Shown here: positions 1-64,000 of the stretch, piece by piece
How positions within the stretch are numbered: the first letter of the stretch is position 1
Layout: each line of letters starts with the position of its first letter
Assembly: GCA_027317865.1 (NCBI GenBank)
Contig: DAHVQG010000014.1
Span: forward strand, 12,645 to 76,644
Direction of reading: 5' to 3'
Source: Bdellovibrionales bacterium
Lineage (GTDB): Bacteria; Bdellovibrionota; Bdellovibrionia; Bdellovibrionales; UBA1609
DNA: 64,000 nt
The notes under the pieces: generated by a model
Seen by the model: the letters and a program-made list of their open reading frames with translations, nothing else
Database searches by the model: none
What the model was told of the DNA's origin: nothing
Position numbers and translations under genes: made by a program

Positions 1-20
1 CCAAACAAAAGGGGCGTTTT

Positions 21-812
21 GTGAAATACGAAATCTCAAAAACATTGCTGCAGACTTTGACAATCGACTTAGACGTAAACGAGTCGATTTATAGCCAAAC
101 TGCCATGATGGCATGGATGAACGCGGCAATGACCATGAATACGCACAACGAAGGCGGTTTTTTTGCCGGCTTAAAGCGAAGCCTTAGCGGCGGATCTTTT
201 TTTGTAACCGAATTTGTTTCAACCGGTAATGGTCAAATTACCTTTGCTCCGAAATTTCCGGGCCAAATTTTAGCGAAGGTTTTAGCTGCCGGCGAATCGC
301 TCATTTGCCGCAAAGATTCTTTTTTATGCGCCGAAAAATCAGTTACCTTTGACGTCGCCCTTCAGCAAGGTTTCGGCGCCGGGCTATTCGGCGGCGAAGG
401 TTTCATATTACAAAAAATCACCGGCCCTGGAACAGTTTGGCTCGATCTCTCAGGTAATGTTATCGAAAAAGAGTTGCAATCCGGTGAAATGCTGATGGTT
501 CACGCCGGACATATCGGCGTTCAAACTCCTACGGTCAGTTTTAATGTGAAAATGGTTCGCGGATTTCGTAACATTATCTTTGGCGGCGAAGGGCTCTTTC
601 TTGTAGAACTAATGGGCCCCGGTAAAGTTTGGTTGCAAAGTATGCCGATCATGAATCTCGCTGAAGAAATCGGGCGCTATTTACCTAACACACAAGCGGT
701 TAATACCGCCGCAGGCGCCGGTATCGGCGGTGTTGCGGGGGGCATGCTCGGTGGCCAAACTGGTTCGATTGTCGGTGGAATTCTTGGCGGAATTTTAGGC
801 AATAACGAATAG
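21..812 (+). CDS. AIM24/TIGR00266 family protein with C-terminal glycine zipper
   Basis: Repeated GGEGF/GGEGL motifs, GPGKVWLQSMP; C-terminal GAGIGGVAGGMLGG...GGILGGILG; GTG start after GGGG SD. Confidence 0.85.
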   Translation: MKYEISKTLLQTLTIDLDVNESIYSQTAMMAWMNAAMTMNTHNEGGFFAGLKRSLSGGSFFVTEFVSTGNGQITFAPKFPGQILAKVLAAGESLICRKDSFLCAEKSVTFDVALQQGFGAGLFGGEGFILQKITGPGTVWLDLSGNVIEKELQSGEMLMVHAGHIGVQTPTVSFNVKMVRGFRNIIFGGEGLFLVELMGPGKVWLQSMPIMNLAEEIGRYLPNTQAVNTAAGAGIGGVAGGMLGGQTGSIVGGILGGILGNNE

Positions 813-815
813 GCA

Positions 816-1340
816 CTAAACCGACGCTTTAAGTTCGGACATAAGAAACAGCGGATGAAGCCATAGCTTTTCATCCTGAAGCTTGTCGCGGCCGCCCTGT
901 TCACGATCGATTACGCACAAAACATCTGTAATTTCCGCACCCAATTTACGTAGCTCGCGTACGCTTTCGATAATTTGCCCACCGGTTGTAACGACGTCTT
1001 CAATTATACAAACCTTTTTGCCGCCGATGACTGCTCCCTCAGCGAGTTTCATTGTTCCATATTCTTTGGCTTTTTTTCGCACAAAACACAGATTGTAACC
1101 GGACTCTAAACCCAAAGCGGTAGCAATTGCGACCCCTCCCAACTCTAAACCCGCCAAAACCTCGGTGCGTTCGGGCACCAGTGGTGACATTTTTTTTGCA
1201 ATTTCTCGCAGAAGTTCAGGATCCGACTCAAAACAATATTTATCAAAATACTCGGTCGAAGTTTGACCTGAACGTAGTTTGAATTCTCCGCGCAAATAAG
1301 CCGACTTATATATAGCTGCCGCCAAATCATTTCGTGTCAT
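816..1340 (-). CDS. pyrE: Orotate phosphoribosyltransferase
   Basis: GEFKLRSG...YFDK, FVRKKAKEYG loop, PRPP motif IIEDVVTTGGQ. Confidence 0.92.
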   Translation of the reverse strand: MTRNDLAAAIYKSAYLRGEFKLRSGQTSTEYFDKYCFESDPELLREIAKKMSPLVPERTEVLAGLELGGVAIATALGLESGYNLCFVRKKAKEYGTMKLAEGAVIGGKKVCIIEDVVTTGGQIIESVRELRKLGAEITDVLCVIDREQGGRDKLQDEKLWLHPLFLMSELKASV

Positions 1341-1395
1341 GCCATTAACTTAAGCTTCATACCTTCGACAGTCGAGTAAGAAATGCACGTACAAG

Positions 1396-1411
1396 TGGCA
1401 CAGAAAATGCT
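1396..1411 (+). promoter_or_regulatory. Sigma54 (-24/-12) promoter
   Basis: TGGCACAGAAAATGCT: GG(1397-98)-N10-GC(1409-10), intergenic, oriented toward the small ORF at 1515. Confidence 0.6.
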
Positions 1412-1514
1412 TTCTCTATTTTATAGAGGCCGACCGGCGTCAAAGCGATACCGGTCTATTGCCCAGGCTGAGATCGCTTTTGAGCGCCAAAGCGCTCACA
1501 CGTACGAGGTGCAA

Positions 1515-1607
1515 ATGTTGATGGAAACTAAATTCGTCTTTTTTATTCTATTTGTTTTAACGATTTTTATGGTTTTTGCCGTCCAGTTTCTCGTGCACGG
1601 GTTCTGA
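1515..1607 (+). CDS. 30-aa single-TM small membrane protein
   Basis: GAGGTG SD then ATG; MLMETKFVFFILFVLTIFMVFAVQFLVHGF is one Phe-rich hydrophobic helix. Confidence 0.55.
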   Translation: MLMETKFVFFILFVLTIFMVFAVQFLVHGF

Positions 1608-1641
1608 AACCTTGTTTTGCCGTCTTGTTTTGGAGTTTTAT

Positions 1642-1965
1642 TCAGCCCACCGTTTCAGAACCAATCCATTTTGCAAATTCGTTTATGGCCTTCGGAGTTT
1701 CGATTTTGACGACACACGGGCACTCGTAAGAATGTAATTGTTGAACCCGTTTTTGCACGCGCGAATAAAGTCTTTCGCGAGTTTTAAAAATCACCACAAT
1801 TTCCTTTGCATGCTCAACTTTATTGCGCCAGCGGTAGAGACTCGCTATTGGGCCGATGATATTGGCACATGCAATGAGCCGCTCCTCGAGCAATTTCTTC
1901 GCCGCCTCGTTGGCTGCGCGTTGGCTCGGCCACGTTGTATAGACGAAACAAATTTTTGGCTTCAC
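1642..1965 (-). CDS. cutA: CutA divalent-cation tolerance protein
   Basis: LLEERLIACANI, SLYRW, E-x5-KT, HSYECPC; GTG start overlaps the E1-beta stop. Confidence 0.9.
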   Translation of the reverse strand: MKPKICFVYTTWPSQRAANEAAKKLLEERLIACANIIGPIASLYRWRNKVEHAKEIVVIFKTRERLYSRVQKRVQQLHSYECPCVVKIETPKAINEFAKWIGSETVG

Positions 1966-3050
1966 GGCACTTCGGCTAGCATCTCGCGCAACTCGCGCAC
2001 AATTTCGCTTTGTTGCGGAACCGAAGCCTCTTCTAAATTGGGATGAAGACCGACACCCGGCACGTTTTTACCGGCTAAAACACGCGGGCGCGCGAGCAAA
2101 TGGTATAACAATTCATTCGCTGTCCGGTAAGCTAGATGCTCGCCAAAGTTCGTGACCTCGGTGTCTTCGTTTACAAACATCACGCGCCCGGTTTTAATCA
2201 CCGATTCGCGCACGGTCTGCCAATCGTACGGGTAAAGAGAGCGCAGATCGATGACTTCGACAGCAAACCCTTCGGCCAACAATTCGTCAGCCGCTCGATT
2301 ACAAAAGTGAACCGTGCGGCCGTAACTTACTAGTGTTGCACTCGCGTGTTTTGAACCGGCGTCCGAACCTAAATCAACGGCTCGCGTGATTTTTGCTTTG
2401 CCAATCGGCACACGAAAACTCTCGTCAAGCTTTGGCCAGCGCGGGCGCCACTTCGCGCGATCTCCAATCGGCGCATCAATCATCGCTTTGAGTTCGCGTT
2501 CATCTGCAGGCTCGCCCGGCAACAGCTCTTCTCCGCGTACGCGCAGCAACGCTTTCGGTTTTAAAAATAAAACAGGATTCGGATCTTCAATCGCCGAAAG
2601 CATCAATCCGAATGCGTCAATCGGCGTCGATGGCATAACGATCTTCCAGCCCGTCAGTCGCGTGGCCCATGCATCAAAACTGTGGGAGTGATAAATTGAT
2701 CCGTGAATACCAGCCCCCGTCGGTGTCATCACCACCATCGGCAAATTATAATTGCCGTTACTTACCCAGTGCGTATTACCGGCGATTTTAAGAAGATCGA
2801 TGGTGTTAAAAATATAATCGCAAAATTGGACTTCTGCGACGCACACGTCACCGGCGAGCGCAATGCCAATCGCGCAACCGATAATTCCGCGCTCATCCAA
2901 TGGGGCGTTCCAAGTGGTTTTCAATCCTTGAGTCGCGGTAAATACGCCCCCAAGCGGTGCGCCCACGTCTTGGCCGAAAATATCTTTTACTCCAAGATGT
3001 TCTTCACCAATATGTAGTGCCATGCGAATGGCCTGCGCCATATTAGCCAT
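1962..3050 (-). CDS. 2-oxoacid dehydrogenase E1 beta subunit
   Basis: GQDV...GGVF, PLDERGIIG, AEVQFCDY, YHSHS, EVIDLRSL; AGGAG SD. Confidence 0.9.
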   Translation of the reverse strand: MANMAQAIRMALHIGEEHLGVKDIFGQDVGAPLGGVFTATQGLKTTWNAPLDERGIIGCAIGIALAGDVCVAEVQFCDYIFNTIDLLKIAGNTHWVSNGNYNLPMVVMTPTGAGIHGSIYHSHSFDAWATRLTGWKIVMPSTPIDAFGLMLSAIEDPNPVLFLKPKALLRVRGEELLPGEPADERELKAMIDAPIGDRAKWRPRWPKLDESFRVPIGKAKITRAVDLGSDAGSKHASATLVSYGRTVHFCNRAADELLAEGFAVEVIDLRSLYPYDWQTVRESVIKTGRVMFVNEDTEVTNFGEHLAYRTANELLYHLLARPRVLAGKNVPGVGLHPNLEEASVPQQSEIVRELREMLAEVP

Positions 3051-3072
3051 CAAGTCTCCTACGCAGGTTCAT

Positions 3073-4134
3073 CTAGAACTTTCTCCAATCTGCGTTTTCG
3101 TTATTCGCGTAGACATGCTTCCAAATGTCGCTCGCCTCCGGCGCGGGTTCATGGCGAACGGATTCTTGAGCTTCTCGCGCCTCGCTCTCATAGCGTGCAA
3201 AAAGCGATTCAACGTCACCGTCTCGAATAACGCCGCTTTTCTTCAAATATTCAGAAAAACTTTTAATGCAATCAAATTCATCAATCCGATTCGCTCCTGA
3301 GGCTGAAGAATGGCCGTACAATCGCGATAACCGGGCTTCAATAAAATAAGGTTTTCGATTTTTTCTGATATAGGCGAATGCTTCTTGCAGTCGAAAATAA
3401 CACTCAACAGGATCGTTGCCGTTAATCACTGCCGACTCAATGTTAAACGCACGTGCCCGGTCCGCAATTGAAGTTTCACCGTGTTGCCCTTCATAGGCCG
3501 TGGATATTCCCCAAAAATTATTTTGCACGGTAATCAAGATCGGAAGTTCATGACCCTTTCGCGATGACCAAACGAGACACGAAGCAAAATCACCTTCAGC
3601 CGTACCCGCATCACCGCCAGTGACGATCGTAATTCCCTTGGAGCGTTCACGTTGCTGCGCCCATGCCGTGCCAATCGCCTGAGAATACTGCACCTCAATC
3701 GGCGATGAAACTGGGACGACATTCCACTCTGGGTAACAAAAATGGTTTGAAAAATTACGGCCGCCAGTTGACGTGTCGGTTGCCCGATTCATCATTATGC
3801 GAATCGAGTCAATGATCGGCATCCCCATCGCCACTAAAGTCGGCGAACCACGATAATGTAAATGCAAATAATCGTGATCGTGACCGCGACCTTTGTTCAC
3901 AAGTAATCCGAGAGGCACGCCAAAGGCTTCTTCACCGGGGCCCCCGATCCAAAAGTAAGCTTCTCCCGCTTTATAAATTTTGATGAGGCGCTCTTCGAGA
4001 ACACGTGACTTCACCATTAGATCGAGCATTTTTAGCAGAAGATCTTTTGGCAATGGTAATGCGCTCGCGGATTTTTTCACTGCCGCACGCGATGTTCCCG
4101 TGCGGTTTTGCAATTTCTTTTTTGAACCAGACAT
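3073..4134 (-). CDS. 2-oxoacid dehydrogenase E1 alpha subunit (ThDP-dependent)
   Basis: GDAGTAEGDF...QNN ThDP motif, HYR, RLYGHS. Confidence 0.9.
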   Translation of the reverse strand: MSGSKKKLQNRTGTSRAAVKKSASALPLPKDLLLKMLDLMVKSRVLEERLIKIYKAGEAYFWIGGPGEEAFGVPLGLLVNKGRGHDHDYLHLHYRGSPTLVAMGMPIIDSIRIMMNRATDTSTGGRNFSNHFCYPEWNVVPVSSPIEVQYSQAIGTAWAQQRERSKGITIVTGGDAGTAEGDFASCLVWSSRKGHELPILITVQNNFWGISTAYEGQHGETSIADRARAFNIESAVINGNDPVECYFRLQEAFAYIRKNRKPYFIEARLSRLYGHSSASGANRIDEFDCIKSFSEYLKKSGVIRDGDVESLFARYESEAREAQESVRHEPAPEASDIWKHVYANNENADWRKF

Positions 4135-4155
4135 TAGGGCAGATCCCTTAGAGCT

Positions 4156-6219
4156 CTAATTGGCCCGAGTTTTAGAGTGGGTACTCTTTGCCATTGCTTC
4201 TTTTTTCGTTTTCAAAGCTTTTGCGTGCATAACGGGCGTGCCGTATCCGTCAAGTACAGACATTTCCGCCGCGATATTTAGCGCCTCTCTTATGTCAGGA
4301 CGTTTGAGGTAATATTTTCGTCTCAATATTTGATCTTGAGCGTAGGTTTTACCCTCTTCTTTTTTCTCCTGTTTGTCGACGGTGACTTGAGCTTTTAAGA
4401 ACTGGCTCACAACAATTTCGCCGTTCTTTTCTTTTTTCTCTTTAGCAATTTCGCGGCGAATTTTCGCAAATGCTTTGCTGTGATCGACGCGAATTTCACT
4501 GTCACGTCGCAGACGCGCGATGAGCCGCTTCGTCACGCGCTTCCAATGCCCTGGTTGCCCCGGTGGAACATACGCCTCAGCCGATAGAAATGGCGCGACC
4601 CTGTTACGAGGTAATGAATACGTCAGGTCTTTTTCAGCGATGTGTTCGTACGGTAAAACGCTTGGCAAAACAATTTGCGACGGAACACCGTAATGTTGCG
4701 TCGACTCACCGCCTGGAATAAAAAACATACCGATTGTCGTTTTTATCGCGCCCAATCCTGGGAGCGGCTCGACCGCCTGCACTGTTCCTTTACCGAACGT
4801 GTGACCGGTACCGACAATTACGGCACGATCGTAGTCTTTAAGAGTACCTGAAACAATTTCCGCAGCCGACGCGGTGTAAGGGCTTGTGAGAATCACCAAA
4901 GGTCCGGCGTAATTTACGAGCGGATCCGTGTCGGCAAGAACAATATCCGTGCTCGAATCGCGGCTTGACTGCTTAACGACATTACCTTCGCGAAAAAATT
5001 CGCCGGCAATTTCAACTGCGTCTTCGAGCGAGCCCCCGCCATCTTGGGATAGATCGAGGAGCATTCCGTCGACATGATGTTGGTTAGCTTGGTATAAAAG
5101 TTTTCGCATGTCCGACGCCGCTGAACGTCCACCTGGTCGGCCGTCCGAATAAAAACTAGGCAAATTAATAAGAGCAATCTTCACTTTTTTGCCGTGCCAA
5201 ACTTTATTTATATAGTTGATCGACGCGGCTTCGTCTTTAATTGTGATCTTTTCGCGCGTCAGGGCGATCGTAAATTTTTTGTTTCCCTTTGGAGTTTTTC
5301 GCAAAATCCGCAAACGCACAACCGTGCCTTTTTTACCGCGGATCTGTTCAACCACTTTCTCAAGGTCTTCGTTCACGACGTTTTTAATCGGGCCGGTCTT
5401 GCCTTGTCCAACTCCTATGATCATATCTTTCGGTCGTAAAAGACCCGACTTCGCAGCAGAACCGCCCGGCAGAAGTTGTTCAATAACCGTAAACCCGTCT
5501 TTGGAACTCAACGTTGCGCCTATCCCTTGAAGAGATAAACGAATTTCAATTTCAAACTCTTGAAACTGCTCTTGAGACCAGTATGTTGAGTGCGGATCAA
5601 GCGCCTTTGCGAATGAATTCAAATATAAGGTAAAAATATCATCTGGTTTGTTGTCGTTGATGTGCATCATCGCGCGTTTATAGTTTTGCAGTACCTTTTC
5701 GCGCGCCCTCGGCTCTTTCACGCCGCTTGCGATATAGTTCGCCACTTGCAATTGAATATATTTTCGAAGATACGCGTCGACACCGGCTTCAGTTGGCGGA
5801 TATCTACGCTTCTTGGGGTCGGTTATGATTTTTGTCCATGGTTCAAATTTAAAATTCTTATTCTTTAAAACACTTTCAGCGTATTCAATGTTGTGCTTCA
5901 TCCGCTTTTTAAACAGGGAGTAGACGTCAAGAATCGGTTGGCAGTTATTTTGATTAATCTTTTTAAAAACGCCTTTCATCATCACATGGATTTTTCTGAC
6001 ATCAGCTTGGTTGAAGTACATTTTCGAACCATCGAGGTGGTTGATGTACATATGAATCGTACGCCGTTCGAGTTCCGGGGTCAGGTGACTGAATATAAGG
6101 TGTTTTTGCAAAAAGCGCATCTCGATCGGTGCGATATATTGACAAGTAAGCTTCAACCCATAAGACGGTAACGAGACAAGCGAGCTGAAGATTAAAACAA
6201 ACAACGTGATGCGATTCAT
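4156..6219 (-). CDS. prc: Carboxy-terminal processing (tail-specific) protease, S41A, with PDZ domain
   Basis: Signal peptide; LDPHSTY, GIGATL, IRGKKGTVVRL, ASAAEIVSG (catalytic Ser), TFGKGTVQ (catalytic Lys). Confidence 0.9.
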   Translation of the reverse strand: MNRITLFVLIFSSLVSLPSYGLKLTCQYIAPIEMRFLQKHLIFSHLTPELERRTIHMYINHLDGSKMYFNQADVRKIHVMMKGVFKKINQNNCQPILDVYSLFKKRMKHNIEYAESVLKNKNFKFEPWTKIITDPKKRRYPPTEAGVDAYLRKYIQLQVANYIASGVKEPRAREKVLQNYKRAMMHINDNKPDDIFTLYLNSFAKALDPHSTYWSQEQFQEFEIEIRLSLQGIGATLSSKDGFTVIEQLLPGGSAAKSGLLRPKDMIIGVGQGKTGPIKNVVNEDLEKVVEQIRGKKGTVVRLRILRKTPKGNKKFTIALTREKITIKDEAASINYINKVWHGKKVKIALINLPSFYSDGRPGGRSAASDMRKLLYQANQHHVDGMLLDLSQDGGGSLEDAVEIAGEFFREGNVVKQSSRDSSTDIVLADTDPLVNYAGPLVILTSPYTASAAEIVSGTLKDYDRAVIVGTGHTFGKGTVQAVEPLPGLGAIKTTIGMFFIPGGESTQHYGVPSQIVLPSVLPYEHIAEKDLTYSLPRNRVAPFLSAEAYVPPGQPGHWKRVTKRLIARLRRDSEIRVDHSKAFAKIRREIAKEKKEKNGEIVVSQFLKAQVTVDKQEKKEEGKTYAQDQILRRKYYLKRPDIREALNIAAEMSVLDGYGTPVMHAKALKTKKEAMAKSTHSKTRAN

Positions 6220-6282
6220 GTTGGCACCTTCTATTTAAAGATTGGACTTCGTTAAGATAGCAACGACCATAGTAGCAACGAT

Positions 6283-7194
6283 TTAATCGAAAAGCGAGAG
6301 TTGATGGAACTGCGCCGAAACAACCTTGTCTTCCGTTCTGCCGTCAAACACTTCGCGTCTTAAAAACTGGCCTTTGTGCGTGTCGAACACGAAAAATGAG
6401 TTTTTCGGATAATTACGTTTCAGTCGCGTCATCTCTTCAATAATAAGCTCAATATTTTTCGGATCGTCATCTGACATGCCGAAGCGATGATGCTCGTTGT
6501 ATCCGTACTGTTCAAATGCCCGTTCCACAGATGCGCGAATTGCCGTTTGCTTCATTTCAGCTACAGGAGCGTCAAAACTTTTGCCCAGTAATGTACGCGT
6601 TTCGGGACAATTGACCGGGTAAAGCCCCAAATAATTCGGCTCATGCGGAATATGCCCCTCCGACACAAGTAAACGCATCCCGTCTTTCATCGTTTTAGGT
6701 TTATGACCGCGTGCTGTAATTAATGACAACGGTCGCCGGTTAAATACCGCATGGTAGAAACAGTTCCAGCTTGGCCCCTTCCAGTTGTAATCGGGCAATC
6801 CAAGCGCGTGCATAAGATCTTCTATAAACGGTTGGCGTTTACCGGCGAGCCGCTCAATAAGCGATAAATCACGATCACGAAAATTGCGAAAACTTCCATT
6901 CTCGTCATCGAATCGAACTTCGTAGTCTTTATAAGGGCCCGACTTACCTATCGTGCCACTATGTTCACCAAATTCGCGTGTCGAAAGTTTCTTTTCTTCA
7001 CCCGATTGCCTGTGAAAAATAAACGTCGGCGTCGACAATATCGCGATATTGTCGTCGAAATCGAAGAAGTAGAAACTACGCCCGCCTCGCTTAAAATTTC
7101 GGTCGTCCTCTTGGCTCCGTTGAATACCTAATTCGAGCTGCGTCGATTTCGAATTTTGCGCCTTTTCGACCGATTCACGTAACCGTTTAAACAA
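6283..7194 (-). CDS. HAD-superfamily phosphatase-like protein with C-terminal QLSLF motif
   Basis: FYFFDFDDNI (DxD), LITARGH (motif II), Lys in AEMK, GMSDDD (motif IV); probable TTG start 1 nt after the topA stop, with GGGGG SD. Confidence 0.7.
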   Translation of the reverse strand: MFKRLRESVEKAQNSKSTQLELGIQRSQEDDRNFKRGGRSFYFFDFDDNIAILSTPTFIFHRQSGEEKKLSTREFGEHSGTIGKSGPYKDYEVRFDDENGSFRNFRDRDLSLIERLAGKRQPFIEDLMHALGLPDYNWKGPSWNCFYHAVFNRRPLSLITARGHKPKTMKDGMRLLVSEGHIPHEPNYLGLYPVNCPETRTLLGKSFDAPVAEMKQTAIRASVERAFEQYGYNEHHRFGMSDDDPKNIELIIEEMTRLKRNYPKNSFFVFDTHKGQFLRREVFDGRTEDKVVSAQFHQLSLFD

Positions 7195-7195
7195 C

Positions 7196-9826
7196 TCAGC
7201 CCCCAGTGACCGCCCGTTTCGGCGCGTTGGAGGACCGCTTTGCACCTGCTCGCCGGCTGTTGCTTTTTGCACTAGACCCTTGTGCTTCTTTTTTAGCCAA
7301 TAGCTCAAGGGCCACTTTCATTGTCACATCTTCGGGTTTCAAACCCTCCGGCAGCGATACATTAGTGCTCCCACATTTTATATACGGCCCGTATTTACCG
7401 TTTAAAACTTGCACGACGGCTTTTGTTTCAGGATGAGGTCCCAACTCTTTGAGCGGAGTTGCGCGCCCGCGCCCGCGTTTAGGCTGCGCGAACAATTCAA
7501 GTGCGCGTTTGAGGCTAACCGAAAATAAATCTTCGCCTTTCGGTATCGACCGATAATCGCCATCGCAAACCACGTAAGGGCCGAATCGCCCCAAACCCAA
7601 TTTAATTTCCTTTTTTAGCTGAGGATGCATCCCTAATTTCTTCGGCAAACTCAAAAGCCAAAGCGCTTGGTCAAGCGTGACATTTTCAGGTTCGAGCCCG
7701 GCAGGCAAAGCCATTCGCTTGGGCTTCTTCTCTTTGTCCTTTTCGTCACCATCGCCCAACTGGACGTAAGGTCCATAACGCCCCGATAAAACATATACGG
7801 GCTGTTTGGTGACAGGGTCTTTGCCGATTGAATCGGCGCCGTTAATTTTTTGATCGATCAGTTTGTTGGCGATTTCGGCCGTCATATCACCCGGAAATTG
7901 CGTTTCTGGTATCGACGCGCAAATCTCTTCGCCTTTCTTTTCGCGGCGACAAACATACGCGCCGTAGCGTCCGACTCGAAAATCAAAATTATTTAATCCT
8001 TCGAGTTTCACACCACGCGACTCGTCGGCGTCGATTTCTTTTTCTTTTTTTTCGACCTGTTTTCTTAAGCCCTTTTCACCGAAATAAACCGATTGCAAAT
8101 ACTTTTCGTGATCGAGATCACCGCTTGCGATGTCGTCGAGCGCCTGCTCCATCGCGGAGGTAAACCCTGTCTCAACATATTCGGGCAAATTTTGACTTAG
8201 AAGCTTGCTAACAACCAGCGCGGTAAAAGTCGGCACAAGTGCATTGCCAACTTTTTTTACGTAACCGCGATCCTGAACGGTGCCAATAATCGAAGCATAA
8301 GTTGACGGTCGGCCGATCCCCTCGCGCTCCAACGTCTGCACAAGCGACGCCTCAGTATAGCGCGCAGGTGGTTTTGTTTCATGCTGATTGATTTGGAGTG
8401 AATTAACTTTGAGTTTGTCGCCTTTTTGTAGTTTGGGCAATCGAACTTCGTTTGTTTCAAGTGCCGCGTCGGGATCATCGCTCCCCTCGACGTAAGCTTT
8501 TAGAAAACCCGCAAATTCAATTGTCATACCCGACGCTGCAAACATCGCATCGCCCGCCTCAATCTTGACCGTCATCTGTTTATGTTCGGAGTTGACCATT
8601 TGGCAGGCCATGGTGCGCTTCCAAATCAAATCGTAAAGCTTTAACTCGACGCCGGTCAGGCCGGCATCTTCCGGTAAAATAAATTGCGTGCCCGCAGGGC
8701 GAATCGCTTCGTGCGCTTCTTGAGCCCCTTTGACTTTTTTCTTACCGTAGTCACGAAATTGCGCAGGTAAATAATTCTTTCCGTACAATTTCACAATCTC
8801 TTCGCGCGCGGCACGAATTGCTTGTTCGGATAAAAACATCGAATCAGTTCTCATGTAAGTGATCATACCGCGTTCGTACAAGCGCTGCGCCACCTGCATC
8901 GTTTCACGCGAACCCAAACCCAATTTGCGGTTTGCTTCTTGCTGGAGCGTTGAGGTAATAAACGGCGGTGCCGGTTTGCGCGAAACCGGTTTTTCTTCAA
9001 CATCAGTTACAACCCAAGTTGTTTTTTCAATTTCTTTTTTGATTCGTTGCGATTGATTCTCGTCAAGATGCAACACGCCGCCGGCGGCCGTTTTGTTCAA
9101 CTTTCCGGTTGCACTATCAAAATCTTTGCCCGTTGCAATGCGCTGATTTTTGAAGCTTACAATATGCGATTGAAATTTACTTTTATCTTTTTCATTTTCT
9201 GCCGTGAGATCCCAATATTCAGAACGCTTAAAGCGCAATCTCTCATGCTCGCGTTCGGCTACCAGTCGAACTGCGACGGATTGAACGCGGCCCGCAGAAA
9301 GACCGTAGGCGACCTTCTTCCACAAAAGCGGTGAAATAGTGTAACCGACGAGACGGTCGAGAATGCGGCGGGCCTCTTGTGCACGCACAAGATTCATGTC
9401 GATATCGCGAAACTCTTTAAGTGCCGCAAGTATCGCTTCTTTCGTGATTTCATTAAACACCATCCGCTTAACGGTCACACGCGGGTTAAGAACGTTAACC
9501 AAGTGCCAGCTGATGCTTTCACCTTCGCGGTCTTCGTCAGTTGCGAGAATCACCTCCGACGCCTCATCAACTTTTCGCTTCAAGTCGCTCACAATTTTAG
9601 TTTTGTTTTTCGGGATGCAATAGAGCGGGGCAAAATGTTTGTCGACGTTGACCCCTAAATTAGCCCAAGGTTCTTTTTTAAATTTTTCAGGAATATCTTT
9701 TGCCGACTGTGGTAAATCCCGCACGTGCCCCATGCATGACTCCACAACGAAATCACGGCCAAGAAACTTTCGGATCGTTTTGGCTTTCGTGGGCGACTCC
9801 ACAATAACTAGCTTTTTCTTTGTCAT
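7196..9826 (-). CDS. topA: DNA topoisomerase I, with Topo_C repeats rather than zinc ribbons
   Basis: IVESPTKAK, ATDEDREGE, SAGRVQS, ITYMRTDS (catalytic Tyr), AHEAIRP; repeated GRYGPYV/GRFGPYV units; basic tail. Confidence 0.97.
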   Translation of the reverse strand: MTKKKLVIVESPTKAKTIRKFLGRDFVVESCMGHVRDLPQSAKDIPEKFKKEPWANLGVNVDKHFAPLYCIPKNKTKIVSDLKRKVDEASEVILATDEDREGESISWHLVNVLNPRVTVKRMVFNEITKEAILAALKEFRDIDMNLVRAQEARRILDRLVGYTISPLLWKKVAYGLSAGRVQSVAVRLVAEREHERLRFKRSEYWDLTAENEKDKSKFQSHIVSFKNQRIATGKDFDSATGKLNKTAAGGVLHLDENQSQRIKKEIEKTTWVVTDVEEKPVSRKPAPPFITSTLQQEANRKLGLGSRETMQVAQRLYERGMITYMRTDSMFLSEQAIRAAREEIVKLYGKNYLPAQFRDYGKKKVKGAQEAHEAIRPAGTQFILPEDAGLTGVELKLYDLIWKRTMACQMVNSEHKQMTVKIEAGDAMFAASGMTIEFAGFLKAYVEGSDDPDAALETNEVRLPKLQKGDKLKVNSLQINQHETKPPARYTEASLVQTLEREGIGRPSTYASIIGTVQDRGYVKKVGNALVPTFTALVVSKLLSQNLPEYVETGFTSAMEQALDDIASGDLDHEKYLQSVYFGEKGLRKQVEKKEKEIDADESRGVKLEGLNNFDFRVGRYGAYVCRREKKGEEICASIPETQFPGDMTAEIANKLIDQKINGADSIGKDPVTKQPVYVLSGRYGPYVQLGDGDEKDKEKKPKRMALPAGLEPENVTLDQALWLLSLPKKLGMHPQLKKEIKLGLGRFGPYVVCDGDYRSIPKGEDLFSVSLKRALELFAQPKRGRGRATPLKELGPHPETKAVVQVLNGKYGPYIKCGSTNVSLPEGLKPEDVTMKVALELLAKKEAQGSSAKSNSRRAGAKRSSNAPKRAVTGG

Positions 9827-9888
9827 TTTGTGTATACTGCCATTCAACTTATGATTTATCCATGCTCACAGTTAACTCAGCGCTCCAC

Positions 9889-10698
9889 ATGAAATCACTG
9901 CGTGAATTTGTAAATCCCGGTCTTCGTTTTATTTTTACCGATATTGACGGTACTTTGACCGAGCAAGGCCGGTTGACGTCGAGCGCTTACCAAGCCCTTT
10001 GGCGATTGCACGATCACGGTCTAAAAGTTGTGCCGGTCACTGGACGTCCCGCCGGCTGGTGTGAACTCATCGCTCGACAATGGCCGGTCACCGGTGTGAT
10101 TGGCGAAAACGGCGGCTTTTATTTTCGCTACGAAGATCTCAACGCAGGCGACGGTACAACAGGAGTGATGCGACGTCATTATTTTTACAATGCTTCAGAA
10201 CGCGCCGATCACAACCGCCGCCTTGATAAAATTCGCACTGAAATTTTGGCTCGCGTGCCAGGCGCTGCCGTTGCAAGCGATCAGTTTTGCCGCCAAATGG
10301 ATCTTGCCATCGACTATTGCGAAGACGTCGTGCGTCTACCGCCGACCGATGTCGACCGGATCGTTAAAATTTTTACGGATCATGGTGCCAACGCCAAGGT
10401 GAGCTCGATTCATGTCAACGGATGGTTTGGCGAATACGATAAACTCACGATGTGTCATGTTTTCTTGGAGCGCGAGTTTGGAATGAAAATCTCTGACGCC
10501 CAAACCTCCGTCGCTTTTGTCGGCGACTCACCCAACGACGAACCCATGTTTGCCTTTTTTAAAAATTCGTTTGCGGTCGCAAATGTCAAAGATTTCGTGG
10601 GAACTATGAAATCACTCCCCGAATATGTTGCCGATCAAAACGGCGGCTCTGGTTTTGCCGAAGTCGTTGAGCGAATACTTGCGACCACTCAACGCTGA
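9889..10698 (+). CDS. HAD-IIB family hydrolase
   Basis: FTDIDGTLT, VTGR, ENGG, GDSPNDEPMF. Confidence 0.88.
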   Translation: MKSLREFVNPGLRFIFTDIDGTLTEQGRLTSSAYQALWRLHDHGLKVVPVTGRPAGWCELIARQWPVTGVIGENGGFYFRYEDLNAGDGTTGVMRRHYFYNASERADHNRRLDKIRTEILARVPGAAVASDQFCRQMDLAIDYCEDVVRLPPTDVDRIVKIFTDHGANAKVSSIHVNGWFGEYDKLTMCHVFLEREFGMKISDAQTSVAFVGDSPNDEPMFAFFKNSFAVANVKDFVGTMKSLPEYVADQNGGSGFAEVVERILATTQR

Positions 10699-10712
10699 AT
10701 TTGAATTTCCTA

Positions 10713-11486
10713 TTACTTAATCCAGTGAAAGAAGCGGGACCAGCGGATGCTCATCGGATCGCATCCCATATGGATAATGGGGATTGTTTTACCGCAACTC
10801 AGCCACACAAACGTCGCGCGGCCAATTACATTATCAATGGGCGCGTAACCCCAATAGCGCGAATCCGCCGAATTGTCGCGATGGTCACCCATCATGAAGA
10901 GATAGCCTTTGGGCACAATCGCCGGGCCGAAATTACGATCGTACATATCGGTTCGGTGCAAGATCGCGTGCGGAGTTTTGCCCAGTTCTTCGATGAGCTC
11001 GACGTGCTCGGCACGGGCATTTTCAAGATCGCGGTTTCTAATCATATCGAGCCAGTGGTGATTCGGATCTGGAATATCTTGGATTTGTTTTCCGTTAATA
11101 TATAAAACGTCATCGTGATAATAAATTTTATCGCCCGGAACACCGATTACGCGTTTAATCAGCATAATGCCATGCTTACCTTTTTCGGGGTCACGAAAAA
11201 CAACAACTGACCCTCTCGTCGGCGTGCCAAATCGCACGATCCAATGATCGGTAAATGGCCAGCGTATCCCGTAAATTAATTTATTAACGAAAATGTGATC
11301 GTTAATCAAAAGCGTCGGCAACATGCTACCGGAGGGGATCACATAAGCTTCAAAAAACGCCCAACGAATTGTGAGCGCAATCAAAACAGCTCCGACCAAT
11401 CCCCAAATACTATCTTTACGCTTACTGCTGGATTTTTTGTTCGACGCTTTAGGGGGTTCTTTTTGTGGCTCGTCTTGATTTGTCAA
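10713..11486 (-). CDS. lepB: Signal peptidase I
   Basis: IPSGSMLPTL, IKRVIGVPGD, GDHRDNSADSRYWG. Confidence 0.95.
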   Translation of the reverse strand: MTNQDEPQKEPPKASNKKSSSKRKDSIWGLVGAVLIALTIRWAFFEAYVIPSGSMLPTLLINDHIFVNKLIYGIRWPFTDHWIVRFGTPTRGSVVVFRDPEKGKHGIMLIKRVIGVPGDKIYYHDDVLYINGKQIQDIPDPNHHWLDMIRNRDLENARAEHVELIEELGKTPHAILHRTDMYDRNFGPAIVPKGYLFMMGDHRDNSADSRYWGYAPIDNVIGRATFVWLSCGKTIPIIHMGCDPMSIRWSRFFHWIK

Positions 11487-11519
11487 AATGTGCTCTTTTC
11501 TAAATGATGTGGTTGTTTT

Positions 11520-13919
11520 CTATTTTTTAAACCCTTGCAGAGCCGCAAACGGATTGTTAAATGGTTGACGCGCACTTCGTTCACGCCCGCCTCGCTCACG
11601 CGCCTCTCCCTCGCGCGGCATCTTCTGATTTTTGCCGGGACGGTGCCGGTCGCTGGGCCTATTTCTTTGCCCATTACGCTCACGCGCCACTTGACCTTGT
11701 GACCGTTTTTCGCTGGGAGGCAAACGCTGGGCAGCCGGCCGTTCCTCAAGTTTCATCGTCAGCGAAATTTGGTTCTTTTCCGTGTCTACGCCAAGAACTT
11801 TAACTGTAACCGCTTCGCCCGGATTTACAACTGTACGCGGATCATCAACAAAATCATAGGTGAGCTGCGAAATATGAACAAGACCGTCTTGATGAACGCC
11901 GATATCAACAAACGCGCCGAAGTTCGTTACGTTAGTAACAAGGCCGGGGCAAATCATTCCCTCTTTTAAATCTTTGATTTCGTGAATATCTTCACGAAAT
12001 TGAAATACTTTAAACGGATCGCGCGGGTCGCGTCCGGGTTTAGCGAGTTCCGTTAAGATATCGTCAAATGTAAATTCGCCGATTAACTTCACGTATTTTT
12101 CGCGTAATTTTTTAAGCGGTTCGAGATTACCGCCGATGGCTTGGGAGCTCGTCAGCCCGGCTTCACTCAGCATATCCCGCACCGCCATATAGCGCTCAGG
12201 GTGAATGCCGGTTTGATCGAGCACCACTTTACCGTTTGCAATACGCAAAAAGCCCGCGGCTTGTTCAAAAACTTTCGACGAAAAATGTGCCACTTTCATC
12301 AAATCGCCGCGTTCTTGAAACAACCCCTTCTCGTTTCGATGCTGAACAATGTTTTTCGCAATCGCCGGACCAATCCCCGCGACATACTGAAGGAGCGAAT
12401 GTGAAGCGGTATTGACGTCTACGCCGACTTGGTTCACGCACGATTCCACAACCGCGTGCAAGGAATTTTTCAAATCGGCTGGGTTGACGTCGTGCTGATA
12501 CTGGCCGACTCCGATTGATTTAGGGTCAACTTTCACAAGCTCGGATAACGGATCTTGTAACCGCCGGGCTATCGAAATCGCGCCACGAACCGTTAAATCA
12601 AGATCCGGAAACTCTTCTCGCGCGACATCGCTTGCCGAATAAACGCTTGCGCCCGACTCGTTCACCATGATTACCGGCACTTCTTTTTTAATCTCAACCA
12701 AAATATCACGGATGAATTTTTCGGTCTCGCGCCCGGCCGTTCCGTTACCTACAGCAACGGCATCAATCTGAATCTGCGTAAGCGTCTCAGCCAGAAGTTT
12801 CTTTGCCTTTTCTTTGGCACCCTCACCAAGCGTTTGTAAAACCGTATGAGTTAAAAACCGGCCGCCCCGATCAATCAATGCGATTTTACATCCCGTACGA
12901 AGACCAGGGTCGACCCCTAAAACGACTTTTGGCCCGAAGGGGCTTGCCATCAAAACACGCCGCACGTTTTCGGCAAAAACGGCAATCGCATCGGCGTCGG
13001 CTTTATCTTTCAATACGCTATGGAGTTCATTTGTCACAGACGGAATCACGTGAACCGTTAGCGCAATTTTCGCGGCCTCTTTCAAAAACGAAGCGGCTTG
13101 CGAATCCGTTTTGATTACCGCTTCGGTTTCAAACGACTGCAGCAATACATCGTCCGTCCCCTCGACTGTGACTTTGAGTTCGCCCTCTTGCCAGCCGCGA
13201 CGAAGCGCCAAGTACCGGTGCGAAGCTTTGCGCATTTGCAAGCTTTTTACCGACTCCTTAAACTCCGCGTACATTGTGTATTTCGAATTCGGCTTAAATT
13301 CTTTAGTTTTCGACGTTATGATGCGGCCGTTTGTGAAGTAATCATCTTTGACCTTCGCGCGCAAAATGGGGTTATTGGCGAGTCGCTCCACAATAATATG
13401 CTGAGCCCCGCGCAGTACCTCTTCGTATGTTGCGTACTGTGCTGCTGGATTAATAAATTCTTTTGCCTTTACCTCAAGACTTGTGGGGTCTTGAATTTCG
13501 CCGTGCCCCAACTGCCATATCCAATCCGCTAATGGACCAATTCCGGCGTCTTGGGCGAGTTTTGCTTTTGTTTTTTTCTTTTTCTTGTAAGGCCGGTAGA
13601 GCTCCTCGATCTCGTGTAAATCAAACGATTGCTCGATTTGCTTTTTGAGGTCGTCAGAAAGGCTGCCTTGTTTGCGAATTTCATCGAGTACAAAGGCTTT
13701 GCGCTTTACGATTTCTTGCCAAGTCTCAAATGACTGTAAAATATTGCGAATTGCGACTTCATCTAAATTACCGGTGCGTTCTTTTCGGTAACGCGCCATA
13801 AAAGGGACCGTGGCCCCTTGGTTGTGTAAGTCGAGAACCGCTTCGATCGATTTTACCGCAACCGTCTGGATTTTTGATTTCGAATATTCAATAAACTGCG
13901 GATCGACAGTCAAACTCAT
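11520..13919 (-). CDS. tex: Tex-family RNA-binding transcriptional accessory protein (YqgF/HhH/S1)
   Basis: TVPFMARYRKE, GVDPGLRTGCK, VNESGASVYSAS, IGVGQYQHD, S1 domain FGAFVDIGVHQDGLVHIS. Confidence 0.95.
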   Translation of the reverse strand: MSLTVDPQFIEYSKSKIQTVAVKSIEAVLDLHNQGATVPFMARYRKERTGNLDEVAIRNILQSFETWQEIVKRKAFVLDEIRKQGSLSDDLKKQIEQSFDLHEIEELYRPYKKKKKTKAKLAQDAGIGPLADWIWQLGHGEIQDPTSLEVKAKEFINPAAQYATYEEVLRGAQHIIVERLANNPILRAKVKDDYFTNGRIITSKTKEFKPNSKYTMYAEFKESVKSLQMRKASHRYLALRRGWQEGELKVTVEGTDDVLLQSFETEAVIKTDSQAASFLKEAAKIALTVHVIPSVTNELHSVLKDKADADAIAVFAENVRRVLMASPFGPKVVLGVDPGLRTGCKIALIDRGGRFLTHTVLQTLGEGAKEKAKKLLAETLTQIQIDAVAVGNGTAGRETEKFIRDILVEIKKEVPVIMVNESGASVYSASDVAREEFPDLDLTVRGAISIARRLQDPLSELVKVDPKSIGVGQYQHDVNPADLKNSLHAVVESCVNQVGVDVNTASHSLLQYVAGIGPAIAKNIVQHRNEKGLFQERGDLMKVAHFSSKVFEQAAGFLRIANGKVVLDQTGIHPERYMAVRDMLSEAGLTSSQAIGGNLEPLKKLREKYVKLIGEFTFDDILTELAKPGRDPRDPFKVFQFREDIHEIKDLKEGMICPGLVTNVTNFGAFVDIGVHQDGLVHISQLTYDFVDDPRTVVNPGEAVTVKVLGVDTEKNQISLTMKLEERPAAQRLPPSEKRSQGQVARERNGQRNRPSDRHRPGKNQKMPREGEARERGGRERSARQPFNNPFAALQGFKK

Positions 13920-13925
13920 GGTTTT

Positions 13926-14144
13926 TTATTTGTGGCGGTACATGATAAGACCGTGGGAAGGATCATATGGAGAAACACCCACAGTTACGCGATCACCAAC
14001 AACTACGCGAATGTTAAACTGCCGCATTTTGCCGCACAATTTGGCGCTGATGTCGACGTTATTATCCAGCCGGACTTTATAAAGTCCGCCAGCGCCTGCA
14101 TCTGTAACCTTGCCATCCATTTGTACTAAATCGTCTTTAGCCAT
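13926..14144 (-). CDS. infA: Translation initiation factor IF-1
   Basis: MAKDD...GKMR...IRVVVGDRVTV..SPYD...G.I.YR. Confidence 0.95.
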   Translation of the reverse strand: MAKDDLVQMDGKVTDAGAGGLYKVRLDNNVDISAKLCGKMRQFNIRVVVGDRVTVGVSPYDPSHGLIMYRHK

Positions 14145-14189
14145 GCGTATTGACTTGCAATGTGCCTTAATTACTGTTTGAAATCAATC

Positions 14190-15272
14190 ATGATTTCTGT
14201 TGGCGAAATTGTCGATGAATTTCCAGAACTCGTGCGTTTGGTGCATGGTGGACGCGATTGCAAAGTGTCAATTCCTTGCTCCCAAGAATCCCCTAAACAA
14301 GGCGGGATCGTATTTATTTCGAATCCACAGTTTCTCAATCTCGCAATTACTAACCGGGTCGCGGCTATTGTAGGCTCAACGGAGCTTGTGAGTACATTTT
14401 TGCGTAACGTCGACAAAACGACGGACAAAAAGGGTCTGCAAACCGTTCTTGAGAGCCCGTCGCCATATTTGGCGTTGGCCAAAATTAACAGCCGATTTTT
14501 CAAAACAGCGGAAGATCTTGACACGGTTGATGGTGAGCGCATTCACAATTCTGCCATCATTGCGAAATCGGCAAAAATTGCAAGCAACGCCAAAATTGGA
14601 CCCGGCGCTGTAGTTTCAGAACGCGCGGTAATAGGTGCGAACTCTTCGATTGGCGCTTTGGCCTATATCGGTCCTGAAACAATAGTCGGCAATGACTGCC
14701 GCATTCACGCACAGGTGCATATTGCGGCCCGCTGCAAAATCGGCGATCGATGCGAGCTCAAATCGCATTGCGTGATTGGGACCGATGGTTATGGTTTTGC
14801 GCACGACGCGAAGAACCGGCATTTTCGCATCCCCCATTATGGCGGTGTGATTCTTGACGAAGACGTTCATGTTGGCGCTTGTACAACAATAGATGCGGGG
14901 ACATTCGAACCCTCGCATATCGGCGCAGGAACGAAAATCGACAATCATTGCCATTTTGGCCACAATATTCAAATCGGCAAAAATTGTTTATTTACAGGCG
15001 GACAAATGGCGGCTGGCTCCGTTACCATCGGAGATAACTGTGTGTTCGGCGGCCGCGTCACTTTTAATGGGCATATCAAAATTACCTCAAACGTTTCGGT
15101 CGCGCCGTTTTCAGGAATATCTTGTTCAATAGATAAACCCGGCCAATACGGAGGTTATCCTCCAACCGAACTTCGCGAGTCGCAACGTATACAGCTCAGT
15201 CTTCAACAACTCCCGCGCATGCGAAAGCAGCTGGCGAGAATCTTGAAGAATTTGGGAATGAACGAAAATTAA
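14190..15272 (+). CDS. lpxD: UDP-3-O-acyl-glucosamine N-acyltransferase
   Basis: Hexapeptide repeats, IGTDGYGF, IPHYGGV, TKIDN...FGHN. Confidence 0.92.
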   Translation: MISVGEIVDEFPELVRLVHGGRDCKVSIPCSQESPKQGGIVFISNPQFLNLAITNRVAAIVGSTELVSTFLRNVDKTTDKKGLQTVLESPSPYLALAKINSRFFKTAEDLDTVDGERIHNSAIIAKSAKIASNAKIGPGAVVSERAVIGANSSIGALAYIGPETIVGNDCRIHAQVHIAARCKIGDRCELKSHCVIGTDGYGFAHDAKNRHFRIPHYGGVILDEDVHVGACTTIDAGTFEPSHIGAGTKIDNHCHFGHNIQIGKNCLFTGGQMAAGSVTIGDNCVFGGRVTFNGHIKITSNVSVAPFSGISCSIDKPGQYGGYPPTELRESQRIQLSLQQLPRMRKQLARILKNLGMNEN

Positions 15273-15287
15273 CAACGGAGACCGACC

Positions 15288-16832
15288 ATGAATCCGGAGA
15301 GATTTTATGTCACCACGCCGATTTACTATGTAAACGACAAGCCTCATTTGGGCACGGCGTACTCCACGATTATGGCCGATGTTTTAGCGCGCTATCATCG
15401 ACTGTTCGGCAACGAAACTCTCTTCCTGACCGGGGTTGACGAACACGGACAAAAAATTCAACAGGCCGCTGAAAAACGCGGCAAAACTCCACAAGAGCAT
15501 TGCGATGAGTTGTCTGAAAATTTCAAAGAAATTTGGAAAAAGCTCGACATTCAATACGACATCTTTTTTCGCACAACATCTGATTTTCACGTGGCTGCGG
15601 TTCAGAAGGCACTGCAAGATTTGTATGACAAAGGTGACATTTACGCCGACGTCTACGAAGGTTGGTATTGCGTCAGCGAAGAAATTTTTTATACCGAAAA
15701 AGAACTTGTCGACGGTAAAACTCCGACCGGCAAAGATGTCACGCGGATCACCGAGAAAAACTATTTCTTTCGGATGTCAAAATATCAGCAGGCGTTAATT
15801 GACTATATCAACTCGCATCCCAATTTCATTCGCCCCCAGAATCGTAAAAATGAAGTTTTGGGATTTTTGCGCCAGCCACTTGGTGATCTGTGCATTAGCC
15901 GGCCAAAATCTCGACTGAGTTGGGGAATTGAAATTCCGTTTGATTCAAACTATGTCACCTACGTTTGGTTTGATGCTCTATTAAATTACGCAACCGCAGT
16001 CGGCCTAAACCAACCCGCGCGTGCCGAAGAATTTAAAAAATGGTGGGGTAGCCCTGTTCATCATTTAATCGGCAAAGATATTTTAACCACCCACTGCGTT
16101 TACTGGACTACCATGCTGATGGCGATGAATTTGCCGTTGCCTCAAACAATTTTTGCTCATGGCTGGATACTCAACCGCGACAACGAAAAGATGAGCAAAT
16201 CTAAGGGTAGCGTCATGGACCCAGACGAACTGATTCGATTCGCCGGCGTCGATTCGCTCCGCTATTTTCTTGTTCGCGAAATTCATTTCGGTAACGATGC
16301 CCCGATTTCGCACGAACTGATCATGAACCGAATCAACAATGATTTATCGAATAACTTGGGCAATCTTTTAAGTCGCACAACCACTTTAATTGATAAATTT
16401 TTTGGCGGGATCGCACCTCACCATCAAGAAATTGCGGCGGCCGACGCGGAGAGTGTTGCACTCATCAATCACGCGACGCAATTGTCTGGTCAGGTTAAAA
16501 CATTGATTGAAAAATTTCAGCCGGCGCAAGCTCTAGAACAGATTGTCTTGCTGCTTGACGAAACAAACCGGTTTTTAGAAGCAAAAGCGCCTTGGAAGAC
16601 CGCAAAAACCGACCTTGCGGCGGCCGGGCAACACCTCTATGTCGCCGTCGAAATATTGCGCATTACCGGTGTTCTTTTGTCGCCGATCATGCCGACAAAA
16701 TGTCGCGATCTTTTGCAATCTATCGGAGTAACAAATACGCCGTCGTGGGAGTCACTCTCACAGTGGGGGGTCACTCCGCCCGATGCGCACATTGCAAAAG
16801 CACCGCCGCTTTTTCCGCGAATCGAAATTTAA
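15288..16832 (+). CDS. metG: Methionyl-tRNA synthetase (short form)
   Basis: YYVNDKPHLG (HIGH-like), YVWFDALLNY, KMSKS. Confidence 0.96.
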   Translation: MNPERFYVTTPIYYVNDKPHLGTAYSTIMADVLARYHRLFGNETLFLTGVDEHGQKIQQAAEKRGKTPQEHCDELSENFKEIWKKLDIQYDIFFRTTSDFHVAAVQKALQDLYDKGDIYADVYEGWYCVSEEIFYTEKELVDGKTPTGKDVTRITEKNYFFRMSKYQQALIDYINSHPNFIRPQNRKNEVLGFLRQPLGDLCISRPKSRLSWGIEIPFDSNYVTYVWFDALLNYATAVGLNQPARAEEFKKWWGSPVHHLIGKDILTTHCVYWTTMLMAMNLPLPQTIFAHGWILNRDNEKMSKSKGSVMDPDELIRFAGVDSLRYFLVREIHFGNDAPISHELIMNRINNDLSNNLGNLLSRTTTLIDKFFGGIAPHHQEIAAADAESVALINHATQLSGQVKTLIEKFQPAQALEQIVLLLDETNRFLEAKAPWKTAKTDLAAAGQHLYVAVEILRITGVLLSPIMPTKCRDLLQSIGVTNTPSWESLSQWGVTPPDAHIAKAPPLFPRIEI

Positions 16833-18862
16833 ATCAAAGGTACGATTAAAAAAGAAATTATGGCCATTAGCTTGATTAATATATTGAGCGCCGGGCCGGC
16901 GGTGTCTTTTAACGGATCACCAACACTGTCACCGAGCATCGCCGCTTGGTGAGTTTTCGATCCGCGCCGCTCACCTGCCATTTCGCCGGATTCAATACGT
17001 TTTCGCGCCGCCGCCCAAATGCCACCCGAATTCGTCATAAAAAGTCCAATCGCAACTCCGGTCACAATCGAGCCGACGAGAAATCCCCCCAAAGCTTCAG
17101 GGCCCAAAAGTTTACCAACCACAATAGGAGCGGCAACGGCAACAATTACCGGTATATTCATCTCTTTCAATGCGGCTTCGGCTGAAATTTCGGTACACCG
17201 ATTATTATCCGGCGTGCCCGTTCCGTTCAGCAAACCTGGAATTTCGCGAAACTGCCGGCGAATCTCAGCTACGACTTTAACCGCAGCGCGCGCAACCGAC
17301 TTCATGATTGCTGATGATATAAACAAAACAATCAAAGCCCCGATAAAAATTCCAGCCAAACATTTTGGATCGGACAAATTACCCGTTACTGAGCCCTTTG
17401 ACCGAAGAGCTTCCTGAAATGCAATAAAAAATGTAACAGAGGTCATAGCCGCAGCGGCAACCGAAAAACCTTTGCCGACAGTTGCGGTACGATTGCCGAG
17501 ATCATCGAGTTCGCCGGTAATCTTTCGCACTTCTGAATCAAGGCTTGCCATTTCTGCGATGCCACTGGCGTTATCAGCAATTGGTCCATAGGCATCTAGT
17601 GCTATCGTCGTCGCGACCGTTGCGAGCATCCCAATAGAGGTGAGGGAGATTCCAAATAACCCTGCACACAAGTAAGAAGCGATGATCGCGATGGCTAAAA
17701 TCAAAAGCGGGAGCGTCGCTGATTCAAACCCGGCGGCCAACCCCGACATAAAATTCGTCACCGGTCCGCTTTTGCCGGCTTCAGCGACTTGCCGTGACGG
17801 CCGCGTCGTCATATAAATATAAATCGTTTTGCCAATTAAAAAACCGCCAACTGTGCCAATTGCCACGGCATAAAAAATATTGAGTGTATAACCACCCGAT
17901 ATCAATAGCGCCGCAGTCGTACCTAAAAAACCAATCAAAGCTAATATTTCAATTACGAGCACAACTCGAGCTGAAGAATACCGACCCAAAAAATTGGCGA
18001 CTAAAATTGCAAATAATGAAGCGGCAAGTCCGATAGTGCCGAGAAAAAGCGGCAGTCCCACCATAAGGTTTTCATCAACACCGCCGAATTGTGTTTGAAT
18101 AACTTTGGCGGACAAATAGCTGGCTAAAATGACGGCCGCGACCATTGCCCCCACAAACGATTCAAAAATATCCGCCGACATTCCCGCAATCCCACTGACA
18201 TTGTCGCCGACTTGATCAGCGATCACGCCTGGATTTCGCGCGTCATCTTCGGCGATGCCACTCTCCACCTTACCGGCCATATCCGAGCCCATGTCGGCCG
18301 CCGTCGCAAATATGCCGCCACCGAGTCTCGAAAAAAGCGCGACCGATGAAGCACCTAATGAAAAACCCGCGACCATCATTGTAAAATGGTCGTGAGCAGC
18401 CTCAAAAAAATAAAAAATTGCCCCGAGAAAAATCAGACCAATGCTCGATATAAATAAACCAATCGATGCGGCGCTATTGAGCGAAACCCGTAGTGCCGCT
18501 CGCCGCCCGCTTGTTCGCGCGGCTTCAGCCGTACGAACGTTGGCTCGCGTCGAAACCATAAGGCCAAACCAACCGATCAAAATCGATGCCACAGCCCCCA
18601 AAACAAATGTCAACGCAAGCCATGGTCCAAAAACAAATCCAACAATCGCGCCAACAATCAAAATAAATATGCCGACTCGCGCAAGTTGTGCTTTCAAAAA
18701 AGTCATCGCTCCCGAACGAATCTCCTGCGCGATTGACCGCATCTTTTCGCTGCCTGCATTATCGGTACGGGGGGTGCGCGTCAGTAATACAAAAAGTAAG
18801 ATAGAAGATAAAAATCCGATCGCACCTGCAACCGGTGCCAAAATCCGAACATCAAAAACCAT
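16829..18862 (-). CDS. hppA: Membrane-integral pyrophosphatase (K+-dependent/Na+-PPase-like) with degenerate active site
   Basis: Many TM helices; GKVE..I.EDD.RNP, DAYGPIADNA, GDxVGDPLKDT, ILIK; several invariant residues replaced (see findings). Confidence 0.88.
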   Translation of the reverse strand: MVFDVRILAPVAGAIGFLSSILLFVLLTRTPRTDNAGSEKMRSIAQEIRSGAMTFLKAQLARVGIFILIVGAIVGFVFGPWLALTFVLGAVASILIGWFGLMVSTRANVRTAEAARTSGRRAALRVSLNSAASIGLFISSIGLIFLGAIFYFFEAAHDHFTMMVAGFSLGASSVALFSRLGGGIFATAADMGSDMAGKVESGIAEDDARNPGVIADQVGDNVSGIAGMSADIFESFVGAMVAAVILASYLSAKVIQTQFGGVDENLMVGLPLFLGTIGLAASLFAILVANFLGRYSSARVVLVIEILALIGFLGTTAALLISGGYTLNIFYAVAIGTVGGFLIGKTIYIYMTTRPSRQVAEAGKSGPVTNFMSGLAAGFESATLPLLILAIAIIASYLCAGLFGISLTSIGMLATVATTIALDAYGPIADNASGIAEMASLDSEVRKITGELDDLGNRTATVGKGFSVAAAAMTSVTFFIAFQEALRSKGSVTGNLSDPKCLAGIFIGALIVLFISSAIMKSVARAAVKVVAEIRRQFREIPGLLNGTGTPDNNRCTEISAEAALKEMNIPVIVAVAAPIVVGKLLGPEALGGFLVGSIVTGVAIGLFMTNSGGIWAAARKRIESGEMAGERRGSKTHQAAMLGDSVGDPLKDTAGPALNILIKLMAIISFLIVPLI

Positions 18863-18946
18863 ATGGACCTCGTGACTCTTAATCATTCGATGTTAAAATG
18901 ATTTTGTCCACAGCAATTCGAGGCAATTTTAGAAAGTGCGAGGCAA

Positions 18947-19303
18947 ATGATGAATCCCCAGGTTTTTAAAATCGTGCATATTTTGGCCGTTTTACTACTG
19001 TTCTACGCTTTGGGAGCCATCGCCGTTCAGTCGACGGGCGATCGCAAAGCCGATCGGCCCAAAATGCGCTTATACATGGCTTTGCATGGACTTGCCCTGC
19101 TTGTGATATTAGTGACGGGGCTGGTGCAAGTGCATCTTTTAAATACGGGGTTTCCGACTTGGCTTAAAATCAAATTTGACGTCTGGCTCTTACTTGGCGG
19201 ATCGGTTGTACTATTGGTGCGCAAACCGCAATGGCGTAACTGGATTTGGATTTTATTACTGGCATTGGCTTCGGTGGCCGTTGCCGCTGCCGTTATACGC
19301 TAA
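18947..19303 (+). CDS. Small four-TM membrane protein (SirB2-like)
   Basis: FKIVH, LHGLAL..ILVTG, W..IK pattern; four hydrophobic segments. Confidence 0.6.
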   Translation: MMNPQVFKIVHILAVLLLFYALGAIAVQSTGDRKADRPKMRLYMALHGLALLVILVTGLVQVHLLNTGFPTWLKIKFDVWLLLGGSVVLLVRKPQWRNWIWILLLALASVAVAAAVIR

Positions 19304-19310
19304 ACCGCTT

Positions 19311-20444
19311 CTAGGCGTTTATTTTGTATTCTAAAAATCGACATTCAATGTTGCCATTAAAAACAGGCATTCGGCGGCGCGCCTTGAGTTTAAGGGCCCC
19401 AGTGAGCGTTTCGTTACCTGACAAAATCCAACAGGTCCAATTTTTAAAATTCCTCTTAAGCGAAAACGCGAGGTCACGGTAAACGTCTTTCAGCTCTTCG
19501 GTCACGCCCATTCGTTCGCCATAGGGCGGGTTCACAATCAACACTCCCGGTTCACAGTCCGCGGGAGCGGTAAGTATATCAACCGCACTGGTAGCAAATC
19601 GAATTTCAGCGTCAACTCCGGCACGCACGGCGTTGTTTTGCGCAATCTGAACCATCTTCGAGCTACGATCAAAACCATACAGATGAAGAGTCGCACCGGC
19701 CAATTCATGACTGAGTGTCTCTGTTACAACGCGATCCCAAACGTCGGGTTGAAAAGCCAGAAAATTTTGAAACGCAAATCGTTTACGGTGCGATCCGGGC
19801 GCAATTTTTCGCGCACGCATAGCCGCTTCAATTAAAATTGTTCCAGATCCACACATCGGGTCAATAAGGGCGACATCTTCTTGCCAACCCGAAAGCGCCA
19901 GAAGTCCAGCGGCCAAATGCTCACGCAAAGGAGCCTCGCCCGATTGCGTTCGGTAACCTCGATAGCTCAGCGCTTCGCCACTCGTATCAATCGCGACGTT
20001 AACCTGACTTTTCACCACTCGAACCATCACGCGCAAGTCGGGGCGACTCGTGTCCACGTCGGGGCGGCTCCCGAATTTTTCGCGAAACTGGTCAACAATG
20101 GCATCTTTAGCCTTCATTGCGACAAACCGTTGATCTCGAAGAGAACTATCGCGAACTGCGGCATCAACCGCTAGCGTCTGATTCACTCGAATGTATTTGG
20201 TGAAATCATGTTTTTGCAGATTATGATAAAGGTCGTCGCCATTGTAGGCCGGGAAGTCGAGCACGGGCTTTAAAATTCGCGTCGCTGTACGCAGTTCAAG
20301 ATTCGCCCGATAACACCCCTCCCAGTTCGATTCAAAGGTAACCCCCGACCGATTTTTCTCAATAACTTTAAAGCCTAACGATGCGACTTCATCCGCAAGC
20401 ACATCAGTTAAACCGTTGGAGGTCACGGCGACAAATTGGGGCAT
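19311..20444 (-). CDS. THUMP-domain SAM-dependent rRNA methyltransferase (RlmL/YpsC-like)
   Basis: KDAIVDQF, LSYRGYR, APLRE.LAAG, DPMCGSGT, NPPYGER. Confidence 0.9.
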   Translation of the reverse strand: MPQFVAVTSNGLTDVLADEVASLGFKVIEKNRSGVTFESNWEGCYRANLELRTATRILKPVLDFPAYNGDDLYHNLQKHDFTKYIRVNQTLAVDAAVRDSSLRDQRFVAMKAKDAIVDQFREKFGSRPDVDTSRPDLRVMVRVVKSQVNVAIDTSGEALSYRGYRTQSGEAPLREHLAAGLLALSGWQEDVALIDPMCGSGTILIEAAMRARKIAPGSHRKRFAFQNFLAFQPDVWDRVVTETLSHELAGATLHLYGFDRSSKMVQIAQNNAVRAGVDAEIRFATSAVDILTAPADCEPGVLIVNPPYGERMGVTEELKDVYRDLAFSLKRNFKNWTCWILSGNETLTGALKLKARRRMPVFNGNIECRFLEYKINA

Positions 20445-20454
20445 AATTCACTTT

Positions 20455-20730
20455 CTATTCTCGTCGTTTTTGATTACGAGGTTGGCGTCTAGGCGCCATT
20501 GCGTTGATCACCTTCTCATTCAGTGTCTGGCGATCAAGAATCGTCGTCGGTTCATAGAGTTGCGCTTGTACGCGAAGGTCGTCTTCGTCTTGCCCGCCCG
20601 CGTACGTGTTTCGAATTGCCGGCCTCTGTGAAACCGTTTTTTGATCGATACTTGTCATATTCATTTGGGCAAAACACGCTTGCGCAATTAAGAGCAACGC
20701 AGCGGTAAATATTGTAAGCGATAATTTCAC
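20455..20730 (-). CDS. Hypothetical secreted protein
   Basis: Signal peptide ending ACFA; YAGGQDEDDLRVQ; fits between operon neighbours. Confidence 0.6.
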   Translation of the reverse strand: MKLSLTIFTAALLLIAQACFAQMNMTSIDQKTVSQRPAIRNTYAGGQDEDDLRVQAQLYEPTTILDRQTLNEKVINAMAPRRQPRNQKRRE

Positions 20731-20733
20731 GGC

Positions 20734-21567
20734 TCAAAACCTCCTGCGATGTGATTTTTGCGGAATTTGCTTACGAACTTGAAACAGCCGACTCGGCTCA
20801 AGTTCAACGGCAACTTCGGCAGCTCCGGGAGTGTCGATGTCGGCAAGAACCACTCCCCACGGATCGACGACAAGCGAATGACCAAATGTTTCGCGCCGAT
20901 TACCGCGCGCATTATGATGACCGCCGCTTTGAGCCGCCGCTACGACGAACGCTTGAGACTCAATTGCGCGGGCCCGCAAAAGCGCGTGCCAGTGAGCCTC
21001 ACCGGTTGGAACTAAAAAAGCCGACGGAACCATCAAAACATCCACCTCGCGAGCTGCATACCAACTATACAGTTCTGCGAAGCGAACGTCATAACAAATC
21101 GAAAGGCCAATTCGCCACCCGTTGATCTCAATGATTTGCGGAGCGCCCCCGTGAGCGAAACTCTCTGACTCGCGTACCGGCGGCGCTCCGTCGACATCGA
21201 CATCAAAGAGATGAATTTTATCGTAGGCCGGCCGAATATCACCTTCGTGATTCACCCAAATCGTTGTGTTTGTCGGCAATCCCTTTTCGCGTTTATACGG
21301 GATCGACCCGATCAGAATATGTGTGCCTTGTACTTTGGCAAAATCACGAAATTGACTCCAAAATGGTTCGGTTAAATCGAATGTCGTAGGATGCGCTCCA
21401 CGTTCGCTCGTTAGCCTTAAATAGAGCGCGTTTTCCGGTAAACATATCACGTCACAGTCGCGCAGGGCCGTCATCGCTTTGAGGGCCTGCGCAACGTTAT
21501 CGCCCACATCGTCAGTCGACGACATTTGTACAACTCCAACAAGGAGCGATTGGTTAGGGCTCGACAT
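20734..21567 (-). CDS. Carbon-nitrogen hydrolase (Nit1/deaminated-glutathione amidase-like)
   Basis: LPEN, YDKIHLFDVD, ICYDVRF (E-K-C triad), HW..LLRARAIE. Confidence 0.9.
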   Translation of the reverse strand: MSSPNQSLLVGVVQMSSTDDVGDNVAQALKAMTALRDCDVICLPENALYLRLTSERGAHPTTFDLTEPFWSQFRDFAKVQGTHILIGSIPYKREKGLPTNTTIWVNHEGDIRPAYDKIHLFDVDVDGAPPVRESESFAHGGAPQIIEINGWRIGLSICYDVRFAELYSWYAAREVDVLMVPSAFLVPTGEAHWHALLRARAIESQAFVVAAAQSGGHHNARGNRRETFGHSLVVDPWGVVLADIDTPGAAEVAVELEPSRLFQVRKQIPQKSHRRRF

Positions 21568-21937
21568 TGTTTTTTTCTGCTGTGGCATTCTCCAGCATCG
21601 ACGTCATTGTTACAGAATGAATGTCCCGGCAAACCCAATTTGCCTTTTCGAGATTCGACTTGATATTGTTCACAATTCGATTGCAGCTGGCGAGATAATG
21701 TCCGTACCCCACTTCGCGATCGATACCGCCGCGGGTGTAATAGGTTAAACAGTCAGACTTTGCCGATCGCCGGTCGACCCGAATTGTTCGCACGTCTTTT
21801 TTATTTTGGCATAAAACGTATGTAAGAGGAGTAAAATTAACCGATGCAGGCTTGGGTGGTGTTTTGGCGGGCACTGACGGCGACGCCAGCGCCAACGGAA
21901 ACGCGAATAGCAAAAATGTGGTCGCTATCCATTCCAA
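21554..21937 (-). CDS. Hypothetical secreted protein with four Cys
   Basis: Signal peptide; C...VRTIRV...C...YTR.G...C...NLEKANWVC. Confidence 0.7.
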   Translation of the reverse strand: MEWIATTFLLFAFPLALASPSVPAKTPPKPASVNFTPLTYVLCQNKKDVRTIRVDRRSAKSDCLTYYTRGGIDREVGYGHYLASCNRIVNNIKSNLEKANWVCRDIHSVTMTSMLENATAEKNNVEP

Positions 21938-21946
21938 AACTCATAC

Positions 21947-22216
21947 CTATGATTTTTGTGCGGATTTCGATTTGCTCGATTTCTTTTTCGCCGTTTTCTC
22001 ACGCGCGACGGTTTCGACAAGTTTCACATTCGAGTAATCCATAAAACCCTCGTGTTTCAAAATCCCTTCTTCTTTATCGAAGTGAGTTTGAACGCGAGCG
22101 CCCTGGACTTTTACCCGCAATTTTTGCTTATCCAGTTCAAGAACCGCACCTCGCGTGCCTTTTTGTGCACCGGCGATAACTTGAACTATGTCACCCTTTT
22201 TAATGGCTAACTTCAT
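21947..22216 (-). CDS. rplX: Ribosomal protein uL24-like KOW protein (short, orphan)
   Basis: IKKGDIVQVIAG..KG..G.V; E..MDYSNV.L; start overlaps the rpmB stop. Confidence 0.7.
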   Translation of the reverse strand: MKLAIKKGDIVQVIAGAQKGTRGAVLELDKQKLRVKVQGARVQTHFDKEEGILKHEGFMDYSNVKLVETVAREKTAKKKSSKSKSAQKS

Positions 22217-22524
22217 TTACCGTTACCTCCGCGAGTCGATCGCGCCTTTCGGCTCTGCGCTTGAATCTTCTTTTTAACCGTTAGAGCTCGTTTCGAAAGT
22301 ATATGATCCGGCTGATTTAAAATATACGTATCAAATCCACCGACGTGTTCCATATCGCGAATTGTCGAAGCCGCTACTAGAAACCGAAACGGACGGCCCA
22401 ATGCCGCGCTAAAGATCTGTTTTTTTTGAACATTCGGTTGCACTAAAAATTTTGTTTTGATGTTGGAGTGACTCACAAGATTTTTTACTTGTGGAGATTT
22501 GCCAGATAGTTCACAGCGTGACAT
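22213..22524 (-). CDS. rpmB: 50S ribosomal protein bL28
   Basis: MSRCELSGK...NLVSHSNIKTK...PNVQ...GGFD.YI. Confidence 0.92.
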   Translation of the reverse strand: MSRCELSGKSPQVKNLVSHSNIKTKFLVQPNVQKKQIFSAALGRPFRFLVAASTIRDMEHVGGFDTYILNQPDHILSKRALTVKKKIQAQSRKARSTRGGNGK

Positions 22525-22662
22525 GAAAACTTGCTCCTTTTACTGAGAAAGCATGAGATATAATGCGAATTTAGCCTTGTTGTCTATCCAAATTTGTCGT
22601 ATATCCATCCGACGGCTTACTGTTACTGTAATGTAGGCCGGTTAGCTACAAAGAGGTTTAAC

Positions 22663-22932
22663 TTGAAAAAGCCCGTTCGCTCAAAATATCGCGCTGAATA
22701 TCCCGCTGAATTTATTTTTGATTATAAAGATCCGCTAACTCTTGGGCGGTTTATTATGGAAGGCGGCAAAATCGTTCCGGCTCGCATCTCAAAACTAAGC
22801 CTTGCCCAGCAAAAGCGCCTTTCTCTTGCGATCAAGCGCGCTCGCAGCTTGGGACTGCTACCGTGTGGTGCCTTAGCCTACGATGTTCACGGTCGAGTCG
22901 AGGCCGTATCGGCCAAACCGTTCTCGGTTTAG
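22663..22932 (+). CDS. rpsR: 30S ribosomal protein bS18 (no Zn-binding CxxC)
   Basis: DYKD...[12 protein letters not shown]...QKRL..AIKRAR..GLLP; TTG start after GAGG. Confidence 0.92.
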
Positions 22933-22933
22933 A

Positions 22934-23551
22934 TCAATAGTAAGTACTACAATTGACGGAAAAGAGCATTCGCGACCAGGCGTCGTCGCGCGACAGTTTT
23001 TCCGCCCCAGGTAGAGCTGTGAAATAAGGTTCAAGAAACGCCTGCCATTTGGCCTGGCCATAAACATTGATGGCCACTTGTTGAAGCCGACAGTAAAGAC
23101 TTAAATCAGCGGCATCTAAAAATCCTGTTTTAACGGCACCAGAAGCCGGCGGCTGCTTACCCCAAGCAAGCTTGGCCATCAGATCAGTCGTGTGCCATAT
23201 CACATGCGAAAAGGACGATACGCTACCCAATTGATCAAAACACCTCGGCGACACCGTTTCTTGCTGACGCAAAACTTGCCGTACCCCTTGAAACAATGAA
23301 AAACATCCCCCCGGGTCCTTAGTTGAACGGCACTCAGCAAACCATTTTTGAAATTTTGTATGGGTTTGAAATTTATCTTTCGGGTTGAGCGCTAAAATGC
23401 TCGCGGTACTTGTCTTAAATTCAGCGACTTGCGCATCACAAATATTTTCAGGCGGGTTACTGAGCACGATAACGATGATCCCGACCGCAAGAACGATCGT
23501 TACAAACATTGCCTTTGGCAGCGACATCAGCCAGCGAGTGAATGATTCCAT
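22934..23551 (-). CDS. Hypothetical membrane-anchored Cys-containing protein
   Basis: N-terminal TM helix; six spaced Cys; AWG..PP motif. Confidence 0.7.
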   Translation of the reverse strand: MESFTRWLMSLPKAMFVTIVLAVGIIVIVLSNPPENICDAQVAEFKTSTASILALNPKDKFQTHTKFQKWFAECRSTKDPGGCFSLFQGVRQVLRQQETVSPRCFDQLGSVSSFSHVIWHTTDLMAKLAWGKQPPASGAVKTGFLDAADLSLYCRLQQVAINVYGQAKWQAFLEPYFTALPGAEKLSRDDAWSRMLFSVNCSTYY

Positions 23552-23569
23552 CAACTATAAGCTTAAAAC

Positions 23570-23601
23570 AAAAGGGCCGGATTTTCATCCAGCCCTTTTT
23601 T
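23570..23601. terminator. Rho-independent terminator (likely for the porin gene)
   Basis: AAAAGGGC-c-GGAT-TTTC-ATCC-a-GCCCTTTT hairpin with A/T tracts on both sides. Confidence 0.75.
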
Positions 23602-23635
23602 CATACGACTTTCGTCTTCAGATTTTACCGTTCAA

Positions 23636-24985
23636 TTAAAACGTCAGGTTACCTGATACGTAGTATTGTGAAACCGTCGTATGAAGACTGTTCGTCGTAC
23701 CGGCGGCATCAACTCCGCTGTAACCGCTGCCGGCTGAGAACATGCCGTAGTCAGCTGCGATAAAGAAGTTGTGACCATATGTTTTTCTGACGCAAAGATC
23801 GAGTTCGTTACCTAGTGTACCGTTGACGGTATTAACACCGCTGGCTGTGCTGAATGCATAACCATAATCACCCGGCATTACATCGCCATTCGCTTCAGTT
23901 TTTGAGAACATGTAGTAGTTAAGAGCAACTTTGATATCGTCGCGTGGCTGTGCTGAAACGCCGAACCATGTATAGGTGAGGTTACCCCAACCAAACATGC
24001 CCATCATGCCACCGTTGGCGTGACGGTCGTAAGCAAAACCATCGTAGGTTTTGTTTTGGTTCGCAACAGTTTTGTCGCCGCTATCTTGGTGCCAGCCAAC
24101 ATGAACACGAGCGCTCATGAGTGACGGGAAGGTATAGCCAACTTCAGCATCGATCATGTGTGTCGATAAACTTTGTTTGTTTGTTGTGCCGTATGCTGTG
24201 TAATTGCCGGATTCCATTTCATAGTCGACGCGATAGTCGACATTCATTTTGTCACCCGAGACCGCAACACCAGCGCGTGTTTCGCTACGAGCAGGCTCTT
24301 GTACATTCGCTCCGGGATAGGCCTGATATTTGGCTTGATCTTGGTAAACTTGCAAGACGTGGAGGTTTACCATTTTTAACCAAGTCGGTAGGTTTTTGAG
24401 GTCTTCAGAAATTCCGTAGAACCGAGCGGTTAGGTTTGGATCAAACGTGCCAGCCGTATTGTAACCCTCTGCACCTTTCACGCCAAAAAATGACGTGCGA
24501 CCCCAGTCTTGATCCCAACTGAGTAAGACGCCGTCAAATGCGGTTTCAACGTCTTCCCATTTGTTAGCAGAAATCAAACGACCATCACCCATGGTGAAAG
24601 CACCACGGCCTACGCGCATCATCCAACTGTCATTGATGACCCATGATGCATACGCTTGGTTGATGAGAAGCGAGTTGTTCAGGTCGTTCTGCGTATTTGC
24701 GTTGAGTTCGGTCATTGTCGAATCACCGTACTGTGCGGCACCCCAATCGGTGTTGCCGACTAAACTTAAATGAGCATTAAACCTTTCATTTGGTCGCGCG
24801 TTCACTCCCATGCGAAAACGCTGGTGAAAATTTGAACTGTCAGCCGATTTTTTACCGGCACTGTTTTGCCTGTCTTGATACTGCAAACGGTAATTGCCGC
24901 TTGCGGTAATTTGCGAGCCATCAGCATGTGCATAAGCAAATGGCATCAAACTGAGCACCGCTACGAGTGCGCATAGTTTTTTCAT
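23636..24985 (-). CDS. Outer-membrane beta-barrel porin (alginate export family-like)
   Basis: Signal peptide AHA; G.YR, HQRFR, INQAY..W, VGR...GDGRLI...W, LGNELD; C-terminal Phe. Confidence 0.8.
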   Translation of the reverse strand: MKKLCALVAVLSLMPFAYAHADGSQITASGNYRLQYQDRQNSAGKKSADSSNFHQRFRMGVNARPNERFNAHLSLVGNTDWGAAQYGDSTMTELNANTQNDLNNSLLINQAYASWVINDSWMMRVGRGAFTMGDGRLISANKWEDVETAFDGVLLSWDQDWGRTSFFGVKGAEGYNTAGTFDPNLTARFYGISEDLKNLPTWLKMVNLHVLQVYQDQAKYQAYPGANVQEPARSETRAGVAVSGDKMNVDYRVDYEMESGNYTAYGTTNKQSLSTHMIDAEVGYTFPSLMSARVHVGWHQDSGDKTVANQNKTYDGFAYDRHANGGMMGMFGWGNLTYTWFGVSAQPRDDIKVALNYYMFSKTEANGDVMPGDYGYAFSTASGVNTVNGTLGNELDLCVRKTYGHNFFIAADYGMFSAGSGYSGVDAAGTTNSLHTTVSQYYVSGNLTF

Positions 24986-25208
24986 TCGTTAACTCCCTTG
25001 TTGTTGACTAAGTTGTCGTTGACGCATCCAAACGCGCAAGTCATTAGTGCCACTTTGACCCACCATTACCAACGCGTATAGTTGATCGTAAATGCGGATT
25101 TTTTTCGAAGGCAATATTTTTTCGTTAAGTTACGGCTTCGCGTTACGACTTACGTCTGTTGACAGGCCATTTTTGTATACTTAATTTCGCGTGTTTGCCT
25201 GTTTCACT

Positions 25209-25285
25209 CGGGGAGTGGCTCAGCCCGGTAGAGCATCTGCTTTGGGAGCAGAGGGTCGCAGGTTCAAATCCTGTCTCCCCGACCA
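25209..25285 (+). tRNA. tRNA-Pro(TGG)
   Basis: CGGGGAG acceptor stem, anticodon arm TCTGC-TTTGGGA-GCAGA, GGTTCAAATCC T-arm, encoded CCA. Confidence 0.97.
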
Positions 25286-25410
25286 TTTTTCGAATGTTGC
25301 GAGTGCAACTCATCGAGAAATTCCAGTGATCGTAACTAGTTGAAAACACCGAAAAGAGCCTGGCGTCTTTAACTCGAAAATTTCGTGAAATATTGCGAAA
25401 TGTCCCCATT

Positions 25411-25441
25411 TTGCTACTTTTTTGCTACTTCGTTGCTACTT
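25411..25441 (+). repeat. Three TTGCTACTT direct repeats (integrase arm-type sites, left end)
   Basis: Copies at 25411, 25422 and 25433 (11-bp period). Confidence 0.75.
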
Positions 25442-25661
25442 GAAAAACCGTCGCGCAGGCGCCGTATTCTAAATTCACGCCCGCCATTTTCTAGAACGAC
25501 ATTGCAAATTTTGAACGCCACTCGATTTTTTACTTTGGATCTGAAATTCCAGTCTCGTGCGAATTTCAATATGTGACTTTACGAATTTGTCGCGGGACTT
25601 TTACATCCGCACTCAACAGATATTTAAACGATTTAAACAACATCTCTAAAAGGGGATCAAT

Positions 25662-25841
25662 ATGAACTTCGATAAACTCATTGAATGGGCCGTCATTGTT
25701 GTACTTGCTTACGCAATGACCGGCCATCTCGGCACATTGCAACGTTGGATTTGGCGCGAACAAGCTAAAGTTTTGTACGCATCGCGAGCGTCCGCTTGGC
25801 CGACGCCAAGGTTGTGGACCGAACCCAAGATACGTCGATAG
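25662..25841 (+). CDS. 59-aa small membrane protein (absent from ORF track)
   Basis: AAGGGG SD; MNFDKLIEWAVIVVLAYAMTGHLGTLQRWIWREQAKVLYASRASAWPTPRLWTEPKIRR. Confidence 0.65.
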   Translation: MNFDKLIEWAVIVVLAYAMTGHLGTLQRWIWREQAKVLYASRASAWPTPRLWTEPKIRR

Positions 25842-25966
25842 CGCCAAATTTAGCTGGTCTATCGCCTGATACTGGGCGCCCTCAGCTCTAGCCGTTGAGT
25901 CCGAAATCGCCACAAAATCTGGACTTACAGACCTTCAGGAATAAACTGAATGAAGAAATGAGGGCA

Positions 25967-26212
25967 ATGGATCAGTCGGAACTCAAATCCTTAATTGAAT
26001 TTATGGCAAAGGCGCTCGCGGATAACCCAGACGAAGTAGAGGTTAATGAAATTGTTGGTGAACAAACAACAGTCCTTGAACTGCGGGTGGCCAAAGCAGA
26101 TCTGGGCAAAGTAATCGGCAAGCAAGGAAGAACAGCCCAATCGATTCGTACAATTCTCAATGCTGCAAGTACGAAGCTTCAAAAACGAAGCGTCTTAGAA
26201 ATTGTCGAGTGA
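25967..26212 (+). CDS. khpA: KH-domain RNA-binding protein KhpA (UPF0109)
   Basis: [16 protein letters not shown]...[26 protein letters not shown]...LEIVE. Confidence 0.9.
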
Positions 26213-26226
26213 CCGTACAAAACTGA

Positions 26227-27084
26227 CTATGGTGCATTCGGATGGGCAGCTTCAAATTTTGCTTCGGCTCGCTCGTTCCAATTGATGACACCCCACTGCG
26301 CGTTTTCAAATGAATTTGTATAGTCAAAGCTTAACAACACCAAGCCACCTGCAGTTAATGCACCATCGGCCCAGGTGTAATTTTTGCTTTTGATTCCCGT
26401 ATATGTCGGAACAACGATCGCCAATGCTCCAAGAATTGCGGCAACAAGACGAATCGCTCCGCCTTTGTCATCTCCAACATAAAACTGGCCCATTCCCGGA
26501 ATTAGCGAACGGGCATCTGCAACACGTTTTGACTTCCATGGTATTTTCTCAGCTTCACGTGCATAGACCGCGAGTTTAGATTTCGGCGCTTCATGAATCA
26601 ACTCGTTGAATGCATCATTCGGATTTGTATGCGGAAAACCGGTCACTCCAACAGACCGGAGTGCCCAACCAAGCCGATAAAGAACTAGCGGTTGTAATTT
26701 GGAATTCGGATACCGGTTCAGAAATGATTCCCAAATTTGTACCGCAACATCGGGCGCGCGCACACGCAAACTAAACAAATCGAACGAACTTGCCAAAGAT
26801 TGAAATAACGGAAAATCAGTGGCCGCGGCCAAAACTTCAGCCGCGAGAGTTTTGTCTGAGCGAGGAGGTTGTTCAAAACGATAGCGGTAAAAACTCTCTG
26901 CTTGCATAAACATAGTACGTTCAGCCGAAGAAACCTTAATGCCATCCACGAGCACTTGTGTATGATGCAAGCGCTTTTGCGCCCGTAAATATGTTAGATC
27001 ATTCTTTTGAATCAAAATCGGCGGGCTCGCACAGCCAGCGACCATTACGACTGCAACTATAAATATAAAACACAGTTTGTTCAT
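26227..27084 (-). CDS. Lipoprotein with TPR-like helices and a C-terminal hydrophobic hairpin
   Basis: Lipobox VAGC; FLNRYPNSKL..LVLYRLGW; SLIPGMGQFYVG. Confidence 0.7.
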   Translation of the reverse strand: MNKLCFIFIVAVVMVAGCASPPILIQKNDLTYLRAQKRLHHTQVLVDGIKVSSAERTMFMQAESFYRYRFEQPPRSDKTLAAEVLAAATDFPLFQSLASSFDLFSLRVRAPDVAVQIWESFLNRYPNSKLQPLVLYRLGWALRSVGVTGFPHTNPNDAFNELIHEAPKSKLAVYAREAEKIPWKSKRVADARSLIPGMGQFYVGDDKGGAIRLVAAILGALAIVVPTYTGIKSKNYTWADGALTAGGLVLLSFDYTNSFENAQWGVINWNERAEAKFEAAHPNAP

Positions 27085-27133
27085 TCGCTCTTAAATTCGA
27101 CGATAAAAGCATGGACGAGGCAATATATTTAAA

Positions 27134-27631
27134 ATGACAAAAGCTTTTAAGCCGTCACTTTTGGTTAAACAAAATCGAGAGGTACTCTTTCGCGTTGGCA
27201 TACTGCTAAAGGGCTTTAATGGGTTTCTAGAAATATTAGGGGGTGTGGCGCTATTTTCCGTTGGACCGCAGTTTCTACTAAAAGTTGTAAGATATGTCAC
27301 ACAAGACGAAATTGCCGAAGACCCACACGATCTCGTTGCAAATTTTCTACGCCATATCGCAACTCATTTATCAATTTCTGGTGAACATTTATTCGGTCTA
27401 TTTCTTTTGATCGACGGTCTTGTTAACATTGGCCTCGTCGTAGCCCTTCTAAAGCGCATACGCATAGCTTATCCTATTGCAACAGCAATTTATGCGACGG
27501 TTTTTATTTACGAAATTTATCGTTTTATCATACACCCGAGTTTAGGACTGACCGCGCTTGCGACAATAGATCTTATCGTGATCGCTTTGGTTTTGTTTGA
27601 ATATCACGCGATATCAAGTCATGACACTTAA
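27134..27631 (+). CDS. DUF2127-like membrane protein
   Basis: LLKG..G.LEILGG, E..EDPHD..AN, AYP.A, D..VI.L...EY. Confidence 0.8.
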   Translation: MTKAFKPSLLVKQNREVLFRVGILLKGFNGFLEILGGVALFSVGPQFLLKVVRYVTQDEIAEDPHDLVANFLRHIATHLSISGEHLFGLFLLIDGLVNIGLVVALLKRIRIAYPIATAIYATVFIYEIYRFIIHPSLGLTALATIDLIVIALVLFEYHAISSHDT

Positions 27632-27680
27632 GCCTATGCCGGCAAATATGTTGTGCCGGCACAGTCCACCCAAATATATT

Positions 27681-28268
27681 TTATTGATTTAGGAACTTGA
27701 TCTGCAAAATAGGATGTATCTCGATGCCGTTTCGCGCAGCTCCCCCGGCATGCGGAATATCGAAAAAACCAACTCCCGTGATTGACGCCGGAATGTTAAC
27801 TCGCTCGCTGCCGCTCCAATTTTGTGTCACATATGATCTTGCGGCCTGAATCAGGGGCAAAAATGGGCTTGATGATCCCACACATGAAGGACTAGGAATT
27901 TCAGTGTCCATCGTATTTCCTGATGAATCTCTGACAACTAAATGAATGTCGTCATCGGCCTCACGGCGAATCTCATAAATAGTGGCATGAATGTTAAATA
28001 CAGTATCTTCGGTCGGCGCGATTCGCGAGCTTTGGGGGTAGGCGTTCCATGTTGGTCGTCGAACCGGCAGAGGTATAGAAGTAAGACTCGCGATTGAAGA
28101 CTGTACTATGTTGTTGACGTCGATTTGTTGCGCATCTTGATCAGTACCGGTTTTCACCGACCAACGCCACTTTCCGCAGGCCCAAGTATTATTCGAAAAT
28201 GCGATAATGCTAAAACTTGCGATGAATAAAACTGCAAGCTGACAGACCCATACTTTAATCCTTCTCAT
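27681..28268 (-). CDS. Secreted putative OB-fold protein
   Basis: GGAGG SD; signal peptide; CGKWRWSVKTGTD, E.D.DIHLV, EIP.P.C, TGVGFFD..H, EIHPI. Confidence 0.75.
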   Translation of the reverse strand: MRRIKVWVCQLAVLFIASFSIIAFSNNTWACGKWRWSVKTGTDQDAQQIDVNNIVQSSIASLTSIPLPVRRPTWNAYPQSSRIAPTEDTVFNIHATIYEIRREADDDIHLVVRDSSGNTMDTEIPSPSCVGSSSPFLPLIQAARSYVTQNWSGSERVNIPASITGVGFFDIPHAGGAARNGIEIHPILQIKFLNQ

Positions 28269-28754
28269 GACCCCTCCTTGCGCGTGGAACGCGTCTTTAG
28301 GCTTGATCATCCCGAGAAAGATTTTGGTTTGTCCAGAGTCAGAAATGTTACTTTCAATACGAAGGTCTAGGTTTCTAACAAACAGCTAACATGTCAAAAG
28401 TGAGAAGTTTAACTGCTAGCCCAGCTGAGTGGCGCCGAACTGCTTTTCGGCTCTATCTGGCAAATGGGTGGCTGCGTAACAATGCGTGGTTCTAAATGGT
28501 CCGCTCGTTGCCGCAGCGTTCGGAAAAAATAGACTTCCTACTTTTCCTGTGCAGCTCTCTCACACATTATCTTAACCATCAGGATTTCGCTACAACTCGG
28601 CGAAGTCGATTTCTACCGCTGGAAATATCGCCGATGAACCCGTCACCAATCTCATCGCGTGGTAGCAATCCTACGCGGTCTTAAATAGTGAAATATCATT
28701 GACAGACCGTCGTGCCTTAGATGAACTATTTACCTTTATAAGGAGAATTAGTTT

Positions 28755-28970
28755 ATGCGCAGGCGCTATATCAAATCGAGTTTGCCTCGTCGAAAATACA
28801 AAGTGACGTACATTCTCAAATCGGCTAACCCTCCGGGGGAGGAAAAAATCTTCGATACTCTCGAAGACGCTACGGTATTCAGAAATAACCTTGTCGAAAC
28901 TGGTAAGTATATCGTCTCGAAGGTTGAACCTACTATACATGTTGGGGTCGCCAATTCTGAAGAGGAGTAG
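28755..28970 (+). CDS. Hypothetical 71-aa protein
   Basis: AAGGAG SD; 2-nt gap to the next ORF. Confidence 0.55.
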   Translation: MRRRYIKSSLPRRKYKVTYILKSANPPGEEKIFDTLEDATVFRNNLVETGKYIVSKVEPTIHVGVANSEEE

Positions 28971-28972
28971 CC

Positions 28973-29179
28973 ATGGTAACAGTAAGCGGACAGTTTGCGG
29001 ATGTCGCGGCGGCCGTTAGGGGCAGCATTTATATTAAAAATCAATTCAAAGACAATTCGAAAGTCAAAGTGTTGCCGGTGGCCGAAAACTACCTTCTGGT
29101 CGATTGTCCCTCTGATCATGTTGACGTCGTGGCCGCTGCCCTTGAAGAGGCTGGTGCCATTGATGTTCAAACAACTTAA
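28973..29179 (+). CDS. Hypothetical 68-aa protein, possibly ferredoxin-like fold
   Basis: GAGGAG SD inside the upstream ORF; ends LLVDCPSDHVDVVAAALEEAGAIDV. Confidence 0.6.
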   Translation: MVTVSGQFADVAAAVRGSIYIKNQFKDNSKVKVLPVAENYLLVDCPSDHVDVVAAALEEAGAIDVQTT

Positions 29180-29385
29180 GGTTGAGTGATCAACAACCAA
29201 GAAATTTAAGAATCTCATACAAATCACCGAAATCGTCCTTACAAACAAAACTGCAGATCGTTTGTGAGTTTAATGCTTTGTGACGGCGAGTTGTTGTTCG
29301 CTGCGTTGCTGCCTTGTTGGCGCAAGTATGTGGAATCTACGTTTAAAAAAGAATTCTCACTGCATGTCCTGTGCACGCCGCCCTA

Positions 29386-29928
29386 TCACTCATACCTAAA
29401 TTTGGCTATGATTTCTGTGCCTCCGATGGCGGTTGCGACAGCCCCCAAAGACCAAAACACAAACCATGTCCATGCCAAGTTTGAACCGCCTAATAAAAAT
29501 ACAACTTCAGAAATCAAGACAATCGGAACAAACTGAGCCCACTTTGCGCGACGAAGAAGTTTAAATTCTTCTGGGAGCATGACGAGCCAAGCGACTAAAA
29601 TCGTGCCTACGAAAAAAAATGACCCGCATAATGCAGCACACATAGGGTCACCCAATTTTCGAAACCACAACATAAGACCAAGCCCCCCGGTTGGCGTGAT
29701 CCCGAACTGCGGGCAACCAAACAAAGAAATTAACCCGACGAATACATGAATTAGAACAAGCTTTGCAAAAACCCGTGAAGCCTTCGGGTTTGCATCGGGC
29801 TTCACACATTCATAGCTTTTGCAATCGCACATAATACATTCACAAACTTTTTGCGTAAGCTCAGGCGGTGGCTCAACATGAGCATTTAAAAACTGCTCGA
29901 ATTCCGTCTTTGACGAGTCGTATTTCAT
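29386..29928 (-). CDS. Putative membrane anti-sigma factor, Cys/His/Met-rich
   Basis: ATGA overlap with the ECF gene; CECIMCDC..YEC, H-x10-CPQFG, MCAALCG; about four TM helices. Confidence 0.7.
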   Translation of the reverse strand: MKYDSSKTEFEQFLNAHVEPPPELTQKVCECIMCDCKSYECVKPDANPKASRVFAKLVLIHVFVGLISLFGCPQFGITPTGGLGLMLWFRKLGDPMCAALCGSFFFVGTILVAWLVMLPEEFKLLRRAKWAQFVPIVLISEVVFLLGGSNLAWTWFVFWSLGAVATAIGGTEIIAKFRYE

Positions 29929-30518
29929 TTGCTAAATCCACTTTTCAGCTTACGAAGTGCCCGGCTTACAATTTGCCGTGTATTCGATTCGGTCGTGTTG
30001 AGTTCCTTCGCAATATTGAAAAACGAATTTTCGTTTAAATATCGCGATTCGACCGCCGTCCGTTCACGATCCGACAGAGTGCCAAGTCGGGCCTTCATTT
30101 CTGTTTCAAGCAGCGATGTGCCCTTGATCGCCGTAGCAGAATCGGCTGCGATATCAGACGAATAATCGGCCGCCGCGGCTGGAATTAAAGTCTCGACCGT
30201 ACTGTCGCCATGAGCCACTCCATCCAAATACACATTATCAACTGATCGCGACCGTTGCTTGAAAAAATCAGCCATTACAGTTCGGATTATCGAAAAAATC
30301 CATGGAGCAAACGGCAGCTCAGTCTTGTAAGTTCCACGGCTTTTATGTAATTTCATAAAAATCTGCTGGAACAGATCATCGCCCTGGGCACGGTTTTTCA
30401 CGCGCGGTAAAATATAACCATAAACCCGGGGCGCGTAACGCTTGTACAATTCCAAAAACGCTCCTTGATCGCCATTTTGATAGGCTCGCATCAAATCTTC
30501 GTCCGAGATCTTGTCCAT
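29925..30518 (-). CDS. ECF sigma factor
   Basis: SDEDLM..YQ.GD..AF..LY.RY, DDLFQ.IF.KLH, W.F.I.R; region 4 ESNTRQIVSRALRKL. Confidence 0.92.
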   Translation of the reverse strand: MDKISDEDLMRAYQNGDQGAFLELYKRYAPRVYGYILPRVKNRAQGDDLFQQIFMKLHKSRGTYKTELPFAPWIFSIIRTVMADFFKQRSRSVDNVYLDGVAHGDSTVETLIPAAAADYSSDIAADSATAIKGTSLLETEMKARLGTLSDRERTAVESRYLNENSFFNIAKELNTTESNTRQIVSRALRKLKSGFSK

Positions 30519-30525
30519 TAAGGGT

Positions 30526-30552
30526 TACGGCTCCAGAGTTATTTTTGTGACA
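30526..30552 (-). promoter_or_regulatory. Putative ECF autoregulatory promoter (leaderless)
   Basis: Minus strand TGTCACA-N16-CGTA, with -10 element 7 nt upstream of the ECF ATG. Confidence 0.6.
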
Positions 30553-30581
30553 ACGACTTGAAGAAAATATTTTCGAAGGGA

Positions 30582-30607
30582 TGTCACAAAATTCATATCA
30601 AACAGTA
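30582..30607 (+). promoter_or_regulatory. Putative ECF-dependent promoter of the cus operon
   Basis: TGTCACA-N15-AGTA; shares TGTCACAAAA with the divergent promoter. Confidence 0.5.
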
Positions 30608-30645
30608 TTTCACTATACGCTGACCGCAATGGGAGGTCCAGATTT

Positions 30646-31911
30646 ATGCGTTTTCAAACGCAATTCCTAAGTATTTTATGTGGCTTAACTCTTGCGTTTA
30701 TTGCCCAAGTGTCTCAGGCTGGCACGCTGACGCTCGACAAGGCAATAAGCCAGGCTATCTCGGCAAATCCTCAAATCGCCGCCGCATCAGCTGAAGCCCA
30801 TGCCGAACACGAAGCCATTAAATCGAACTATTCGCTCGACAATCCGACGGTTGGCTTTTCTACCAGCCACAATATGGGTTTGATGCAAGTTCAAATGGGA
30901 CCAATGAAGGTCTGGTCAGTCAGCCAAAAATTTAAATTCCCAACTGAATATTTTCTTAGCGGCAAAGCCCAGACCGAAAGGGCCAAAGCTGCCGAGCAAC
31001 AGTATTTGGCGAAAATGCTTGAAGTGAGACGCGAACTGATCACCCGCTATTATCGTCTTTTTGCGGTGAATCAGATCCTGGCATTACTCAAAGCACAGCG
31101 TGAAACGTTGCAAGAAGTGGCTCGAAGCGCCGAAGCCCGCCATGCAGTTGGCACCGTTCCTCAACAAGATGAACTCAAGGCGACCGAAGAACAAACGATG
31201 GTCGACGCCGAACTGATTTCAGAAAAAGAAAAACAAACCGCCGACGAAGCAAAACTCAATTCGATAATGGCAAAACCCGCGAACGCGCCGATACAACTGC
31301 CGAGCGATGATCTGCCGGTTCCTGAACTTACGGTATCGCCGACACAAGTTGAACAAATGGCGAAAACCGACTCACGTGAGATAAAGGCCGCGCAATTTTC
31401 AGTAAGTTCAGCGGCAACAGCAAAAACCCTTAGCGCATGGAAATACGCTCCCAACTTCACAGTTTCATATCATCAAGCCTATGACACAAATATAAATGCG
31501 TATTCTTTTGGCATCGGAGTTTCAATACCACTTTGGTTTTTTGCAAAACAAAATGGCGATTACGAAGCGGCGTCAGCGCGGGCCGTGCGTGCGCAAGCGA
31601 ATCTTGAAAATCTCCGTCTTGCAACTTCTAGCGAAGTTCGATCATTAGTGTTCGATGTAACGTCTCACGCGCAACTTCTAAAAATTTACAAAACATCGTT
31701 GATACCACAGGCCTCAACCACGTTGAGCTCTTCACGAAGCGCCTATCGCGCCGGTCGTACTCAATTTTTGGAACTACTCGACAGCGAGCGATCTCTCTAC
31801 GCAGTACGAGTCGGCTACTATCAAACGCTCTCTCAATACATTGATGACTTGGCAAAACTTGAGTCCATTGTTTGCCACTCGGTGAGTACACTCCCGAAGG
31901 AGGGTATGTGA
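30646..31911 (+). CDS. TolC-family outer-membrane efflux channel (CusC/CzcC-like)
   Basis: Signal peptide; LTLDKAI..A...NP, SIPLWF, AYRAGRTQFLELLDS; Met-rich loop NMGLMQVQMGPM. Confidence 0.88.
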   Translation: MRFQTQFLSILCGLTLAFIAQVSQAGTLTLDKAISQAISANPQIAAASAEAHAEHEAIKSNYSLDNPTVGFSTSHNMGLMQVQMGPMKVWSVSQKFKFPTEYFLSGKAQTERAKAAEQQYLAKMLEVRRELITRYYRLFAVNQILALLKAQRETLQEVARSAEARHAVGTVPQQDELKATEEQTMVDAELISEKEKQTADEAKLNSIMAKPANAPIQLPSDDLPVPELTVSPTQVEQMAKTDSREIKAAQFSVSSAATAKTLSAWKYAPNFTVSYHQAYDTNINAYSFGIGVSIPLWFFAKQNGDYEAASARAVRAQANLENLRLATSSEVRSLVFDVTSHAQLLKIYKTSLIPQASTTLSSSRSAYRAGRTQFLELLDSERSLYAVRVGYYQTLSQYIDDLAKLESIVCHSVSTLPKEGM

Positions 31912-32960
31912 ATAAAACTGCAATTTTTGTGTCTTTTATCTTTTTATTGCTAGTCGGTTTGTTTGGTCTAACAAAAAAGGGTCATGCGGCCATGTCGATG
32001 ACTAACAACTCAGGAAAAACGATAATGCCGATGCATAAGTTGTCGATGCCAATGCCGACGCAAAAGACAACAGAGCCGTCAGGTCACGCCCCCTTTCATT
32101 TGTCGCCTAACGCGCAACAGCTAATCGGCGTTAAAATCGGTTGGGTGATCAAGCGAGATTTAAATAAAAACATAGATGCCGCTGGGCGCATCGCCTATGA
32201 CCCTGAGCTATATACGGCGCAAACCGAATATATCGAGGCCTTGCAGGAACTTGAACAAGTTAAAAATTCACCACTCTCTGAGGTGAAAGAGTCGGCGCGC
32301 CAAATGGTAAATTCAGCTCGACTGCGACTCAAAATATTAGGTTTGTCAGATCGGCAAATCGCGCACCTACATAGCAGAAGTGCTGAAACCTCGAACTTAC
32401 TTCTGACGAAACCGCATCAACATGTTTGGGTTTATGCTGACATTTTCGAGATGGATCTACCATATGTAAAACCAGGCGAGCGCGCAGACATATCGGCTGA
32501 TTTTTTAGAAGGCAAAACTTTGATTGGAAAAGTTATATCGGTAGATCGTGTGATTGATACAAAATCACGCACAGCGCGGGCTCGAATTCTGGTAAATGAA
32601 GGCACAAGTTATTTGCGCCCCGGCTCATACGTCAACGTAACTATTCACGATCCAACTGGAGACCAAGTTGTTGTACCGTTTGATGCCATTTTAAACACTG
32701 GCAAAGCGGCTTGGGTTTTCGTTGTCAAAAGGCCCGGAATTTTCATTCCGCGAAAAGTAGGAATAAAATTTTATGACGGCAACAATGTTGCAATTGCTAG
32801 TGGTTTGACGAGTGGCGAGAACATTGTAACAAGTGCGAATTTTCTAATCGACTCGGAATCGCGGCTCAAAGCAAGCGAGTTTAGCCGTGCTTCGCAAACG
32901 CCATCGTGTCCGAAAAATCAGCATTGGGATACGGCAATGACCATGTGTATGCCAAACTAG
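31908..32960 (+). CDS. cusB: Efflux RND periplasmic adaptor (CusB-like)
   Basis: PELYTAQ.EY, ARLRL..LG, VWV.ADIFE.D, LRPG, ANFLIDSES; Met-rich N- and C-termini. Confidence 0.85.
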   Translation: MNKTAIFVSFIFLLLVGLFGLTKKGHAAMSMTNNSGKTIMPMHKLSMPMPTQKTTEPSGHAPFHLSPNAQQLIGVKIGWVIKRDLNKNIDAAGRIAYDPELYTAQTEYIEALQELEQVKNSPLSEVKESARQMVNSARLRLKILGLSDRQIAHLHSRSAETSNLLLTKPHQHVWVYADIFEMDLPYVKPGERADISADFLEGKTLIGKVISVDRVIDTKSRTARARILVNEGTSYLRPGSYVNVTIHDPTGDQVVVPFDAILNTGKAAWVFVVKRPGIFIPRKVGIKFYDGNNVAIASGLTSGENIVTSANFLIDSESRLKASEFSRASQTPSCPKNQHWDTAMTMCMPN

Positions 32961-32976
32961 CAGGAGTGCAAAAGTC

Positions 32977-35900
32977 GTGATTGATAAAATCATCGAATTT
33001 TCAGCGCGAAACCGATTTTTGATATTCCTCCTCGTAATAATGGCAACAGTGGCCGGTTGGTTTTCGCTCAAAAATTTGCCGATCGATGCGCTGCCTGATT
33101 TATCGGACACACAAGTGATCATTTACACAAAATGGGATCGCCCGCCCGGCATAATCGAAGATCAGGTTACCTATCCTATAATCAGTGCTATGCTTGGCGC
33201 TCCTAGAGTAACGGACATACGCGGAATTTCAACTTTTGGAACATCGTATGTTTACGTAACTTTTAAAGACGGTACAGATCCTTATTGGGCCCGCTCACGA
33301 ACACTCGAATATTTATCGAAAATTTCGGCTGAGTTACCCGCAAACGTTCATCCTGAACTTGGTCCAGACGCCACGGGAGTCGGTTGGGTCTATGAATATG
33401 CGCTTGTTGATAAATCAGGTAAACATTCGCTCGCTGATCTTCGCACACTTCAAGACTGGGACTTGCGCTATCAATTGGAATCTGTTCCCGGAGTTGCTGA
33501 AGTCGCGGCAATTGGCGGATATCAACTTCAATATCAAGTGAAACTTAATCCGAACGCGCTTTATTCATATCATATCCCGATAGAACAAGTCGTTCATGCC
33601 ATTCAGCAAAACAACAATGAAGTCGGGGCACGAGTTCTCGAAATATCAGGAGCCGAGTACATGATTCGCGGCCGCGGTTACATCAAAAACCGCCACGATC
33701 TTGATAATACGATTTTAGCCTATAAAAATGGCACTCCCATTTATATTAAAGACGTCGGCACTGTTACATTTGGACCTGAAATGCGCCGCGGAGTAGCCGA
33801 TTACGACGGTGAGGGCGACGCGGTTGGCGGCATTGTGATTATGCGCTACGGGGCCAATGCCGAACATGTTATTGCCGCCGTCAAAAAAAAGTTAAACGAG
33901 ATCAAGAAGACACTCCCAAAAGGTGTTCGAATTGTTACAACCTATGACCGCTCAGATCTCATTCATCGCGCAATTAATACTTTAAAACACGAATTAAAAC
34001 TCGAAATATTTGTCGTTTGTCTTGTCATTATCGCTTTTCTATTGCACTTGCCGAGCGCCATTGTTCCCATTGTAATTTTGCCGCTCGCAGTATTGATCAG
34101 TTTTGTTCCGATGTACGAACTACACGTTTCAGCCAATATTATGAGCCTTGGCGGTATAGCAATTGCCATCGGAGCGATGGTCGATGCCGCCATAGTTGTC
34201 GTAGAGAACGTTTACAAACACATCGAACATTTTGAAAGCTCAGATAAAGTCATCATTCACGCAATCAAAGAAGTTGGCCCCTCTAGTTTTTATTCGCTTC
34301 TCGTAATTGCGGTTTCATTTTTGCCCATTTTTGCTTTGAAAGGACAAGAAGGCCGACTTTTTAAGCCGCTTGCCTACACTAAAAATATATCGATGTTTGT
34401 CGCAGCCGTTCTTAGTATCACCCTTGCGCCGGCGCTTCTTTTGGCACTTTCACGTATTAGAAAACTTAAAATATTTGGATACCCTATTGGCGAAAAGATC
34501 AGTCAAACACGCCCTGAAGAAAACCATCCCATCAGCAGGGCATTGTTTCGTTTTTACGGGCCAGTTGTGCATTGGGCTGTCGATCACCGCAAACAAGTGC
34601 TTTTCGGCGCTCTCACGATTTTACTTTTGACAATTCCCGCCTATTTGAAACTCGGTTCAGAATTTATGCCGCCCCTTAACGAAGGCACAATTCTCTACAT
34701 GCCCGAGACCCTCCCGGGAATTTCAATCGCGTCCGCACAAAATCTTCTTGAACGGGAGGATCAAGTCCTGATGTCGTTTCCGGAGGTTAAGCGTGTTTTT
34801 GGCAAATCGGGCCATGCCGACACGGCGACAGACCCCGCTCCGCTGTCGATGACAGAAACGACAATTATGCTCAAACCCCGAAATGAATGGCCGTCGCAAA
34901 TGACCTGGAAGAAACTCATCGCGCAAATGGATGCCAAAATGAATTTTGCCGGAGTAACGAATTCGTGGACGATGCCGATCAAAAATCGAGTCGACATGCT
35001 CACAACGGGCATTCGCACTCCTGTGGGAATTAAAATCTTCGGCGACAACCTTAAGCAAATTCAAAAAATCGGTGTTGAGCTCGTTCCAGTTCTTCAAAAA
35101 GTTCGCGGGACTCGAAGCGTGTTTGCCGAAAGAAGTACCGGTGGGTATTATCTTGATTTCGACTTTAATCGTGAGCGTCTGGCCCGGTACGGGCTCAACA
35201 TCGCGCAAGCACAAAATGCTTTGATGACAGCTGTCGGCGGAAAAGATATTTCACAGACAATTCAAGGCCGCGAGCGTTTTCCAATTAATGTGCGCTATTT
35301 TGCTGACTATCGAAGTAATATCAATTCTCTTCGGCATGTACTAATTGCCACGCCTTCGGGGGCGCAAATTCCGATGGGTGAAGTGGCCAATATCAGAATG
35401 GTGAGCGGTCCGGATATGATTCGCGACGAAAACGGGCGGCTTGCGAGTTACGTTTATATCGATGTTACGGGGCGCGATATCGGTCGATATGTAGCAGCGG
35501 CAAAAAGGGCAATCAGCAAACATTTGAAATTACCAACCGGGATGACCATAGAGTGGGCCGGTGAGTATCAAAATATGTCTCGCGCAGATAAAACTCTTAA
35601 AGTTGTTCTGCCGCTGACCCTTCTTGTTGTCATTTTACTGTTATTCGCCAACACGAAATCATGGGCAAAAACAACGATTATATTAATGGCGGTTCCGTTT
35701 TCAGCAGTCGGGGCTGTGTGGCTTCTTTTTCTCCTTCATTACAATATGAGTGTCGCAGTTTGGGTCGGGTTAATTGCGCTTCTCGGTGTAGACGCCGAAA
35801 CCGGAATTTTTATGCTTCTCTACCTCGATCTTGCCTATAATGCCGCTTATCAAAAGGCGAATCATGAAGGCCGATTGCTGTCCTTTGAAGAATTACGAGA

Positions 35901-36180
35901 TTCGATTTATGCGGGAGCGGTCCAGCGTGTTCGCCCCAAAGTGATGACTGTCGCTTGTCTTTTAATGGCTTTAACACCGGTTATGCTTGAAGGAACTGCG
36001 CACGCGGGCGCAGATGTTATGAAACGTATTGCTGCGCCCATGCTCGGCGGAATTGTTACATCATTTGCACTTGAGCTTGCGGTATATCCGGCCATTTTTG
36101 CAATTTGGAAGTGGAACTTTGTTTTAAAGCGTAAGCGAAAGCTTATTGATAATATTGACGATAGGTTTGATAAGCAATGA
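32977..36180 (+). CDS. cusA: CusA/SilA-type heavy-metal RND efflux pump
   Basis: DALPDLSDTQV, EDQVTYP, GPDATGVGW, GAMVDAAIV; Met triad EFMPPL, PLSMTET, WTMPIK typical of Cu(I)/Ag(I) pumps. Confidence 0.95.
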   Translation: MIDKIIEFSARNRFLIFLLVIMATVAGWFSLKNLPIDALPDLSDTQVIIYTKWDRPPGIIEDQVTYPIISAMLGAPRVTDIRGISTFGTSYVYVTFKDGTDPYWARSRTLEYLSKISAELPANVHPELGPDATGVGWVYEYALVDKSGKHSLADLRTLQDWDLRYQLESVPGVAEVAAIGGYQLQYQVKLNPNALYSYHIPIEQVVHAIQQNNNEVGARVLEISGAEYMIRGRGYIKNRHDLDNTILAYKNGTPIYIKDVGTVTFGPEMRRGVADYDGEGDAVGGIVIMRYGANAEHVIAAVKKKLNEIKKTLPKGVRIVTTYDRSDLIHRAINTLKHELKLEIFVVCLVIIAFLLHLPSAIVPIVILPLAVLISFVPMYELHVSANIMSLGGIAIAIGAMVDAAIVVVENVYKHIEHFESSDKVIIHAIKEVGPSSFYSLLVIAVSFLPIFALKGQEGRLFKPLAYTKNISMFVAAVLSITLAPALLLALSRIRKLKIFGYPIGEKISQTRPEENHPISRALFRFYGPVVHWAVDHRKQVLFGALTILLLTIPAYLKLGSEFMPPLNEGTILYMPETLPGISIASAQNLLEREDQVLMSFPEVKRVFGKSGHADTATDPAPLSMTETTIMLKPRNEWPSQMTWKKLIAQMDAKMNFAGVTNSWTMPIKNRVDMLTTGIRTPVGIKIFGDNLKQIQKIGVELVPVLQKVRGTRSVFAERSTGGYYLDFDFNRERLARYGLNIAQAQNALMTAVGGKDISQTIQGRERFPINVRYFADYRSNINSLRHVLIATPSGAQIPMGEVANIRMVSGPDMIRDENGRLASYVYIDVTGRDIGRYVAAAKRAISKHLKLPTGMTIEWAGEYQNMSRADKTLKVVLPLTLLVVILLLFANTKSWAKTTIILMAVPFSAVGAVWLLFLLHYNMSVAVWVGLIALLGVDAETGIFMLLYLDLAYNAAYQKANHEGRLLSFEELRDSIYAGAVQRVRPKVMTVACLLMALTPVMLEGTAHAGADVMKRIAAPMLGGIVTSFALELAVYPAIFAIWKWNFVLKRKRKLIDNIDDRFDKQ

Positions 36181-36236
36181 TCCTTGTGGTAGCCGTTCCC
36201 TAACTAAAAATCATCTACAGCCACCCTGCCCGCCGT

Positions 36237-36947
36237 TTGAATAAGAAGATTTTGCCTTGCATTTTGAAACTTTGCTCGGGAGTTATTGGCCGAAACCCAT
36301 GCTTGGGTATTCAAGTCAAAGTTCCCGATGTAGAACAAAGAGTTCTCACCGCTTCAGAAGTTGAAGTCTTTCTTCAAAACGCCAGACTCACGAACCATAG
36401 GTTTTATCCTGTATGGGCGATGGCGCTCGGAACAGGAATGCGATCAGGTGAACTTTTTGCGCTCCTATGGACCGACATCGATTTTGACGGACGTACGATT
36501 TCAGTCACGAAACAATGGACAAATAAAAATGGAACGTGCCCGACAAAGACGCTTAGAAGTCGCGTGGTACCGATCTCAGATGATTTGCTTAAGTTTCTAA
36601 AGGAACTGAAACTAAAGCGCGGAGCTAAATACGACTGCGTGCTACCGCACCTCCCAGAGTGGGAAAACGGTCAACAGGCGCAGGTCACAAAGGATTTTTG
36701 CACGGCTTTAGGAATCACGCCGATCAAGTTTCACGATCTTCGAGCAACGTTTATTACAAGCTTATTGTCTCGTGGCGTACCGCTCGCTCAAGTTATGGCC
36801 ATCGTTGGTCATAACCAGATCAAAACCACAAATGGCTATCTTAGAAGAGCCGGAGTGGATGTTCTAGGAGCGACAAATAAGCTCGGCTACAAACTCCCAA
36901 GTGATGTGGCTGGAGCACAAGTCTTATCCATCGTACAAAATCAATGA
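36237..36947 (+). pseudogene. Tyrosine integrase, 5'-truncated (catalytic domain only)
   Basis: TGMRSGEL, FHDLRATF, GH....TT..Y retained; homology begins around RNPC; arm- and core-binding domains missing; no clear SD. Confidence 0.75.
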
Positions 36948-36972
36948 TGAAAGCGCAGGGCGCACAAGTGCC

Positions 36973-36990
36973 CTGCTACTTTTTGCTACT
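36973..36990 (+). repeat. Two (C/T)TGCTACT repeats (integrase arm-type sites, right end)
   Basis: CTGCTACT at 36973 and TTGCTACT at 36983, between the integrase stop and attR. Confidence 0.7.
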
Positions 36991-37057
36991 CGCAACATTC
37001 GATTTTATGGAATTTCACGGGGTTACGTGATAATTAATCTCCCCGACCAATTACAAT

Positions 37058-37534
37058 TTAATATTTATCCACGTAAGCTTTTCGCCTCTCTAAACTGCTC
37101 GCCGGCCACTCCGACTCAACATCATAATAGATTGCAAATGCTCGTGCTCCATCAGGGAGCTTCACCCATGTAACCTTTGATCGCGTATATATATGGACGT
37201 CTGGCTTCACTTGCGACGGATCGTCAAGCGTGCCCGCACGAACGAATCGAACAATGTCTTTTGTGCCACGATAATTGCTCCACAGTGCCACTTTGCATTT
37301 TGGACATCGCCAAATTTGCTGCCCCTTGCCACTTTCAGACGGGGTCAAAATTTTTTCCAGTTCACCCGACAGTGTTTCAACATTCTCGGCTTCGATGAGA
37401 ACATTAATTGCGAACGCACTGCCTGTTTCGCGCTGGCACCATGTACAGTGGCAACAATGAACAAATAGCGGTTCTCGTTTCAATCTGTATTTAACATGAC
37501 CACAAGTACAGCGACCCCTGAGCTGTTTATCCAT
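37058..37534 (-). CDS. GFA/CENP-V family Zn-binding protein
   Basis: GRCTCG, CCHCTWCQR, CPKC, GTLDDP, HIY..SK..W. Confidence 0.9.
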   Translation of the reverse strand: MDKQLRGRCTCGHVKYRLKREPLFVHCCHCTWCQRETGSAFAINVLIEAENVETLSGELEKILTPSESGKGQQIWRCPKCKVALWSNYRGTKDIVRFVRAGTLDDPSQVKPDVHIYTRSKVTWVKLPDGARAFAIYYDVESEWPASSLERRKAYVDKY

Positions 37535-37735
37535 TTTCGCTTTCAAATTTGTTTGCACCTCTCGTTGAAAAAAACCAAAAAGCCAATGCACCCATACATT
37601 CAAGGTAGGGGAAATTAAATGGGGGATTTATGAAAGTTTGCGCCGCCTATTTGATGGGTCTTTTTCGTATTTTGGGAACATTTGCCTATCATGTCGTTCA
37701 TATCAAGTTTCATATTTTTTAGCGCCAGGCACGAA

Positions 37736-39319
37736 TTAGTCAGGTCCTGATTTTGAGCACTTGTACAGTGCGAATGGGCCGATCGTGTCTATTTTTTTAT
37801 AGTGTTCAGCAAATAACTTGCGAAACTTGCGCGTGAACAGCGCGGTTTGATGGTGATAAATACTGCCCGCAGTCCACGGCTTACCGGTTGCAGGCAAAAC
37901 GAACTCACGCACTTCGCAACTACCCAAAGCCTGATAGGTAGCCTCTGGAATTTTAACGTGCGCAAGGTGAAAATCCATTATGGACGGCATGTCCACGAGC
38001 ATTCTGCCGCCTCGACTGACCAGCTCAGGGGTAAGGTAGAATAGGTCATAATTACGATAGTCAACCCCCTTGTCCGTCACGCCCATCGATTTGGGGCCGG
38101 GATATTTTTTCTCAATTTTACGTAAATCGCGTAGGTCAGCGACCGCTCGCTTGCCGCGCCCGTTAAAAAAAGCCAAATAGCGCCCCTCGTATTGCGGCAC
38201 CATCCAAAACATCCCTAAAAAACAACAAACGGCGAATCGTCGCAATTGTGAAGTCCTCTTTTTGACGAGGGTCTCTTCGCCAACAGCTGCAAAGTAGAAC
38301 AATAAAGGTAAAAACGGCATAAAGTAATAGAGTCCAGATCCTGTTTTACAAGCCAGAATGACGGTCGCCGATAGTGTGCCCGCAAGAGCATAGAACGTAC
38401 CACGATATCGCGCTTGAAATCCCGACAAGATAAAAATCGCGGCAAACGGCAAAAGAAAAATAATGTTGTCGCGAAATAATTTAAAATTGAGCTCGTGAGT
38501 CGCTAAAAACAATATCGCCAAAAAATTCTTTAAGCTCACACCCGGAATAAGAAAAAAAGCAAATCCCGTCGCCGCTGCCATTAAACAAAACACCGCGATT
38601 AGTCCAATTTTATTTCGAGGATTTTTTCGCTCCAAATAAAAAACGAACGACGGAATCACATCAACACACGCGTTGATCTTACAGTTAGCGAGACATCCGC
38701 CAATGATACCGAAGACAGCCGCCAATAAAAAACTTAGCGCCCCACTTGAAGAAGTTTGTGATGAGGGCGTTTCTGCGAGCAACAGGCTCAACACGGTCAG
38801 AGGCAAAATAAAGGCGTCAGGACGATCCCAAAAGCTTGCATTATAGAAATCGATCAGAATCGCGGCAAACGTCGCCAATATAACCATTTTTTTTAGGAGC
38901 GGCCATTCGCGATTTCGTCGAACGAGCGCTCCCATCAAAATTAACGTAAGAATAAGCGACAACACGCCGGGCAATTTAGAGGCGAAAAATACATCCCATC
39001 CCGTTTTTTGAAAAAGGGCATTAATGAGCGTCGGCAGCGGCCCGTAGAGCAATGAATACCGGTCGGCGTTCGCGAGCGAGTGATAAATCGGATGGCCGCG
39101 TAGCCAATAAGCCGCAACCGACGCGATATTTTCTTCGCCGTATTCGAAGTATCCGGGCGTCGATAAGTAGCGAATGGCATTAGACGCAAGCACGACAATA
39201 GTCGCCCCCATGAGAACGTAAAGTATTGCTTTTGAAATGCGAACAGTCGCGGGCGACCAAGTTTTGTTTTGTAATGAAAATGCGATTGCCGTGAACAGTA
39301 CAAGTGGAATTATAGTCAT
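37736..39319 (-). CDS. Polytopic membrane protein, probable GT-C-type glycosyltransferase
   Basis: EYGEE, YGPL, DRPD motifs; many TM helices; soluble C-terminal domain. Confidence 0.65.
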   Translation of the reverse strand: MTIIPLVLFTAIAFSLQNKTWSPATVRISKAILYVLMGATIVVLASNAIRYLSTPGYFEYGEENIASVAAYWLRGHPIYHSLANADRYSLLYGPLPTLINALFQKTGWDVFFASKLPGVLSLILTLILMGALVRRNREWPLLKKMVILATFAAILIDFYNASFWDRPDAFILPLTVLSLLLAETPSSQTSSSGALSFLLAAVFGIIGGCLANCKINACVDVIPSFVFYLERKNPRNKIGLIAVFCLMAAATGFAFFLIPGVSLKNFLAILFLATHELNFKLFRDNIIFLLPFAAIFILSGFQARYRGTFYALAGTLSATVILACKTGSGLYYFMPFLPLLFYFAAVGEETLVKKRTSQLRRFAVCCFLGMFWMVPQYEGRYLAFFNGRGKRAVADLRDLRKIEKKYPGPKSMGVTDKGVDYRNYDLFYLTPELVSRGGRMLVDMPSIMDFHLAHVKIPEATYQALGSCEVREFVLPATGKPWTAGSIYHHQTALFTRKFRKLFAEHYKKIDTIGPFALYKCSKSGPD

Positions 39320-39378
39320 AGCTTCACAAATTCTTACTTTAGCCGGTCATATGTTGTTTAAGTTATAGCCGTTCAAAG

Positions 39379-39454
<76 letters not shown>

Positions 39455-39614
39455 AAAGTTGAACAAAGTTACCCAAAATCGATGACATTCTTCTATACCT
39501 GTCAACAGGTTACAGTGCAATCGCGTACTGCTCAACTGCGCGCATTTTCGTCACCGGTATTGAAGCGATTTCGTGAACAAAAGCCGCTCCACGCAAAAAA
39601 ACGCCCCTAGGCCC

Positions 39615-39629
39615 TGGCATCTTGATTGC
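39615..39629 (+). promoter_or_regulatory. Sigma54 (-24/-12) promoter of the Agl-Glt-like operon
   Basis: TGGCAT-CTTGA-TTGC, GG-N10-GC, about 105 nt upstream of the first ATG. Confidence 0.7.
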
Positions 39630-39733
39630 CTGTTTGTAGCGACCGTAGGCGTAGAACATTTTGGACGGGTGTGAATATCCTTCCAAACAGTTGACGAAAA
39701 TTGGCCGCTTAAATCGGCAGACAGGAGATCACG

Positions 39734-40432
39734 ATGGATATGAGCAGCATGAACGTGTTTGGCATGATTGCCCATGCGTTTGCACAAGGCGGAATTTGGA
39801 TGATCGCAATTATGGCCGCCCAAATTTTTTCGCTGGCGATTATCGCCGAACGGTTTTACGCGCTCTTTATGGCGCGATCAAAAAACCAAGGCAAAATTGC
39901 CCGCGAATTTGAAGAAGACATAAAAAAAGGCCGGCTGGATCGTGTTATGCATAAGACTCGGTCGCTCGCCGCAAACGAACCGATCGCCGCAGTCGCTTAT
40001 GCGGGGGTTCAAGCCGCGCAAGATCTTGGCGGTCGCGATGAAATTCAGGCGCGAATGGACGAGGTGCTTTCAATAGAAAACGCAAAACTCGAACGCCGCA
40101 CCGGATTTCTTTCGATGCTTGGTAACGTCGGTACACTTCTTGGTCTTTTGGGTACGATTGTAGGTTTGATCCGCGCGTTTTCGTCGATTGCCGATATGTC
40201 CGCGGCTCAAAAATCAGTTTATCTCTCGCAAGGCGTAGCGCTTGCTATGAACTGTACAGCTTACGGTTTGATTGTGGCCATCCCGGCGCTTGTTATGTAC
40301 GCGATTTATATGAATCGCACGCAGCACTTACAAGATGATTTAAACCAGGCGGCATTTCGCGTGTTTAACTGGCTCAGTTTTAACTTTCAATCTGTAACAG
40401 TTAAACCGTCGCGTCCGCAAAAAAGCTTATAG
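39734..40432 (+). CDS. MotA/TolQ/ExbB proton-channel subunit (AglR-like)
   Basis: GG.WM, IAER, GTLLGLLGTIVG, AMNCTAYGL.VAIP. Confidence 0.92.
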   Translation: MDMSSMNVFGMIAHAFAQGGIWMIAIMAAQIFSLAIIAERFYALFMARSKNQGKIAREFEEDIKKGRLDRVMHKTRSLAANEPIAAVAYAGVQAAQDLGGRDEIQARMDEVLSIENAKLERRTGFLSMLGNVGTLLGLLGTIVGLIRAFSSIADMSAAQKSVYLSQGVALAMNCTAYGLIVAIPALVMYAIYMNRTQHLQDDLNQAAFRVFNWLSFNFQSVTVKPSRPQKSL

Positions 40433-40442
40433 AGGCTAAAAC

Positions 40443-40892
40443 ATGAACCGTCACAAACGTAAATCGCTCGACTTTGAATTGAACCTGCTGCCATTCATCT
40501 CGGTTCTTGCGGTGTGCATCAGTTTTTTACTGATCACATCCGTTTGGACCAAAATCGGAACGTTCAATCTCAAGCAGGCTTTCGGAACAGATGGCGCGCA
40601 CCCCGGAGTGAAGAACCCGCCATCGCTGTGGGTTAAAATGGAAAACGACGGCTCAATGGAAATGAAAGTAAATGCGCTCGAAAATTTGCCGGCACGGTTG
40701 CAAAACGCTCATATCTCGGCTCGCAACTGGTACGCTGTCGAATCTTACGCGCATACTCTCAAAACAATTGCGCCACAACTCGACACGGCACTTATTTTGC
40801 CCGCACCTGACTCGACCTACGCGAACATAGTGAACGTCATGGATCGTCTCAAACAACAAAAATTTTCGCAAGTTGGCATTGCGCCACTTTAA
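40443..40892 (+). CDS. ExbD/TolR family subunit (AglQ-like), channel Asp replaced by Ser
   Basis: FELNLLPFISVLAV..SFLLITSVW; Y.NIVNVMD.L. Confidence 0.85.
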   Translation: MNRHKRKSLDFELNLLPFISVLAVCISFLLITSVWTKIGTFNLKQAFGTDGAHPGVKNPPSLWVKMENDGSMEMKVNALENLPARLQNAHISARNWYAVESYAHTLKTIAPQLDTALILPAPDSTYANIVNVMDRLKQQKFSQVGIAPL

Positions 40893-40908
40893 ATAAAGGG
40901 CTTACGCC

Positions 40909-41415
40909 ATGTTGGAGCAAAACCAAATCCTCAAACAAACTTACATCCACTCTGAGTTGGGTGATAAGCGGGTGATGCACCCAACCGGCAGTAGCGCATC
41001 GACTGGCAAAAAACGAATAGAGTCGTCACTTACGCTCACCTCACTTGTTGATTGTTTTACGACTATTCTAGTTTATTTATTGCTCGCCTCGTCGTTTGGC
41101 GCGGCCGACCTGCACATCCCGCGAAACATGCACTTACCGAGTGCCTCGAATAGCACCAACCTTGAAAATGGAATCGACGTGGTTGTGAATAACGGCCGTT
41201 ATATGATTGAAGTGGGTCGGTCAAAGCGAATTGTGCCGGTCCAACAATTGATTGAAACATTACGCGAACAAAAACGTTCGAACCAGAAAAATTTCATTGT
41301 GGTAGAAGCCGACAAAAACACTGATTTTTCGCAAATTAACCCCGCTGTTTTAGCGGGCCTTGAGGCTGGTTTTAAACAAGTCCGGTTTGCCGTCATGCAG
41401 AAGGATGCGCCGTAA
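40909..41415 (+). CDS. ExbD/TolR family subunit (AglS-like)
   Basis: LTLTSLVDCFT.ILVYLL; ADK..DF; AGF..VRFAV. Confidence 0.88.
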   Translation: MLEQNQILKQTYIHSELGDKRVMHPTGSSASTGKKRIESSLTLTSLVDCFTTILVYLLLASSFGAADLHIPRNMHLPSASNSTNLENGIDVVVNNGRYMIEVGRSKRIVPVQQLIETLREQKRSNQKNFIVVEADKNTDFSQINPAVLAGLEAGFKQVRFAVMQKDAP

Positions 41416-44303
41416 TGCGATTTTTACAGTTGCGTCTTTTTTCTCTAGTACTTCTTGCCGCGACCACGGCCGGCGTCGCTCCTGTGGCGCATGCCGAAAC
41501 GGGGCGGATTAACGAAAGCACGATGACCATGGTTATCGACCGGCTTCAGAATGTGCTGTCTGACTTGCACAATCGCGCCGTTAAAGCTCGCGTTCTTGCG
41601 CGTGTCGGCGATTTACTTTCTGATCGTGCCCAACTTCGCGCTTTCAACGCCGTCAAAAATAACTGCAAAACGTGCCATGGCGCGCGCATCGACCGATTCA
41701 ATGCAATCCACGACTATCTTGAAGCGCTAGCGCTCAGCCAGACAACAAAAAAAGCCCTCACACCGGATCGGGCCGCTCAGATCCTAACTCAAACTGCGTA
41801 TCTTTATTCGCTCGTGGGCGAACATGCAAAAGCAAAGGCGCTTTACACGCAAATCATCGAGCGACGAGGTGTTGCGTCGAGCGCCGAACTTATTGGTGAG
41901 GCGTACGCAGGCCGCGGCGAACTCTTCTTTGACGCGGGCGATTTCATTAAAGCGGAACACGATTATGAAAATGCCCTTCGCTACCCAATTCAAAATGCTA
42001 ATTTCGTACAATATCATTTAGCTTGGTGCGAGTTTGACTTGGGGGACACCAATCAAGCTAAAAATCGTTTGATCGCGGTTTTACGCTCCCCGATAAACCC
42101 CCATGACCCGGTTTCGTTTCGGCACGATATGGCCCGTGATTTGGTGACATTTGTCGCGCGCGAGCCCATTACACTTGCCTCGATTAACGAACTCATGAGC
42201 GTCACCCCCAAAGGCGATCGCGCCGCCAATTTATTTTATTTAGGCCAAGAAGCAGCTCATTTCGGTAACCACGCCGGTTCGCTTTTGGTTTGGAATGTTT
42301 ATGCGCGAACCGTTAAAGTGAGCGATGCCCATTCTCTTGCCATGCAAATGAGCACGGCTCAAGAACTGTGGGATGAAGGCCGTACCGCCGACTCACTTCG
42401 CGTTTATCAAATTTTTCTAAAGAATTTTGCAAGTCAAAATTGCTCCAAACTTGACAACTGCGACACCTTAAAGGCGCGTTCGCGCGAATATGTGGTGGAA
42501 TGGTTAAAGCGCGACCGGCTTCACCCCAACCCCCGGTTATTGACCGCACTTCAAAGTTATACGCAGACTTTCGCAAACGACGCCGAGATGATCGAGTGGA
42601 CGGGCCATATTGCCCGACACCTCAAGCAATACCTGGTTGCGACGCATGAATATCACCTTGCCGCCGACGCCGCCGCTTTGAAAATCGCCAACAGCAAAAT
42701 CGATCCAAAAAAGAAACCGGAATTGCACAAAATTTTGCAGGATTCGCTTCTTGGCGAGATCGAATGTGCCGAAGCCACAAATAACACCGCGATACGTTCA
42801 ACTGCGTATCAACATTATCTGCAGCTTTTACCGAACGGTCCCCAACAACTCGAAGTACGTTACCAAATTGCCTATCTTGAGTACAAAGCGGGGCACGACG
42901 CGCGTGCGGCCCAGGCTTTTTATGCTATTGCTAACAGCCCGACTAAATACTTCGCCGATCGCAAATGGCAGAAGCTCGCAGCACATCTGAGTATTCGGGC
43001 CAACGTTAACGCCGCTGTTATGCAAAACAAAAACGGCCAAGAAAATCAGGCTCTCAACCGGTTAAAGTCGATTCCGCTTGTGGGCGCTACTCCTGATGAA
43101 CGCGTTCGCGTTTTTAGAAATGAAATCGTTTTAGCAAAAAAACTCAACGACGTTGCAACGGTTGCTGTTGCTTCGTATGGCCTTGACCAAACTCCAAAAA
43201 TATCGCGAGAAACCCGCCGTTTTGCTCTAGAAAACGAACTTTGGGCGGATGAAATGAAAATGGATTTTCATTCGGCGTTCTTTGCCGCGCTCAATCTTAA
43301 CCGAATGGGTTTTCGAAGCAGCTCCGATTTACTTCGCCTAGCTCTTCTCGCCGAGTTATCCGGTCACCCGTCGTGGCCCTATTATGCCCAGTATCTCAGA
43401 CAAGAGCGAAGCATCGTGCAAGCTAACTTGATCCGAGAAAAATTGGTGCATGAATCCCGAGACCCGTGGCATACGCTTGCCTATTATCGAAATGAGTTAC
43501 GTCGAACTCCCGAAATTTATGGCGCTACAGTTTTAGAATGTTTCGCGCGCGACCCGGTTGTACGCTTTTTACCCTATTACTTACGGGACTGGTCGATCCG
43601 CCGCAGTTCACAATATGAAGCGCTGTTTCGCTACTACACTCTTGCGCAAAACCGCGACCTTGACTGGCGCTTAAGCCGCGACGGTCATCGCGTAACGCCT
43701 TATCGCATGCAACTTATTCGTCGCGCTTCGTGGTTGGCAAATGTTGCGGTCCAACACCACGATTTTATCCTCGAAATCGTCAATCTTAATCGTGTCGAGC
43801 ACGCCTACCAAAATTTGGCGTACGACCTTAAGCGCACACCCACGCCGAGATATTTAAATTGGTACCACAAACGGCTCTACCGCCGGCTTTTAAATTATAA
43901 AATTGCCGCGTACGATCGAGATGCTCAGTCGATTCAACGGCAATTACAAAGTTTATGGGAAAACGGTGCCGGTCTCAATTCACTCACGAAACTTGCGCAA
44001 TCTGATCTGGGTGTCAGACGGCGACTGGTCATCCGCGACCTCTATACGATTTTGCCGTTTGCTCCAAGTTCGCAAAAGTCGAAAATTGTTCAAGCCGTCG
44101 CTGATGCCGAAATCAACCCCAATTGGGATGAAATCGCGCGCGCCCGTGAAGCCGTTCGCAAAAATCCGTTTGATCTCAGCCGCATTGTTAAGCTGAAACA
44201 GCTGGAATCGCGTAGCGGAAATACATCGATGGTCGTATTTCTCGACGCGCGCCTAGCCCAGAACAAAACTTTCGGCGCCAATTTTGGAGGAGTGATCGAA
44301 TGA
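41415..44303 (+). CDS. Large periplasmic TPR protein (GltD/AgmU-like)
   Basis: Signal peptide; RGELFF, YHLAWC.F.LG, YQIAYLEY TPR motifs; TAATG coupling; gene context. Confidence 0.72.
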   Translation: MRFLQLRLFSLVLLAATTAGVAPVAHAETGRINESTMTMVIDRLQNVLSDLHNRAVKARVLARVGDLLSDRAQLRAFNAVKNNCKTCHGARIDRFNAIHDYLEALALSQTTKKALTPDRAAQILTQTAYLYSLVGEHAKAKALYTQIIERRGVASSAELIGEAYAGRGELFFDAGDFIKAEHDYENALRYPIQNANFVQYHLAWCEFDLGDTNQAKNRLIAVLRSPINPHDPVSFRHDMARDLVTFVAREPITLASINELMSVTPKGDRAANLFYLGQEAAHFGNHAGSLLVWNVYARTVKVSDAHSLAMQMSTAQELWDEGRTADSLRVYQIFLKNFASQNCSKLDNCDTLKARSREYVVEWLKRDRLHPNPRLLTALQSYTQTFANDAEMIEWTGHIARHLKQYLVATHEYHLAADAAALKIANSKIDPKKKPELHKILQDSLLGEIECAEATNNTAIRSTAYQHYLQLLPNGPQQLEVRYQIAYLEYKAGHDARAAQAFYAIANSPTKYFADRKWQKLAAHLSIRANVNAAVMQNKNGQENQALNRLKSIPLVGATPDERVRVFRNEIVLAKKLNDVATVAVASYGLDQTPKISRETRRFALENELWADEMKMDFHSAFFAALNLNRMGFRSSSDLLRLALLAELSGHPSWPYYAQYLRQERSIVQANLIREKLVHESRDPWHTLAYYRNELRRTPEIYGATVLECFARDPVVRFLPYYLRDWSIRRSSQYEALFRYYTLAQNRDLDWRLSRDGHRVTPYRMQLIRRASWLANVAVQHHDFILEIVNLNRVEHAYQNLAYDLKRTPTPRYLNWYHKRLYRRLLNYKIAAYDRDAQSIQRQLQSLWENGAGLNSLTKLAQSDLGVRRRLVIRDLYTILPFAPSSQKSKIVQAVADAEINPNWDEIARAREAVRKNPFDLSRIVKLKQLESRSGNTSMVVFLDARLAQNKTFGANFGGVIE

Positions 44304-44590
44304 AACACTCTATACCTGCTCTCATAACTTTATGTGTTGTTTGTAGTTCAAGCTCGATGGTTTTCGCCAGAAGCATCACCTATCAGCGCCCAACACGCTG
44401 GCATCAAACCCGCGTCGCACGCGAAATGCCACGACCCAGTTTGAGCACCAATTTTCGTTTCAATCCGGTCACCGTGCATGGCGAATACGAGAGTCCTGAT
44501 GAGGGTATCGTGACGGTTGAAGACAATAAAACTCTTGGCGATCTGCTCAACTATAACACGAACTACAAAAGTCGCCTGGCGGAGGAGTGA
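44300..44590 (+). CDS. Small secreted protein (GltF/CglF-like)
   Basis: Signal peptide; F.F....V.G....P.E..V...LL pattern; position between the TPR and TonB-C genes. Confidence 0.55.
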   Translation: MKHSIPALITLCVVCSSSSMVFARSITYQRPTRWHQTRVAREMPRPSLSTNFRFNPVTVHGEYESPDEGIVTVEDNKTLGDLLNYNTNYKSRLAEE

Positions 44591-44591
44591 A

Positions 44592-45932
44592 ATGGCGCCT
44601 GCCAAAAAGAGAAATTTTGTCATTCAAGATGAAAACGGTTGTACGGTTCGCTACCTCAACTGGCCCGACGGAGCGTCTGATGCTCCCGTCATGGCCGTGT
44701 GGTTGCCACGCGCGCGTCGGGTCGAATTCGTTACCGATATTAAAAAATTCGAAGATGAAAAAGTACCGGTCGAGATTCTTGCAACAATAAAAAAATCGGA
44801 CGTCACCGAAGCGGGCAAAGAAATTCGAATCCCCGAAAGTCGGGGCGATGATTTAACCGGCGCCCGGCGCATCGTTTATTTGAGAGCCGTCAATTCCATT
44901 GAAGATTTTCGTGAAGACGCCCGTGTTTCAAATGAAAAAGAAAAACCTCTGCCGCTATTTTTAAAATACATCACGGCTATTCAGCTTGCCGTTCTCGGCA
45001 TTGTGTTTGTGCTCGCGTGGGTCAGCGCCCGATTTTTTAATTCGACGCCAAAAGCTGTAACCGTTCGTGTCTTTTCACAACAAGATATCAAACAATTTCA
45101 ATCAACACCTCAAATCGTCAATGTCGCCAATCATCGTGTGCGGATGGCACCTCATCAACTCCCGCATGAGTATGCGGCTCGTCACGTTGTTCGGCATGGT
45201 TATAAACGCACGTTTTATCGGCATGCGCGTTACACAACGGCGCGATGGCACGGCCGTGCGGTTAAGTATGCGCGCACTCGTTACGGCCGACCTGGCACAA
45301 GTGTCTCCGATGCCGGAGTTTTAGGAGTACTCGGCGGGATGGGTCCGCAATATCACGGCTCTGGTGGTTTAAATATTCACGCGCGTAACAATAATCCCGG
45401 CATCGGTTACGGCGGTCCGGCGCTACGCGGTGGTTTCGAACGCGGAATGCTCGGAAAGGGTCTCATCGCAACCGGCATTGGCGACGGAAGTTCTTTACAA
45501 GGCTACGGTGGCACTTCGCGCCGTGGAGGTCTCGGTGGTGGTGCTCCCGGATACGGTTACGGTCGCATGCGACTGGCCGGCTCCGCGGGGGCATATTTTG
45601 AACCGATCCCCGAAGACTCGATTGTTGAAGGCGGTCTCGATCGTGACCAAATCAACGCGGTCATTCAGCAGAATTTGGGTCAGATCACGTACTGTTACGA
45701 AGTCGGCCTGCAAAGGCAACCAAGACTTGCCGGTCGCGTAGCGGTGCATTTTGTAATCGGTTCGCGCGGCTGGGTAACGTTCGCGCGCGTGGCTAATACG
45801 TCATTACGTTCGCGGCAAGTTGAAGATTGTATTGTTCAAAAGTTACGCGGCTGGAAGTTTCCGCGCCCCGCAGGCGAAGTGAGCGTACGGGTCACGTACC
45901 CCTTTGTACTCGAACGTTTATCGCCGGGTTAA
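44592..45932 (+). CDS. TonB-like energy transducer with AgmX/PglI C-terminal domain (GltG-like)
   Basis: Single TM, Gly-rich linker, GGLDRDQI..VI...I.YCYE..L...P.L.G.V, C....L..W.FP.P..V.V.YPF. Confidence 0.88.
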   Translation: MAPAKKRNFVIQDENGCTVRYLNWPDGASDAPVMAVWLPRARRVEFVTDIKKFEDEKVPVEILATIKKSDVTEAGKEIRIPESRGDDLTGARRIVYLRAVNSIEDFREDARVSNEKEKPLPLFLKYITAIQLAVLGIVFVLAWVSARFFNSTPKAVTVRVFSQQDIKQFQSTPQIVNVANHRVRMAPHQLPHEYAARHVVRHGYKRTFYRHARYTTARWHGRAVKYARTRYGRPGTSVSDAGVLGVLGGMGPQYHGSGGLNIHARNNNPGIGYGGPALRGGFERGMLGKGLIATGIGDGSSLQGYGGTSRRGGLGGGAPGYGYGRMRLAGSAGAYFEPIPEDSIVEGGLDRDQINAVIQQNLGQITYCYEVGLQRQPRLAGRVAVHFVIGSRGWVTFARVANTSLRSRQVEDCIVQKLRGWKFPRPAGEVSVRVTYPFVLERLSPG

Positions 45933-45968
45933 GAGCGTGTGTTTAATTGAATTTTGAGGAGTTATTTT

Positions 45969-47543
45969 ATGAAAGCTAAAATTCAAACAAAAATTTGGTC
46001 AGGCATGGCACAGATTTTGATGAGCGCTATTGCCGTCTTTGCCGTAACTGCATTAATTGGTTGCGGCCCCGGCGGCTCGTTAACTCAACAAAATCCGCTG
46101 AAAAATTACTCCAATTTAGATGTTGTACCGTGCGGACAAGACGGTACAAATCCAAATTGCACGTCAAACCAAATCAAATACCAAACAAAACAGTCGGAAT
46201 ACCGGGTATTAAGCGCCGCACCTGATCGAGAGTTTATTCAAGGCGTGCCGGGATCATTTAATATTCGAGTCACCGGCGCTATCCGTGAACAGCATGTCAA
46301 CTACCGACTCGTTTTGCAAAATAAAGATTTGATCGCGATGGGCGCCAAACTTACGCGCTCAGCGAACGAACCGTGGGACTGGCAATTTCAATGGACACCT
46401 CCGATTATTCTCAGTTCCGACCAACCATCCAAGGCATTTAATTTGAACATTGAATTTGAGTTAACTGGTAACAATTCGGTTCTCGTGCAAAAGGAACTCG
46501 CCGGTCTCGCCAATAAAAATGCCTGTGATAATTGTGAAATATCGGTCACAAAATCTACCTCTGTACCGATCATTCAAAATGTCACTCCCAAAAAAATTAC
46601 GATTAATGCGAGTCAGGATGTAACTATTAGTTTTACAGTTCTTGCCAAAAACTTTGCCAATAATTCCGGTAATATTACGAGCCGTATTGCAGATGCCCAC
46701 AAGTATATTGTAACTGAATTGCCGATTTTCACTGGCGAAATGGCCGCTACAAATCCTACCCTTGTGAAAAATTTAGGAGTCGATGCAAAAGGTTACACGC
46801 ATTTTCTTTACCAGTTCACATTTTCCGGCCAAGTCTTTGCTGATCAAATTTATAAACAATTGGAGAAGAACAGCTACTGGCATTGGAAGCTTCAGCACGG
46901 TAATGTTCCGTATTCCGAAGCGCAATTTAAAATCGTGGCGCGAAATCATTATAATGGGCAGCGATCCGCTCACAAGATTGTCACGATTGACGTTAATCTC
47001 GACACGAAGGCCGGAACGCCGGCATTCGTTGGCCCCAAACCAAGCATTCAACTCAAAGCGGGTGATACGGCAAGCCACGGCTTTCTAATTGGCACGCAAG
47101 GCGGCCGGGGCGATATTTCGATTAATACCATTGCGATTAATGGTGCGCCTCCGGCAAAAGTTGATAACTGGGGCCGCGCCCAAATCAAAACGAAAGATCT
47201 TACGCTCGATCTTAGCTGTGCCGCTTCGGGAATTAACCTGAACCAAAGCGTGAGCTGCCACACGGGCGAATGTTTACGGACTTGCTTTTTGAATGTGGAG
47301 GCGCCCAATTGTTCGCAAACATCGACGCAGAAAACTCTGACACTGAATCTGAAATCGATATTGGGTATTTCAACCCAACCCGCAACGCTGACTATTCCGA
47401 TCAGCATCTCAGGTCGCTCAAGTTTGTGTGATACCGTGGCCCGTGATGCTGCCACCATACGGCAGCTTACGGCACGTAAAGTTACCGTACGTAAACCCAT
47501 AACGCCGACGAAACGCATAACGAAAAAAGGAGTGCGCTCATGA
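45969..47543 (+). CDS. Beta-rich Cys-containing lipoprotein
   Basis: Lipobox ALIGC; several Cys pairs; Ig-like strand pattern; GAGGAG SD. Confidence 0.75.
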   Translation: MKAKIQTKIWSGMAQILMSAIAVFAVTALIGCGPGGSLTQQNPLKNYSNLDVVPCGQDGTNPNCTSNQIKYQTKQSEYRVLSAAPDREFIQGVPGSFNIRVTGAIREQHVNYRLVLQNKDLIAMGAKLTRSANEPWDWQFQWTPPIILSSDQPSKAFNLNIEFELTGNNSVLVQKELAGLANKNACDNCEISVTKSTSVPIIQNVTPKKITINASQDVTISFTVLAKNFANNSGNITSRIADAHKYIVTELPIFTGEMAATNPTLVKNLGVDAKGYTHFLYQFTFSGQVFADQIYKQLEKNSYWHWKLQHGNVPYSEAQFKIVARNHYNGQRSAHKIVTIDVNLDTKAGTPAFVGPKPSIQLKAGDTASHGFLIGTQGGRGDISINTIAINGAPPAKVDNWGRAQIKTKDLTLDLSCAASGINLNQSVSCHTGECLRTCFLNVEAPNCSQTSTQKTLTLNLKSILGISTQPATLTIPISISGRSSLCDTVARDAATIRQLTARKVTVRKPITPTKRITKKGVRS

Positions 47544-48313
47544 AACCGTCAAAAACCTTTGTACTTGCCTCGAGCCTAATCGCGGCTGCGGCATTTGCGG
47601 CGTTTACTTCTTTGTCGCTGATTGCACAAACGGCGCATGCCGACAACCTCAGTAACGAACTCGACAGCTTGGGCGGTTCGCCCGCTCTCGTGCAAGAAGC
47701 GCGCGACCTTGAGCCGGACAATCAAATGGCCGTGGTCGAAAATCGTGCCGTCAATCTCAACTGGCGCCTTGAACTCGGCATCGACATGGGACTTGTCGGT
47801 GGCGGCGACTCTTACGTCAATACGCAAGCGCTCGGCGCCAACGCGGACTTGCACATCGACCCCCATTGGTCCTTCGGAGTGCGCTATTTAAGCTACAACA
47901 ATACGCTCACGGCGCAGGGTCAACAGGTGTTTCAGCAGGCCGAATCTTCGCAGGCCATTAACGGCGGCGGCGCCAGTACAGCGGCCGTTAGTTATCCGCT
48001 CGATACCACTCTAGGAGTGGTGAGTTTCTACCCCATCTACGGAAAACTTAATTTATTTAATGAGGCGATTACTCAATTTGATCTTTATGTTTTAGGCGGT
48101 GCCGGTCAGACCACGTCACAAGCTAACGGGTTATCGCCTTACACTTCGACGACCTGGACTGCCGGTGGCGGCGTTGGATTTTGGTGGACACAGCATTTTG
48201 CCTCGCGCCTTGAAGTTCGGTACCAGAGTTACCAAGACAAAATTCTGGCCGATGCGACAACAAGGTCAGAAAGTGACGTAGTCACCATGTTTTCATTAGG
48301 AATTCTTTTATGA
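47540..48313 (+). CDS. Outer-membrane beta-barrel domain protein (GltA/B/H-like)
   Basis: Signal peptide; VVENR....R.E; PIYGKLNL...QFDLY...GAG; RLEVRY; hydrophobic C-terminal strand. Confidence 0.85.
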   Translation: MKPSKTFVLASSLIAAAAFAAFTSLSLIAQTAHADNLSNELDSLGGSPALVQEARDLEPDNQMAVVENRAVNLNWRLELGIDMGLVGGGDSYVNTQALGANADLHIDPHWSFGVRYLSYNNTLTAQGQQVFQQAESSQAINGGGASTAAVSYPLDTTLGVVSFYPIYGKLNLFNEAITQFDLYVLGGAGQTTSQANGLSPYTSTTWTAGGGVGFWWTQHFASRLEVRYQSYQDKILADATTRSESDVVTMFSLGILL

Positions 48314-49275
48314 CAACGGTGCGCGCAATTTGGATTCAAATAAAAATACGATCGCGGCAAATCAATTGGACACTTCTGGCCGTGGTTGTCGGTTGTGCCG
48401 CATTTATCCTCTCAATCGGTTTGCACAGTTTTGCCTTCACTCCCCGAGAGCAAGATCGCGCGGTTCGAACCCGTGTTCGGCCCGCGAACGAAACAGCAGT
48501 TATTTTGCGCGACATCCATTGGGCGGCACAGCTCGGCGTGCGCAATCGGCCCATCGTTGGTTTAAAAATTTTGGATCGAATGGCGTTAAACCAAACGACC
48601 GTCCGCTCAATGACGCGTAACGAGCGCGACTTGTGGCATCTCACGAAGGCGCGATTACTCGTTCAGATGCATGATCTCGACGGCGCGCTGAAGCAATACA
48701 ACATGATTAAAAAAGGTTCGCCGTTTTGGCTCGACGCCATTGAAGAAAAAGGTGAAGTAACCGCGCGCAAAGGCGAATACGCAAAAGCTTTGGCTATTTT
48801 GCAAACGGCGCTTGCACCGCAATTTAAAAACCAAGTCGACCCACATACTTTTTTTGTCGCCTCTTTAACTCACCTACGAATTTGCGACTACCCGGGCGTG
48901 TTCGTCGTCAGCCAGCAATTTAAACGAAACATTAATGCACGGCTGCCGGAGTGGCGTAAACGGGCGGCAAAGGGCGACCCCTATGCGAAACGATTGATCG
49001 CTGAAACCAAAAAGACTTTACACGAATTGCAAATTATTGAAGCCGACACCATTCAGCGCATGGCTTTGGCGAAGAAAGCGGCCAATGGCAAAGAAATCGG
49101 TCATATAACCGATAACGAAAATGTTTTATTGTTTCCGGTTTCAGAATCGCCGCACCCCGAGGTCTGGCGCGATGAACTCGGCCATTATCAGGCCCTCATG
49201 CGCACGTGCCCGAGTTCGAAAATACATGGCGAAACAAGATTTGCCTCTAATTCTGAGCGAGGGACCAAAATATGA
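48310..49275 (+). CDS. TPR protein (GltC-like)
   Basis: ARL..Q...A...Y..I.K.S..W..A.EE; LRICDY; E.W.DELG.Y....C. Confidence 0.7.
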   Translation: MTTVRAIWIQIKIRSRQINWTLLAVVVGCAAFILSIGLHSFAFTPREQDRAVRTRVRPANETAVILRDIHWAAQLGVRNRPIVGLKILDRMALNQTTVRSMTRNERDLWHLTKARLLVQMHDLDGALKQYNMIKKGSPFWLDAIEEKGEVTARKGEYAKALAILQTALAPQFKNQVDPHTFFVASLTHLRICDYPGVFVVSQQFKRNINARLPEWRKRAAKGDPYAKRLIAETKKTLHELQIIEADTIQRMALAKKAANGKEIGHITDNENVLLFPVSESPHPEVWRDELGHYQALMRTCPSSKIHGETRFASNSERGTKI

Positions 49276-50546
49276 AAACGTCGCCTTCCAATCTCTGGCT
49301 CTTCGTATTGAAATTCGCAATTGTGAGCGCGGCAGCTGGGATGTTGGCCGCCTGTTCACAGCCCCGCGACGGGTGGGTTGCGACTCCTGAACAAATGCCG
49401 ATTCAAGTTAACGAATCGAGCGGCCTTTTGAACCACGATTATACTCCTAAAGCGGAATTTTTGTTTGTCGAAGATAATTCAGATAGTATGCAGCCGCACA
49501 TCGACAAGGTTGACCGCAACATCGCACAGTTCGTGAATGAATTTTCGAAAAATAACCCTGTGGAGTTTCATTTTGCGGTCGTTTCAATTTACGACTCGCG
49601 CACGTACCAATCCCCTTCGTTTTTTAAACAGTTCGGCAAAAATGCCCACTATTATCGTTGCGGCCAATTTCACCACGTTAAAGATGCGAACGATCAAGTC
49701 ATCCCGAACAAATACTATATTTCGTCGAGCGACCCGGACTGGAAGAGCGAACTCAAAAATACGATGGAAATCGGCGTGCAGCATCTTAACCAAGGCGGCC
49801 CTAACTACGAAGAAACATTTTCTCCGGTCGCGGCAGTTTGGGGATTTCATCAACCCGTTGAATTTAACGGTACGAAAGCATTGCAAGAAATTGCCCAACT
49901 TAACCAAATTCGCGAAGGTTTTAGTTTTCACGACCCGCGCGCCTTTAAAGTAATTTTCTTTGTTACCGACGCCAATGACGATTCAAATATCAGTGCAACT
50001 GAATTGTATGCCGATTTGAAAAAATCAACGGGCGGCAACGGCTCGCGCGTGTGGGGATTTGGCGCGATTGTTCCACCAAGCTGCACACTTTGCCAACGCG
50101 ACGATGCCGGGCCACCGTATAAACTTGAGCGATTTTTGAAACTCACCAATCATTTGCCGTTTCAAAAACTCGCTAACGGTCAAATTGTTCAAGAATCAAA
50201 TGCCGTTTCGCTTTACAGTAACTCTTTCGGCAAAGATTTCGCCAACTGGGGCAAATCGATTCGTAACAAATTGGTTACTCAGGTGATTCCGTTACGTTAT
50301 GCCCCCCTTATTGACGGCAACAGCCGTTACACGCTGCGCGTATTCTACGGCAACCAAGACATCCCCTTTGAAAGTTCAAAGGGGGTCATCGGCTATACAT
50401 ACGATCCAAATAACCACTCGATCGTTTTAGATAAGCACTTACAATTACAGCCGATTCCTGGTGCAAAGCTTCATATCCGCTACACCGCAATTCCGCCGCA
50501 AGCGATTTTAAATGGAGACGTAAGCGAATATATTTCGCCACAGTAG
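49272..50546 (+). CDS. VWA-domain lipoprotein (CglB-like adhesin candidate)
   Basis: Lipobox LAAC; MIDAS FVEDNSDSM and FVTDA; C-terminal beta domain YTYDP..HSI. Confidence 0.82.
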   Translation: MKTSPSNLWLFVLKFAIVSAAAGMLAACSQPRDGWVATPEQMPIQVNESSGLLNHDYTPKAEFLFVEDNSDSMQPHIDKVDRNIAQFVNEFSKNNPVEFHFAVVSIYDSRTYQSPSFFKQFGKNAHYYRCGQFHHVKDANDQVIPNKYYISSSDPDWKSELKNTMEIGVQHLNQGGPNYEETFSPVAAVWGFHQPVEFNGTKALQEIAQLNQIREGFSFHDPRAFKVIFFVTDANDDSNISATELYADLKKSTGGNGSRVWGFGAIVPPSCTLCQRDDAGPPYKLERFLKLTNHLPFQKLANGQIVQESNAVSLYSNSFGKDFANWGKSIRNKLVTQVIPLRYAPLIDGNSRYTLRVFYGNQDIPFESSKGVIGYTYDPNNHSIVLDKHLQLQPIPGAKLHIRYTAIPPQAILNGDVSEYISPQ

Positions 50547-50655
50547 ACTTACAGTAGAATTTTTACTGTGACCGGATCTGTAAACGCGTTATTTCTTGCG
50601 CGAACGCCCCCCGTTTTGGCATAAAAAGGCCAGTTCGTATGGGGGGCCAAAGCCA

Positions 50656-52017
50656 GTGAATTCCACGGCTTTATTTTCTTTTGTAATAGCGTCAATTCTT
50701 CTACCGTTTACGCCTTGCGCGTTTGCAGCGGCACGGCCGACGAAAGCGCCACCCCTCGTATTGACACTTAAGGCCGCAGCCGAAAAAGCGCTCCGCTTGA
50801 ATCCACAACTTGGCGAAAAAGAAGAACACATTAATCAAATGGAAGCGCAGATTCCGATCACCCGGTCGCAACTGCTTCCGAACATTAAATTGACCGCGAC
50901 AGAAAGCCGTGCAAAAGGCGCGCTTCTTTATCCGCTTTCGTTATTTAACGGCAATCCGTACAACCAGTACGAGACAACCTTGTCGTTAACCCAACCGTTA
51001 TTTGCAATCGGCAGCATCTCGGCTATCCACGCCGCAAGACTCGATCGCAATATTAGCCAACTTGATGCGCAGATCGATCGGCGCAATCTCCTAAGCCAAT
51101 TAATACAGGCCTATTTTCAGGTCGTAATGACGACGCGGAACAAGCAAATTCTTCAACAACAATTTAAAATTTTGAAGGAGTCGTTTCAAACCGCCGTCCA
51201 TCGTGCGCGGATCGGCCGCAGTCAGCTCCTGGATGCGCTTCAAACGAAAACGCAATTGGCGCTTCTTGATTCGCAGATTGCAAATGCGACCAGCCAGTAC
51301 GAAGTGGCCGTCGCGCAACTCGCAAACGTAATCGGCGAACCGAAGCTCACGAATTTCGAGATGAAAAATTCGCTCAAAGTGCCTTCTCTTAAATCGGTCG
51401 ACCAAATGATTCAACCTTCGCTTAAAAATCACACCTATCAACTTCCTGAGCTGCGTGAAAATACACTCAATGCCGAAAAAGTCGCCGATCAAAAAGAAGA
51501 AATGCTCGGAGAAAATTTGCCATCGCTCGAATTCGTCGGCTCGTATGGGGAACTTTCATACAAAAAATCAGATCTTTTTACCGGACCCGCACAAGAATGG
51601 AACATCGGGTTACAACTCAACGTCCCTCTGTTTTCAGGGCTCTCGACGCTGTATCAATTGCGCTCCTATGCCTCGCAAGAGCGGCAACTTGATATCGACC
51701 GTCGAAACATTGAAAACCAAATGACTTTGCAACAGGTGTCGGCGCGCAAGACGTTGCAGTCAGCGGCGCGTTCGATTCTTTCTGGTGAAGCGGCGTTGAA
51801 ACTCGCGCGGGCCTCATCAGACGAAGCCCGTCGCGACTATCGCTACGCGACGATTGATGTTTTGCAATTTCTGCAGGTGCAAACGTCATATATGCAGGCG
51901 GAATCCGCGCTCAACACGTACAAGTACAACTACCTTGTGGCTCTGGCGAATTACTATGTCGCAAACGGCCAGCCGATGATGAATTTGATTAATTTACTTG
52001 AGGAGATAAACAAATGA
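50656..52017 (+). CDS. TolC-family outer-membrane channel
   Basis: LTL..A...AL..NP, LTQPLF, LNVPLFSG two-repeat OEP pattern; GTG start after GGGGGG. Confidence 0.88.
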   Translation: MNSTALFSFVIASILLPFTPCAFAAARPTKAPPLVLTLKAAAEKALRLNPQLGEKEEHINQMEAQIPITRSQLLPNIKLTATESRAKGALLYPLSLFNGNPYNQYETTLSLTQPLFAIGSISAIHAARLDRNISQLDAQIDRRNLLSQLIQAYFQVVMTTRNKQILQQQFKILKESFQTAVHRARIGRSQLLDALQTKTQLALLDSQIANATSQYEVAVAQLANVIGEPKLTNFEMKNSLKVPSLKSVDQMIQPSLKNHTYQLPELRENTLNAEKVADQKEEMLGENLPSLEFVGSYGELSYKKSDLFTGPAQEWNIGLQLNVPLFSGLSTLYQLRSYASQERQLDIDRRNIENQMTLQQVSARKTLQSAARSILSGEAALKLARASSDEARRDYRYATIDVLQFLQVQTSYMQAESALNTYKYNYLVALANYYVANGQPMMNLINLLEEINK

Positions 52018-52835
52018 TATTTCGACAATATGTAAAAATGCTGCGCGGGAGCATCTGGATCTTGGCCGCTGCACTGTTGGTTTTTGGCAGCCTGCAGGCT
52101 TTTAGCCAACAACTGACCGAAACGCAGATTCGGGCAATGGCACTTGATAAGTACAAAACTCCGGCGGGTGAAAATTCAGATGACGGTATGATCAATGTTC
52201 AAGTGCCGCAGTCAACACTGACATTTCGAGCTCGCAAAAATCTTTTTCAAACTCCACACGACACAATTGAAACAACGTTTTCAAGTTGGGCGCCGAAAAG
52301 TTTTACGCTGCCGTCTTATGCGCAAAACACGACCCCTTACAATACGGTCGATGTGCCGCAAGTTTCGATTAATCTCATCATGAACGGGATGAACATTTCT
52401 TCGCGGTATAGCCCCGGTAACGGTGGCTTTGTGCTTCGCCCAAAGATCGGCTTTAGCTACGCTCAGTTTGCGCGCTCTGGCGCTCTGGCTCTCAGCTCCC
52501 AAAGTTTAACCGTTACCGATCACATGAATTTTTACTCTCTTCGCGGCGGTGTCGAATTCACGACACGTAATTCTTTTTATCGGTTGAAACCGCTTTTGAG
52601 TGTGGCCCTTTTGCCGTCTTGGGAACAATCCGCCACATCGGCATTTTCTGACGGGATTAGCAAAACCGCACTTCTTTATGAGGGACTGATCGGCGTTTCG
52701 CTCAAAGTATTGGCAAACCCCGGACTTGGTTTTCGTTCGCTTGATGTTGAAGCCGGAGCGGAACACGCACAAGCTTTTAGCGATAATTCATTGGCCGCCA
52801 CGGCGGGATATGCCGGGCTGAGGGCAACTTTATGA
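52014..52835 (+). CDS. Secreted, probable outer-membrane beta-barrel protein
   Basis: Signal peptide; amphipathic strands; ends YAGLRATL; ATGA overlaps on both sides. Confidence 0.65.
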   Translation: MIFRQYVKMLRGSIWILAAALLVFGSLQAFSQQLTETQIRAMALDKYKTPAGENSDDGMINVQVPQSTLTFRARKNLFQTPHDTIETTFSSWAPKSFTLPSYAQNTTPYNTVDVPQVSINLIMNGMNISSRYSPGNGGFVLRPKIGFSYAQFARSGALALSSQSLTVTDHMNFYSLRGGVEFTTRNSFYRLKPLLSVALLPSWEQSATSAFSDGISKTALLYEGLIGVSLKVLANPGLGFRSLDVEAGAEHAQAFSDNSLAATAGYAGLRATL

Positions 52836-54313
52836 AAAAGAACATTAATAACTTTAATAGAATTATTCTTACAATAGCTGCGGCAATTGTAGCGGCGACG
52901 ACCATCACCGCATGTGGCAGTGATTACAATTTAAACGATTACCGCCGCGAACAGCTCAACAATAGCATGGGCGAATTACAGCGAGCCGCCGGCAATTATT
53001 CTGGTCTTGCCATTTCAAAGCTTGACGGGAGTACTCTCGGCGCATTCGAAGTCAACGTGCAACCGAAAATGACCCCGACCCCCGCAAGTGGTCAAACGAC
53101 GGCCTCGGCGACCCCCAATTTAGTTGTAACGGTGTCATTTACGGGACCCGGTTTTTCAGGCGCTACGATCGTCTTTCAAGACGGCCGTTACGCCGGTAAC
53201 AGCGGCGGACAATTTGAAGCGCAATGCCCAGCTCCTGGTACAACCGGACCGTGCGTACAGATGAACAGTCAACAATCGAGCGGGCAATCGACGGTCACCG
53301 GACCATCGACAGCAAATCCCCTCGTTATTGACGGTACCATTTCAAGCGGCCGTTTTGTTGGGCACCTTTACTCGCAAACCGCTCCTCAATACGGTATTAC
53401 CTTTAACCTTGCGCGAAACGGCTTAAGCGCGAGAGAACTGCTCAAAAATCAGCGGCTTCAGGCCAGCAAATTCGCCACTCAACATTACTACGAGGGTGAG
53501 ACTTATTTTTCATACAGTTCAAGACAAACCATACGTAAGCCCGTCGTGCTTACGCTGACTGAACCGCCTTTAACGCCGTCGCTTGATCAATTTTATTATT
53601 TACTCGTACCCGATGTCCCATTGGTAGCCACGCTCAACTATGGCAATGGTGCCATCCTTGCCTTTGATGCAAATTTTGATAAACGGCTCGGCGAACTCAG
53701 CGGCAGTACGCCGTGGAACAAGATATTTCCGAGCTCTTCGATTACAAGTCTTGTCACCTTAAATTGCACGGAGCTTGACAGTCAAAAGGCGTTCGACTGC
53801 CAGTTGGCAACCGGTAATAACGGCGTAATGGCATCAGCCGTTGTAACGAGCGAACACACAGTCTCCGAGCCGCCAGATAACCCCGATACGCGGGCAAACC
53901 AAACTCGAACTTATTACGGATCAATTCAACTCTCACGCGCTGGCTTTAGTTTCAACGATAAAACTCCCGTTACTCTGACGGTGATCTACGAAGCTCGCGA
54001 CCGCGTCGATGAAATTTCAAATCTTTTGTTCCCCGATTCAGAAAAGCAGGTGCAAGTGTCATGGCAAGAAGTGGCCGACCCTGACATTAACTTTTCATTT
54101 TCAAATGCCATCTGGGACGGCTTAGACGGCACTCTTAATAAAACTCAGTCCCTGCAAATACCGAACAGTACGGCCACTGGGTTAACTTCAATCTCGTGTT
54201 CAAATTTTTTCTTCTATGAGAAAACGACGCCGTTTACATGCCAATTTTTCAATACCTTCGGCAATGTAAGCGGCACTATGACTTTTAACGGCCACGCAAC
54301 AAACGGAGATTAA
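52832..54313 (+). CDS. Lipoprotein with three tandem beta-rich repeats
   Basis: Lipobox ITAC; repeats start GNYSG, YYEG, TYYG, each with a Cys pair. Confidence 0.72.
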   Translation: MKKNINNFNRIILTIAAAIVAATTITACGSDYNLNDYRREQLNNSMGELQRAAGNYSGLAISKLDGSTLGAFEVNVQPKMTPTPASGQTTASATPNLVVTVSFTGPGFSGATIVFQDGRYAGNSGGQFEAQCPAPGTTGPCVQMNSQQSSGQSTVTGPSTANPLVIDGTISSGRFVGHLYSQTAPQYGITFNLARNGLSARELLKNQRLQASKFATQHYYEGETYFSYSSRQTIRKPVVLTLTEPPLTPSLDQFYYLLVPDVPLVATLNYGNGAILAFDANFDKRLGELSGSTPWNKIFPSSSITSLVTLNCTELDSQKAFDCQLATGNNGVMASAVVTSEHTVSEPPDNPDTRANQTRTYYGSIQLSRAGFSFNDKTPVTLTVIYEARDRVDEISNLLFPDSEKQVQVSWQEVADPDINFSFSNAIWDGLDGTLNKTQSLQIPNSTATGLTSISCSNFFFYEKTTPFTCQFFNTFGNVSGTMTFNGHATNGD

Positions 54314-54319
54314 ACAATA

Positions 54320-55066
54320 ATGACGAACATCGTTGAAAAATGGGCAACTGTGAAAACCGGTACCGGGCCGATGTCCGTTTTTATCGCCGAACCGGCGGCA
54401 AAAAAAGGCGCAACTGAAAAGCATAAAACTATTATTGTTTATCAAGAAGCGTTTGGCGTCACCTCGCACATTCGAAGCGTCTGTACGCGATTTGCCGAAC
54501 AAGGCTACGTCGCGGCTGCGCCCGAATTATTCCATCGTATAGGCGACCACCATGAAGTCAGTTACAGCGATTTTACCAAAGTAATGCCCATTCTTTCGGG
54601 GCTCACCAATGCCCAATTCATCGACGATGCAACGGCCACATACGAGTATCTGGTCGAACAACCGTCGGTCGACCGTTCTCGTGTCGCGGCAATCGGCTAC
54701 TGCATGGGCGGCTTTGTGGCCGCGCTAAGCGCGTGCCATTTGTCACTTAAAGCAGCCGTTTCGTACTATGGCGGCGGTATGGCACGCGTACGCCCCAATA
54801 TCGGTTTTACTCCGATTTTGGAGGATTTTAAAAATTTGCGTTGCCCACTACTTTTGGTTTACGGCGAGAAAGACCAAAGCATACCGAAAGAGGATCGCGA
54901 TGCCGTGGCGGCGCAGTTGAAAGCGCTAAATAAAAAATTTGATGCCTGGGTTTACCCTGAAGCGGGTCACGCATTCTTTTGCGACGAGCGGCCGGCTTAC
55001 CACGAGCCTTCAGCCAAAGACGTTTGGCCGAAAACTCTCGCGTGGCTTGCCGAACAACTTAAGTAA
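54320..55066 (+). CDS. Dienelactone hydrolase family protein
   Basis: QEAFGV, GYCMGG nucleophile motif, GEKD, AGHAF. Confidence 0.93.
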   Translation: MTNIVEKWATVKTGTGPMSVFIAEPAAKKGATEKHKTIIVYQEAFGVTSHIRSVCTRFAEQGYVAAAPELFHRIGDHHEVSYSDFTKVMPILSGLTNAQFIDDATATYEYLVEQPSVDRSRVAAIGYCMGGFVAALSACHLSLKAAVSYYGGGMARVRPNIGFTPILEDFKNLRCPLLLVYGEKDQSIPKEDRDAVAAQLKALNKKFDAWVYPEAGHAFFCDERPAYHEPSAKDVWPKTLAWLAEQLK

Positions 55067-55071
55067 TATCT

Positions 55072-55713
55072 CTAGTCGATCACTTGAATTACTTGTGATT
55101 TGTCAAAACGGACTTTTTTTGCCGAGGCGAGCTGATCTTTGTTCGAACGATAACCGAGGCCGACCATTGCCACAGATCCCCAACCCGTGCCTTCGAGCTT
55201 GAGAATTTTATCGAAGGCGGCAGCATCAAGGCCCTCCATCGGGCAGGCATCGATATGTAAAAGCGCGGCTGTCTCAAGCAAAAACCCGACGGCAATATAA
55301 GCTTGCCGCTGAGTCCAATGTTGAATTTTACTCGCGCGAGGGCCTTTCACCACATCGCCCACCATTGAGTTTCTGAAACCGTCTAAACTTGATTTATCTA
55401 TACCCCGTACTGTTGCGATTTTTTGCACGTACGAATCAACGAATGCCTCGTCGATCTTATCTTTGGTTGTGACGACGACAAAGTGAGAAGCGTCCGTGAC
55501 CTGAGGTTGATTCCACGCGACAGCGCGAAGTTTCTTTCGTATTTCAGGATTTTGCACAACAATGAACCGCCACGGCTGTAAGCCGTATGAAGATGGCGCC
55601 AAACGAAGCGCTTCTTCGAGGGTACTCCAATCTTTTTGCGAAATTTTTTTATTTGGATCAAAAATTTTAGTGGCGTATCGCCAGTTCAGCGCTTCGATAA
55701 TTTTTTCGTTCAT
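55072..55713 (-). CDS. Nitroreductase family NAD(P)H-dependent oxidoreductase
   Basis: WRYATKIFD, APSSYGLQPW, DACPMEG, LGYR, KVR. Confidence 0.93.
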   Translation of the reverse strand: MNEKIIEALNWRYATKIFDPNKKISQKDWSTLEEALRLAPSSYGLQPWRFIVVQNPEIRKKLRAVAWNQPQVTDASHFVVVTTKDKIDEAFVDSYVQKIATVRGIDKSSLDGFRNSMVGDVVKGPRASKIQHWTQRQAYIAVGFLLETAALLHIDACPMEGLDAAAFDKILKLEGTGWGSVAMVGLGYRSNKDQLASAKKVRFDKSQVIQVID

Positions 55714-55797
55714 GATGATTCAGCCTCCCGTTGTTCAACTAATATGCCCACGAATACATGCGATTTGCCAGTCCCGACAACAAGCGCTAACTGCCCG

Positions 55798-56808
55798 CTA
55801 GTTGCGTGGGTACCAGTTGTATGAACTTAAAAATGTTTGAGTTTGCGCGCTTAAGTATGAATTCAGATCCACAGACGGCGTACCCGCTTGAACGGGAAGG
55901 CTCGATCCGGTGATGTTGCCGATTTGCACCGAGTTTGAGAGAACGCGCACATTCACTCCAACCGGAGTGGGTAGTGATGATGGGACAACTTGCGCACCCA
56001 ATGCGATCGGATCATCCGTATTCCGCGCCGTAATTTGTAGAACCGCAGAATTCGGATCAACTTGAACCACGGTAGCCAGGGCGACCGGTAAAAGGGTGGT
56101 ACGTTTTGCGGTAATTAAGTTGCTTTCGCACGGGGCGCCTTGCCACAAATACTGAACGTTATAAAACGCAAACTGATCGTTTAAGTGAATTCCCGCAATA
56201 CTGCCGTCGGGGATCACATACTGTCCCGCATTGTTATCGGCCCAAACCACGTGCGTGCTCCACGCGGCGCTACTGGCGGAGTTGTTCGCGTTGAAATTCG
56301 AACGCAAATTCGAAAGACCGTTTTTGATCGTATTGCCGGTGAGTGTGCTTAAAGGCGTTTGATAAAAATAACTTGCATTTACACCGATCTGCCAAATACC
56401 GAGATTGAAACTAAAACTGTTACTGCTCATGCTCGCCGTACCCGTGGAATTGGCAGCCACGTTTTCAGGCGCAAGCGTCGGGTGCAATGTAAACACCATG
56501 GTCATTTGGCCGCTTTTCGTCTGAATGTTCAGGCCAAACGCATTGATCAAGCCGCTCAAAAGGTTAAAGCCAAAATCGACGTTGGTCTGGGAGACGATCT
56601 CAAAATCCTGCAGTTGTTCGTCTAATGTGTAGTCGGAATTACTTAGAACACACGCCGGGGCTGCTGGAGTGTTGGTCTGTTGCGTGGGATTTTGCCCGCC
56701 ATTGACTTGCGCTGCCGCCGAAAAGGCCGACGAGAATTTAACGCCGCCACAACCGGTCAGGGCGGCCAACATAACGATCGCAAAAAGCCCATGAACTTTG
56801 GTTTTCAT
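55798..56808 (-). CDS. Lipoprotein with CsgG/FlgT-like elements
   Basis: Lipobox LTGC; amphipathic beta-hairpins; YQTPL helix; W...V...I..G..AGI...D.F..Y...VVQV FlgT-C-like domain. Confidence 0.6.
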   Translation of the reverse strand: MKTKVHGLFAIVMLAALTGCGGVKFSSAFSAAAQVNGGQNPTQQTNTPAAPACVLSNSDYTLDEQLQDFEIVSQTNVDFGFNLLSGLINAFGLNIQTKSGQMTMVFTLHPTLAPENVAANSTGTASMSSNSFSFNLGIWQIGVNASYFYQTPLSTLTGNTIKNGLSNLRSNFNANNSASSAAWSTHVVWADNNAGQYVIPDGSIAGIHLNDQFAFYNVQYLWQGAPCESNLITAKRTTLLPVALATVVQVDPNSAVLQITARNTDDPIALGAQVVPSSLPTPVGVNVRVLSNSVQIGNITGSSLPVQAGTPSVDLNSYLSAQTQTFLSSYNWYPRN

Positions 56809-56977
56809 GTATCCCCCCACACTGAGGGGTTGACCTTCAACCCCCTAGCTGAAAGGCGGTTCGGACCTTTGACTATAAAACTTTAGCCTAAAAACTTTCG
56901 TCGCGTTCTTTTGAGTGGTGACGTGATGCGTGTCAAAATGTTCGACTTTTTAGAGAAGATCGCGCCGTATCTTTGTC

Positions 56978-57979
56978 TCAAATCTTAACTAAAATTCTGC
57001 CGTGCGTTTGTCTAGAAAGCATCTCTTTTGCAACATTGACCACTTGGTCGAGTGCGATTTCACGCGCGACAAAAGTTTCGAGAGCGGACATTTCGCGTTT
57101 GTCATTAGCCACTTCGCCGGCGATTTTTTGCCACAAATTGAGACGAAGATCATAGGGGCAATTATTGGATGAAATTCCAAGAAGACTCACCCCGCGAAGA
57201 ATCATCGGCATAACAGTCGTTTGAAGCTCGGGGCCCTCGGCAAGACCAATGCTTGCCACACTCCCCCAGAGTTGCGTTCGCGCTATGAGCGCCGCTAAAG
57301 TCTTACCGCCGAGATTGTCAACCGCGCCGCCATACTGTACCGACTCAAGCGCTCGTGGCGCGACATTCGCGTCCGGCAAAAACTCTTGCGGTAGAACAAT
57401 TTTTTTCACGCCTAATTTCATTAAACGCTCGCGCATTTCAAATTTGCCGGTCAACGCATGTACTTCAAAACCCGCACGCACAAACGCGCGAACCGCAAAT
57501 TGGCCCACCCCACCTGATGCCCCCGTCACTAAAATTGGGCCCATATCCGGCTTTTGACCGTTTTGCAGCATTCGCGCGAGCGCAAGCTCAGCGGTAAAAC
57601 CGGCAGTACCGAAGATCATCGCCTGACGTGCGGTAAGCGTCGCGCACGATACAACATTTTGGTCCGATTCAATCACAAATTCGGCATATCCGCCGTCGTG
57701 AGTTTCACCTAGCCCGCAGCCCGTTATCAAAACGATGTCGCCCACATTGAATTTTGGCGACCGAGTTTCGACCACTTCACCAGCGGCGTCGATTCCGCCA
57801 ACAATCGGGAATTTTTTAAAAATGCTGCCGACACCGGTTACACCCAGTGCATCCTTGAAATTGAGACCTGAATAATCAACTTTAATTTTAACTTCGCCAT
57901 TTCGAAGCTCCGGCATCGGGATGTCTTGAAGGAGGGTCTCAACGCGCTCATTTTTTCTTTGCGAATACAATGCTTTCAT
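56978..57979 (-). CDS. YhdH/AcuI family NADPH quinone/acryloyl-CoA reductase
   Basis: YSGLNFKDAL, GIDAAG, GTAGFTA, VTGASGGVG, TVMP.ILRGV.LLGI. Confidence 0.92.
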   Translation of the reverse strand: MKALYSQRKNERVETLLQDIPMPELRNGEVKIKVDYSGLNFKDALGVTGVGSIFKKFPIVGGIDAAGEVVETRSPKFNVGDIVLITGCGLGETHDGGYAEFVIESDQNVVSCATLTARQAMIFGTAGFTAELALARMLQNGQKPDMGPILVTGASGGVGQFAVRAFVRAGFEVHALTGKFEMRERLMKLGVKKIVLPQEFLPDANVAPRALESVQYGGAVDNLGGKTLAALIARTQLWGSVASIGLAEGPELQTTVMPMILRGVSLLGISSNNCPYDLRLNLWQKIAGEVANDKREMSALETFVAREIALDQVVNVAKEMLSRQTHGRILVKI

Positions 57980-58100
57980 ATTTTTTATAATAAAACCCGG
58001 ATGGGCTTTGTGTCTCGGTTTTTTAATTGTCATCGAGATTCGTTTACATTTTCGACCGGTCATTGACGGTCAAGTGACGCAAGCTCACGATACCACTGCT

Positions 58101-58574
58101 ATGAAAACACTCAATTTTGGGAGTTTACGGGAGCCCCCTCTAACGTTGACTACGTCATTCATAGTGACGCTGGTTATGATCATCGCGTTTTCAATATCTT
58201 CAATTGCGAATGCGACCGCAACCCCAATGCCGGGCCATGATCATATTGTAGTTATATCGTACGCGCCGGGCGACAATGAATTGTACGTGCGCAGTATTGA
58301 CGGCCATAGTACCGATTTGAGGTTGCCCGTTTATAAAGCGCTGCGAGCAGATACGACAGCCGCGAACTTCACCCCCAACTATGAAGTTTTAAACCCATTT
58401 ATTCACACTGCCTCCTACTATGCCGCATTTGTTTTGCTCACCTCAACCGCTGTGTATTTTAAAAATGCCGAATTACTAACTGTGACCAGTTTAGTCGGTC
58501 TGCCTTTACTCGTTGTTATTGCGGTTCGCGATCTTTCTAAAGTTTTGCGCGTCACTAGAGGAGAAGCTCGGTGA
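58101..58574 (+). CDS. Hypothetical membrane protein
   Basis: Signal-like N-terminus and two C-terminal hydrophobic segments; GTGA overlap with the next gene. Confidence 0.55.
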   Translation: MKTLNFGSLREPPLTLTTSFIVTLVMIIAFSISSIANATATPMPGHDHIVVISYAPGDNELYVRSIDGHSTDLRLPVYKALRADTTAANFTPNYEVLNPFIHTASYYAAFVLLTSTAVYFKNAELLTVTSLVGLPLLVVIAVRDLSKVLRVTRGEAR

Positions 58575-59545
58575 AACGCATGTTTTGCTTCTTTGTGATT
58601 TTTGTTTGGAGCCTCCGCACTCTTGGCATTACATTTCATACGCCCACGTCGCACAATCCTAAAAACCCATTGCCCACCTGGCAAATCACACGGGGTAACT
58701 TAACGTCGTTTATCATCGGAACACCGCCGATTAACCCGAATATAAGAAAGTTATCGAGTTATTATTTAAACCTGATTCGATCGCGTCCTAATTTTTTAAC
58801 TGAAATTGGCGGCACTCGCGCCGCGGCTGAACCAATTAAAAATTATTTGCTTGAAAATATTCACGAAGGGGCCGGCCAAGGCTTAGTGGCATATCTCGAC
58901 GGCGATCAAATAAGTTATATTAAACAAACCATGCGGCGCCTTTCTCTGACCAATACGCCGAAATGGAAGCAAATTTTTATACCTGGATACGCCGGTATCG
59001 TAGGCGAAAGCGCCGCTCAGATTTCGCCATTTTTGCCCCCGGTTTTTCTTGCGTCCGCCATGATTTCTGCGGCAACCGGCATCGGTCTTGGCTCGGGCCC
59101 CACCGTCGACGAACTGCTTCTCAAAGCGGCGCGCAGCGAACAACGAAAAATTATTTTGCTTCGGCGCACACTCGACACCGAAGTGCTTTTGCATGCGGTC
59201 GGCCCAGAACAACTTAAAAGCGTTCTCGACTACATTCAGACCCAACATGAGCGCAATGAGCCTGTGGCATTTGGGCCGGCAATGCAGAAAATGTTGGAGT
59301 CGATCAATTCCGAAGATGCGGCAAAACTTATTCAACACAGTTTGAGTGACACAGCCCACAACGTTGAAATCATTTCGGCCGCGCATGAAAATGGCGGTGC
59401 CGTCATCGTAGCGAATCTTTTGGAGCTTCTTAGCGAACCTGGCCACAATTTATTCGCTGGCCTCGAACGCGAAGGTTTTACAGTCACGCTCCTCAATAAT
59501 AGTTACAAAGTTGAACCAGAAAACTGCACGAAATTGTTAAGGTAA
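58571..59545 (+). CDS. Secreted TraB/GumN-like protein (divergent)
   Basis: WQIT....SFIIGT; VDELL...A; L....L.REGFTV; C-terminal C..LL. Confidence 0.55.
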   Translation: MKRMFCFFVIFVWSLRTLGITFHTPTSHNPKNPLPTWQITRGNLTSFIIGTPPINPNIRKLSSYYLNLIRSRPNFLTEIGGTRAAAEPIKNYLLENIHEGAGQGLVAYLDGDQISYIKQTMRRLSLTNTPKWKQIFIPGYAGIVGESAAQISPFLPPVFLASAMISAATGIGLGSGPTVDELLLKAARSEQRKIILLRRTLDTEVLLHAVGPEQLKSVLDYIQTQHERNEPVAFGPAMQKMLESINSEDAAKLIQHSLSDTAHNVEIISAAHENGGAVIVANLLELLSEPGHNLFAGLEREGFTVTLLNNSYKVEPENCTKLLR

Positions 59546-59606
59546 ATAACTGGCAATTGTTAAACTGATCTGCTAAGACCTCGTTCAGGTACATGGGGGG
59601 ACGGGG

Positions 59607-60539
59607 ATTAAACTTAGAGGGTGGGAACTCACATTAGTTTTAACGCTGACTCTGGGCGCGCTCTGGCCGCAGGCGGCTCAAGCTTATCACCTCGGCGATC
59701 ACAAGCGCATCGCTCTGCAAGCGGTATCTGAAATCAACCACTGTTACCCCGGGCTCATAAGCGAATTTCACTCCTTTGTACTTTGGACTTCAGATCTTGA
59801 CGAAGACATCGATATTCTCCGCAAAGATTTTGTCTACTCACACTATTTTAATCCTTACAAGCATTTGAATATGTGGCGCTATGACTCGTCGGTACGCGTA
59901 TCACGCCTAGAGAAAGCTCTTTTAGAAGACGCTGCCGGCGGTGATAACGGCGGTTTTTTAGTTTACGCGCATCTCGGTCACGCCATTCATCAACTGCAAG
60001 ATATGACCGTACCCGCGCACGTCGTGCCGGTCGCGCACTGGCTCAACGACGGGTTTGAAAAATTTCCGTTTAAAGGCGACATCTCGTCCGGTCTCTCGTG
60101 CAATCAACTCAAGCAATTGCCAAGTGCAGCCAATGCCGCTCCAGATTTAAACACACTTCTTGTTCGAACGGCAAAGCAGACGCTCGCCAGCGTCGCGGCG
60201 ATACGGCTTAAAGTACTTCGCAATAACAAACCGGAATGGATTTCAGGCGCCGCATTTTGGCAGGAATCTTCAAACAACGACTTCGGTCATTACGGTGTTC
60301 TCGGTAACAATTACGGCCGGTCGTCTTTTGTCGTAAACGGCGTCCATTATGTGATCCCTAACGCTCAAAAGTTTTATGCGAAGTTTAAACAACAGCAAAT
60401 GAAGCTTGCCACACGCGTTTCGGTTCAAGCGCTCTATTGGTTTCTTGTTCTTCACGGCAAGGGCCAGATAAAAACACCTCCACATCAGCGCTTGGCTCTT
60501 CAACCACGCGATTCTTCGACGAAAATTCGCGCAAATTAA
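59607..60539 (+). CDS. Zinc-dependent phospholipase C/S1-P1 nuclease-like secreted hydrolase; start probably ATT
   Basis: Frame stays open 86 codons upstream of the tracked TTG, giving a signal peptide ...AAQA then YHLGDH, DLDED, SHYF; later LGHAIHQLQDMTVPAH and DGFE. Confidence 0.75.
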   Translation: MKLRGWELTLVLTLTLGALWPQAAQAYHLGDHKRIALQAVSEINHCYPGLISEFHSFVLWTSDLDEDIDILRKDFVYSHYFNPYKHLNMWRYDSSVRVSRLEKALLEDAAGGDNGGFLVYAHLGHAIHQLQDMTVPAHVVPVAHWLNDGFEKFPFKGDISSGLSCNQLKQLPSAANAAPDLNTLLVRTAKQTLASVAAIRLKVLRNNKPEWISGAAFWQESSNNDFGHYGVLGNNYGRSSFVVNGVHYVIPNAQKFYAKFKQQQMKLATRVSVQALYWFLVLHGKGQIKTPPHQRLALQPRDSSTKIRAN

Positions 60540-60639
60540 AGATATTGACATATTATAAAATTATAATATGATATTTTAAGGTGGCAGCGATGGAACTCGT
60601 GCAACTCCAGATGGGCATATATAAGCCGAAAGGATCGCT

Positions 60640-61083
60640 ATGAAAATCAATATGACTTGGCAAGGCGCCATGAAATTCTCTGCAACGGCCGACAATAACG
60701 CCGTAACACTCGACGCAAAATCGCCAATCGGCCAGGGTTCGGCAATGACCCCGAAAGAATTGGTTGCAACCGGACTCGGTGGCTGTACGGCCATGGATGT
60801 CGCGGCACTCTTTAAAAAGCATAAGCAGAACCCCTCTACATTTACCGTCGATGTCGATCTTGACGTTTCAAAGGGCACTTATCCAACCGTATTTACGAAA
60901 GCTATGATTACGTTTTCGGCGACGGGTGAAGTTTCGAAAGATGTATTTGTAGACGCCGTGACCGCCTCGCAGACAAAATACTGTGGGGTGAGCGCGATGC
61001 TGTGCAAAGCTTTTCCGATTCACTATCAAGTTATACTCAACAACGAAAAAATTGCCGAGGGGCAGTCGCATTTTGGAGATTAA
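60640..61083 (+). CDS. OsmC family protein
   Basis: PKELV..GLGGCTAMDV; S..KYCGVS. Confidence 0.92.
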   Translation: MKINMTWQGAMKFSATADNNAVTLDAKSPIGQGSAMTPKELVATGLGGCTAMDVAALFKKHKQNPSTFTVDVDLDVSKGTYPTVFTKAMITFSATGEVSKDVFVDAVTASQTKYCGVSAMLCKAFPIHYQVILNNEKIAEGQSHFGD

Positions 61084-61085
61084 AC

Positions 61086-61475
61086 GTGAATACATTATCC
61101 TTTAAACGAGAAGTTCAAGGTAAATTCGAAGAAATTGTCGAGCGCGTGGCCGAGGTCATCAAACCCGCAGGGTTTGGAATTTTATCGCGCATCGATTTTG
61201 ATCAAAAAATGAAAGAAAAGTTGGGCGAAATTGTGCCCCGAACAGTGGTGCTTGGCGCGTGCAATCCGCGTGTGGCCTTCGAGGCCTATAAGAAAACGAC
61301 AGATGTCACTTTACTCATCCCCTGCAATATCGTAGTTCGCGAAACTGGTAACGGAAAAATCGTGGTCGAAGCCATCAGGCCGAGTGCCATGCTCCAAGTG
61401 CTCCCGCAAGTTGAGTTCGACGATTCTCTTAAGCAGATCGAAAAAAGTTTAGAGATGGCGATTAATAGTTTGTAA
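61086..61475 (+). CDS. DUF302 family protein
   Basis: GFGIL..ID, LGACNP..A, LLIPCNIVV. Confidence 0.9.
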   Translation: MNTLSFKREVQGKFEEIVERVAEVIKPAGFGILSRIDFDQKMKEKLGEIVPRTVVLGACNPRVAFEAYKKTTDVTLLIPCNIVVRETGNGKIVVEAIRPSAMLQVLPQVEFDDSLKQIEKSLEMAINSL

Positions 61476-61575
61476 AATTTCGACTGCTGAGCGCTACTTG
61501 AATTTACCGATTTGTTCGTTGGCCAATTGCAAAAAATTTGCTATAGCCCCAGCTATCACAGGGGGGGGTGTGCGC

Positions 61576-62082
61576 GTGAAGTCAATTATTGCAGCACTAT
61601 TATTTGGCCTATTGTTCAGCTTTGTGGCGAAGGGTCTTACAATCGATCAGATCAACTCAATTAATTGCACGGATGCTGCAAAAACCGCAAACACGAATAT
61701 TTATTTTACAACAACCGATGCAAGAGCACGCTATTATCTGCGCTGGGTGGGTACGATCCCGTATGACTACGGCAATTTAATCGCTAAAAATAAAAAATCA
61801 CGTTCTGGCCAATTTATGGAAGACAACGATCCCGGCAATCCGCCTGGAGCAATTGAGTTGAGCGATGATTGGGATTCAACCCATCCGAGTTCCCTTATTT
61901 TGATTCCAACAAAAGCGCCAACCGTTTACCGCGGCGTTTTGAGCGGTGAAATAAATGTGAACAACAAATGGGTTTCTATTTTTGCGCATCCGATGACGTG
62001 CCGATTGACCTTGATTTCACACGCTATGCTTTATTGGCTCGCAGCCGGTACACCGCCTAAAGCTCGTCCAGAAAGTCGCTAA
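61576..62082 (+). CDS. Hypothetical secreted protein
   Basis: Poly-G SD, GTG start, signal peptide, one Cys near each end. Confidence 0.6.
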   Translation: MKSIIAALLFGLLFSFVAKGLTIDQINSINCTDAAKTANTNIYFTTTDARARYYLRWVGTIPYDYGNLIAKNKKSRSGQFMEDNDPGNPPGAIELSDDWDSTHPSSLILIPTKAPTVYRGVLSGEINVNNKWVSIFAHPMTCRLTLISHAMLYWLAAGTPPKARPESR

Positions 62083-62233
62083 AGGGCCACCAGCTAACTG
62101 TTGGAGCGTATTGGCCGCCGCCAAGAGCCGACAGGTCACACAAAGTCGTTGAATTTTTTCAAGTTTTTTGGTTCTTTAGTTTGTTTTACATGTGTTTCAA
62201 TTGTACATCTTCGCGTTCTTCGCATTTTTCAGC

Positions 62234-62309
<76 letters not shown>

Positions 62310-62368
62310 TCCCCTTTTTTTCAAATCATTTTTGATTTCACGAAGTTGGCTCTGACCTACGCACAACT

Positions 62369-62420
62369 CTGTGGCAAAAAATTATAAGCCAATTTAAGTT
62401 TTGCCACACTTTTGCCACAG
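62369..62420. repeat. TTTTGCCACA(C/G) integrase arm-type repeats
   Basis: Direct copies at 62399 and 62410; inverted copy CTGTGGCAAAA at 62369. Confidence 0.72.
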
Positions 62421-62451
62421 ATTCGGCTCAATTCCACTCACACCCAACTGT

Positions 62452-63636
62452 TTATGCTCCATCGATCACACGAAGATGTCGCAAATTCTTCGGATCAGTT
62501 GGGTTCGAATCGTTCACCGATTCTTGTGGATACAGCGAGTAAATCATCGAGGCCTTTGCGATGTTTCGCCCGAGCACGTGCACGTACCGTTGCGTGGTTT
62601 CAAGATCCTTATGCCCAAGAATTTCTTGCACCGTTCGTATGCCAACGTTTGCGTCAAGCATGAGTGTCGCAGCCGTATGTCTGAGCCCGTGAAACTTGAT
62701 TCGCGTTTCGCACTCAGCAACATCGCGCTCAAAGTACCGATGCGCAAAATTGTTGTGATCGATCGGAGTATTTCGCACCGACGAAAAAATCACTTCGTCA
62801 GGCTTAATCTCGTGGCGCTGAATGAAATCAAGTAGTGCGGAAGCAAGAGCTGGCTGAAGTGGCACGTTTCGCGTTTCTTTGCCCTTCAGAGTGCGAAAGC
62901 GCTTCACGCGAAGGTCAAACTGCTCTGAGATCACCATTCGCTGCTCAGACGGTTTTAAACACTTTGGCTTAAGTCCCCAAATCTCACCTGCTCTAAGGCC
63001 CGTGTTGAGGGCCGTCAGATAAACGAGATAGGCAAACTCGTCTTTTGATCCGTGCGGATATTTCTCGCGCATCCTTGCAAGAAAGGCCTTGGCTTGATCG
63101 ACATCCCAATAATTGAGCTCTGGTTTTCTTGGTCGCGCCAATTTCACCCGAGCGATGGGATTATATTTAATCCGCTCATTCTCAACTGAGAAATTGAGCA
63201 CACTTTTAATCCACACGATCTTTTTTAAGATCGTCGCCTCTGAATTGCCTTTGGCTTTGAACTTCGCCTCAAGCTCACGAACATGCTGCGGTCGAATGTC
63301 TTCAATTCGCTTGTTCGCAAAACTTTGACCGAACTCCTGCCAAAACTTTTGCACGTTGATTGCGTAAGACGGCGACAAGCACGGCAGTTTGCATTTTGCC
63401 CAAAACTCGTACTCTTCACCAAAGGTCGACTCGTTTGTCGGAGCGTTTTGCTTCAATTCAAGTTTGGCTTGCCTTGAACGAAACATCTCGCCGTCAATAA
63501 ACGTTTGCGCTTCTGATCTTGTATTAAAGCGCCGGCGCCACTCAAGACGGTCATCGCCTGAGCCATCCCACGCGCGAACTTCGTATCGCTCGTTAGATTT
63601 CACGCTGGATTTTATTTTTCGTATTCTAAAGTTCAT
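62452..63636 (-). CDS. Tyrosine recombinase/phage integrase
   Basis: N-terminal arm-binding region (RRFNTRSEA), TGLRAGE, FHGLRHT, LGH....TT.RY. Confidence 0.95.
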   Translation of the reverse strand: MNFRIRKIKSSVKSNERYEVRAWDGSGDDRLEWRRRFNTRSEAQTFIDGEMFRSRQAKLELKQNAPTNESTFGEEYEFWAKCKLPCLSPSYAINVQKFWQEFGQSFANKRIEDIRPQHVRELEAKFKAKGNSEATILKKIVWIKSVLNFSVENERIKYNPIARVKLARPRKPELNYWDVDQAKAFLARMREKYPHGSKDEFAYLVYLTALNTGLRAGEIWGLKPKCLKPSEQRMVISEQFDLRVKRFRTLKGKETRNVPLQPALASALLDFIQRHEIKPDEVIFSSVRNTPIDHNNFAHRYFERDVAECETRIKFHGLRHTAATLMLDANVGIRTVQEILGHKDLETTQRYVHVLGRNIAKASMIYSLYPQESVNDSNPTDPKNLRHLRVIDGA

Positions 63637-63925
63637 GGGTCACTCCCGTATTTGTAGAGAGCACCCACGTTCTGAGAATATCGCGCCTAATAAGAAGCTT
63701 ACGGCCAAGTTTCACAAACAGGCCATCGGGTACATGATACCGTCTGGGTCTAGCGTGCCACTGGTACACAGTCGCGCGCGTCGTGTGAACTGCCGCCGCT
63801 GTCATATCAGGCGTTAATAATTCCGATAAATTTTCAAAGAGCAGACTGACAGGATTTGAGTTTATAGCTGAGATAGCAGAAGTTCCAAGCATTGCTGCTT
63901 CGTTCTTCGCTCTCATATTTTTCAT
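63626..63925 (-). CDS. Excisionase-like HTH DNA-binding protein
   Basis: LLTP...A.......TVYQW...FVKLGRKLLIRR..L..W; overlaps the integrase start; true start uncertain. Confidence 0.75.
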   Translation of the reverse strand: MKNMRAKNEAAMLGTSAISAINSNPVSLLFENLSELLTPDMTAAAVHTTRATVYQWHARPRRYHVPDGLFVKLGRKLLIRRDILRTWVLSTNTGVTHEL

Positions 63926-64000
63926 TCCTTTTTATTTTTCTTCCCGCCCTTTGCCGCTTGCCCCGTCTACGTGACCCCTTTCCACCGGTGCATACCATGC

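Follow-up and report, generated by a model that had tools for sequence, protein, structure and literature searches.

A HAD-fold phosphatase encoded next to topA in a Bdellovibrionales bacterium carries candidate sliding-clamp-binding motifs at both ends

The locus lies in a window of 64,000 nucleotides, the whole stretch of DNA that was analysed, from a Bdellovibrionales bacterium (GCA_027317865.1 DAHVQG010000014.1:12645-76644). Read along the minus strand, topA is followed by a gene for a 303-residue HAD-fold phosphatase and then by a gene for a tail-specific protease. The features, in window coordinates, are as follows.

7196..9826, minus strand: topA, DNA topoisomerase I, 876 aa (Pfam Toprim, Topoisom_bac and four Toprim_C_rpt)
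7192..7198, minus strand: topA/phosphatase junction, by direct reading (TGA 7198-7196, one G at 7195, TTG 7194-7192)
6283..7194, minus strand: HAD-fold phosphatase gene, 303 aa (TTG start, TAA stop 6285-6283)
7140-7123, minus strand: N-terminal QLELGI, residues 19-24, candidate second clamp-binding motif of the hexapeptide type
7062-7048, minus strand: HAD motif I, D45-F-D-D-N49, at the end of model strand 40-45
6717-6706, minus strand: HAD motif II, T160-A-R-G163, at the end of model strand 155-160
6552-6550, minus strand: HAD motif III, K215, inside model helix 211-230
6474-6463, minus strand: HAD motif IV, S241-D-D-D244 within GMSDDD, at the end of model strand 237-242
6303-6286, minus strand: C-terminal putative clamp-binding motif Q298-L-S-L-F302 plus the terminal D303, from conservation and predicted docking
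4156..6219, minus strand: S41 tail-specific protease gene, the downstream neighbour (Pfam Peptidase_S41, TSP_NTD and PDZ)

An earlier, sequence-only reading had placed the probable TTG start 1 nt past the topA stop, a position that direct reading of the sequence confirms. The frame is open further upstream (TTG 7308, GTG 7272, GTG 7245) and the public gene call P0001 (320 aa) starts at GTG 7245 instead; the TTG at 7194 is therefore a plausible but unproven start. It leaves 18 residues ahead of the QLEL motif, compared with 16 in the homologue consensus. The GGGGG run at 7204-7200 could be the ribosome-binding site of the phosphatase gene. At the junction, no terminator or promoter signal exceeded what shuffled sequence would give, and the two genes are probably co-transcribed with topA upstream.

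Within the order of the source organism, the orthologue has topA on its upstream side at 17 of 19 loci from relatives; among the 72 genome-contig loci with enough upstream sequence the figure is 68 (adjacent in 54 of the 68). Synteny with topA thus holds within the order and breaks down in the other families of the phylum, where topA was near the phosphatase gene in 0 of 34 loci although both motifs were still present. With adjacency limited to one order, the suggestion that the enzyme acts with Topo I was not borne out. In family f22, dnaE1 lies divergently within 0.8-4.2 kb in 18 of 23 loci; outside two lineages, the neighbourhood of the phosphatase is uninformative about DNA.

The AlphaFold (AF2) model of the protein (pLDDT 91.8, pTM 0.86) has a HAD fold with a Rossmann-like alpha/beta core, and when it was compared by VIA-align with 48,161 chains, nearly all of the 50 matches listed were HAD-fold (top Z 10.1). 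All four HAD motifs named earlier (DFDDN, TARG, K and SDDD) are at the sites claimed and are close to fully invariant. In an alignment of 82 sequences, D45, F46, D47, N49, T160, A161, R162, G163 and K215 do not vary, nor do G239, S241, D242, D243 and D244 of motif IV; D48 of motif I is conserved in at least 90%. Motif I deviates in having Asn (N49) at the position where HADs usually have Thr or Val. Distant relatives keep FD[FWIL]DDN (motif I) and G[FM]SDDD (motif IV).

Homologues number 1794 at E<=1e-3; the homologue counts given below were taken over the 120 listed (274-363 aa). The protein matched no Pfam family at E<=0.1 and no NCBIfam family at E<=1, in line with its earlier description as an uncharacterised HAD-fold phosphatase. 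The best match of its profile among PDB sequences (E 0.097) is not a HAD, none of 26 scanned distant relatives matched a HAD sequence model, and Foldseek found nothing in the PDB at E<=1e-3. As no curated HAD sequence model matches, membership follows from the fold and the motifs, from which we consider the protein very probably a HAD hydrolase. By analogy with other HADs, D45 would be the nucleophile and D47 the acid/base, with the DDD of motif IV holding Mg2+, in an active phosphomonoesterase from a branch without a family model.

The chain ends in HQLSLFD, as read earlier, with Q298-F302 at 6303-6289. In the available text of a 2024 clamp review, the clamp-binding motif is Q-aliphatic-x-[L/M]-[F/L] or Q-aliphatic-x-[L/M]-x-[F/L] (PMC11139829), and QLSLF fits the pentapeptide definition exactly. 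The strict form Q[LM]xLF occurs in 100 of the 120 homologues listed, looser variants in 16 and neither in 4. Genome loci give a similar picture: 77 of 80 have a C-terminal motif (strict in 41, looser in 36), and among the 34 from the phylum's other families, 23 have the strict motif and the remainder near variants. The C-terminal motif is thus kept across the homologues and also in other families of Bdellovibrionota.

The motif stands out from a tail of low model confidence (pLDDT 63, then 44). Entropy is 0-0.6 bits at its four fixed positions compared with 2.2-3.7 bits in the 14 preceding residues, and 2.7 bits at its position 3; conserved and variable positions of the tail coincide exactly with the clamp-motif pattern. 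Of 116 homologues, 92 either terminate right after the motif or continue with D/E, in agreement with the acidic or free-carboxylate flank that the available review text describes for clamp ligands (PMC11139829). Residues lie beyond the motif in 72 of the 116 (up to 11), so that it is more than an exposed hydrophobic chain end. The genome has 2293 ORFs of 150 aa or longer, and only 2 of them have QLxLF within the last 12 residues (expected 0.20, from the within-ORF rate of QLxLF); the other ORF is a DEDDh DnaQ-like exonuclease.

The second motif noted earlier, QLELGI near the N-terminus, is also present and conserved: of 119 homologues whose core is recognisable, 109 have Q[LM]x[LF]x[LIVF], and most of the 10 without it are truncated gene calls. 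QLELGI fits the hexapeptide definition except for Ile at the last position, where orthologues have QLDLGF, QLELGF or QLELPL. Other families of the phylum have variants that include QLDLGF, QLEFDF and QVALPI, and the phylum-wide form, Q-[LMV]-x-[LF]-x-[FILV], is close to the hexapeptide definition as the review text at hand gives it (PMC11139829).

We co-folded phosphatase residues 270-303 (the C-terminal 34 residues only) with the alignment of the organism's own DnaN, together with three controls. The tail gave ipSAE values of 0.67, 0.67 and 0.65 compared with 0.01 for the best control; 58 of 80 solved complexes attain the ipSAE mark, as do 2 of 110 mismatched pairs, counts that apply only roughly because own alignments were used. 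The runs had at least 75% of contacts in common, with a partner pLDDT of 47-52. Phosphatase residues 295-302 contact DnaN residues 176, 178-181, 248, 253, 326, 350, 366 and 368-372. Their E. coli equivalents, with numbering transferred through the conserved strings TDGHRL and MPMR, are T172, G174-L177, P242, V247, N320, V344, V360 and M362-R365, residues of clamp subsites I and II in the available review text (PMC11139829). In the predicted pose, Q298 points toward subsite II and L301/F302 occupy subsite I, as is canonical for this pocket.

The co-fold score may owe something to the model's memory of clamp-peptide complexes, of which many have been solved, in which case it would show likeness and not binding. 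The pose, like the fold, the catalytic motifs and the conservation, is computed, and binding is what we infer. The evidence supports QLSLF as a motif that would act like a genuine clamp-binding one, a conserved island in a low-confidence tail that docks in the model, and we think it likely that the phosphatase binds the clamp.

Known β-clamp clients likewise have terminal motifs (E. coli Pol II QLGLF, Pol IV QLVLGL, the C-terminus of Pol III alpha, the N-terminal QLSLPL of Hda), and the phosphatase has in common with them a short motif in a disordered end of the chain, with either nothing or an acidic residue after it. Hda and Pol IV have hexapeptides similar to the N-terminal one here, as described in the review text at hand (PMC11139829). 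Whereas those clients are polymerases, ligases, mismatch-repair proteins, AAA+ regulators or nucleases, the catalytic domain here is a phosphatase, and one protein of 303 aa has a motif at both ends. Literature searches found no clamp-bound phosphatase, and 'phosphatase', 'haloacid' and 'topoisomerase' have 0 occurrences each in the available text of the 2024 review (PMC11139829).

The three highest-ranking VIA-align matches are the T4 Pnkp phosphatase (5uj0_B, Z 10.1; rmsd 2.8 over 132 aligned residues, in the range 37-274 of the phosphatase), Pnkp1 (4xrp_A, Z 9.5) and T4 PNK (1ltq, Z 9.2), with generic HADs next at Z 7-8.8, so that the Pnkp entries are ahead by no more than about 1.3 Z. Profile alignment against T4 PseT (hhalign) detected no similarity, with a probability of 1.7% over 19 columns outside the motifs. 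The phosphatase would clear 3'-phosphate ends in the same manner as, and shares its DxD nucleophile and acid/base chemistry with, T4 PNK/phosphatase (PseT; 5uj0, 1ltq) and with Pnkp1 of the Pnkp1/Rnl/Hen1 RNA-repair complex (4xrp), and differs from them in having a cap-like insert (~72-151), Asn for Thr in motif I and no 5'-kinase domain, the whole chain being a HAD domain with two short tails. We know of no clamp motifs in the T4 PseT/Pnkp1 enzymes. HAD 5'-nucleotidases (T5-type deoxynucleoside-5'-monophosphatase, cN-II PF05761, cN-III) likewise combine a HAD core with a cap-like insert; no Pfam or NCBIfam nucleotidase model (PF05761, PF05822, PF06941 and relatives) matched the phosphatase, and to our knowledge none of these enzymes has a clamp motif. 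A further structural match (BFVD, E 9.6e-5) is the RNA-repair HAD domain of a Pandoravirus protein named 'Swiss Army Knife', which is a eukaryotic or giant-virus, multidomain type of protein; the domain has a DxDD-type motif I, the Pfam HAD_SAK models do not match the phosphatase, and we know of no clamp motif in it.

As to substrate, fusions to PLD domains occur among the distant core-only relatives; the best matches of these domains, which are weak, are to the nuclease NucT and the DISARM protein DrmC. With the T4 Pnkp-type top fold matches, these fusions make a 3'-phosphate on a DNA end the best guess, and given clamp binding we regard a DNA-end substrate as about evenly balanced. The genome also encodes an Xth-like Exo_endo_phos protein (107 bits), a possible other source of 3'-phosphatase activity. 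The main rival to a DNA end is a nucleotide: the enzyme would be tethered to the clamp and act on dNMPs/NMPs, or on damaged or non-canonical nucleotides near the replisome, for example dephosphorylating nucleotides that proofreading sets free, which would keep them out of recycling. The phosphatase is ~100 residues longer than the capless T4 Pnkp phosphatase domain, and the region between motifs I and II (~72-151) looks, in the model, like a C1-type cap with numerous conserved aromatic residues (W138, W143, F146, Y147, H148); C1-type caps in HADs usually accompany small-molecule substrates. Fusions to cytidine/dCMP deaminase in the distant relative P0137 and in the phage structural match A0A6J5KPZ7_2 (BFVD, E 4.8e-6) point toward nucleotides, as would weak matches to phage deoxynucleoside-5'-monophosphatases (BFVD, E ~0.07) and the presence of guaA, a cN-II-type 5'-nucleotidase or PhoX close by in single loci; the structural match in the PDB to cN-IIIB (7zeh_B) is weak (E 0.079). 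However, a diffusible substrate would leave little gain from tethering, the top fold matches are polynucleotide phosphatases with no Pfam nucleotidase model matching, and the clamp partners tabulated in the review text at hand all act on DNA (PMC11139829). No β-clamp client is known to use a free small molecule as substrate. We consider the nucleotide reading unlikely on this evidence.

Less likely still is an ordinary soluble metabolic HAD phosphatase whose QL motifs serve oligomerisation, a degron or another partner, with no clamp binding in the cell. Short hydrophobic motifs are capable of several functions, the possible debt of the co-fold score to solved complexes would suit such a reading, and within the order the N-terminal motif has E/D at position 3 almost without exception, which does not look like a free 'x'. 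One candidate for such a partner is the PDZ domain of the S41 protease encoded next door, whose gene is downstream in 18 of 19 relatives' loci and in 70 of 71 loci. Against this, the S41 protein has a signal-peptide-like N-terminus that the phosphatase lacks, and outside the order the adjacency is lost (1 of 34 loci) while both motifs are kept; we do not think the protease part of the mechanism and treat its gene as context. The residues that extend past the C-terminal motif, the exact clamp pattern of the tail and the DnaQ-like exonuclease as sole other owner of such a tail also speak for the clamp. We find it improbable, more so than either of these, that the protein is a clamp-bound protein phosphatase acting on a replisome or repair protein, or a regulator that fills both pockets of a clamp and so governs the access of partners to clamps left on DNA. 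A small protein with two motifs of the clamp type would block both pockets of the ring, some HADs are protein phosphatases, and HAD phosphotyrosine phosphatase effectors of the Lem4/Ceg4 type are among the fold matches (Z 8.0-8.1). Those matches are level with dozens of generic HADs, however, the neighbourhoods show no evident kinase or phosphoprotein partner, and every catalytic residue is invariant, which makes a pure clamp blocker unlikely.

If the tail is a sliding-clamp docking peptide, the enzyme probably works at replicating or repaired DNA, and it is probably a hitherto undescribed phosphate-removing enzyme there. In the mechanism that we propose, the disordered C-terminal QLSLF(D) tether would plug into the canonical DnaN pocket between clamp domains II and III, and the N-terminal QLELGI, just ahead of the folded domain, would probably bind the second protomer's pocket. 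This arrangement would hold the catalytic domain on the polymerase face of the ring, above DNA leaving the clamp. Its most likely task there would be to strip a phosphate (in all likelihood a 3'-phosphate) that blocks a DNA end, wherever a clamp marks a primer end, a nick or a gap, and thereby to open the terminus to polymerase or ligase. Simultaneous use of the two motifs we infer, and the substrate likewise; the whole chain, a HAD enzyme tethered to DnaN by two motifs that clears 3'-phosphate from DNA ends, is accordingly offered as a tentative model that falls somewhat short of even.

The phosphatase with both motifs is also found in other families of the Bdellovibrionota, the phylum of the predatory Bdellovibrio. 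That these bacteria have a dedicated replisome end-cleaning HAD 3'-phosphatase gripping both pockets of one DnaN ring is a more doubtful proposition; if true, the enzyme, recruited by the clamp, would be a bacterial equivalent of eukaryotic PNKP's phosphatase half. There could be a link to predatory life, in which many chromosomes are replicated while the predator's own nucleases shred the DNA of the prey, so that termini blocked by 3'-phosphate may be unusually common.

The 303-aa phosphatase is encoded between topA and a protease gene, on the same strand as both:

7196..9826 (-), topA, topoisomerase I, 876 aa, with Pfam domains Toprim, Topoisom_bac and four Toprim_C_rpt
7198-7196 (-), topA stop codon TGA, separated by one base from the TTG at 7194-7192
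7194 to 6283 (-), phosphatase ORF, 303 aa, TTG-started, by direct reading of the sequence
4156-6219 (-), S41 tail-specific protease, with TSP_NTD, PDZ and Peptidase_S41 domains and a signal-peptide-like N-terminus

The sequence-only reading had placed the phosphatase start at a TTG 1 nt past the topA stop, and this is the spacing found. The same open frame also holds upstream starts at TTG 7308, GTG 7272 and GTG 7245, and one public gene call, made for a 99%-identical protein, uses the last of these. With TTG 7194, the leader ahead of the first conserved motif is 18 residues long, compared with 16 in the consensus of the homologues, and TTG 7194 is the likely start. The two genes are coupled in the sense of spacing only. 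A promoter and terminator scan of 5900-10100 gave three promoter-like sites (4.7 expected) and six terminator-like sites (6.4 expected), none above shuffle expectation and so no signal either way. Divergent from topA lies a HAD-IIB (Cof-type) hydrolase (9862-10698 (+); TIGR01484, 65.8 bits; Pfam Hydrolase_3), a second HAD adjoining topA that is unrelated in sequence to the phosphatase at 6283-7194. It is followed by ORFs that by eye are signal peptidase I-like (10713-11486 (-), 257 aa) and a Tex-like S1-domain protein (11520-13919 (-), 799 aa).

Searches of the window protein against Pfam and NCBIfam gave no matches, and the best hit in a profile search of PDB sequences (E = 0.097) was not a HAD. 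A word-indexed search at E ≤ 1e-3 returned 1794 proteins; the top 120 are 56-99% identical to the phosphatase and 274-363 aa long, none with a name. In an exhaustive profile search the family came to 711 clusters at 50% identity. The AlphaFold2 model, computed on an alignment of 82 sequences, had a pLDDT of 91.8 and a pTM of 0.86, with residues 11-20 and the last dozen less confident. Foldseek of this model against the PDB gave no match at E ≤ 1e-3; HAD relatives surfaced by VIA-align only, in a wide search of 48,161 representative chains whose matches were almost all HAD-fold. The top match was the T4 Pnkp 3'-phosphatase (5uj0_B, Z 10.1, rmsd 2.8 Å over 132 residues), followed by 4xrp_A, the Pnkp1 phosphatase from an RNA-repair complex (Z 9.5), and by T4 PNK (1ltq, Z 9.2), with generic HADs at Z 8.8 and below. 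Membership of the PNKP family itself was rejected, because comparing the family profile with T4 PseT in hhalign gave a probability of 1.7%.

The four HAD motifs picked out in the sequence-only reading sit at the expected strand ends and in the expected helix of the model, and their key residues are borne out by the alignment: all 82 sequences have D45, D47, N49, T160, A161, R162, G163, K215, S241, D242, D243 and D244, and at least 90% have D48. Motif I deviates in having Asn where Thr or Val is usual in HADs. Distant relatives also keep FD[FWIL]DDN and G[FM]SDDD. As modelled, the phosphatase is thus a HAD-fold enzyme that no family model recognizes. In the ESM Atlas, only the unnamed Bdellovibrionota clusters to which it belongs came up, together with a lead of 0.90 to phage DUF2608 (PF11019), and the cluster members of 10 distant relatives, from Elusimicrobiota and Myxococcota metagenome-assembled genomes, are named 'hypothetical protein' or 'cytidine deaminase'.

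The C-terminal QLSLF, earlier proposed to bind the beta sliding clamp (DnaN), proved to be both conserved in homologues and rare in the genome. Among the best 120 homologues, 100 have Q[LM]xLF within their last 30 residues and 16 have looser C-terminal variants (QLSFF, QLSLL, QIPLF and others); in the remaining 4 the motif is unrecognizable, three being near misses and one apparently frameshifted. The motif forms the very C-terminus in 44/116 homologues and is followed by 1-11 residues in the others, with the chain end or Asp/Glu coming directly after it in 92/116. When the sequences were anchored on the motif, entropy was 0-0.6 bits at the four fixed positions (that at the Gln being set by the search pattern itself), 2.7 bits at position 3 and 2.2-3.7 bits at the 14 preceding positions. 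A 2024 review defines clamp-binding motifs as Q-aliphatic-x-[L/M]-[F/L], in which any residue may stand third and the flanks are acidic or carboxylate (PMC11139829), and the pattern of the phosphatase tail matches this definition at the level of sequence.

Among the 2293 ORFs of 150 aa or longer in the genome, just two have a QLxLF within the final 12 residues (0.20 expected). The other is a 204-aa DEDDh (RNase_T/DnaQ-like) exonuclease ending in KQLGLFDL and located outside the window (contig C1 of the window's genome, G000:C1:49377-49991 (-)). Being the sole other long ORF with a C-terminal QLxLF, it is probably a second clamp-tethered enzyme, maybe an alternative proofreader. Internal matches were seen in an 898-aa PD-(D/E)XK nuclease (G000:C11:11965-14661; QLGLF at residue 281), which could be a clamp client, and in a 677-aa BatD-like protein (G000:C4:28515-30548; QLNLF at 179), where the match is probably due to chance.

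The sequence-only reading had also suggested co-folding with DnaN. The DnaN of the window's genome is homologous over its full length to clamps of known structure (E. coli 1mmi, for instance, at E = 5.8e-51), and it was folded together with phosphatase residues 270-303 using our own alignment of 28 DnaN sequences from this genome and its relatives. The three runs gave ipSAE values of 0.67, 0.67 and 0.65, compared with 0.00, 0.00 and 0.01 for three controls; in the calibration of the method this mark is reached by 58/80 solved complexes and 2/110 mismatched pairs, counts that apply only approximately here because our own alignments were used. The runs share at least 75% of contacts, with a partner pLDDT of 47-52. 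Confident contacts involve phosphatase residues 295-302 and DnaN residues 176, 178-181, 248, 253, 281, 284, 286, 324, 326, 350, 352, 366 and 368-372. When DnaN is aligned through its conserved strings TDGHRL (176-181) and MPMR (368-371) and compared with the subsite residue lists in the available text of the review (PMC11139829), these contacts include the counterparts of E. coli T172, G174, H175, R176, L177, P242, V247, V360 and M362 in subsite I and H175, N320, V344, M362, P363, M364 and R365 in subsite II. The predicted pose is canonical, with Gln298 toward subsite II and Leu301/Phe302 in subsite I. The prediction shows that, to the model, the phosphatase tail resembles a clamp ligand, which is a likeness and not binding, and the pass may reflect memory because many clamp-peptide complexes have already been solved.

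The second motif noticed earlier, QLELGI, occupies residues 19-24 directly ahead of the folded domain, and it too is retained. The hexapeptide Q[LM]x[LF]x[LIVF] is found in 109/119 homologues with a recognizable core, the 10 misses being mostly gene calls that begin inside the motif. Within the window's order, the Bdellovibrionales, the third residue is Glu or Asp in almost every case, which by itself would cast doubt on a clamp role for this N-terminal motif; other families of the phylum, however, have QLDLGF, QLELGF, QLEFDF, QLSFNF, QMSFKF, QVALPI or QVSLAI at the same place, giving a phylum-wide pattern of Q-[LMV]-x-[LF]-x-[FILV]. This is close in sequence to the hexapeptide clamp motifs QLVLGL of Pol IV and QLSLPL of Hda reported in the available text of the review (PMC11139829), making QLELGI a candidate clamp motif by sequence.

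Named records of the family come from Bdellovibrionales, Bdellovibrio (including B. bacteriovorus strains) and Pseudobdellovibrionaceae, and cultured B. bacteriovorus strains are represented by loci L075, L084 and L091. Within the order, 27/41 genomes (the window's own included) have a match at E ≤ 1e-3, of which 22 are near full-length at E ≤ 1e-100; the window's family accounts for matches in 12/24 genomes. Many of the genomes that lack a match are small or carry a divergent DnaN. Across the phylum, Bdellovibrionota, 140/301 genomes match at E ≤ 1e-5, with near-full-length copies in 34/36, 19/20 and 39/67 genomes of the families f10, f16 and f22, respectively.

Within the order, the arrangement topA - phosphatase - S41 protease hardly varies. 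At the loci of relatives, topA is upstream in 17/19 and the S41 protease downstream in 18/19, the remaining locus stopping at a contig edge. On genome contigs with enough flank, topA is adjacent in 54/72 loci, upstream within 4 kb in 14/72 more and absent in 4/72, and the protease is downstream in 70/71 loci of the order. Among 34 loci outside the order (23 from f22, 7 from f16, and one each from f14, f25, f34 and f35), the 4-5 kb flanks contain topA in 0/34 and the S41 protease in 1/34. Both terminal motifs are kept in these loci, the C-terminal one strictly in 23/34 and as a near variant in 11/34. Motif conservation thus extends through the phylum, whereas topA synteny holds within the order and is lost outside it. 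Because the motifs remain where topA does not, the clamp motifs are old and phylum-wide, and the topA neighbourhood is a gene-order trait of more recent date, confined to one order. This restriction argues against a specific partnership with topoisomerase I and gives no support to the earlier suggestion that the phosphatase acts with that enzyme; the topA link belongs to the gene order of one lineage and is peripheral to the finding. Separately, we rejected the idea that the tail is a ligand of the PDZ domain in the adjacent S41 protease: the protease looks exported, the adjacency is lost outside the order, and many tails continue past the motif.

In f22, dnaE1 lies 0.8-4.2 kb from the phosphatase gene, divergently oriented, in 18/23 loci, in copies 40-50% identical to the 1184-codon Pol III alpha of the window's genome (neighbour annotation for the first 14 loci covered the 41/96 extracted ORFs that flank the gene). 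That two unrelated neighbourhoods, topA and dnaE1, both involve replication or topology genes is suggestive, although either could go back to one inherited event and no such neighbours were seen in the remaining families examined. A conserved small ORF of 143-213 aa with a hydrophobic N-terminus also occurs in f22 (L136:3342-3803, L137:4902-5522, L139:4938-5576, L147:3555-4046 and L138:1433-1861), lying between dnaE1 and the phosphatase orthologue in 4/5 of these loci. We rejected it as a partner: no Pfam family matches it, it appears to be secreted, and the window's genome encodes no homologue. That genome encodes two Pol III alpha homologues, at L055/L172 (G000:C33:206716-210012) and L171 (G000:C6). 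The C33 protein, of 1098 aa, has a weak PHP match and an internal QLNLF at residue 914; the 1184-codon homologue on C6 is the better candidate for DnaE1, and simple patterns found no clamp motif in it.

What the phosphatase acts on is the weak point. We rank first, at somewhat less than even confidence, a clamp-positioned enzyme that would remove 3'-phosphates from DNA ends. A DNA terminus is favoured because the clamp partners in the review's table, in its available text, all act on DNA (PMC11139829), because the three best structural matches are polynucleotide 3'-phosphatases, and because 4 of 26 distant core-only relatives scanned (from 150 listed) are fused to PLD domains (P0153, P0204, P0251 and P0270). 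The best, sub-threshold NCBIfam match of the PLD part in P0153 and P0251 is the nuclease NucT, with DISARM DrmC as a further sub-threshold match in P0251. The HAD core in these four and in P0137 is without QL motifs, and proteins of 937-985 aa with this core also occur within Bdellovibrionota genomes. The thought that the organism lacks other 3'-phosphatases was dropped: an Xth-like Exo_endo_phos protein is present, so there is no clear gap for the phosphatase to fill, and AP_endonuc_2/Nfo was not found in the 99% complete genome.

Ranked second, and in our view unlikely, is a clamp-tethered nucleotidase. It would account for the roughly 100 residues beyond the capless T4 domain, which are C1-cap-like with many conserved aromatics, and it is in keeping with weak matches to phage dNMP phosphatases, with the fusion of P0137 to an E. 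coli-type cytidine deaminase and with one phage structural match fused to a cytidine/dCMP deaminase; the PLD fusions and the three best folds favour a DNA end. We consider it somewhat less probable again that the protein does not bind the clamp at all, and a role as a protein phosphatase or as a blocker of the clamp pocket is the least probable of these readings.

Bacterial sliding-clamp partners are few (polymerases, ligase, mismatch-repair proteins, Hda, the clamp loader and a few recent additions), and that DNA enzymes can carry a clamp motif at one terminus is textbook knowledge. The novelty here lies in the class of enzyme, in the presence of two such motifs on a protein of 303 aa, and in the family. 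The word phosphatase is absent from the available text of the 2024 beta-clamp review (PMC11139829). Literature listings and abstracts on Bdellovibrio, DnaN, the sliding clamp, HAD and nucleotidase gave no clamp-bound HAD or other phosphatase, although supplementary tables may hold one; none of 15 papers in one listing had both a HAD and a clamp term, and in the two abstracts of another that mention phosphatase the word refers to the PHP domain of polymerases.

Since the family is present in cultured B. bacteriovorus, the question of clamp binding is directly testable. A 2019 study of replication dynamics in this species reportedly mentions DnaN 28 times, so tools for following the clamp may already exist. 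If the binding is real, phosphate removal would be a new activity that the clamp brings to DNA, the phosphatase would be an uncommon natural example of a single small protein bearing clamp motifs at both termini, and at least 1794 'hypothetical proteins' without a family model would gain a function.

Follow-up and report, generated by a model that had tools for sequence, protein, structure and literature searches.

A candidate ECF sigma factor/membrane anti-sigma switch for a divergent CusCBA efflux operon in Bdellovibrio-like bacteria

An ECF sigma factor gene and a gene encoding a small membrane protein with four predicted helices were identified divergently to a CusCBA-type efflux operon of a Bdellovibrionales bacterium. 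The pair is a candidate ECF sigma/membrane anti-sigma switch for this pump, a reading to which we give an even chance. Most likely, the pair switches the pump on, by a scheme of control that is widespread among Bdellovibrio-like bacteria and of which no published description was found.

Results

The window, i.e., the whole 64,000-nucleotide stretch of DNA analyzed, encodes on its plus strand an outer-membrane channel (CusC-like, positions 30646–31911; Pfam OEP, 6e-36), a periplasmic adaptor (CusB-like, 31872–32960; Pfam HlyD_D23, 9.3e-26) whose translation has a Met-rich N-terminus and a Cys/Met/His-rich tail, and a CusA-type heavy-metal RND pump (32977–36180; TIGR00914, 1105.6 bits relative to a cut-off of 701). 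The pump scored 1009 bits against E. coli CusA chains and 494 bits against ZneA. Its residues M575, M625 and M674 align with the CusA Met triad, which we take to be M573, M623 and M672 in E. coli numbering. The family model, the closest relative and the Met triad together point to a CusA protein, a predicted Cu/Ag heavy-metal RND pump.

The ECF sigma gene is located on the minus strand (29925–30518) and codes for a protein of 197 aa with Pfam domains Sigma70_r2 (residues 24–91, 2.9e-12) and Sigma70_r4 (residues 145–192, 7.6e-11), scoring 80.8 bits in TIGR02937 (cut-off 42.9). The presence of regions 2 and 4 only and the length of about 200 aa place it among ECF (sigma-70 group 4) factors. The protein contains no cysteines and no C-terminal or sensory extension. 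The closest solved structures were those of generic ECFs (SigW, sigma-H and RpoE), with CnrH ranking below them against the sigma profile (E of only 2e-6), and no ECF group matching this sigma was found in the text and supplement passages of the ECF classification that were available (PMC7826278). The sigma stop codon and the ATG of the membrane-protein gene (29386–29928, minus strand; 180 aa, candidate anti-sigma/sensor) share an ATGA overlap. The open reading frames, this overlap and the Pfam matches all agree with the first-pass annotation of the window, in which a divergent ECF sigma and a translationally coupled membrane protein had been proposed beside cusCBA.

No two-component, MerR or CsoR genes were detected among the open reading frames scanned (about 22.9–40.4 kb of the window), in line with the earlier remark that cusCBA has no two-component or MerR/CueR regulator nearby. 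On another contig of the genome (C40), one CztS/SilS/CopS-type (CusS-type) kinase was identified (TIGR01386, 346 bits with a cut-off of 292.55), accompanied by an OmpR-type regulator and neighbored by O-antigen ligase, TauE and DsbA-like genes, with no metal genes. Because of this kinase, the suggestion that the ECF pair stands in place of CusRS holds only locally. The genome encodes one CsoR, located beside a CDF transporter, and no CueR was found in it.

The AlphaFold model of the membrane protein (pLDDT 89.2) placed helices at residues 50–71, 94–116, 129–146 and 153–179 and, together with hydropathy, backed the assumed four transmembrane helices. The N-terminal segment, about residues 1–49, is predicted to be cytoplasmic, and conserved helices precede helix 1 within it, as judged from the alignment and the model. 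The charges follow a positive-inside pattern: the mean K+R is 3.5 for loop 2 and 2.5 for the C-terminus, compared with 0.9 for loop 1 and 0.2 for loop 3. The two loops on the periplasmic side are very short, with about 25 and 7 residues, and loop 1 carries a mean of 4.0 Cys/Met/His in the family. The motifs reported from the first reading are all present in the translation: H61 is followed, after 10 residues, by C72-P-Q-F-G, with L85-M86 and M96-C97-A-A-L-C101-G102 further on. The C72-P-Q-F-G codons (29701–29715, minus strand) correspond to the predicted periplasmic end of helix 1 and the C97-A-A-L-C101-G102 codons (29623–29640, minus strand) to the predicted periplasmic start of helix 2; C72, C97 and C101 are located at the predicted periplasmic face of the membrane. 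The window protein carries Arg at position 90, where a loop Met is 80% conserved in the family, and lacks the loop histidines frequent in its relatives.

Residues 29–41, CECIMCDCKSYEC (codons 29806–29844, minus strand), do contain five Cys in 13 residues before helix 1, as read from the translation. A role as the sensor of the family was not upheld for this stretch. Residues 29–38 form a lineage-specific 10-residue insertion in the cytoplasmic N-terminal segment, present in one of 143 family members, with the insertion columns being gaps in 99% of the aligned sequences, and residues 32–40 are disordered in the model (pLDDT < 50). Since it is an insertion of a single member and disordered, the five-Cys stretch cannot be the sensor of the family.

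The membrane protein had no match in Pfam, NCBIfam or PDB. A PDB sequence-profile search gave nothing below E 0.8, Foldseek with the model against PDB gave 0 matches at E ≤ 0.001, and the wide fold search with VIA-align reached a best Z of 6.7, with generic helical bundles only. The word-index homology search returned only the protein itself, and the exhaustive search revealed 412 cluster representatives at E ≤ 1e-3. The nearest protein-atlas clusters were all annotated as 'hypothetical protein', with Bdellovibrionota being the most frequent source. With the family alignment as query, members were detected in 228 of the 401 phylum genomes, which covers 118 of 203 genera. Residues C72, C97, C101 and W159 were invariant across 139 family sequences, and high conservation was also observed for Q74 (99%), G102 (98%), G76 (91%) and P73 (85%). 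In the N-terminal segment, the most conserved positions were F13 (96%), P48 (95%) and L46 (92%) (143 aligned members). The CPQFG and C-x3-C-G motifs picked out in the first reading form the core that stays invariant throughout this large family, which is unnamed. One natural sigma::membrane fusion protein of 328 aa (P0121) was also found; it has neither the C-x3-C motif nor a complete sigma region 4, the end of which is missing, and was judged degenerate on these grounds. A full-text literature search, in which the classification supplement was covered in part, yielded no account of this family and none of a Cus pump under ECF control.

In 48 of 52 loci and in all 4 further ones (52/56), the family gene came directly 3' of a gene for an ECF sigma, and exact ATGA junctions were present in 21 loci, the window included. 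The sigma gene and the membrane-protein gene form a conserved unit, as had been anticipated, and the two counts agree with one feature of the anti-sigma class, a gene adjacent to and co-transcribed with its sigma gene. In three loci, the membrane gene occurred with no sigma gene within the locus. No conserved third gene accompanied the pair across the loci examined.

Two ECF-type promoters are predicted between the divergent operons. The promoter of the sigma operon (30524–30552, minus strand) consists of TGTCACAA, 15 nt and CGTAAC. Its -10 ends 5 nt ahead of the ATG, and the mRNA is therefore probably leaderless. The promoter of the pump operon (30582–30609, plus strand) consists of TGTCACAA, 14 nt and AGTATT. 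Its -35 is a perfect TGTCACAA and its -10 is imperfect, with A in place of the C of the family motif (AGTA vs. CGTA); the counterpart in a genome of the same genus is CGTATT. The two promoters stand back-to-back, in precisely the arrangement of the relatives. No sigma-70-like site was detected in the intergenic region on the plus strand.

Across the loci, TGTCACAA-N15-CGTA faces the sigma operon and also neighboring metal genes. Of 39 phylum loci, 25 have the same motif ahead of the sigma gene, and so do, as read by eye, 11 of the 12 relatives' loci containing a sigma gene. The search with TGTCACA-N15-17-CGTA revealed 62 matches in the 39 loci as opposed to 0–2 in each of 20 shuffles, with 51 of the 62 located no more than 400 bp from the pair; the wider set of 51 loci gave 85 matches, 76 of them with the same spacing. 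Genes 3' of the matches encoded sigma (25), OEP (9, and 1 more by Pfam), Haem_bd (5), a 215-aa secreted protein (2), RND (1) and multicopper oxidase (1). The motif was absent within ±8 kb in the three loci of genera g43 and g46, which have no metal neighbor either. In the genome of the window, a relaxed motif gave 7 matches compared to 3 for the reversed control, and the only two matches flanking a sigma or metal gene were both at this locus.

The link of the homologues to metal genes, which the first-pass annotation had named as a check of its proposal, was confirmed by the neighborhoods, in which copper genes prevailed. A reference metal gene was present in 44 of 56 loci, and no metal neighbor was found in eight (L069, L072, L079, L095, L096, L114, L115 and L116). 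The CusA Met triad was kept in 25 of the 32 RND proteins of at least 900 aa encoded in the loci, and in 25 of the 52 loci a triad-bearing RND gene lies no farther than 8 kb from the family gene. Other neighbors included CopA, CsoR, multicopper oxidases, cupredoxins, and HMA and HMBD proteins. Among the 401 genomes, 102 had both the family and a CusA-type pump, 126 the family only, 46 CusA only and 127 neither. This co-occurrence is only moderate (odds ratio 2.2) and comes from related genomes, which are not independent.

Discussion

Copper/silver RND pumps are textbook two-component targets. In E. coli, CusRS induces the CusCBA pump in response to envelope Cu(I)/Ag(I), the task proposed here for the ECF pair; CusRS consists of a histidine kinase and a response regulator, neither of which is encoded near the cus operon of the window. 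In the mechanism that we infer, the four-helix protein would hold the sigma factor at the membrane at rest by means of its short N-terminal segment in the cytoplasm. The cysteines C72, C97 and C101, located where helices 1 and 2 are predicted to meet the periplasm and beside a Met/His-bearing loop, might form a thiolate site capturing Cu(I) or Ag(I) that reaches the envelope. Metal occupancy or metal-driven thiol chemistry could then alter the helix packing and release sigma, and free sigma would transcribe its own operon and cusCBA from the two back-to-back TGTCACAA-N15-CGTA promoters. Counting against this reading are the imperfect -10 of the pump promoter, the Arg at position 90 and the missing loop histidines of the window protein, the eight loci with no metal neighbor, the moderate co-occurrence with CusA-type pumps and the CusS-type kinase on C40. 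Moreover, cysteines that face the periplasm are often oxidized, and a structural or redox role of the triad, instead of metal binding, is therefore conceivable.

The switch may also be real and its signal broader. The Cys triad would then sense thiol-reactive envelope stress caused by soft metals (Cd, Hg, Zn or Au), oxidants or hypochlorite, and Cus would be one of several outputs, for which we see a minor but appreciable chance. A functional analogue, NrsF, is reported to respond to chromium and cadmium via two conserved cysteines (PMC3511200). The targets also differ by locus: the pair of L059 adjoins CDF transporters, L086 has zf_CopZ, DsbD and thioredoxins, and L064 and L067 have another RND type. 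In addition, 126 of the 228 family-positive genomes have no strong CusA match. However, the commonest neighbors are copper-specific (the Met-triad CusA in 25/52 loci, multicopper oxidases, cupredoxins, and CopA with CsoR), and the Czc-like RNDs in the loci do not adjoin the pair. It is unlikely, on our estimate, that the protein is an anti-sigma factor whose cysteines are structural, engaged in a disulfide or in helix packing, with the signal arriving by another route, e.g., a periplasmic partner or regulated proteolysis. Membrane anti-sigma factors are most commonly inactivated by regulated proteolysis, periplasmic cysteines are usually disulfide-bonded, and the tiny periplasmic loops would fit such a role; nevertheless, the pair has no conserved third gene, and three invariant Cys, an odd number for disulfides alone, occur together with a Cys/Met/His-rich loop.

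A slightly lower probability, already quite small, is given to the membrane protein being a sigma-dependent metal handler, such as a chaperone, reductase or small transporter, with sigma controlled otherwise. The lack of any known anti-sigma domain in Pfam or NCBIfam, the short cytoplasmic segment (about 49 residues) and the three loci having the membrane gene with no sigma gene would be consistent with this function. It is opposed by the +1 position of the gene, whose start codon in most loci overlaps the sigma stop codon, by the conserved cytoplasmic helices before helix 1, typical of the layout of membrane anti-sigma factors, and by a sigma factor that itself has no cysteine or sensory extension. 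We also find it very improbable that cusCBA is mainly under the distant CusS-type two-component system, with the ECF pair regulating only itself or other genes, even though the C40 kinase exceeds the TIGR01386 cut-off and has an OmpR-type regulator, and the -10 on the cusC side is imperfect. That kinase has O-antigen ligase, TauE and DsbA-like genes around it and no metal genes, the -35 on the cusC side is a perfect TGTCACAA in the back-to-back arrangement seen in relatives, and no sigma-70-like promoter was found on the cusC strand.

The preferred reading, an ECF sigma/membrane anti-sigma switch for CusCBA, may describe a candidate new polytopic anti-sigma family coupling envelope copper stress to Cus expression. 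If true, a single small polytopic protein acting as both sensor and sigma holder would be more compact than any envelope metal switch described so far, a function would be given to a family so far annotated only as 'hypothetical protein', and copper-defense control would be accounted for in many predatory and related bacteria. If the mechanism holds, TGTCACAA-N15-CGTA with the tiny sensor would provide a simple orthogonal Cu/Ag-responsive genetic part. More tentatively, and in our view with clearly less than an even chance, the family might constitute an unnamed phylum-wide class of four-helix anti-sigma factors with the window protein as its founding example and with a tri-cysteine site in the outer leaflet that would sense Cu(I)/Ag(I) directly, and Bdellovibrio-like bacteria might rely mainly on the ECF sigma, not on CusRS/CueR, to regulate envelope copper. 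Under this extended form, the five-Cys cluster inserted in the cytoplasmic sigma-binding segment would add cytoplasmic metal sensing here, with one protein of 180 residues reading both compartments.

To our knowledge, Cnr is the one well-studied ECF-driven heavy-metal RND pump, and it needs a separate periplasmic sensor. The Cnr system comprises three proteins, with single-pass CnrY and the periplasmic sensor CnrX, and senses Ni/Co. The window pair has, unlike Cnr, one four-helix protein with almost no periplasmic domain and a CusA-type pump; a CnrYXH-type system was rejected, as there is no conserved third gene and the partner has four helices, not a single pass. The zinc-binding anti-sigma factors (ZAS, zf-HC2) have the motif H-x3-C-x2-C. 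A Cys-rich cytoplasmic segment resembling theirs occurs only in the insertion of the window protein, and this identity was also rejected: there was no Pfam match, no H-x3-C-x2-C was seen and the other family members lack the insertion. CorE/CorE2 of Myxococcus xanthus (ECF238, formerly ECF44) has no anti-sigma and senses metal by a Cys-rich sigma extension, whereas the window sigma has no cysteine and has a membrane partner.

In CnrYXH of Cupriavidus metallidurans (ECF291), an ECF sigma directly drives the adjacent heavy-metal RND CBA operon in response to periplasmic metal (PMC7826278), and the window pair shares with it an ECF sigma adjoining such an operon. The pair is also similar to SigF-NrsF of Caulobacter crescentus (ECF16; NrsF = DUF1109, PF06532), in which the conserved NrsF cysteines are reported to be needed for keeping sigma inactive and a metal-stress response is controlled (PMC3511200); in both, an ECF sigma gene is paired with a gene for a polytopic membrane protein, a co-transcribed negative regulator in the case of NrsF. 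NrsF has six helices with periplasm-facing cysteines according to the classification supplement passages (PMC7826278). The window protein has four (model and hydropathy), its family carries one Cys plus C-x3-C in contrast to two separate Cys in NrsF, and the promoter and regulon differ as well. PF06532 matched none of 139 family members at E ≤ 1, the profile–profile comparison (hhalign) with seven NrsF proteins of the same order gave a probability of 5%, and the NrsF model had no match in the genome of the window. The candidate family would be analogous to NrsF and CnrYX and is not detectably related to NrsF. Separate NrsF genes were found in 8 of the 61 genomes of that order.

The sigma/membrane-protein pair and the adjacent pump operon

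The ECF sigma gene (29925-30518, minus strand) encodes a protein of 197 aa, which comprises regions 2 and 4 only, passed the TIGR02937 model and contains no cysteines. Its TGA lies within the ATG of the membrane-protein ORF (29386-29928, minus strand, 180 aa), so that the two genes overlap by ATGA. A spacer of 127 bp separates the sigma gene from the plus-strand pump operon, consisting of the genes for an outer-membrane channel (cusC, 30646-31911), a CusB-like adaptor (31872-32960) and an RND pump (cusA, 32977-36180). The pump scored 1009 bits against E. coli CusA chains versus 494 bits against the zinc pump ZneA, and it has methionine wherever a residue aligns with the methionine triad of CusA (three of three positions; M573/M623/M672 in E. 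coli numbering). The adaptor carries an N-terminal Met-rich stretch, MPMHKLSMPMP, and a C-terminal tail rich in Cys, Met and His, CPKNQHWDTAMTMCMPN. Unlike the adaptors of many relatives, it has no HMBD domain.

Conservation of the gene pair

The pairing was analyzed for 56 family genes, each in a locus of its own: 13 loci drawn from 41 relatives, 39 loci from the phylum scan (24 of the 30 best-scoring and 15 others chosen from its matches, mainly where the contig was long or the chromosome complete) and four extra loci from three genera with complete genomes. In 48 of the first 52 loci and in all four extra ones, the gene immediately upstream in the same orientation encodes an ECF sigma homologue. 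Among the four exceptions, locus L018 begins at a contig edge, and L086, L088 and L097 had no sigma-profile match in the whole locus. The sigma and membrane-protein genes overlap at 42 of the 48 junctions when the longest-ORF start is used, 21 of them as an exact ATGA; the choice of start codon may have produced the larger overlaps artificially.

The membrane protein had no Pfam or NCBIfam match, and a word-index homology search returned no protein besides itself. An exhaustive phmmer search revealed 412 cluster representatives at E ≤ 1e-3, of which 141 also passed E ≤ 1e-10; the only name carried by members is "hypothetical protein". No Pfam family was shared among 139 members scanned singly at E ≤ 1, the best being TauE with three members. 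Bdellovibrionota was the commonest phylum of the family in the protein atlas, and the family profile matched 228 of 401 sampled genomes of this phylum (118 of 203 genera). In one protein (P0121, 328 aa) a family member is naturally fused to an ECF sigma factor; the gene is probably degenerate or mis-assembled, since the C-x3-C motif is missing and sigma region 4 is truncated at its end.

Invariant cysteines and membrane topology

All motifs listed in the first-pass annotation were found in the membrane protein: CECIMCDCKSYEC (29-41), H61-x10-C72-P-Q-F-G, L85-M86 and M96-C97-A-A-L-C101-G102. In the 139-sequence alignment C72, C97, C101 and W159 were invariant and F13, L46, P48, K56, L69, Q74, G76, G93, G102, F105 and E121 were conserved in at least 90% of sequences; in an alignment of 143 members H61 was kept in 73%, M86 in 59% and M90 in 80%.

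An AlphaFold model built with the family alignment (pLDDT 89.2, pTM 0.77) contained three short helices in the N-terminal part (5-15, 22-31 and 42-46), four long helices (50-71, 94-116, 129-146 and 153-179) and a small helix in loop 1 (85-90). Fold searches with the model and a PDB sequence-profile search revealed no specific structural likeness to any solved structure. Lys and Arg together averaged 3.5 residues in loop 2 and 2.5 in the C-terminal tail across the family, and fewer in loop 1 (0.9) and loop 3 (0.2). By the positive-inside rule this observed pattern predicts a cytoplasmic N-terminus, loop 2 and C-terminus, which would therefore place C72, C97 and C101 where helices 1 and 2 meet the periplasm. 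Across the family, loop 1 holds a mean of 4.0 Cys, Met or His residues.

The five-cysteine stretch ahead of helix 1, emphasized in the first-pass annotation, is not the sensor of the family. Residues 29-38 are an insertion, gapped in 99% of the 143 members including the same-genus homologue, and pLDDT fell below 50 at residues 32-40. No cysteine precedes helix 1 in 121 members, one does in 16 and two in four; only the window protein, with five, and P0095, with six and no insertion, are Cys-rich there. Because the insertion is absent from nearly all members and most of them lack N-terminal cysteines, the stretch was regarded as a lineage-specific cytoplasmic addition, which may or may not bind metal. 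In P0095 (183 aa) the six cysteines of the cytoplasmic N-terminal segment were gained independently.

Predicted promoters

The spacer contains a 9-bp inverted repeat, TTTGTGACA ... TGTCACAAA, which forms two back-to-back -35 elements. The predicted sigma-operon promoter on the minus strand reads TGTCACAA-15 nt-CGTAAC, its -10 element ending 5 nt ahead of the sigma ATG (window 30516-30530), and the sigma mRNA is therefore probably leaderless, as judged from this spacing. Similarly tight spacing was noticed in several relatives. The predicted pump-operon promoter on the plus strand reads TGTCACAA-14 nt-AGTATT and lies upstream of the cusC ATG and its ribosome-binding site, GGGAGG. Its -10 has AGTA versus the CGTA of the general pattern, and the same-genus genome has CGTATT at this place. 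A search of the spacer's plus strand for sigma-70-like promoters returned none.

The back-to-back arrangement was found again in relatives. In the 39 phylum loci, TGTCACA-N15-17-CGTA gave 62 matches versus 0-2 per shuffle (20 shuffles), with 51 of the 62 within 400 bp of the pair. Over 51 loci, 85 promoter matches were observed, 76 of them with identical spacing and the consensus TGTCACAAa ... tCGTAwT. The genes downstream of the 62 matches encoded the sigma factor (25), the outer-membrane channel (9, and one more by Pfam), Haem_bd proteins (5), a 215-aa secreted protein (2), an RND protein (1) and a multicopper oxidase (1), the rest being unannotated (16) or other (3). A relaxed pattern applied to the genome of the window (2.65 Mb) gave seven matches versus three for the reversed control, and only the two at the window locus flank a sigma or metal gene. 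Across the family the sigma factor very likely drives the neighbouring operons directly, and it probably does so at the window's own pump promoter.

Metal genes in the neighbourhood of the family

A check of homologue neighbourhoods, proposed in the first-pass annotation, revealed a reference metal gene in 44 of the 56 loci, mostly linked to copper. Among 123 neighbour proteins of the relatives' loci, Pfam identified CBA pumps with adaptors often carrying a heavy-metal-binding domain, cupredoxins, two multicopper oxidases, CopA with CsoR, and HMA, YHS and MerR proteins. The loci encoded 32 RND proteins of at least 900 aa: 25, those adjoining the pair, keep the Met triad, five located farther away are Czc-like (DFG...D) and two are of another type. 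At L064:3491-6640 (+) and L067:2786-5917 (+) the sigma module is paired with an RND pump of an unassigned heavy-metal type, with N-Y-H at the Met-triad positions and AIGELVDD in helix 4. A Met-triad RND gene lay within 8 kb of the family gene in 25 of 52 loci and pump parts within 2.5 kb in 27. Two CDF transporters flank the pair in L059, a locus that owes its place among the 44 to a distant RND fragment.

Four more loci had softer metal links: L086 (zf_CopZ, DsbD), and L085, L090 and L094, encoding a secreted protein ending YRCPM...MPHCGG. Eight loci (L069, L072, L079, L095, L096, L114, L115 and L116) had no metal link; three of these, from genera g43 and g46, had no promoter motif nearby and kept the cysteine motifs. 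Among the 401 genomes, 102 had both the family and a CusA-type pump and 127 had neither; the family occurred alone in 126 and CusA alone in 46. The association is moderate, and its odds ratio of 2.2 is descriptive only, as related genomes are not independent.

A second recurrent module, found in nine of 52 loci and in L117, combines a secreted HMA protein with a secreted protein of some 215 aa that ends in FNFM[IV]H[YFL] and looks like an outer-membrane beta-barrel. This second target module of the same sigma family (L083:6743-7390 (-), L089:7060-7692 (-), L066:8812-9474 (+) and seven other loci) has the 215-aa protein, lacking a Pfam match, followed by the HMA protein with GMVCAFCA. A secreted protein of about 160 aa is the target of the divergent promoter at L085:9431-9931, L090:9384-9887, L093:9531-10007 and L094:9395-9868 (all +). 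It ends YRCPMVKKKW...HNPY...MPHCGG, gave no Pfam match at 1e-3 and probably binds metal in the periplasm.

Comparison with known regulators and proposed mechanism

The sigma/membrane-protein module is genuine, conserved, so far unnamed and tied to copper defence. It is a variation on the ECF/anti-sigma theme and does not amount to a system of a new kind. In its logic it comes closest to SigF-NrsF, described for a metal-stress response, in which a polytopic regulator requires conserved cysteines to hold the sigma factor (PMC3511200). Relatedness to NrsF was not detectable: the PF06532 model matched none of 139 members and nothing in the window's genome, and a comparison by hhalign with seven NrsF proteins from that genome's order gave 5%. 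True NrsF genes occur separately in eight of 61 genomes of the order. CnrYXH (PMC7826278) is alike in its output, with an ECF sigma factor that drives the heavy-metal CBA pump encoded beside it, but its sensor is a separate periplasmic protein and its anti-sigma factor is single-pass. In CorE copper is sensed on the sigma factor itself, and the sections consulted of two reviews name CorE/CarQ as copper ECFs and mention no system like the present pair (PMC6851896, PMC10141476). No matching ECF group was found in the text and part of the supplement of the classification paper (PMC7826278).

The earlier proposal that the pair stands in place of CusRS holds at the locus and fails genome-wide, as one CusS-type kinase with an OmpR-type regulator is encoded on contig C40 of the same genome. 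This kinase (G000:C40:130873-132237; L099:9796-11283, minus strand; TIGR01386, 346 bits) is the genome's only heavy-metal-type sensor kinase, and the two genes adjoin O-antigen ligase, TauE and DsbA-like genes, not metal pumps. The genome has one CsoR, next to a CDF transporter, and no CueR.

The membrane protein is likely an anti-sigma factor. Its N-terminal helices would bind the sigma factor, and the three thiolates with nearby Met and His residues would form a Cu(I)/Ag(I) site at the outer leaflet, where metal binding would release the sigma factor. Sensing of Cu(I)/Ag(I) by this putative cysteine-triad site is, in our judgement, evenly balanced between right and wrong.

Directly 3' of cusA lies a 236-aa ORF (36237-36947, plus strand), whose sole domain is the catalytic Phage_integrase, and tRNA-Pro (25209-25285, plus strand) and tRNA-Ala (39379-39454, minus strand) genes bracket the 25-39 kb part of the window. 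This region may be what remains of an integrated island bearing the sigma/cus module.
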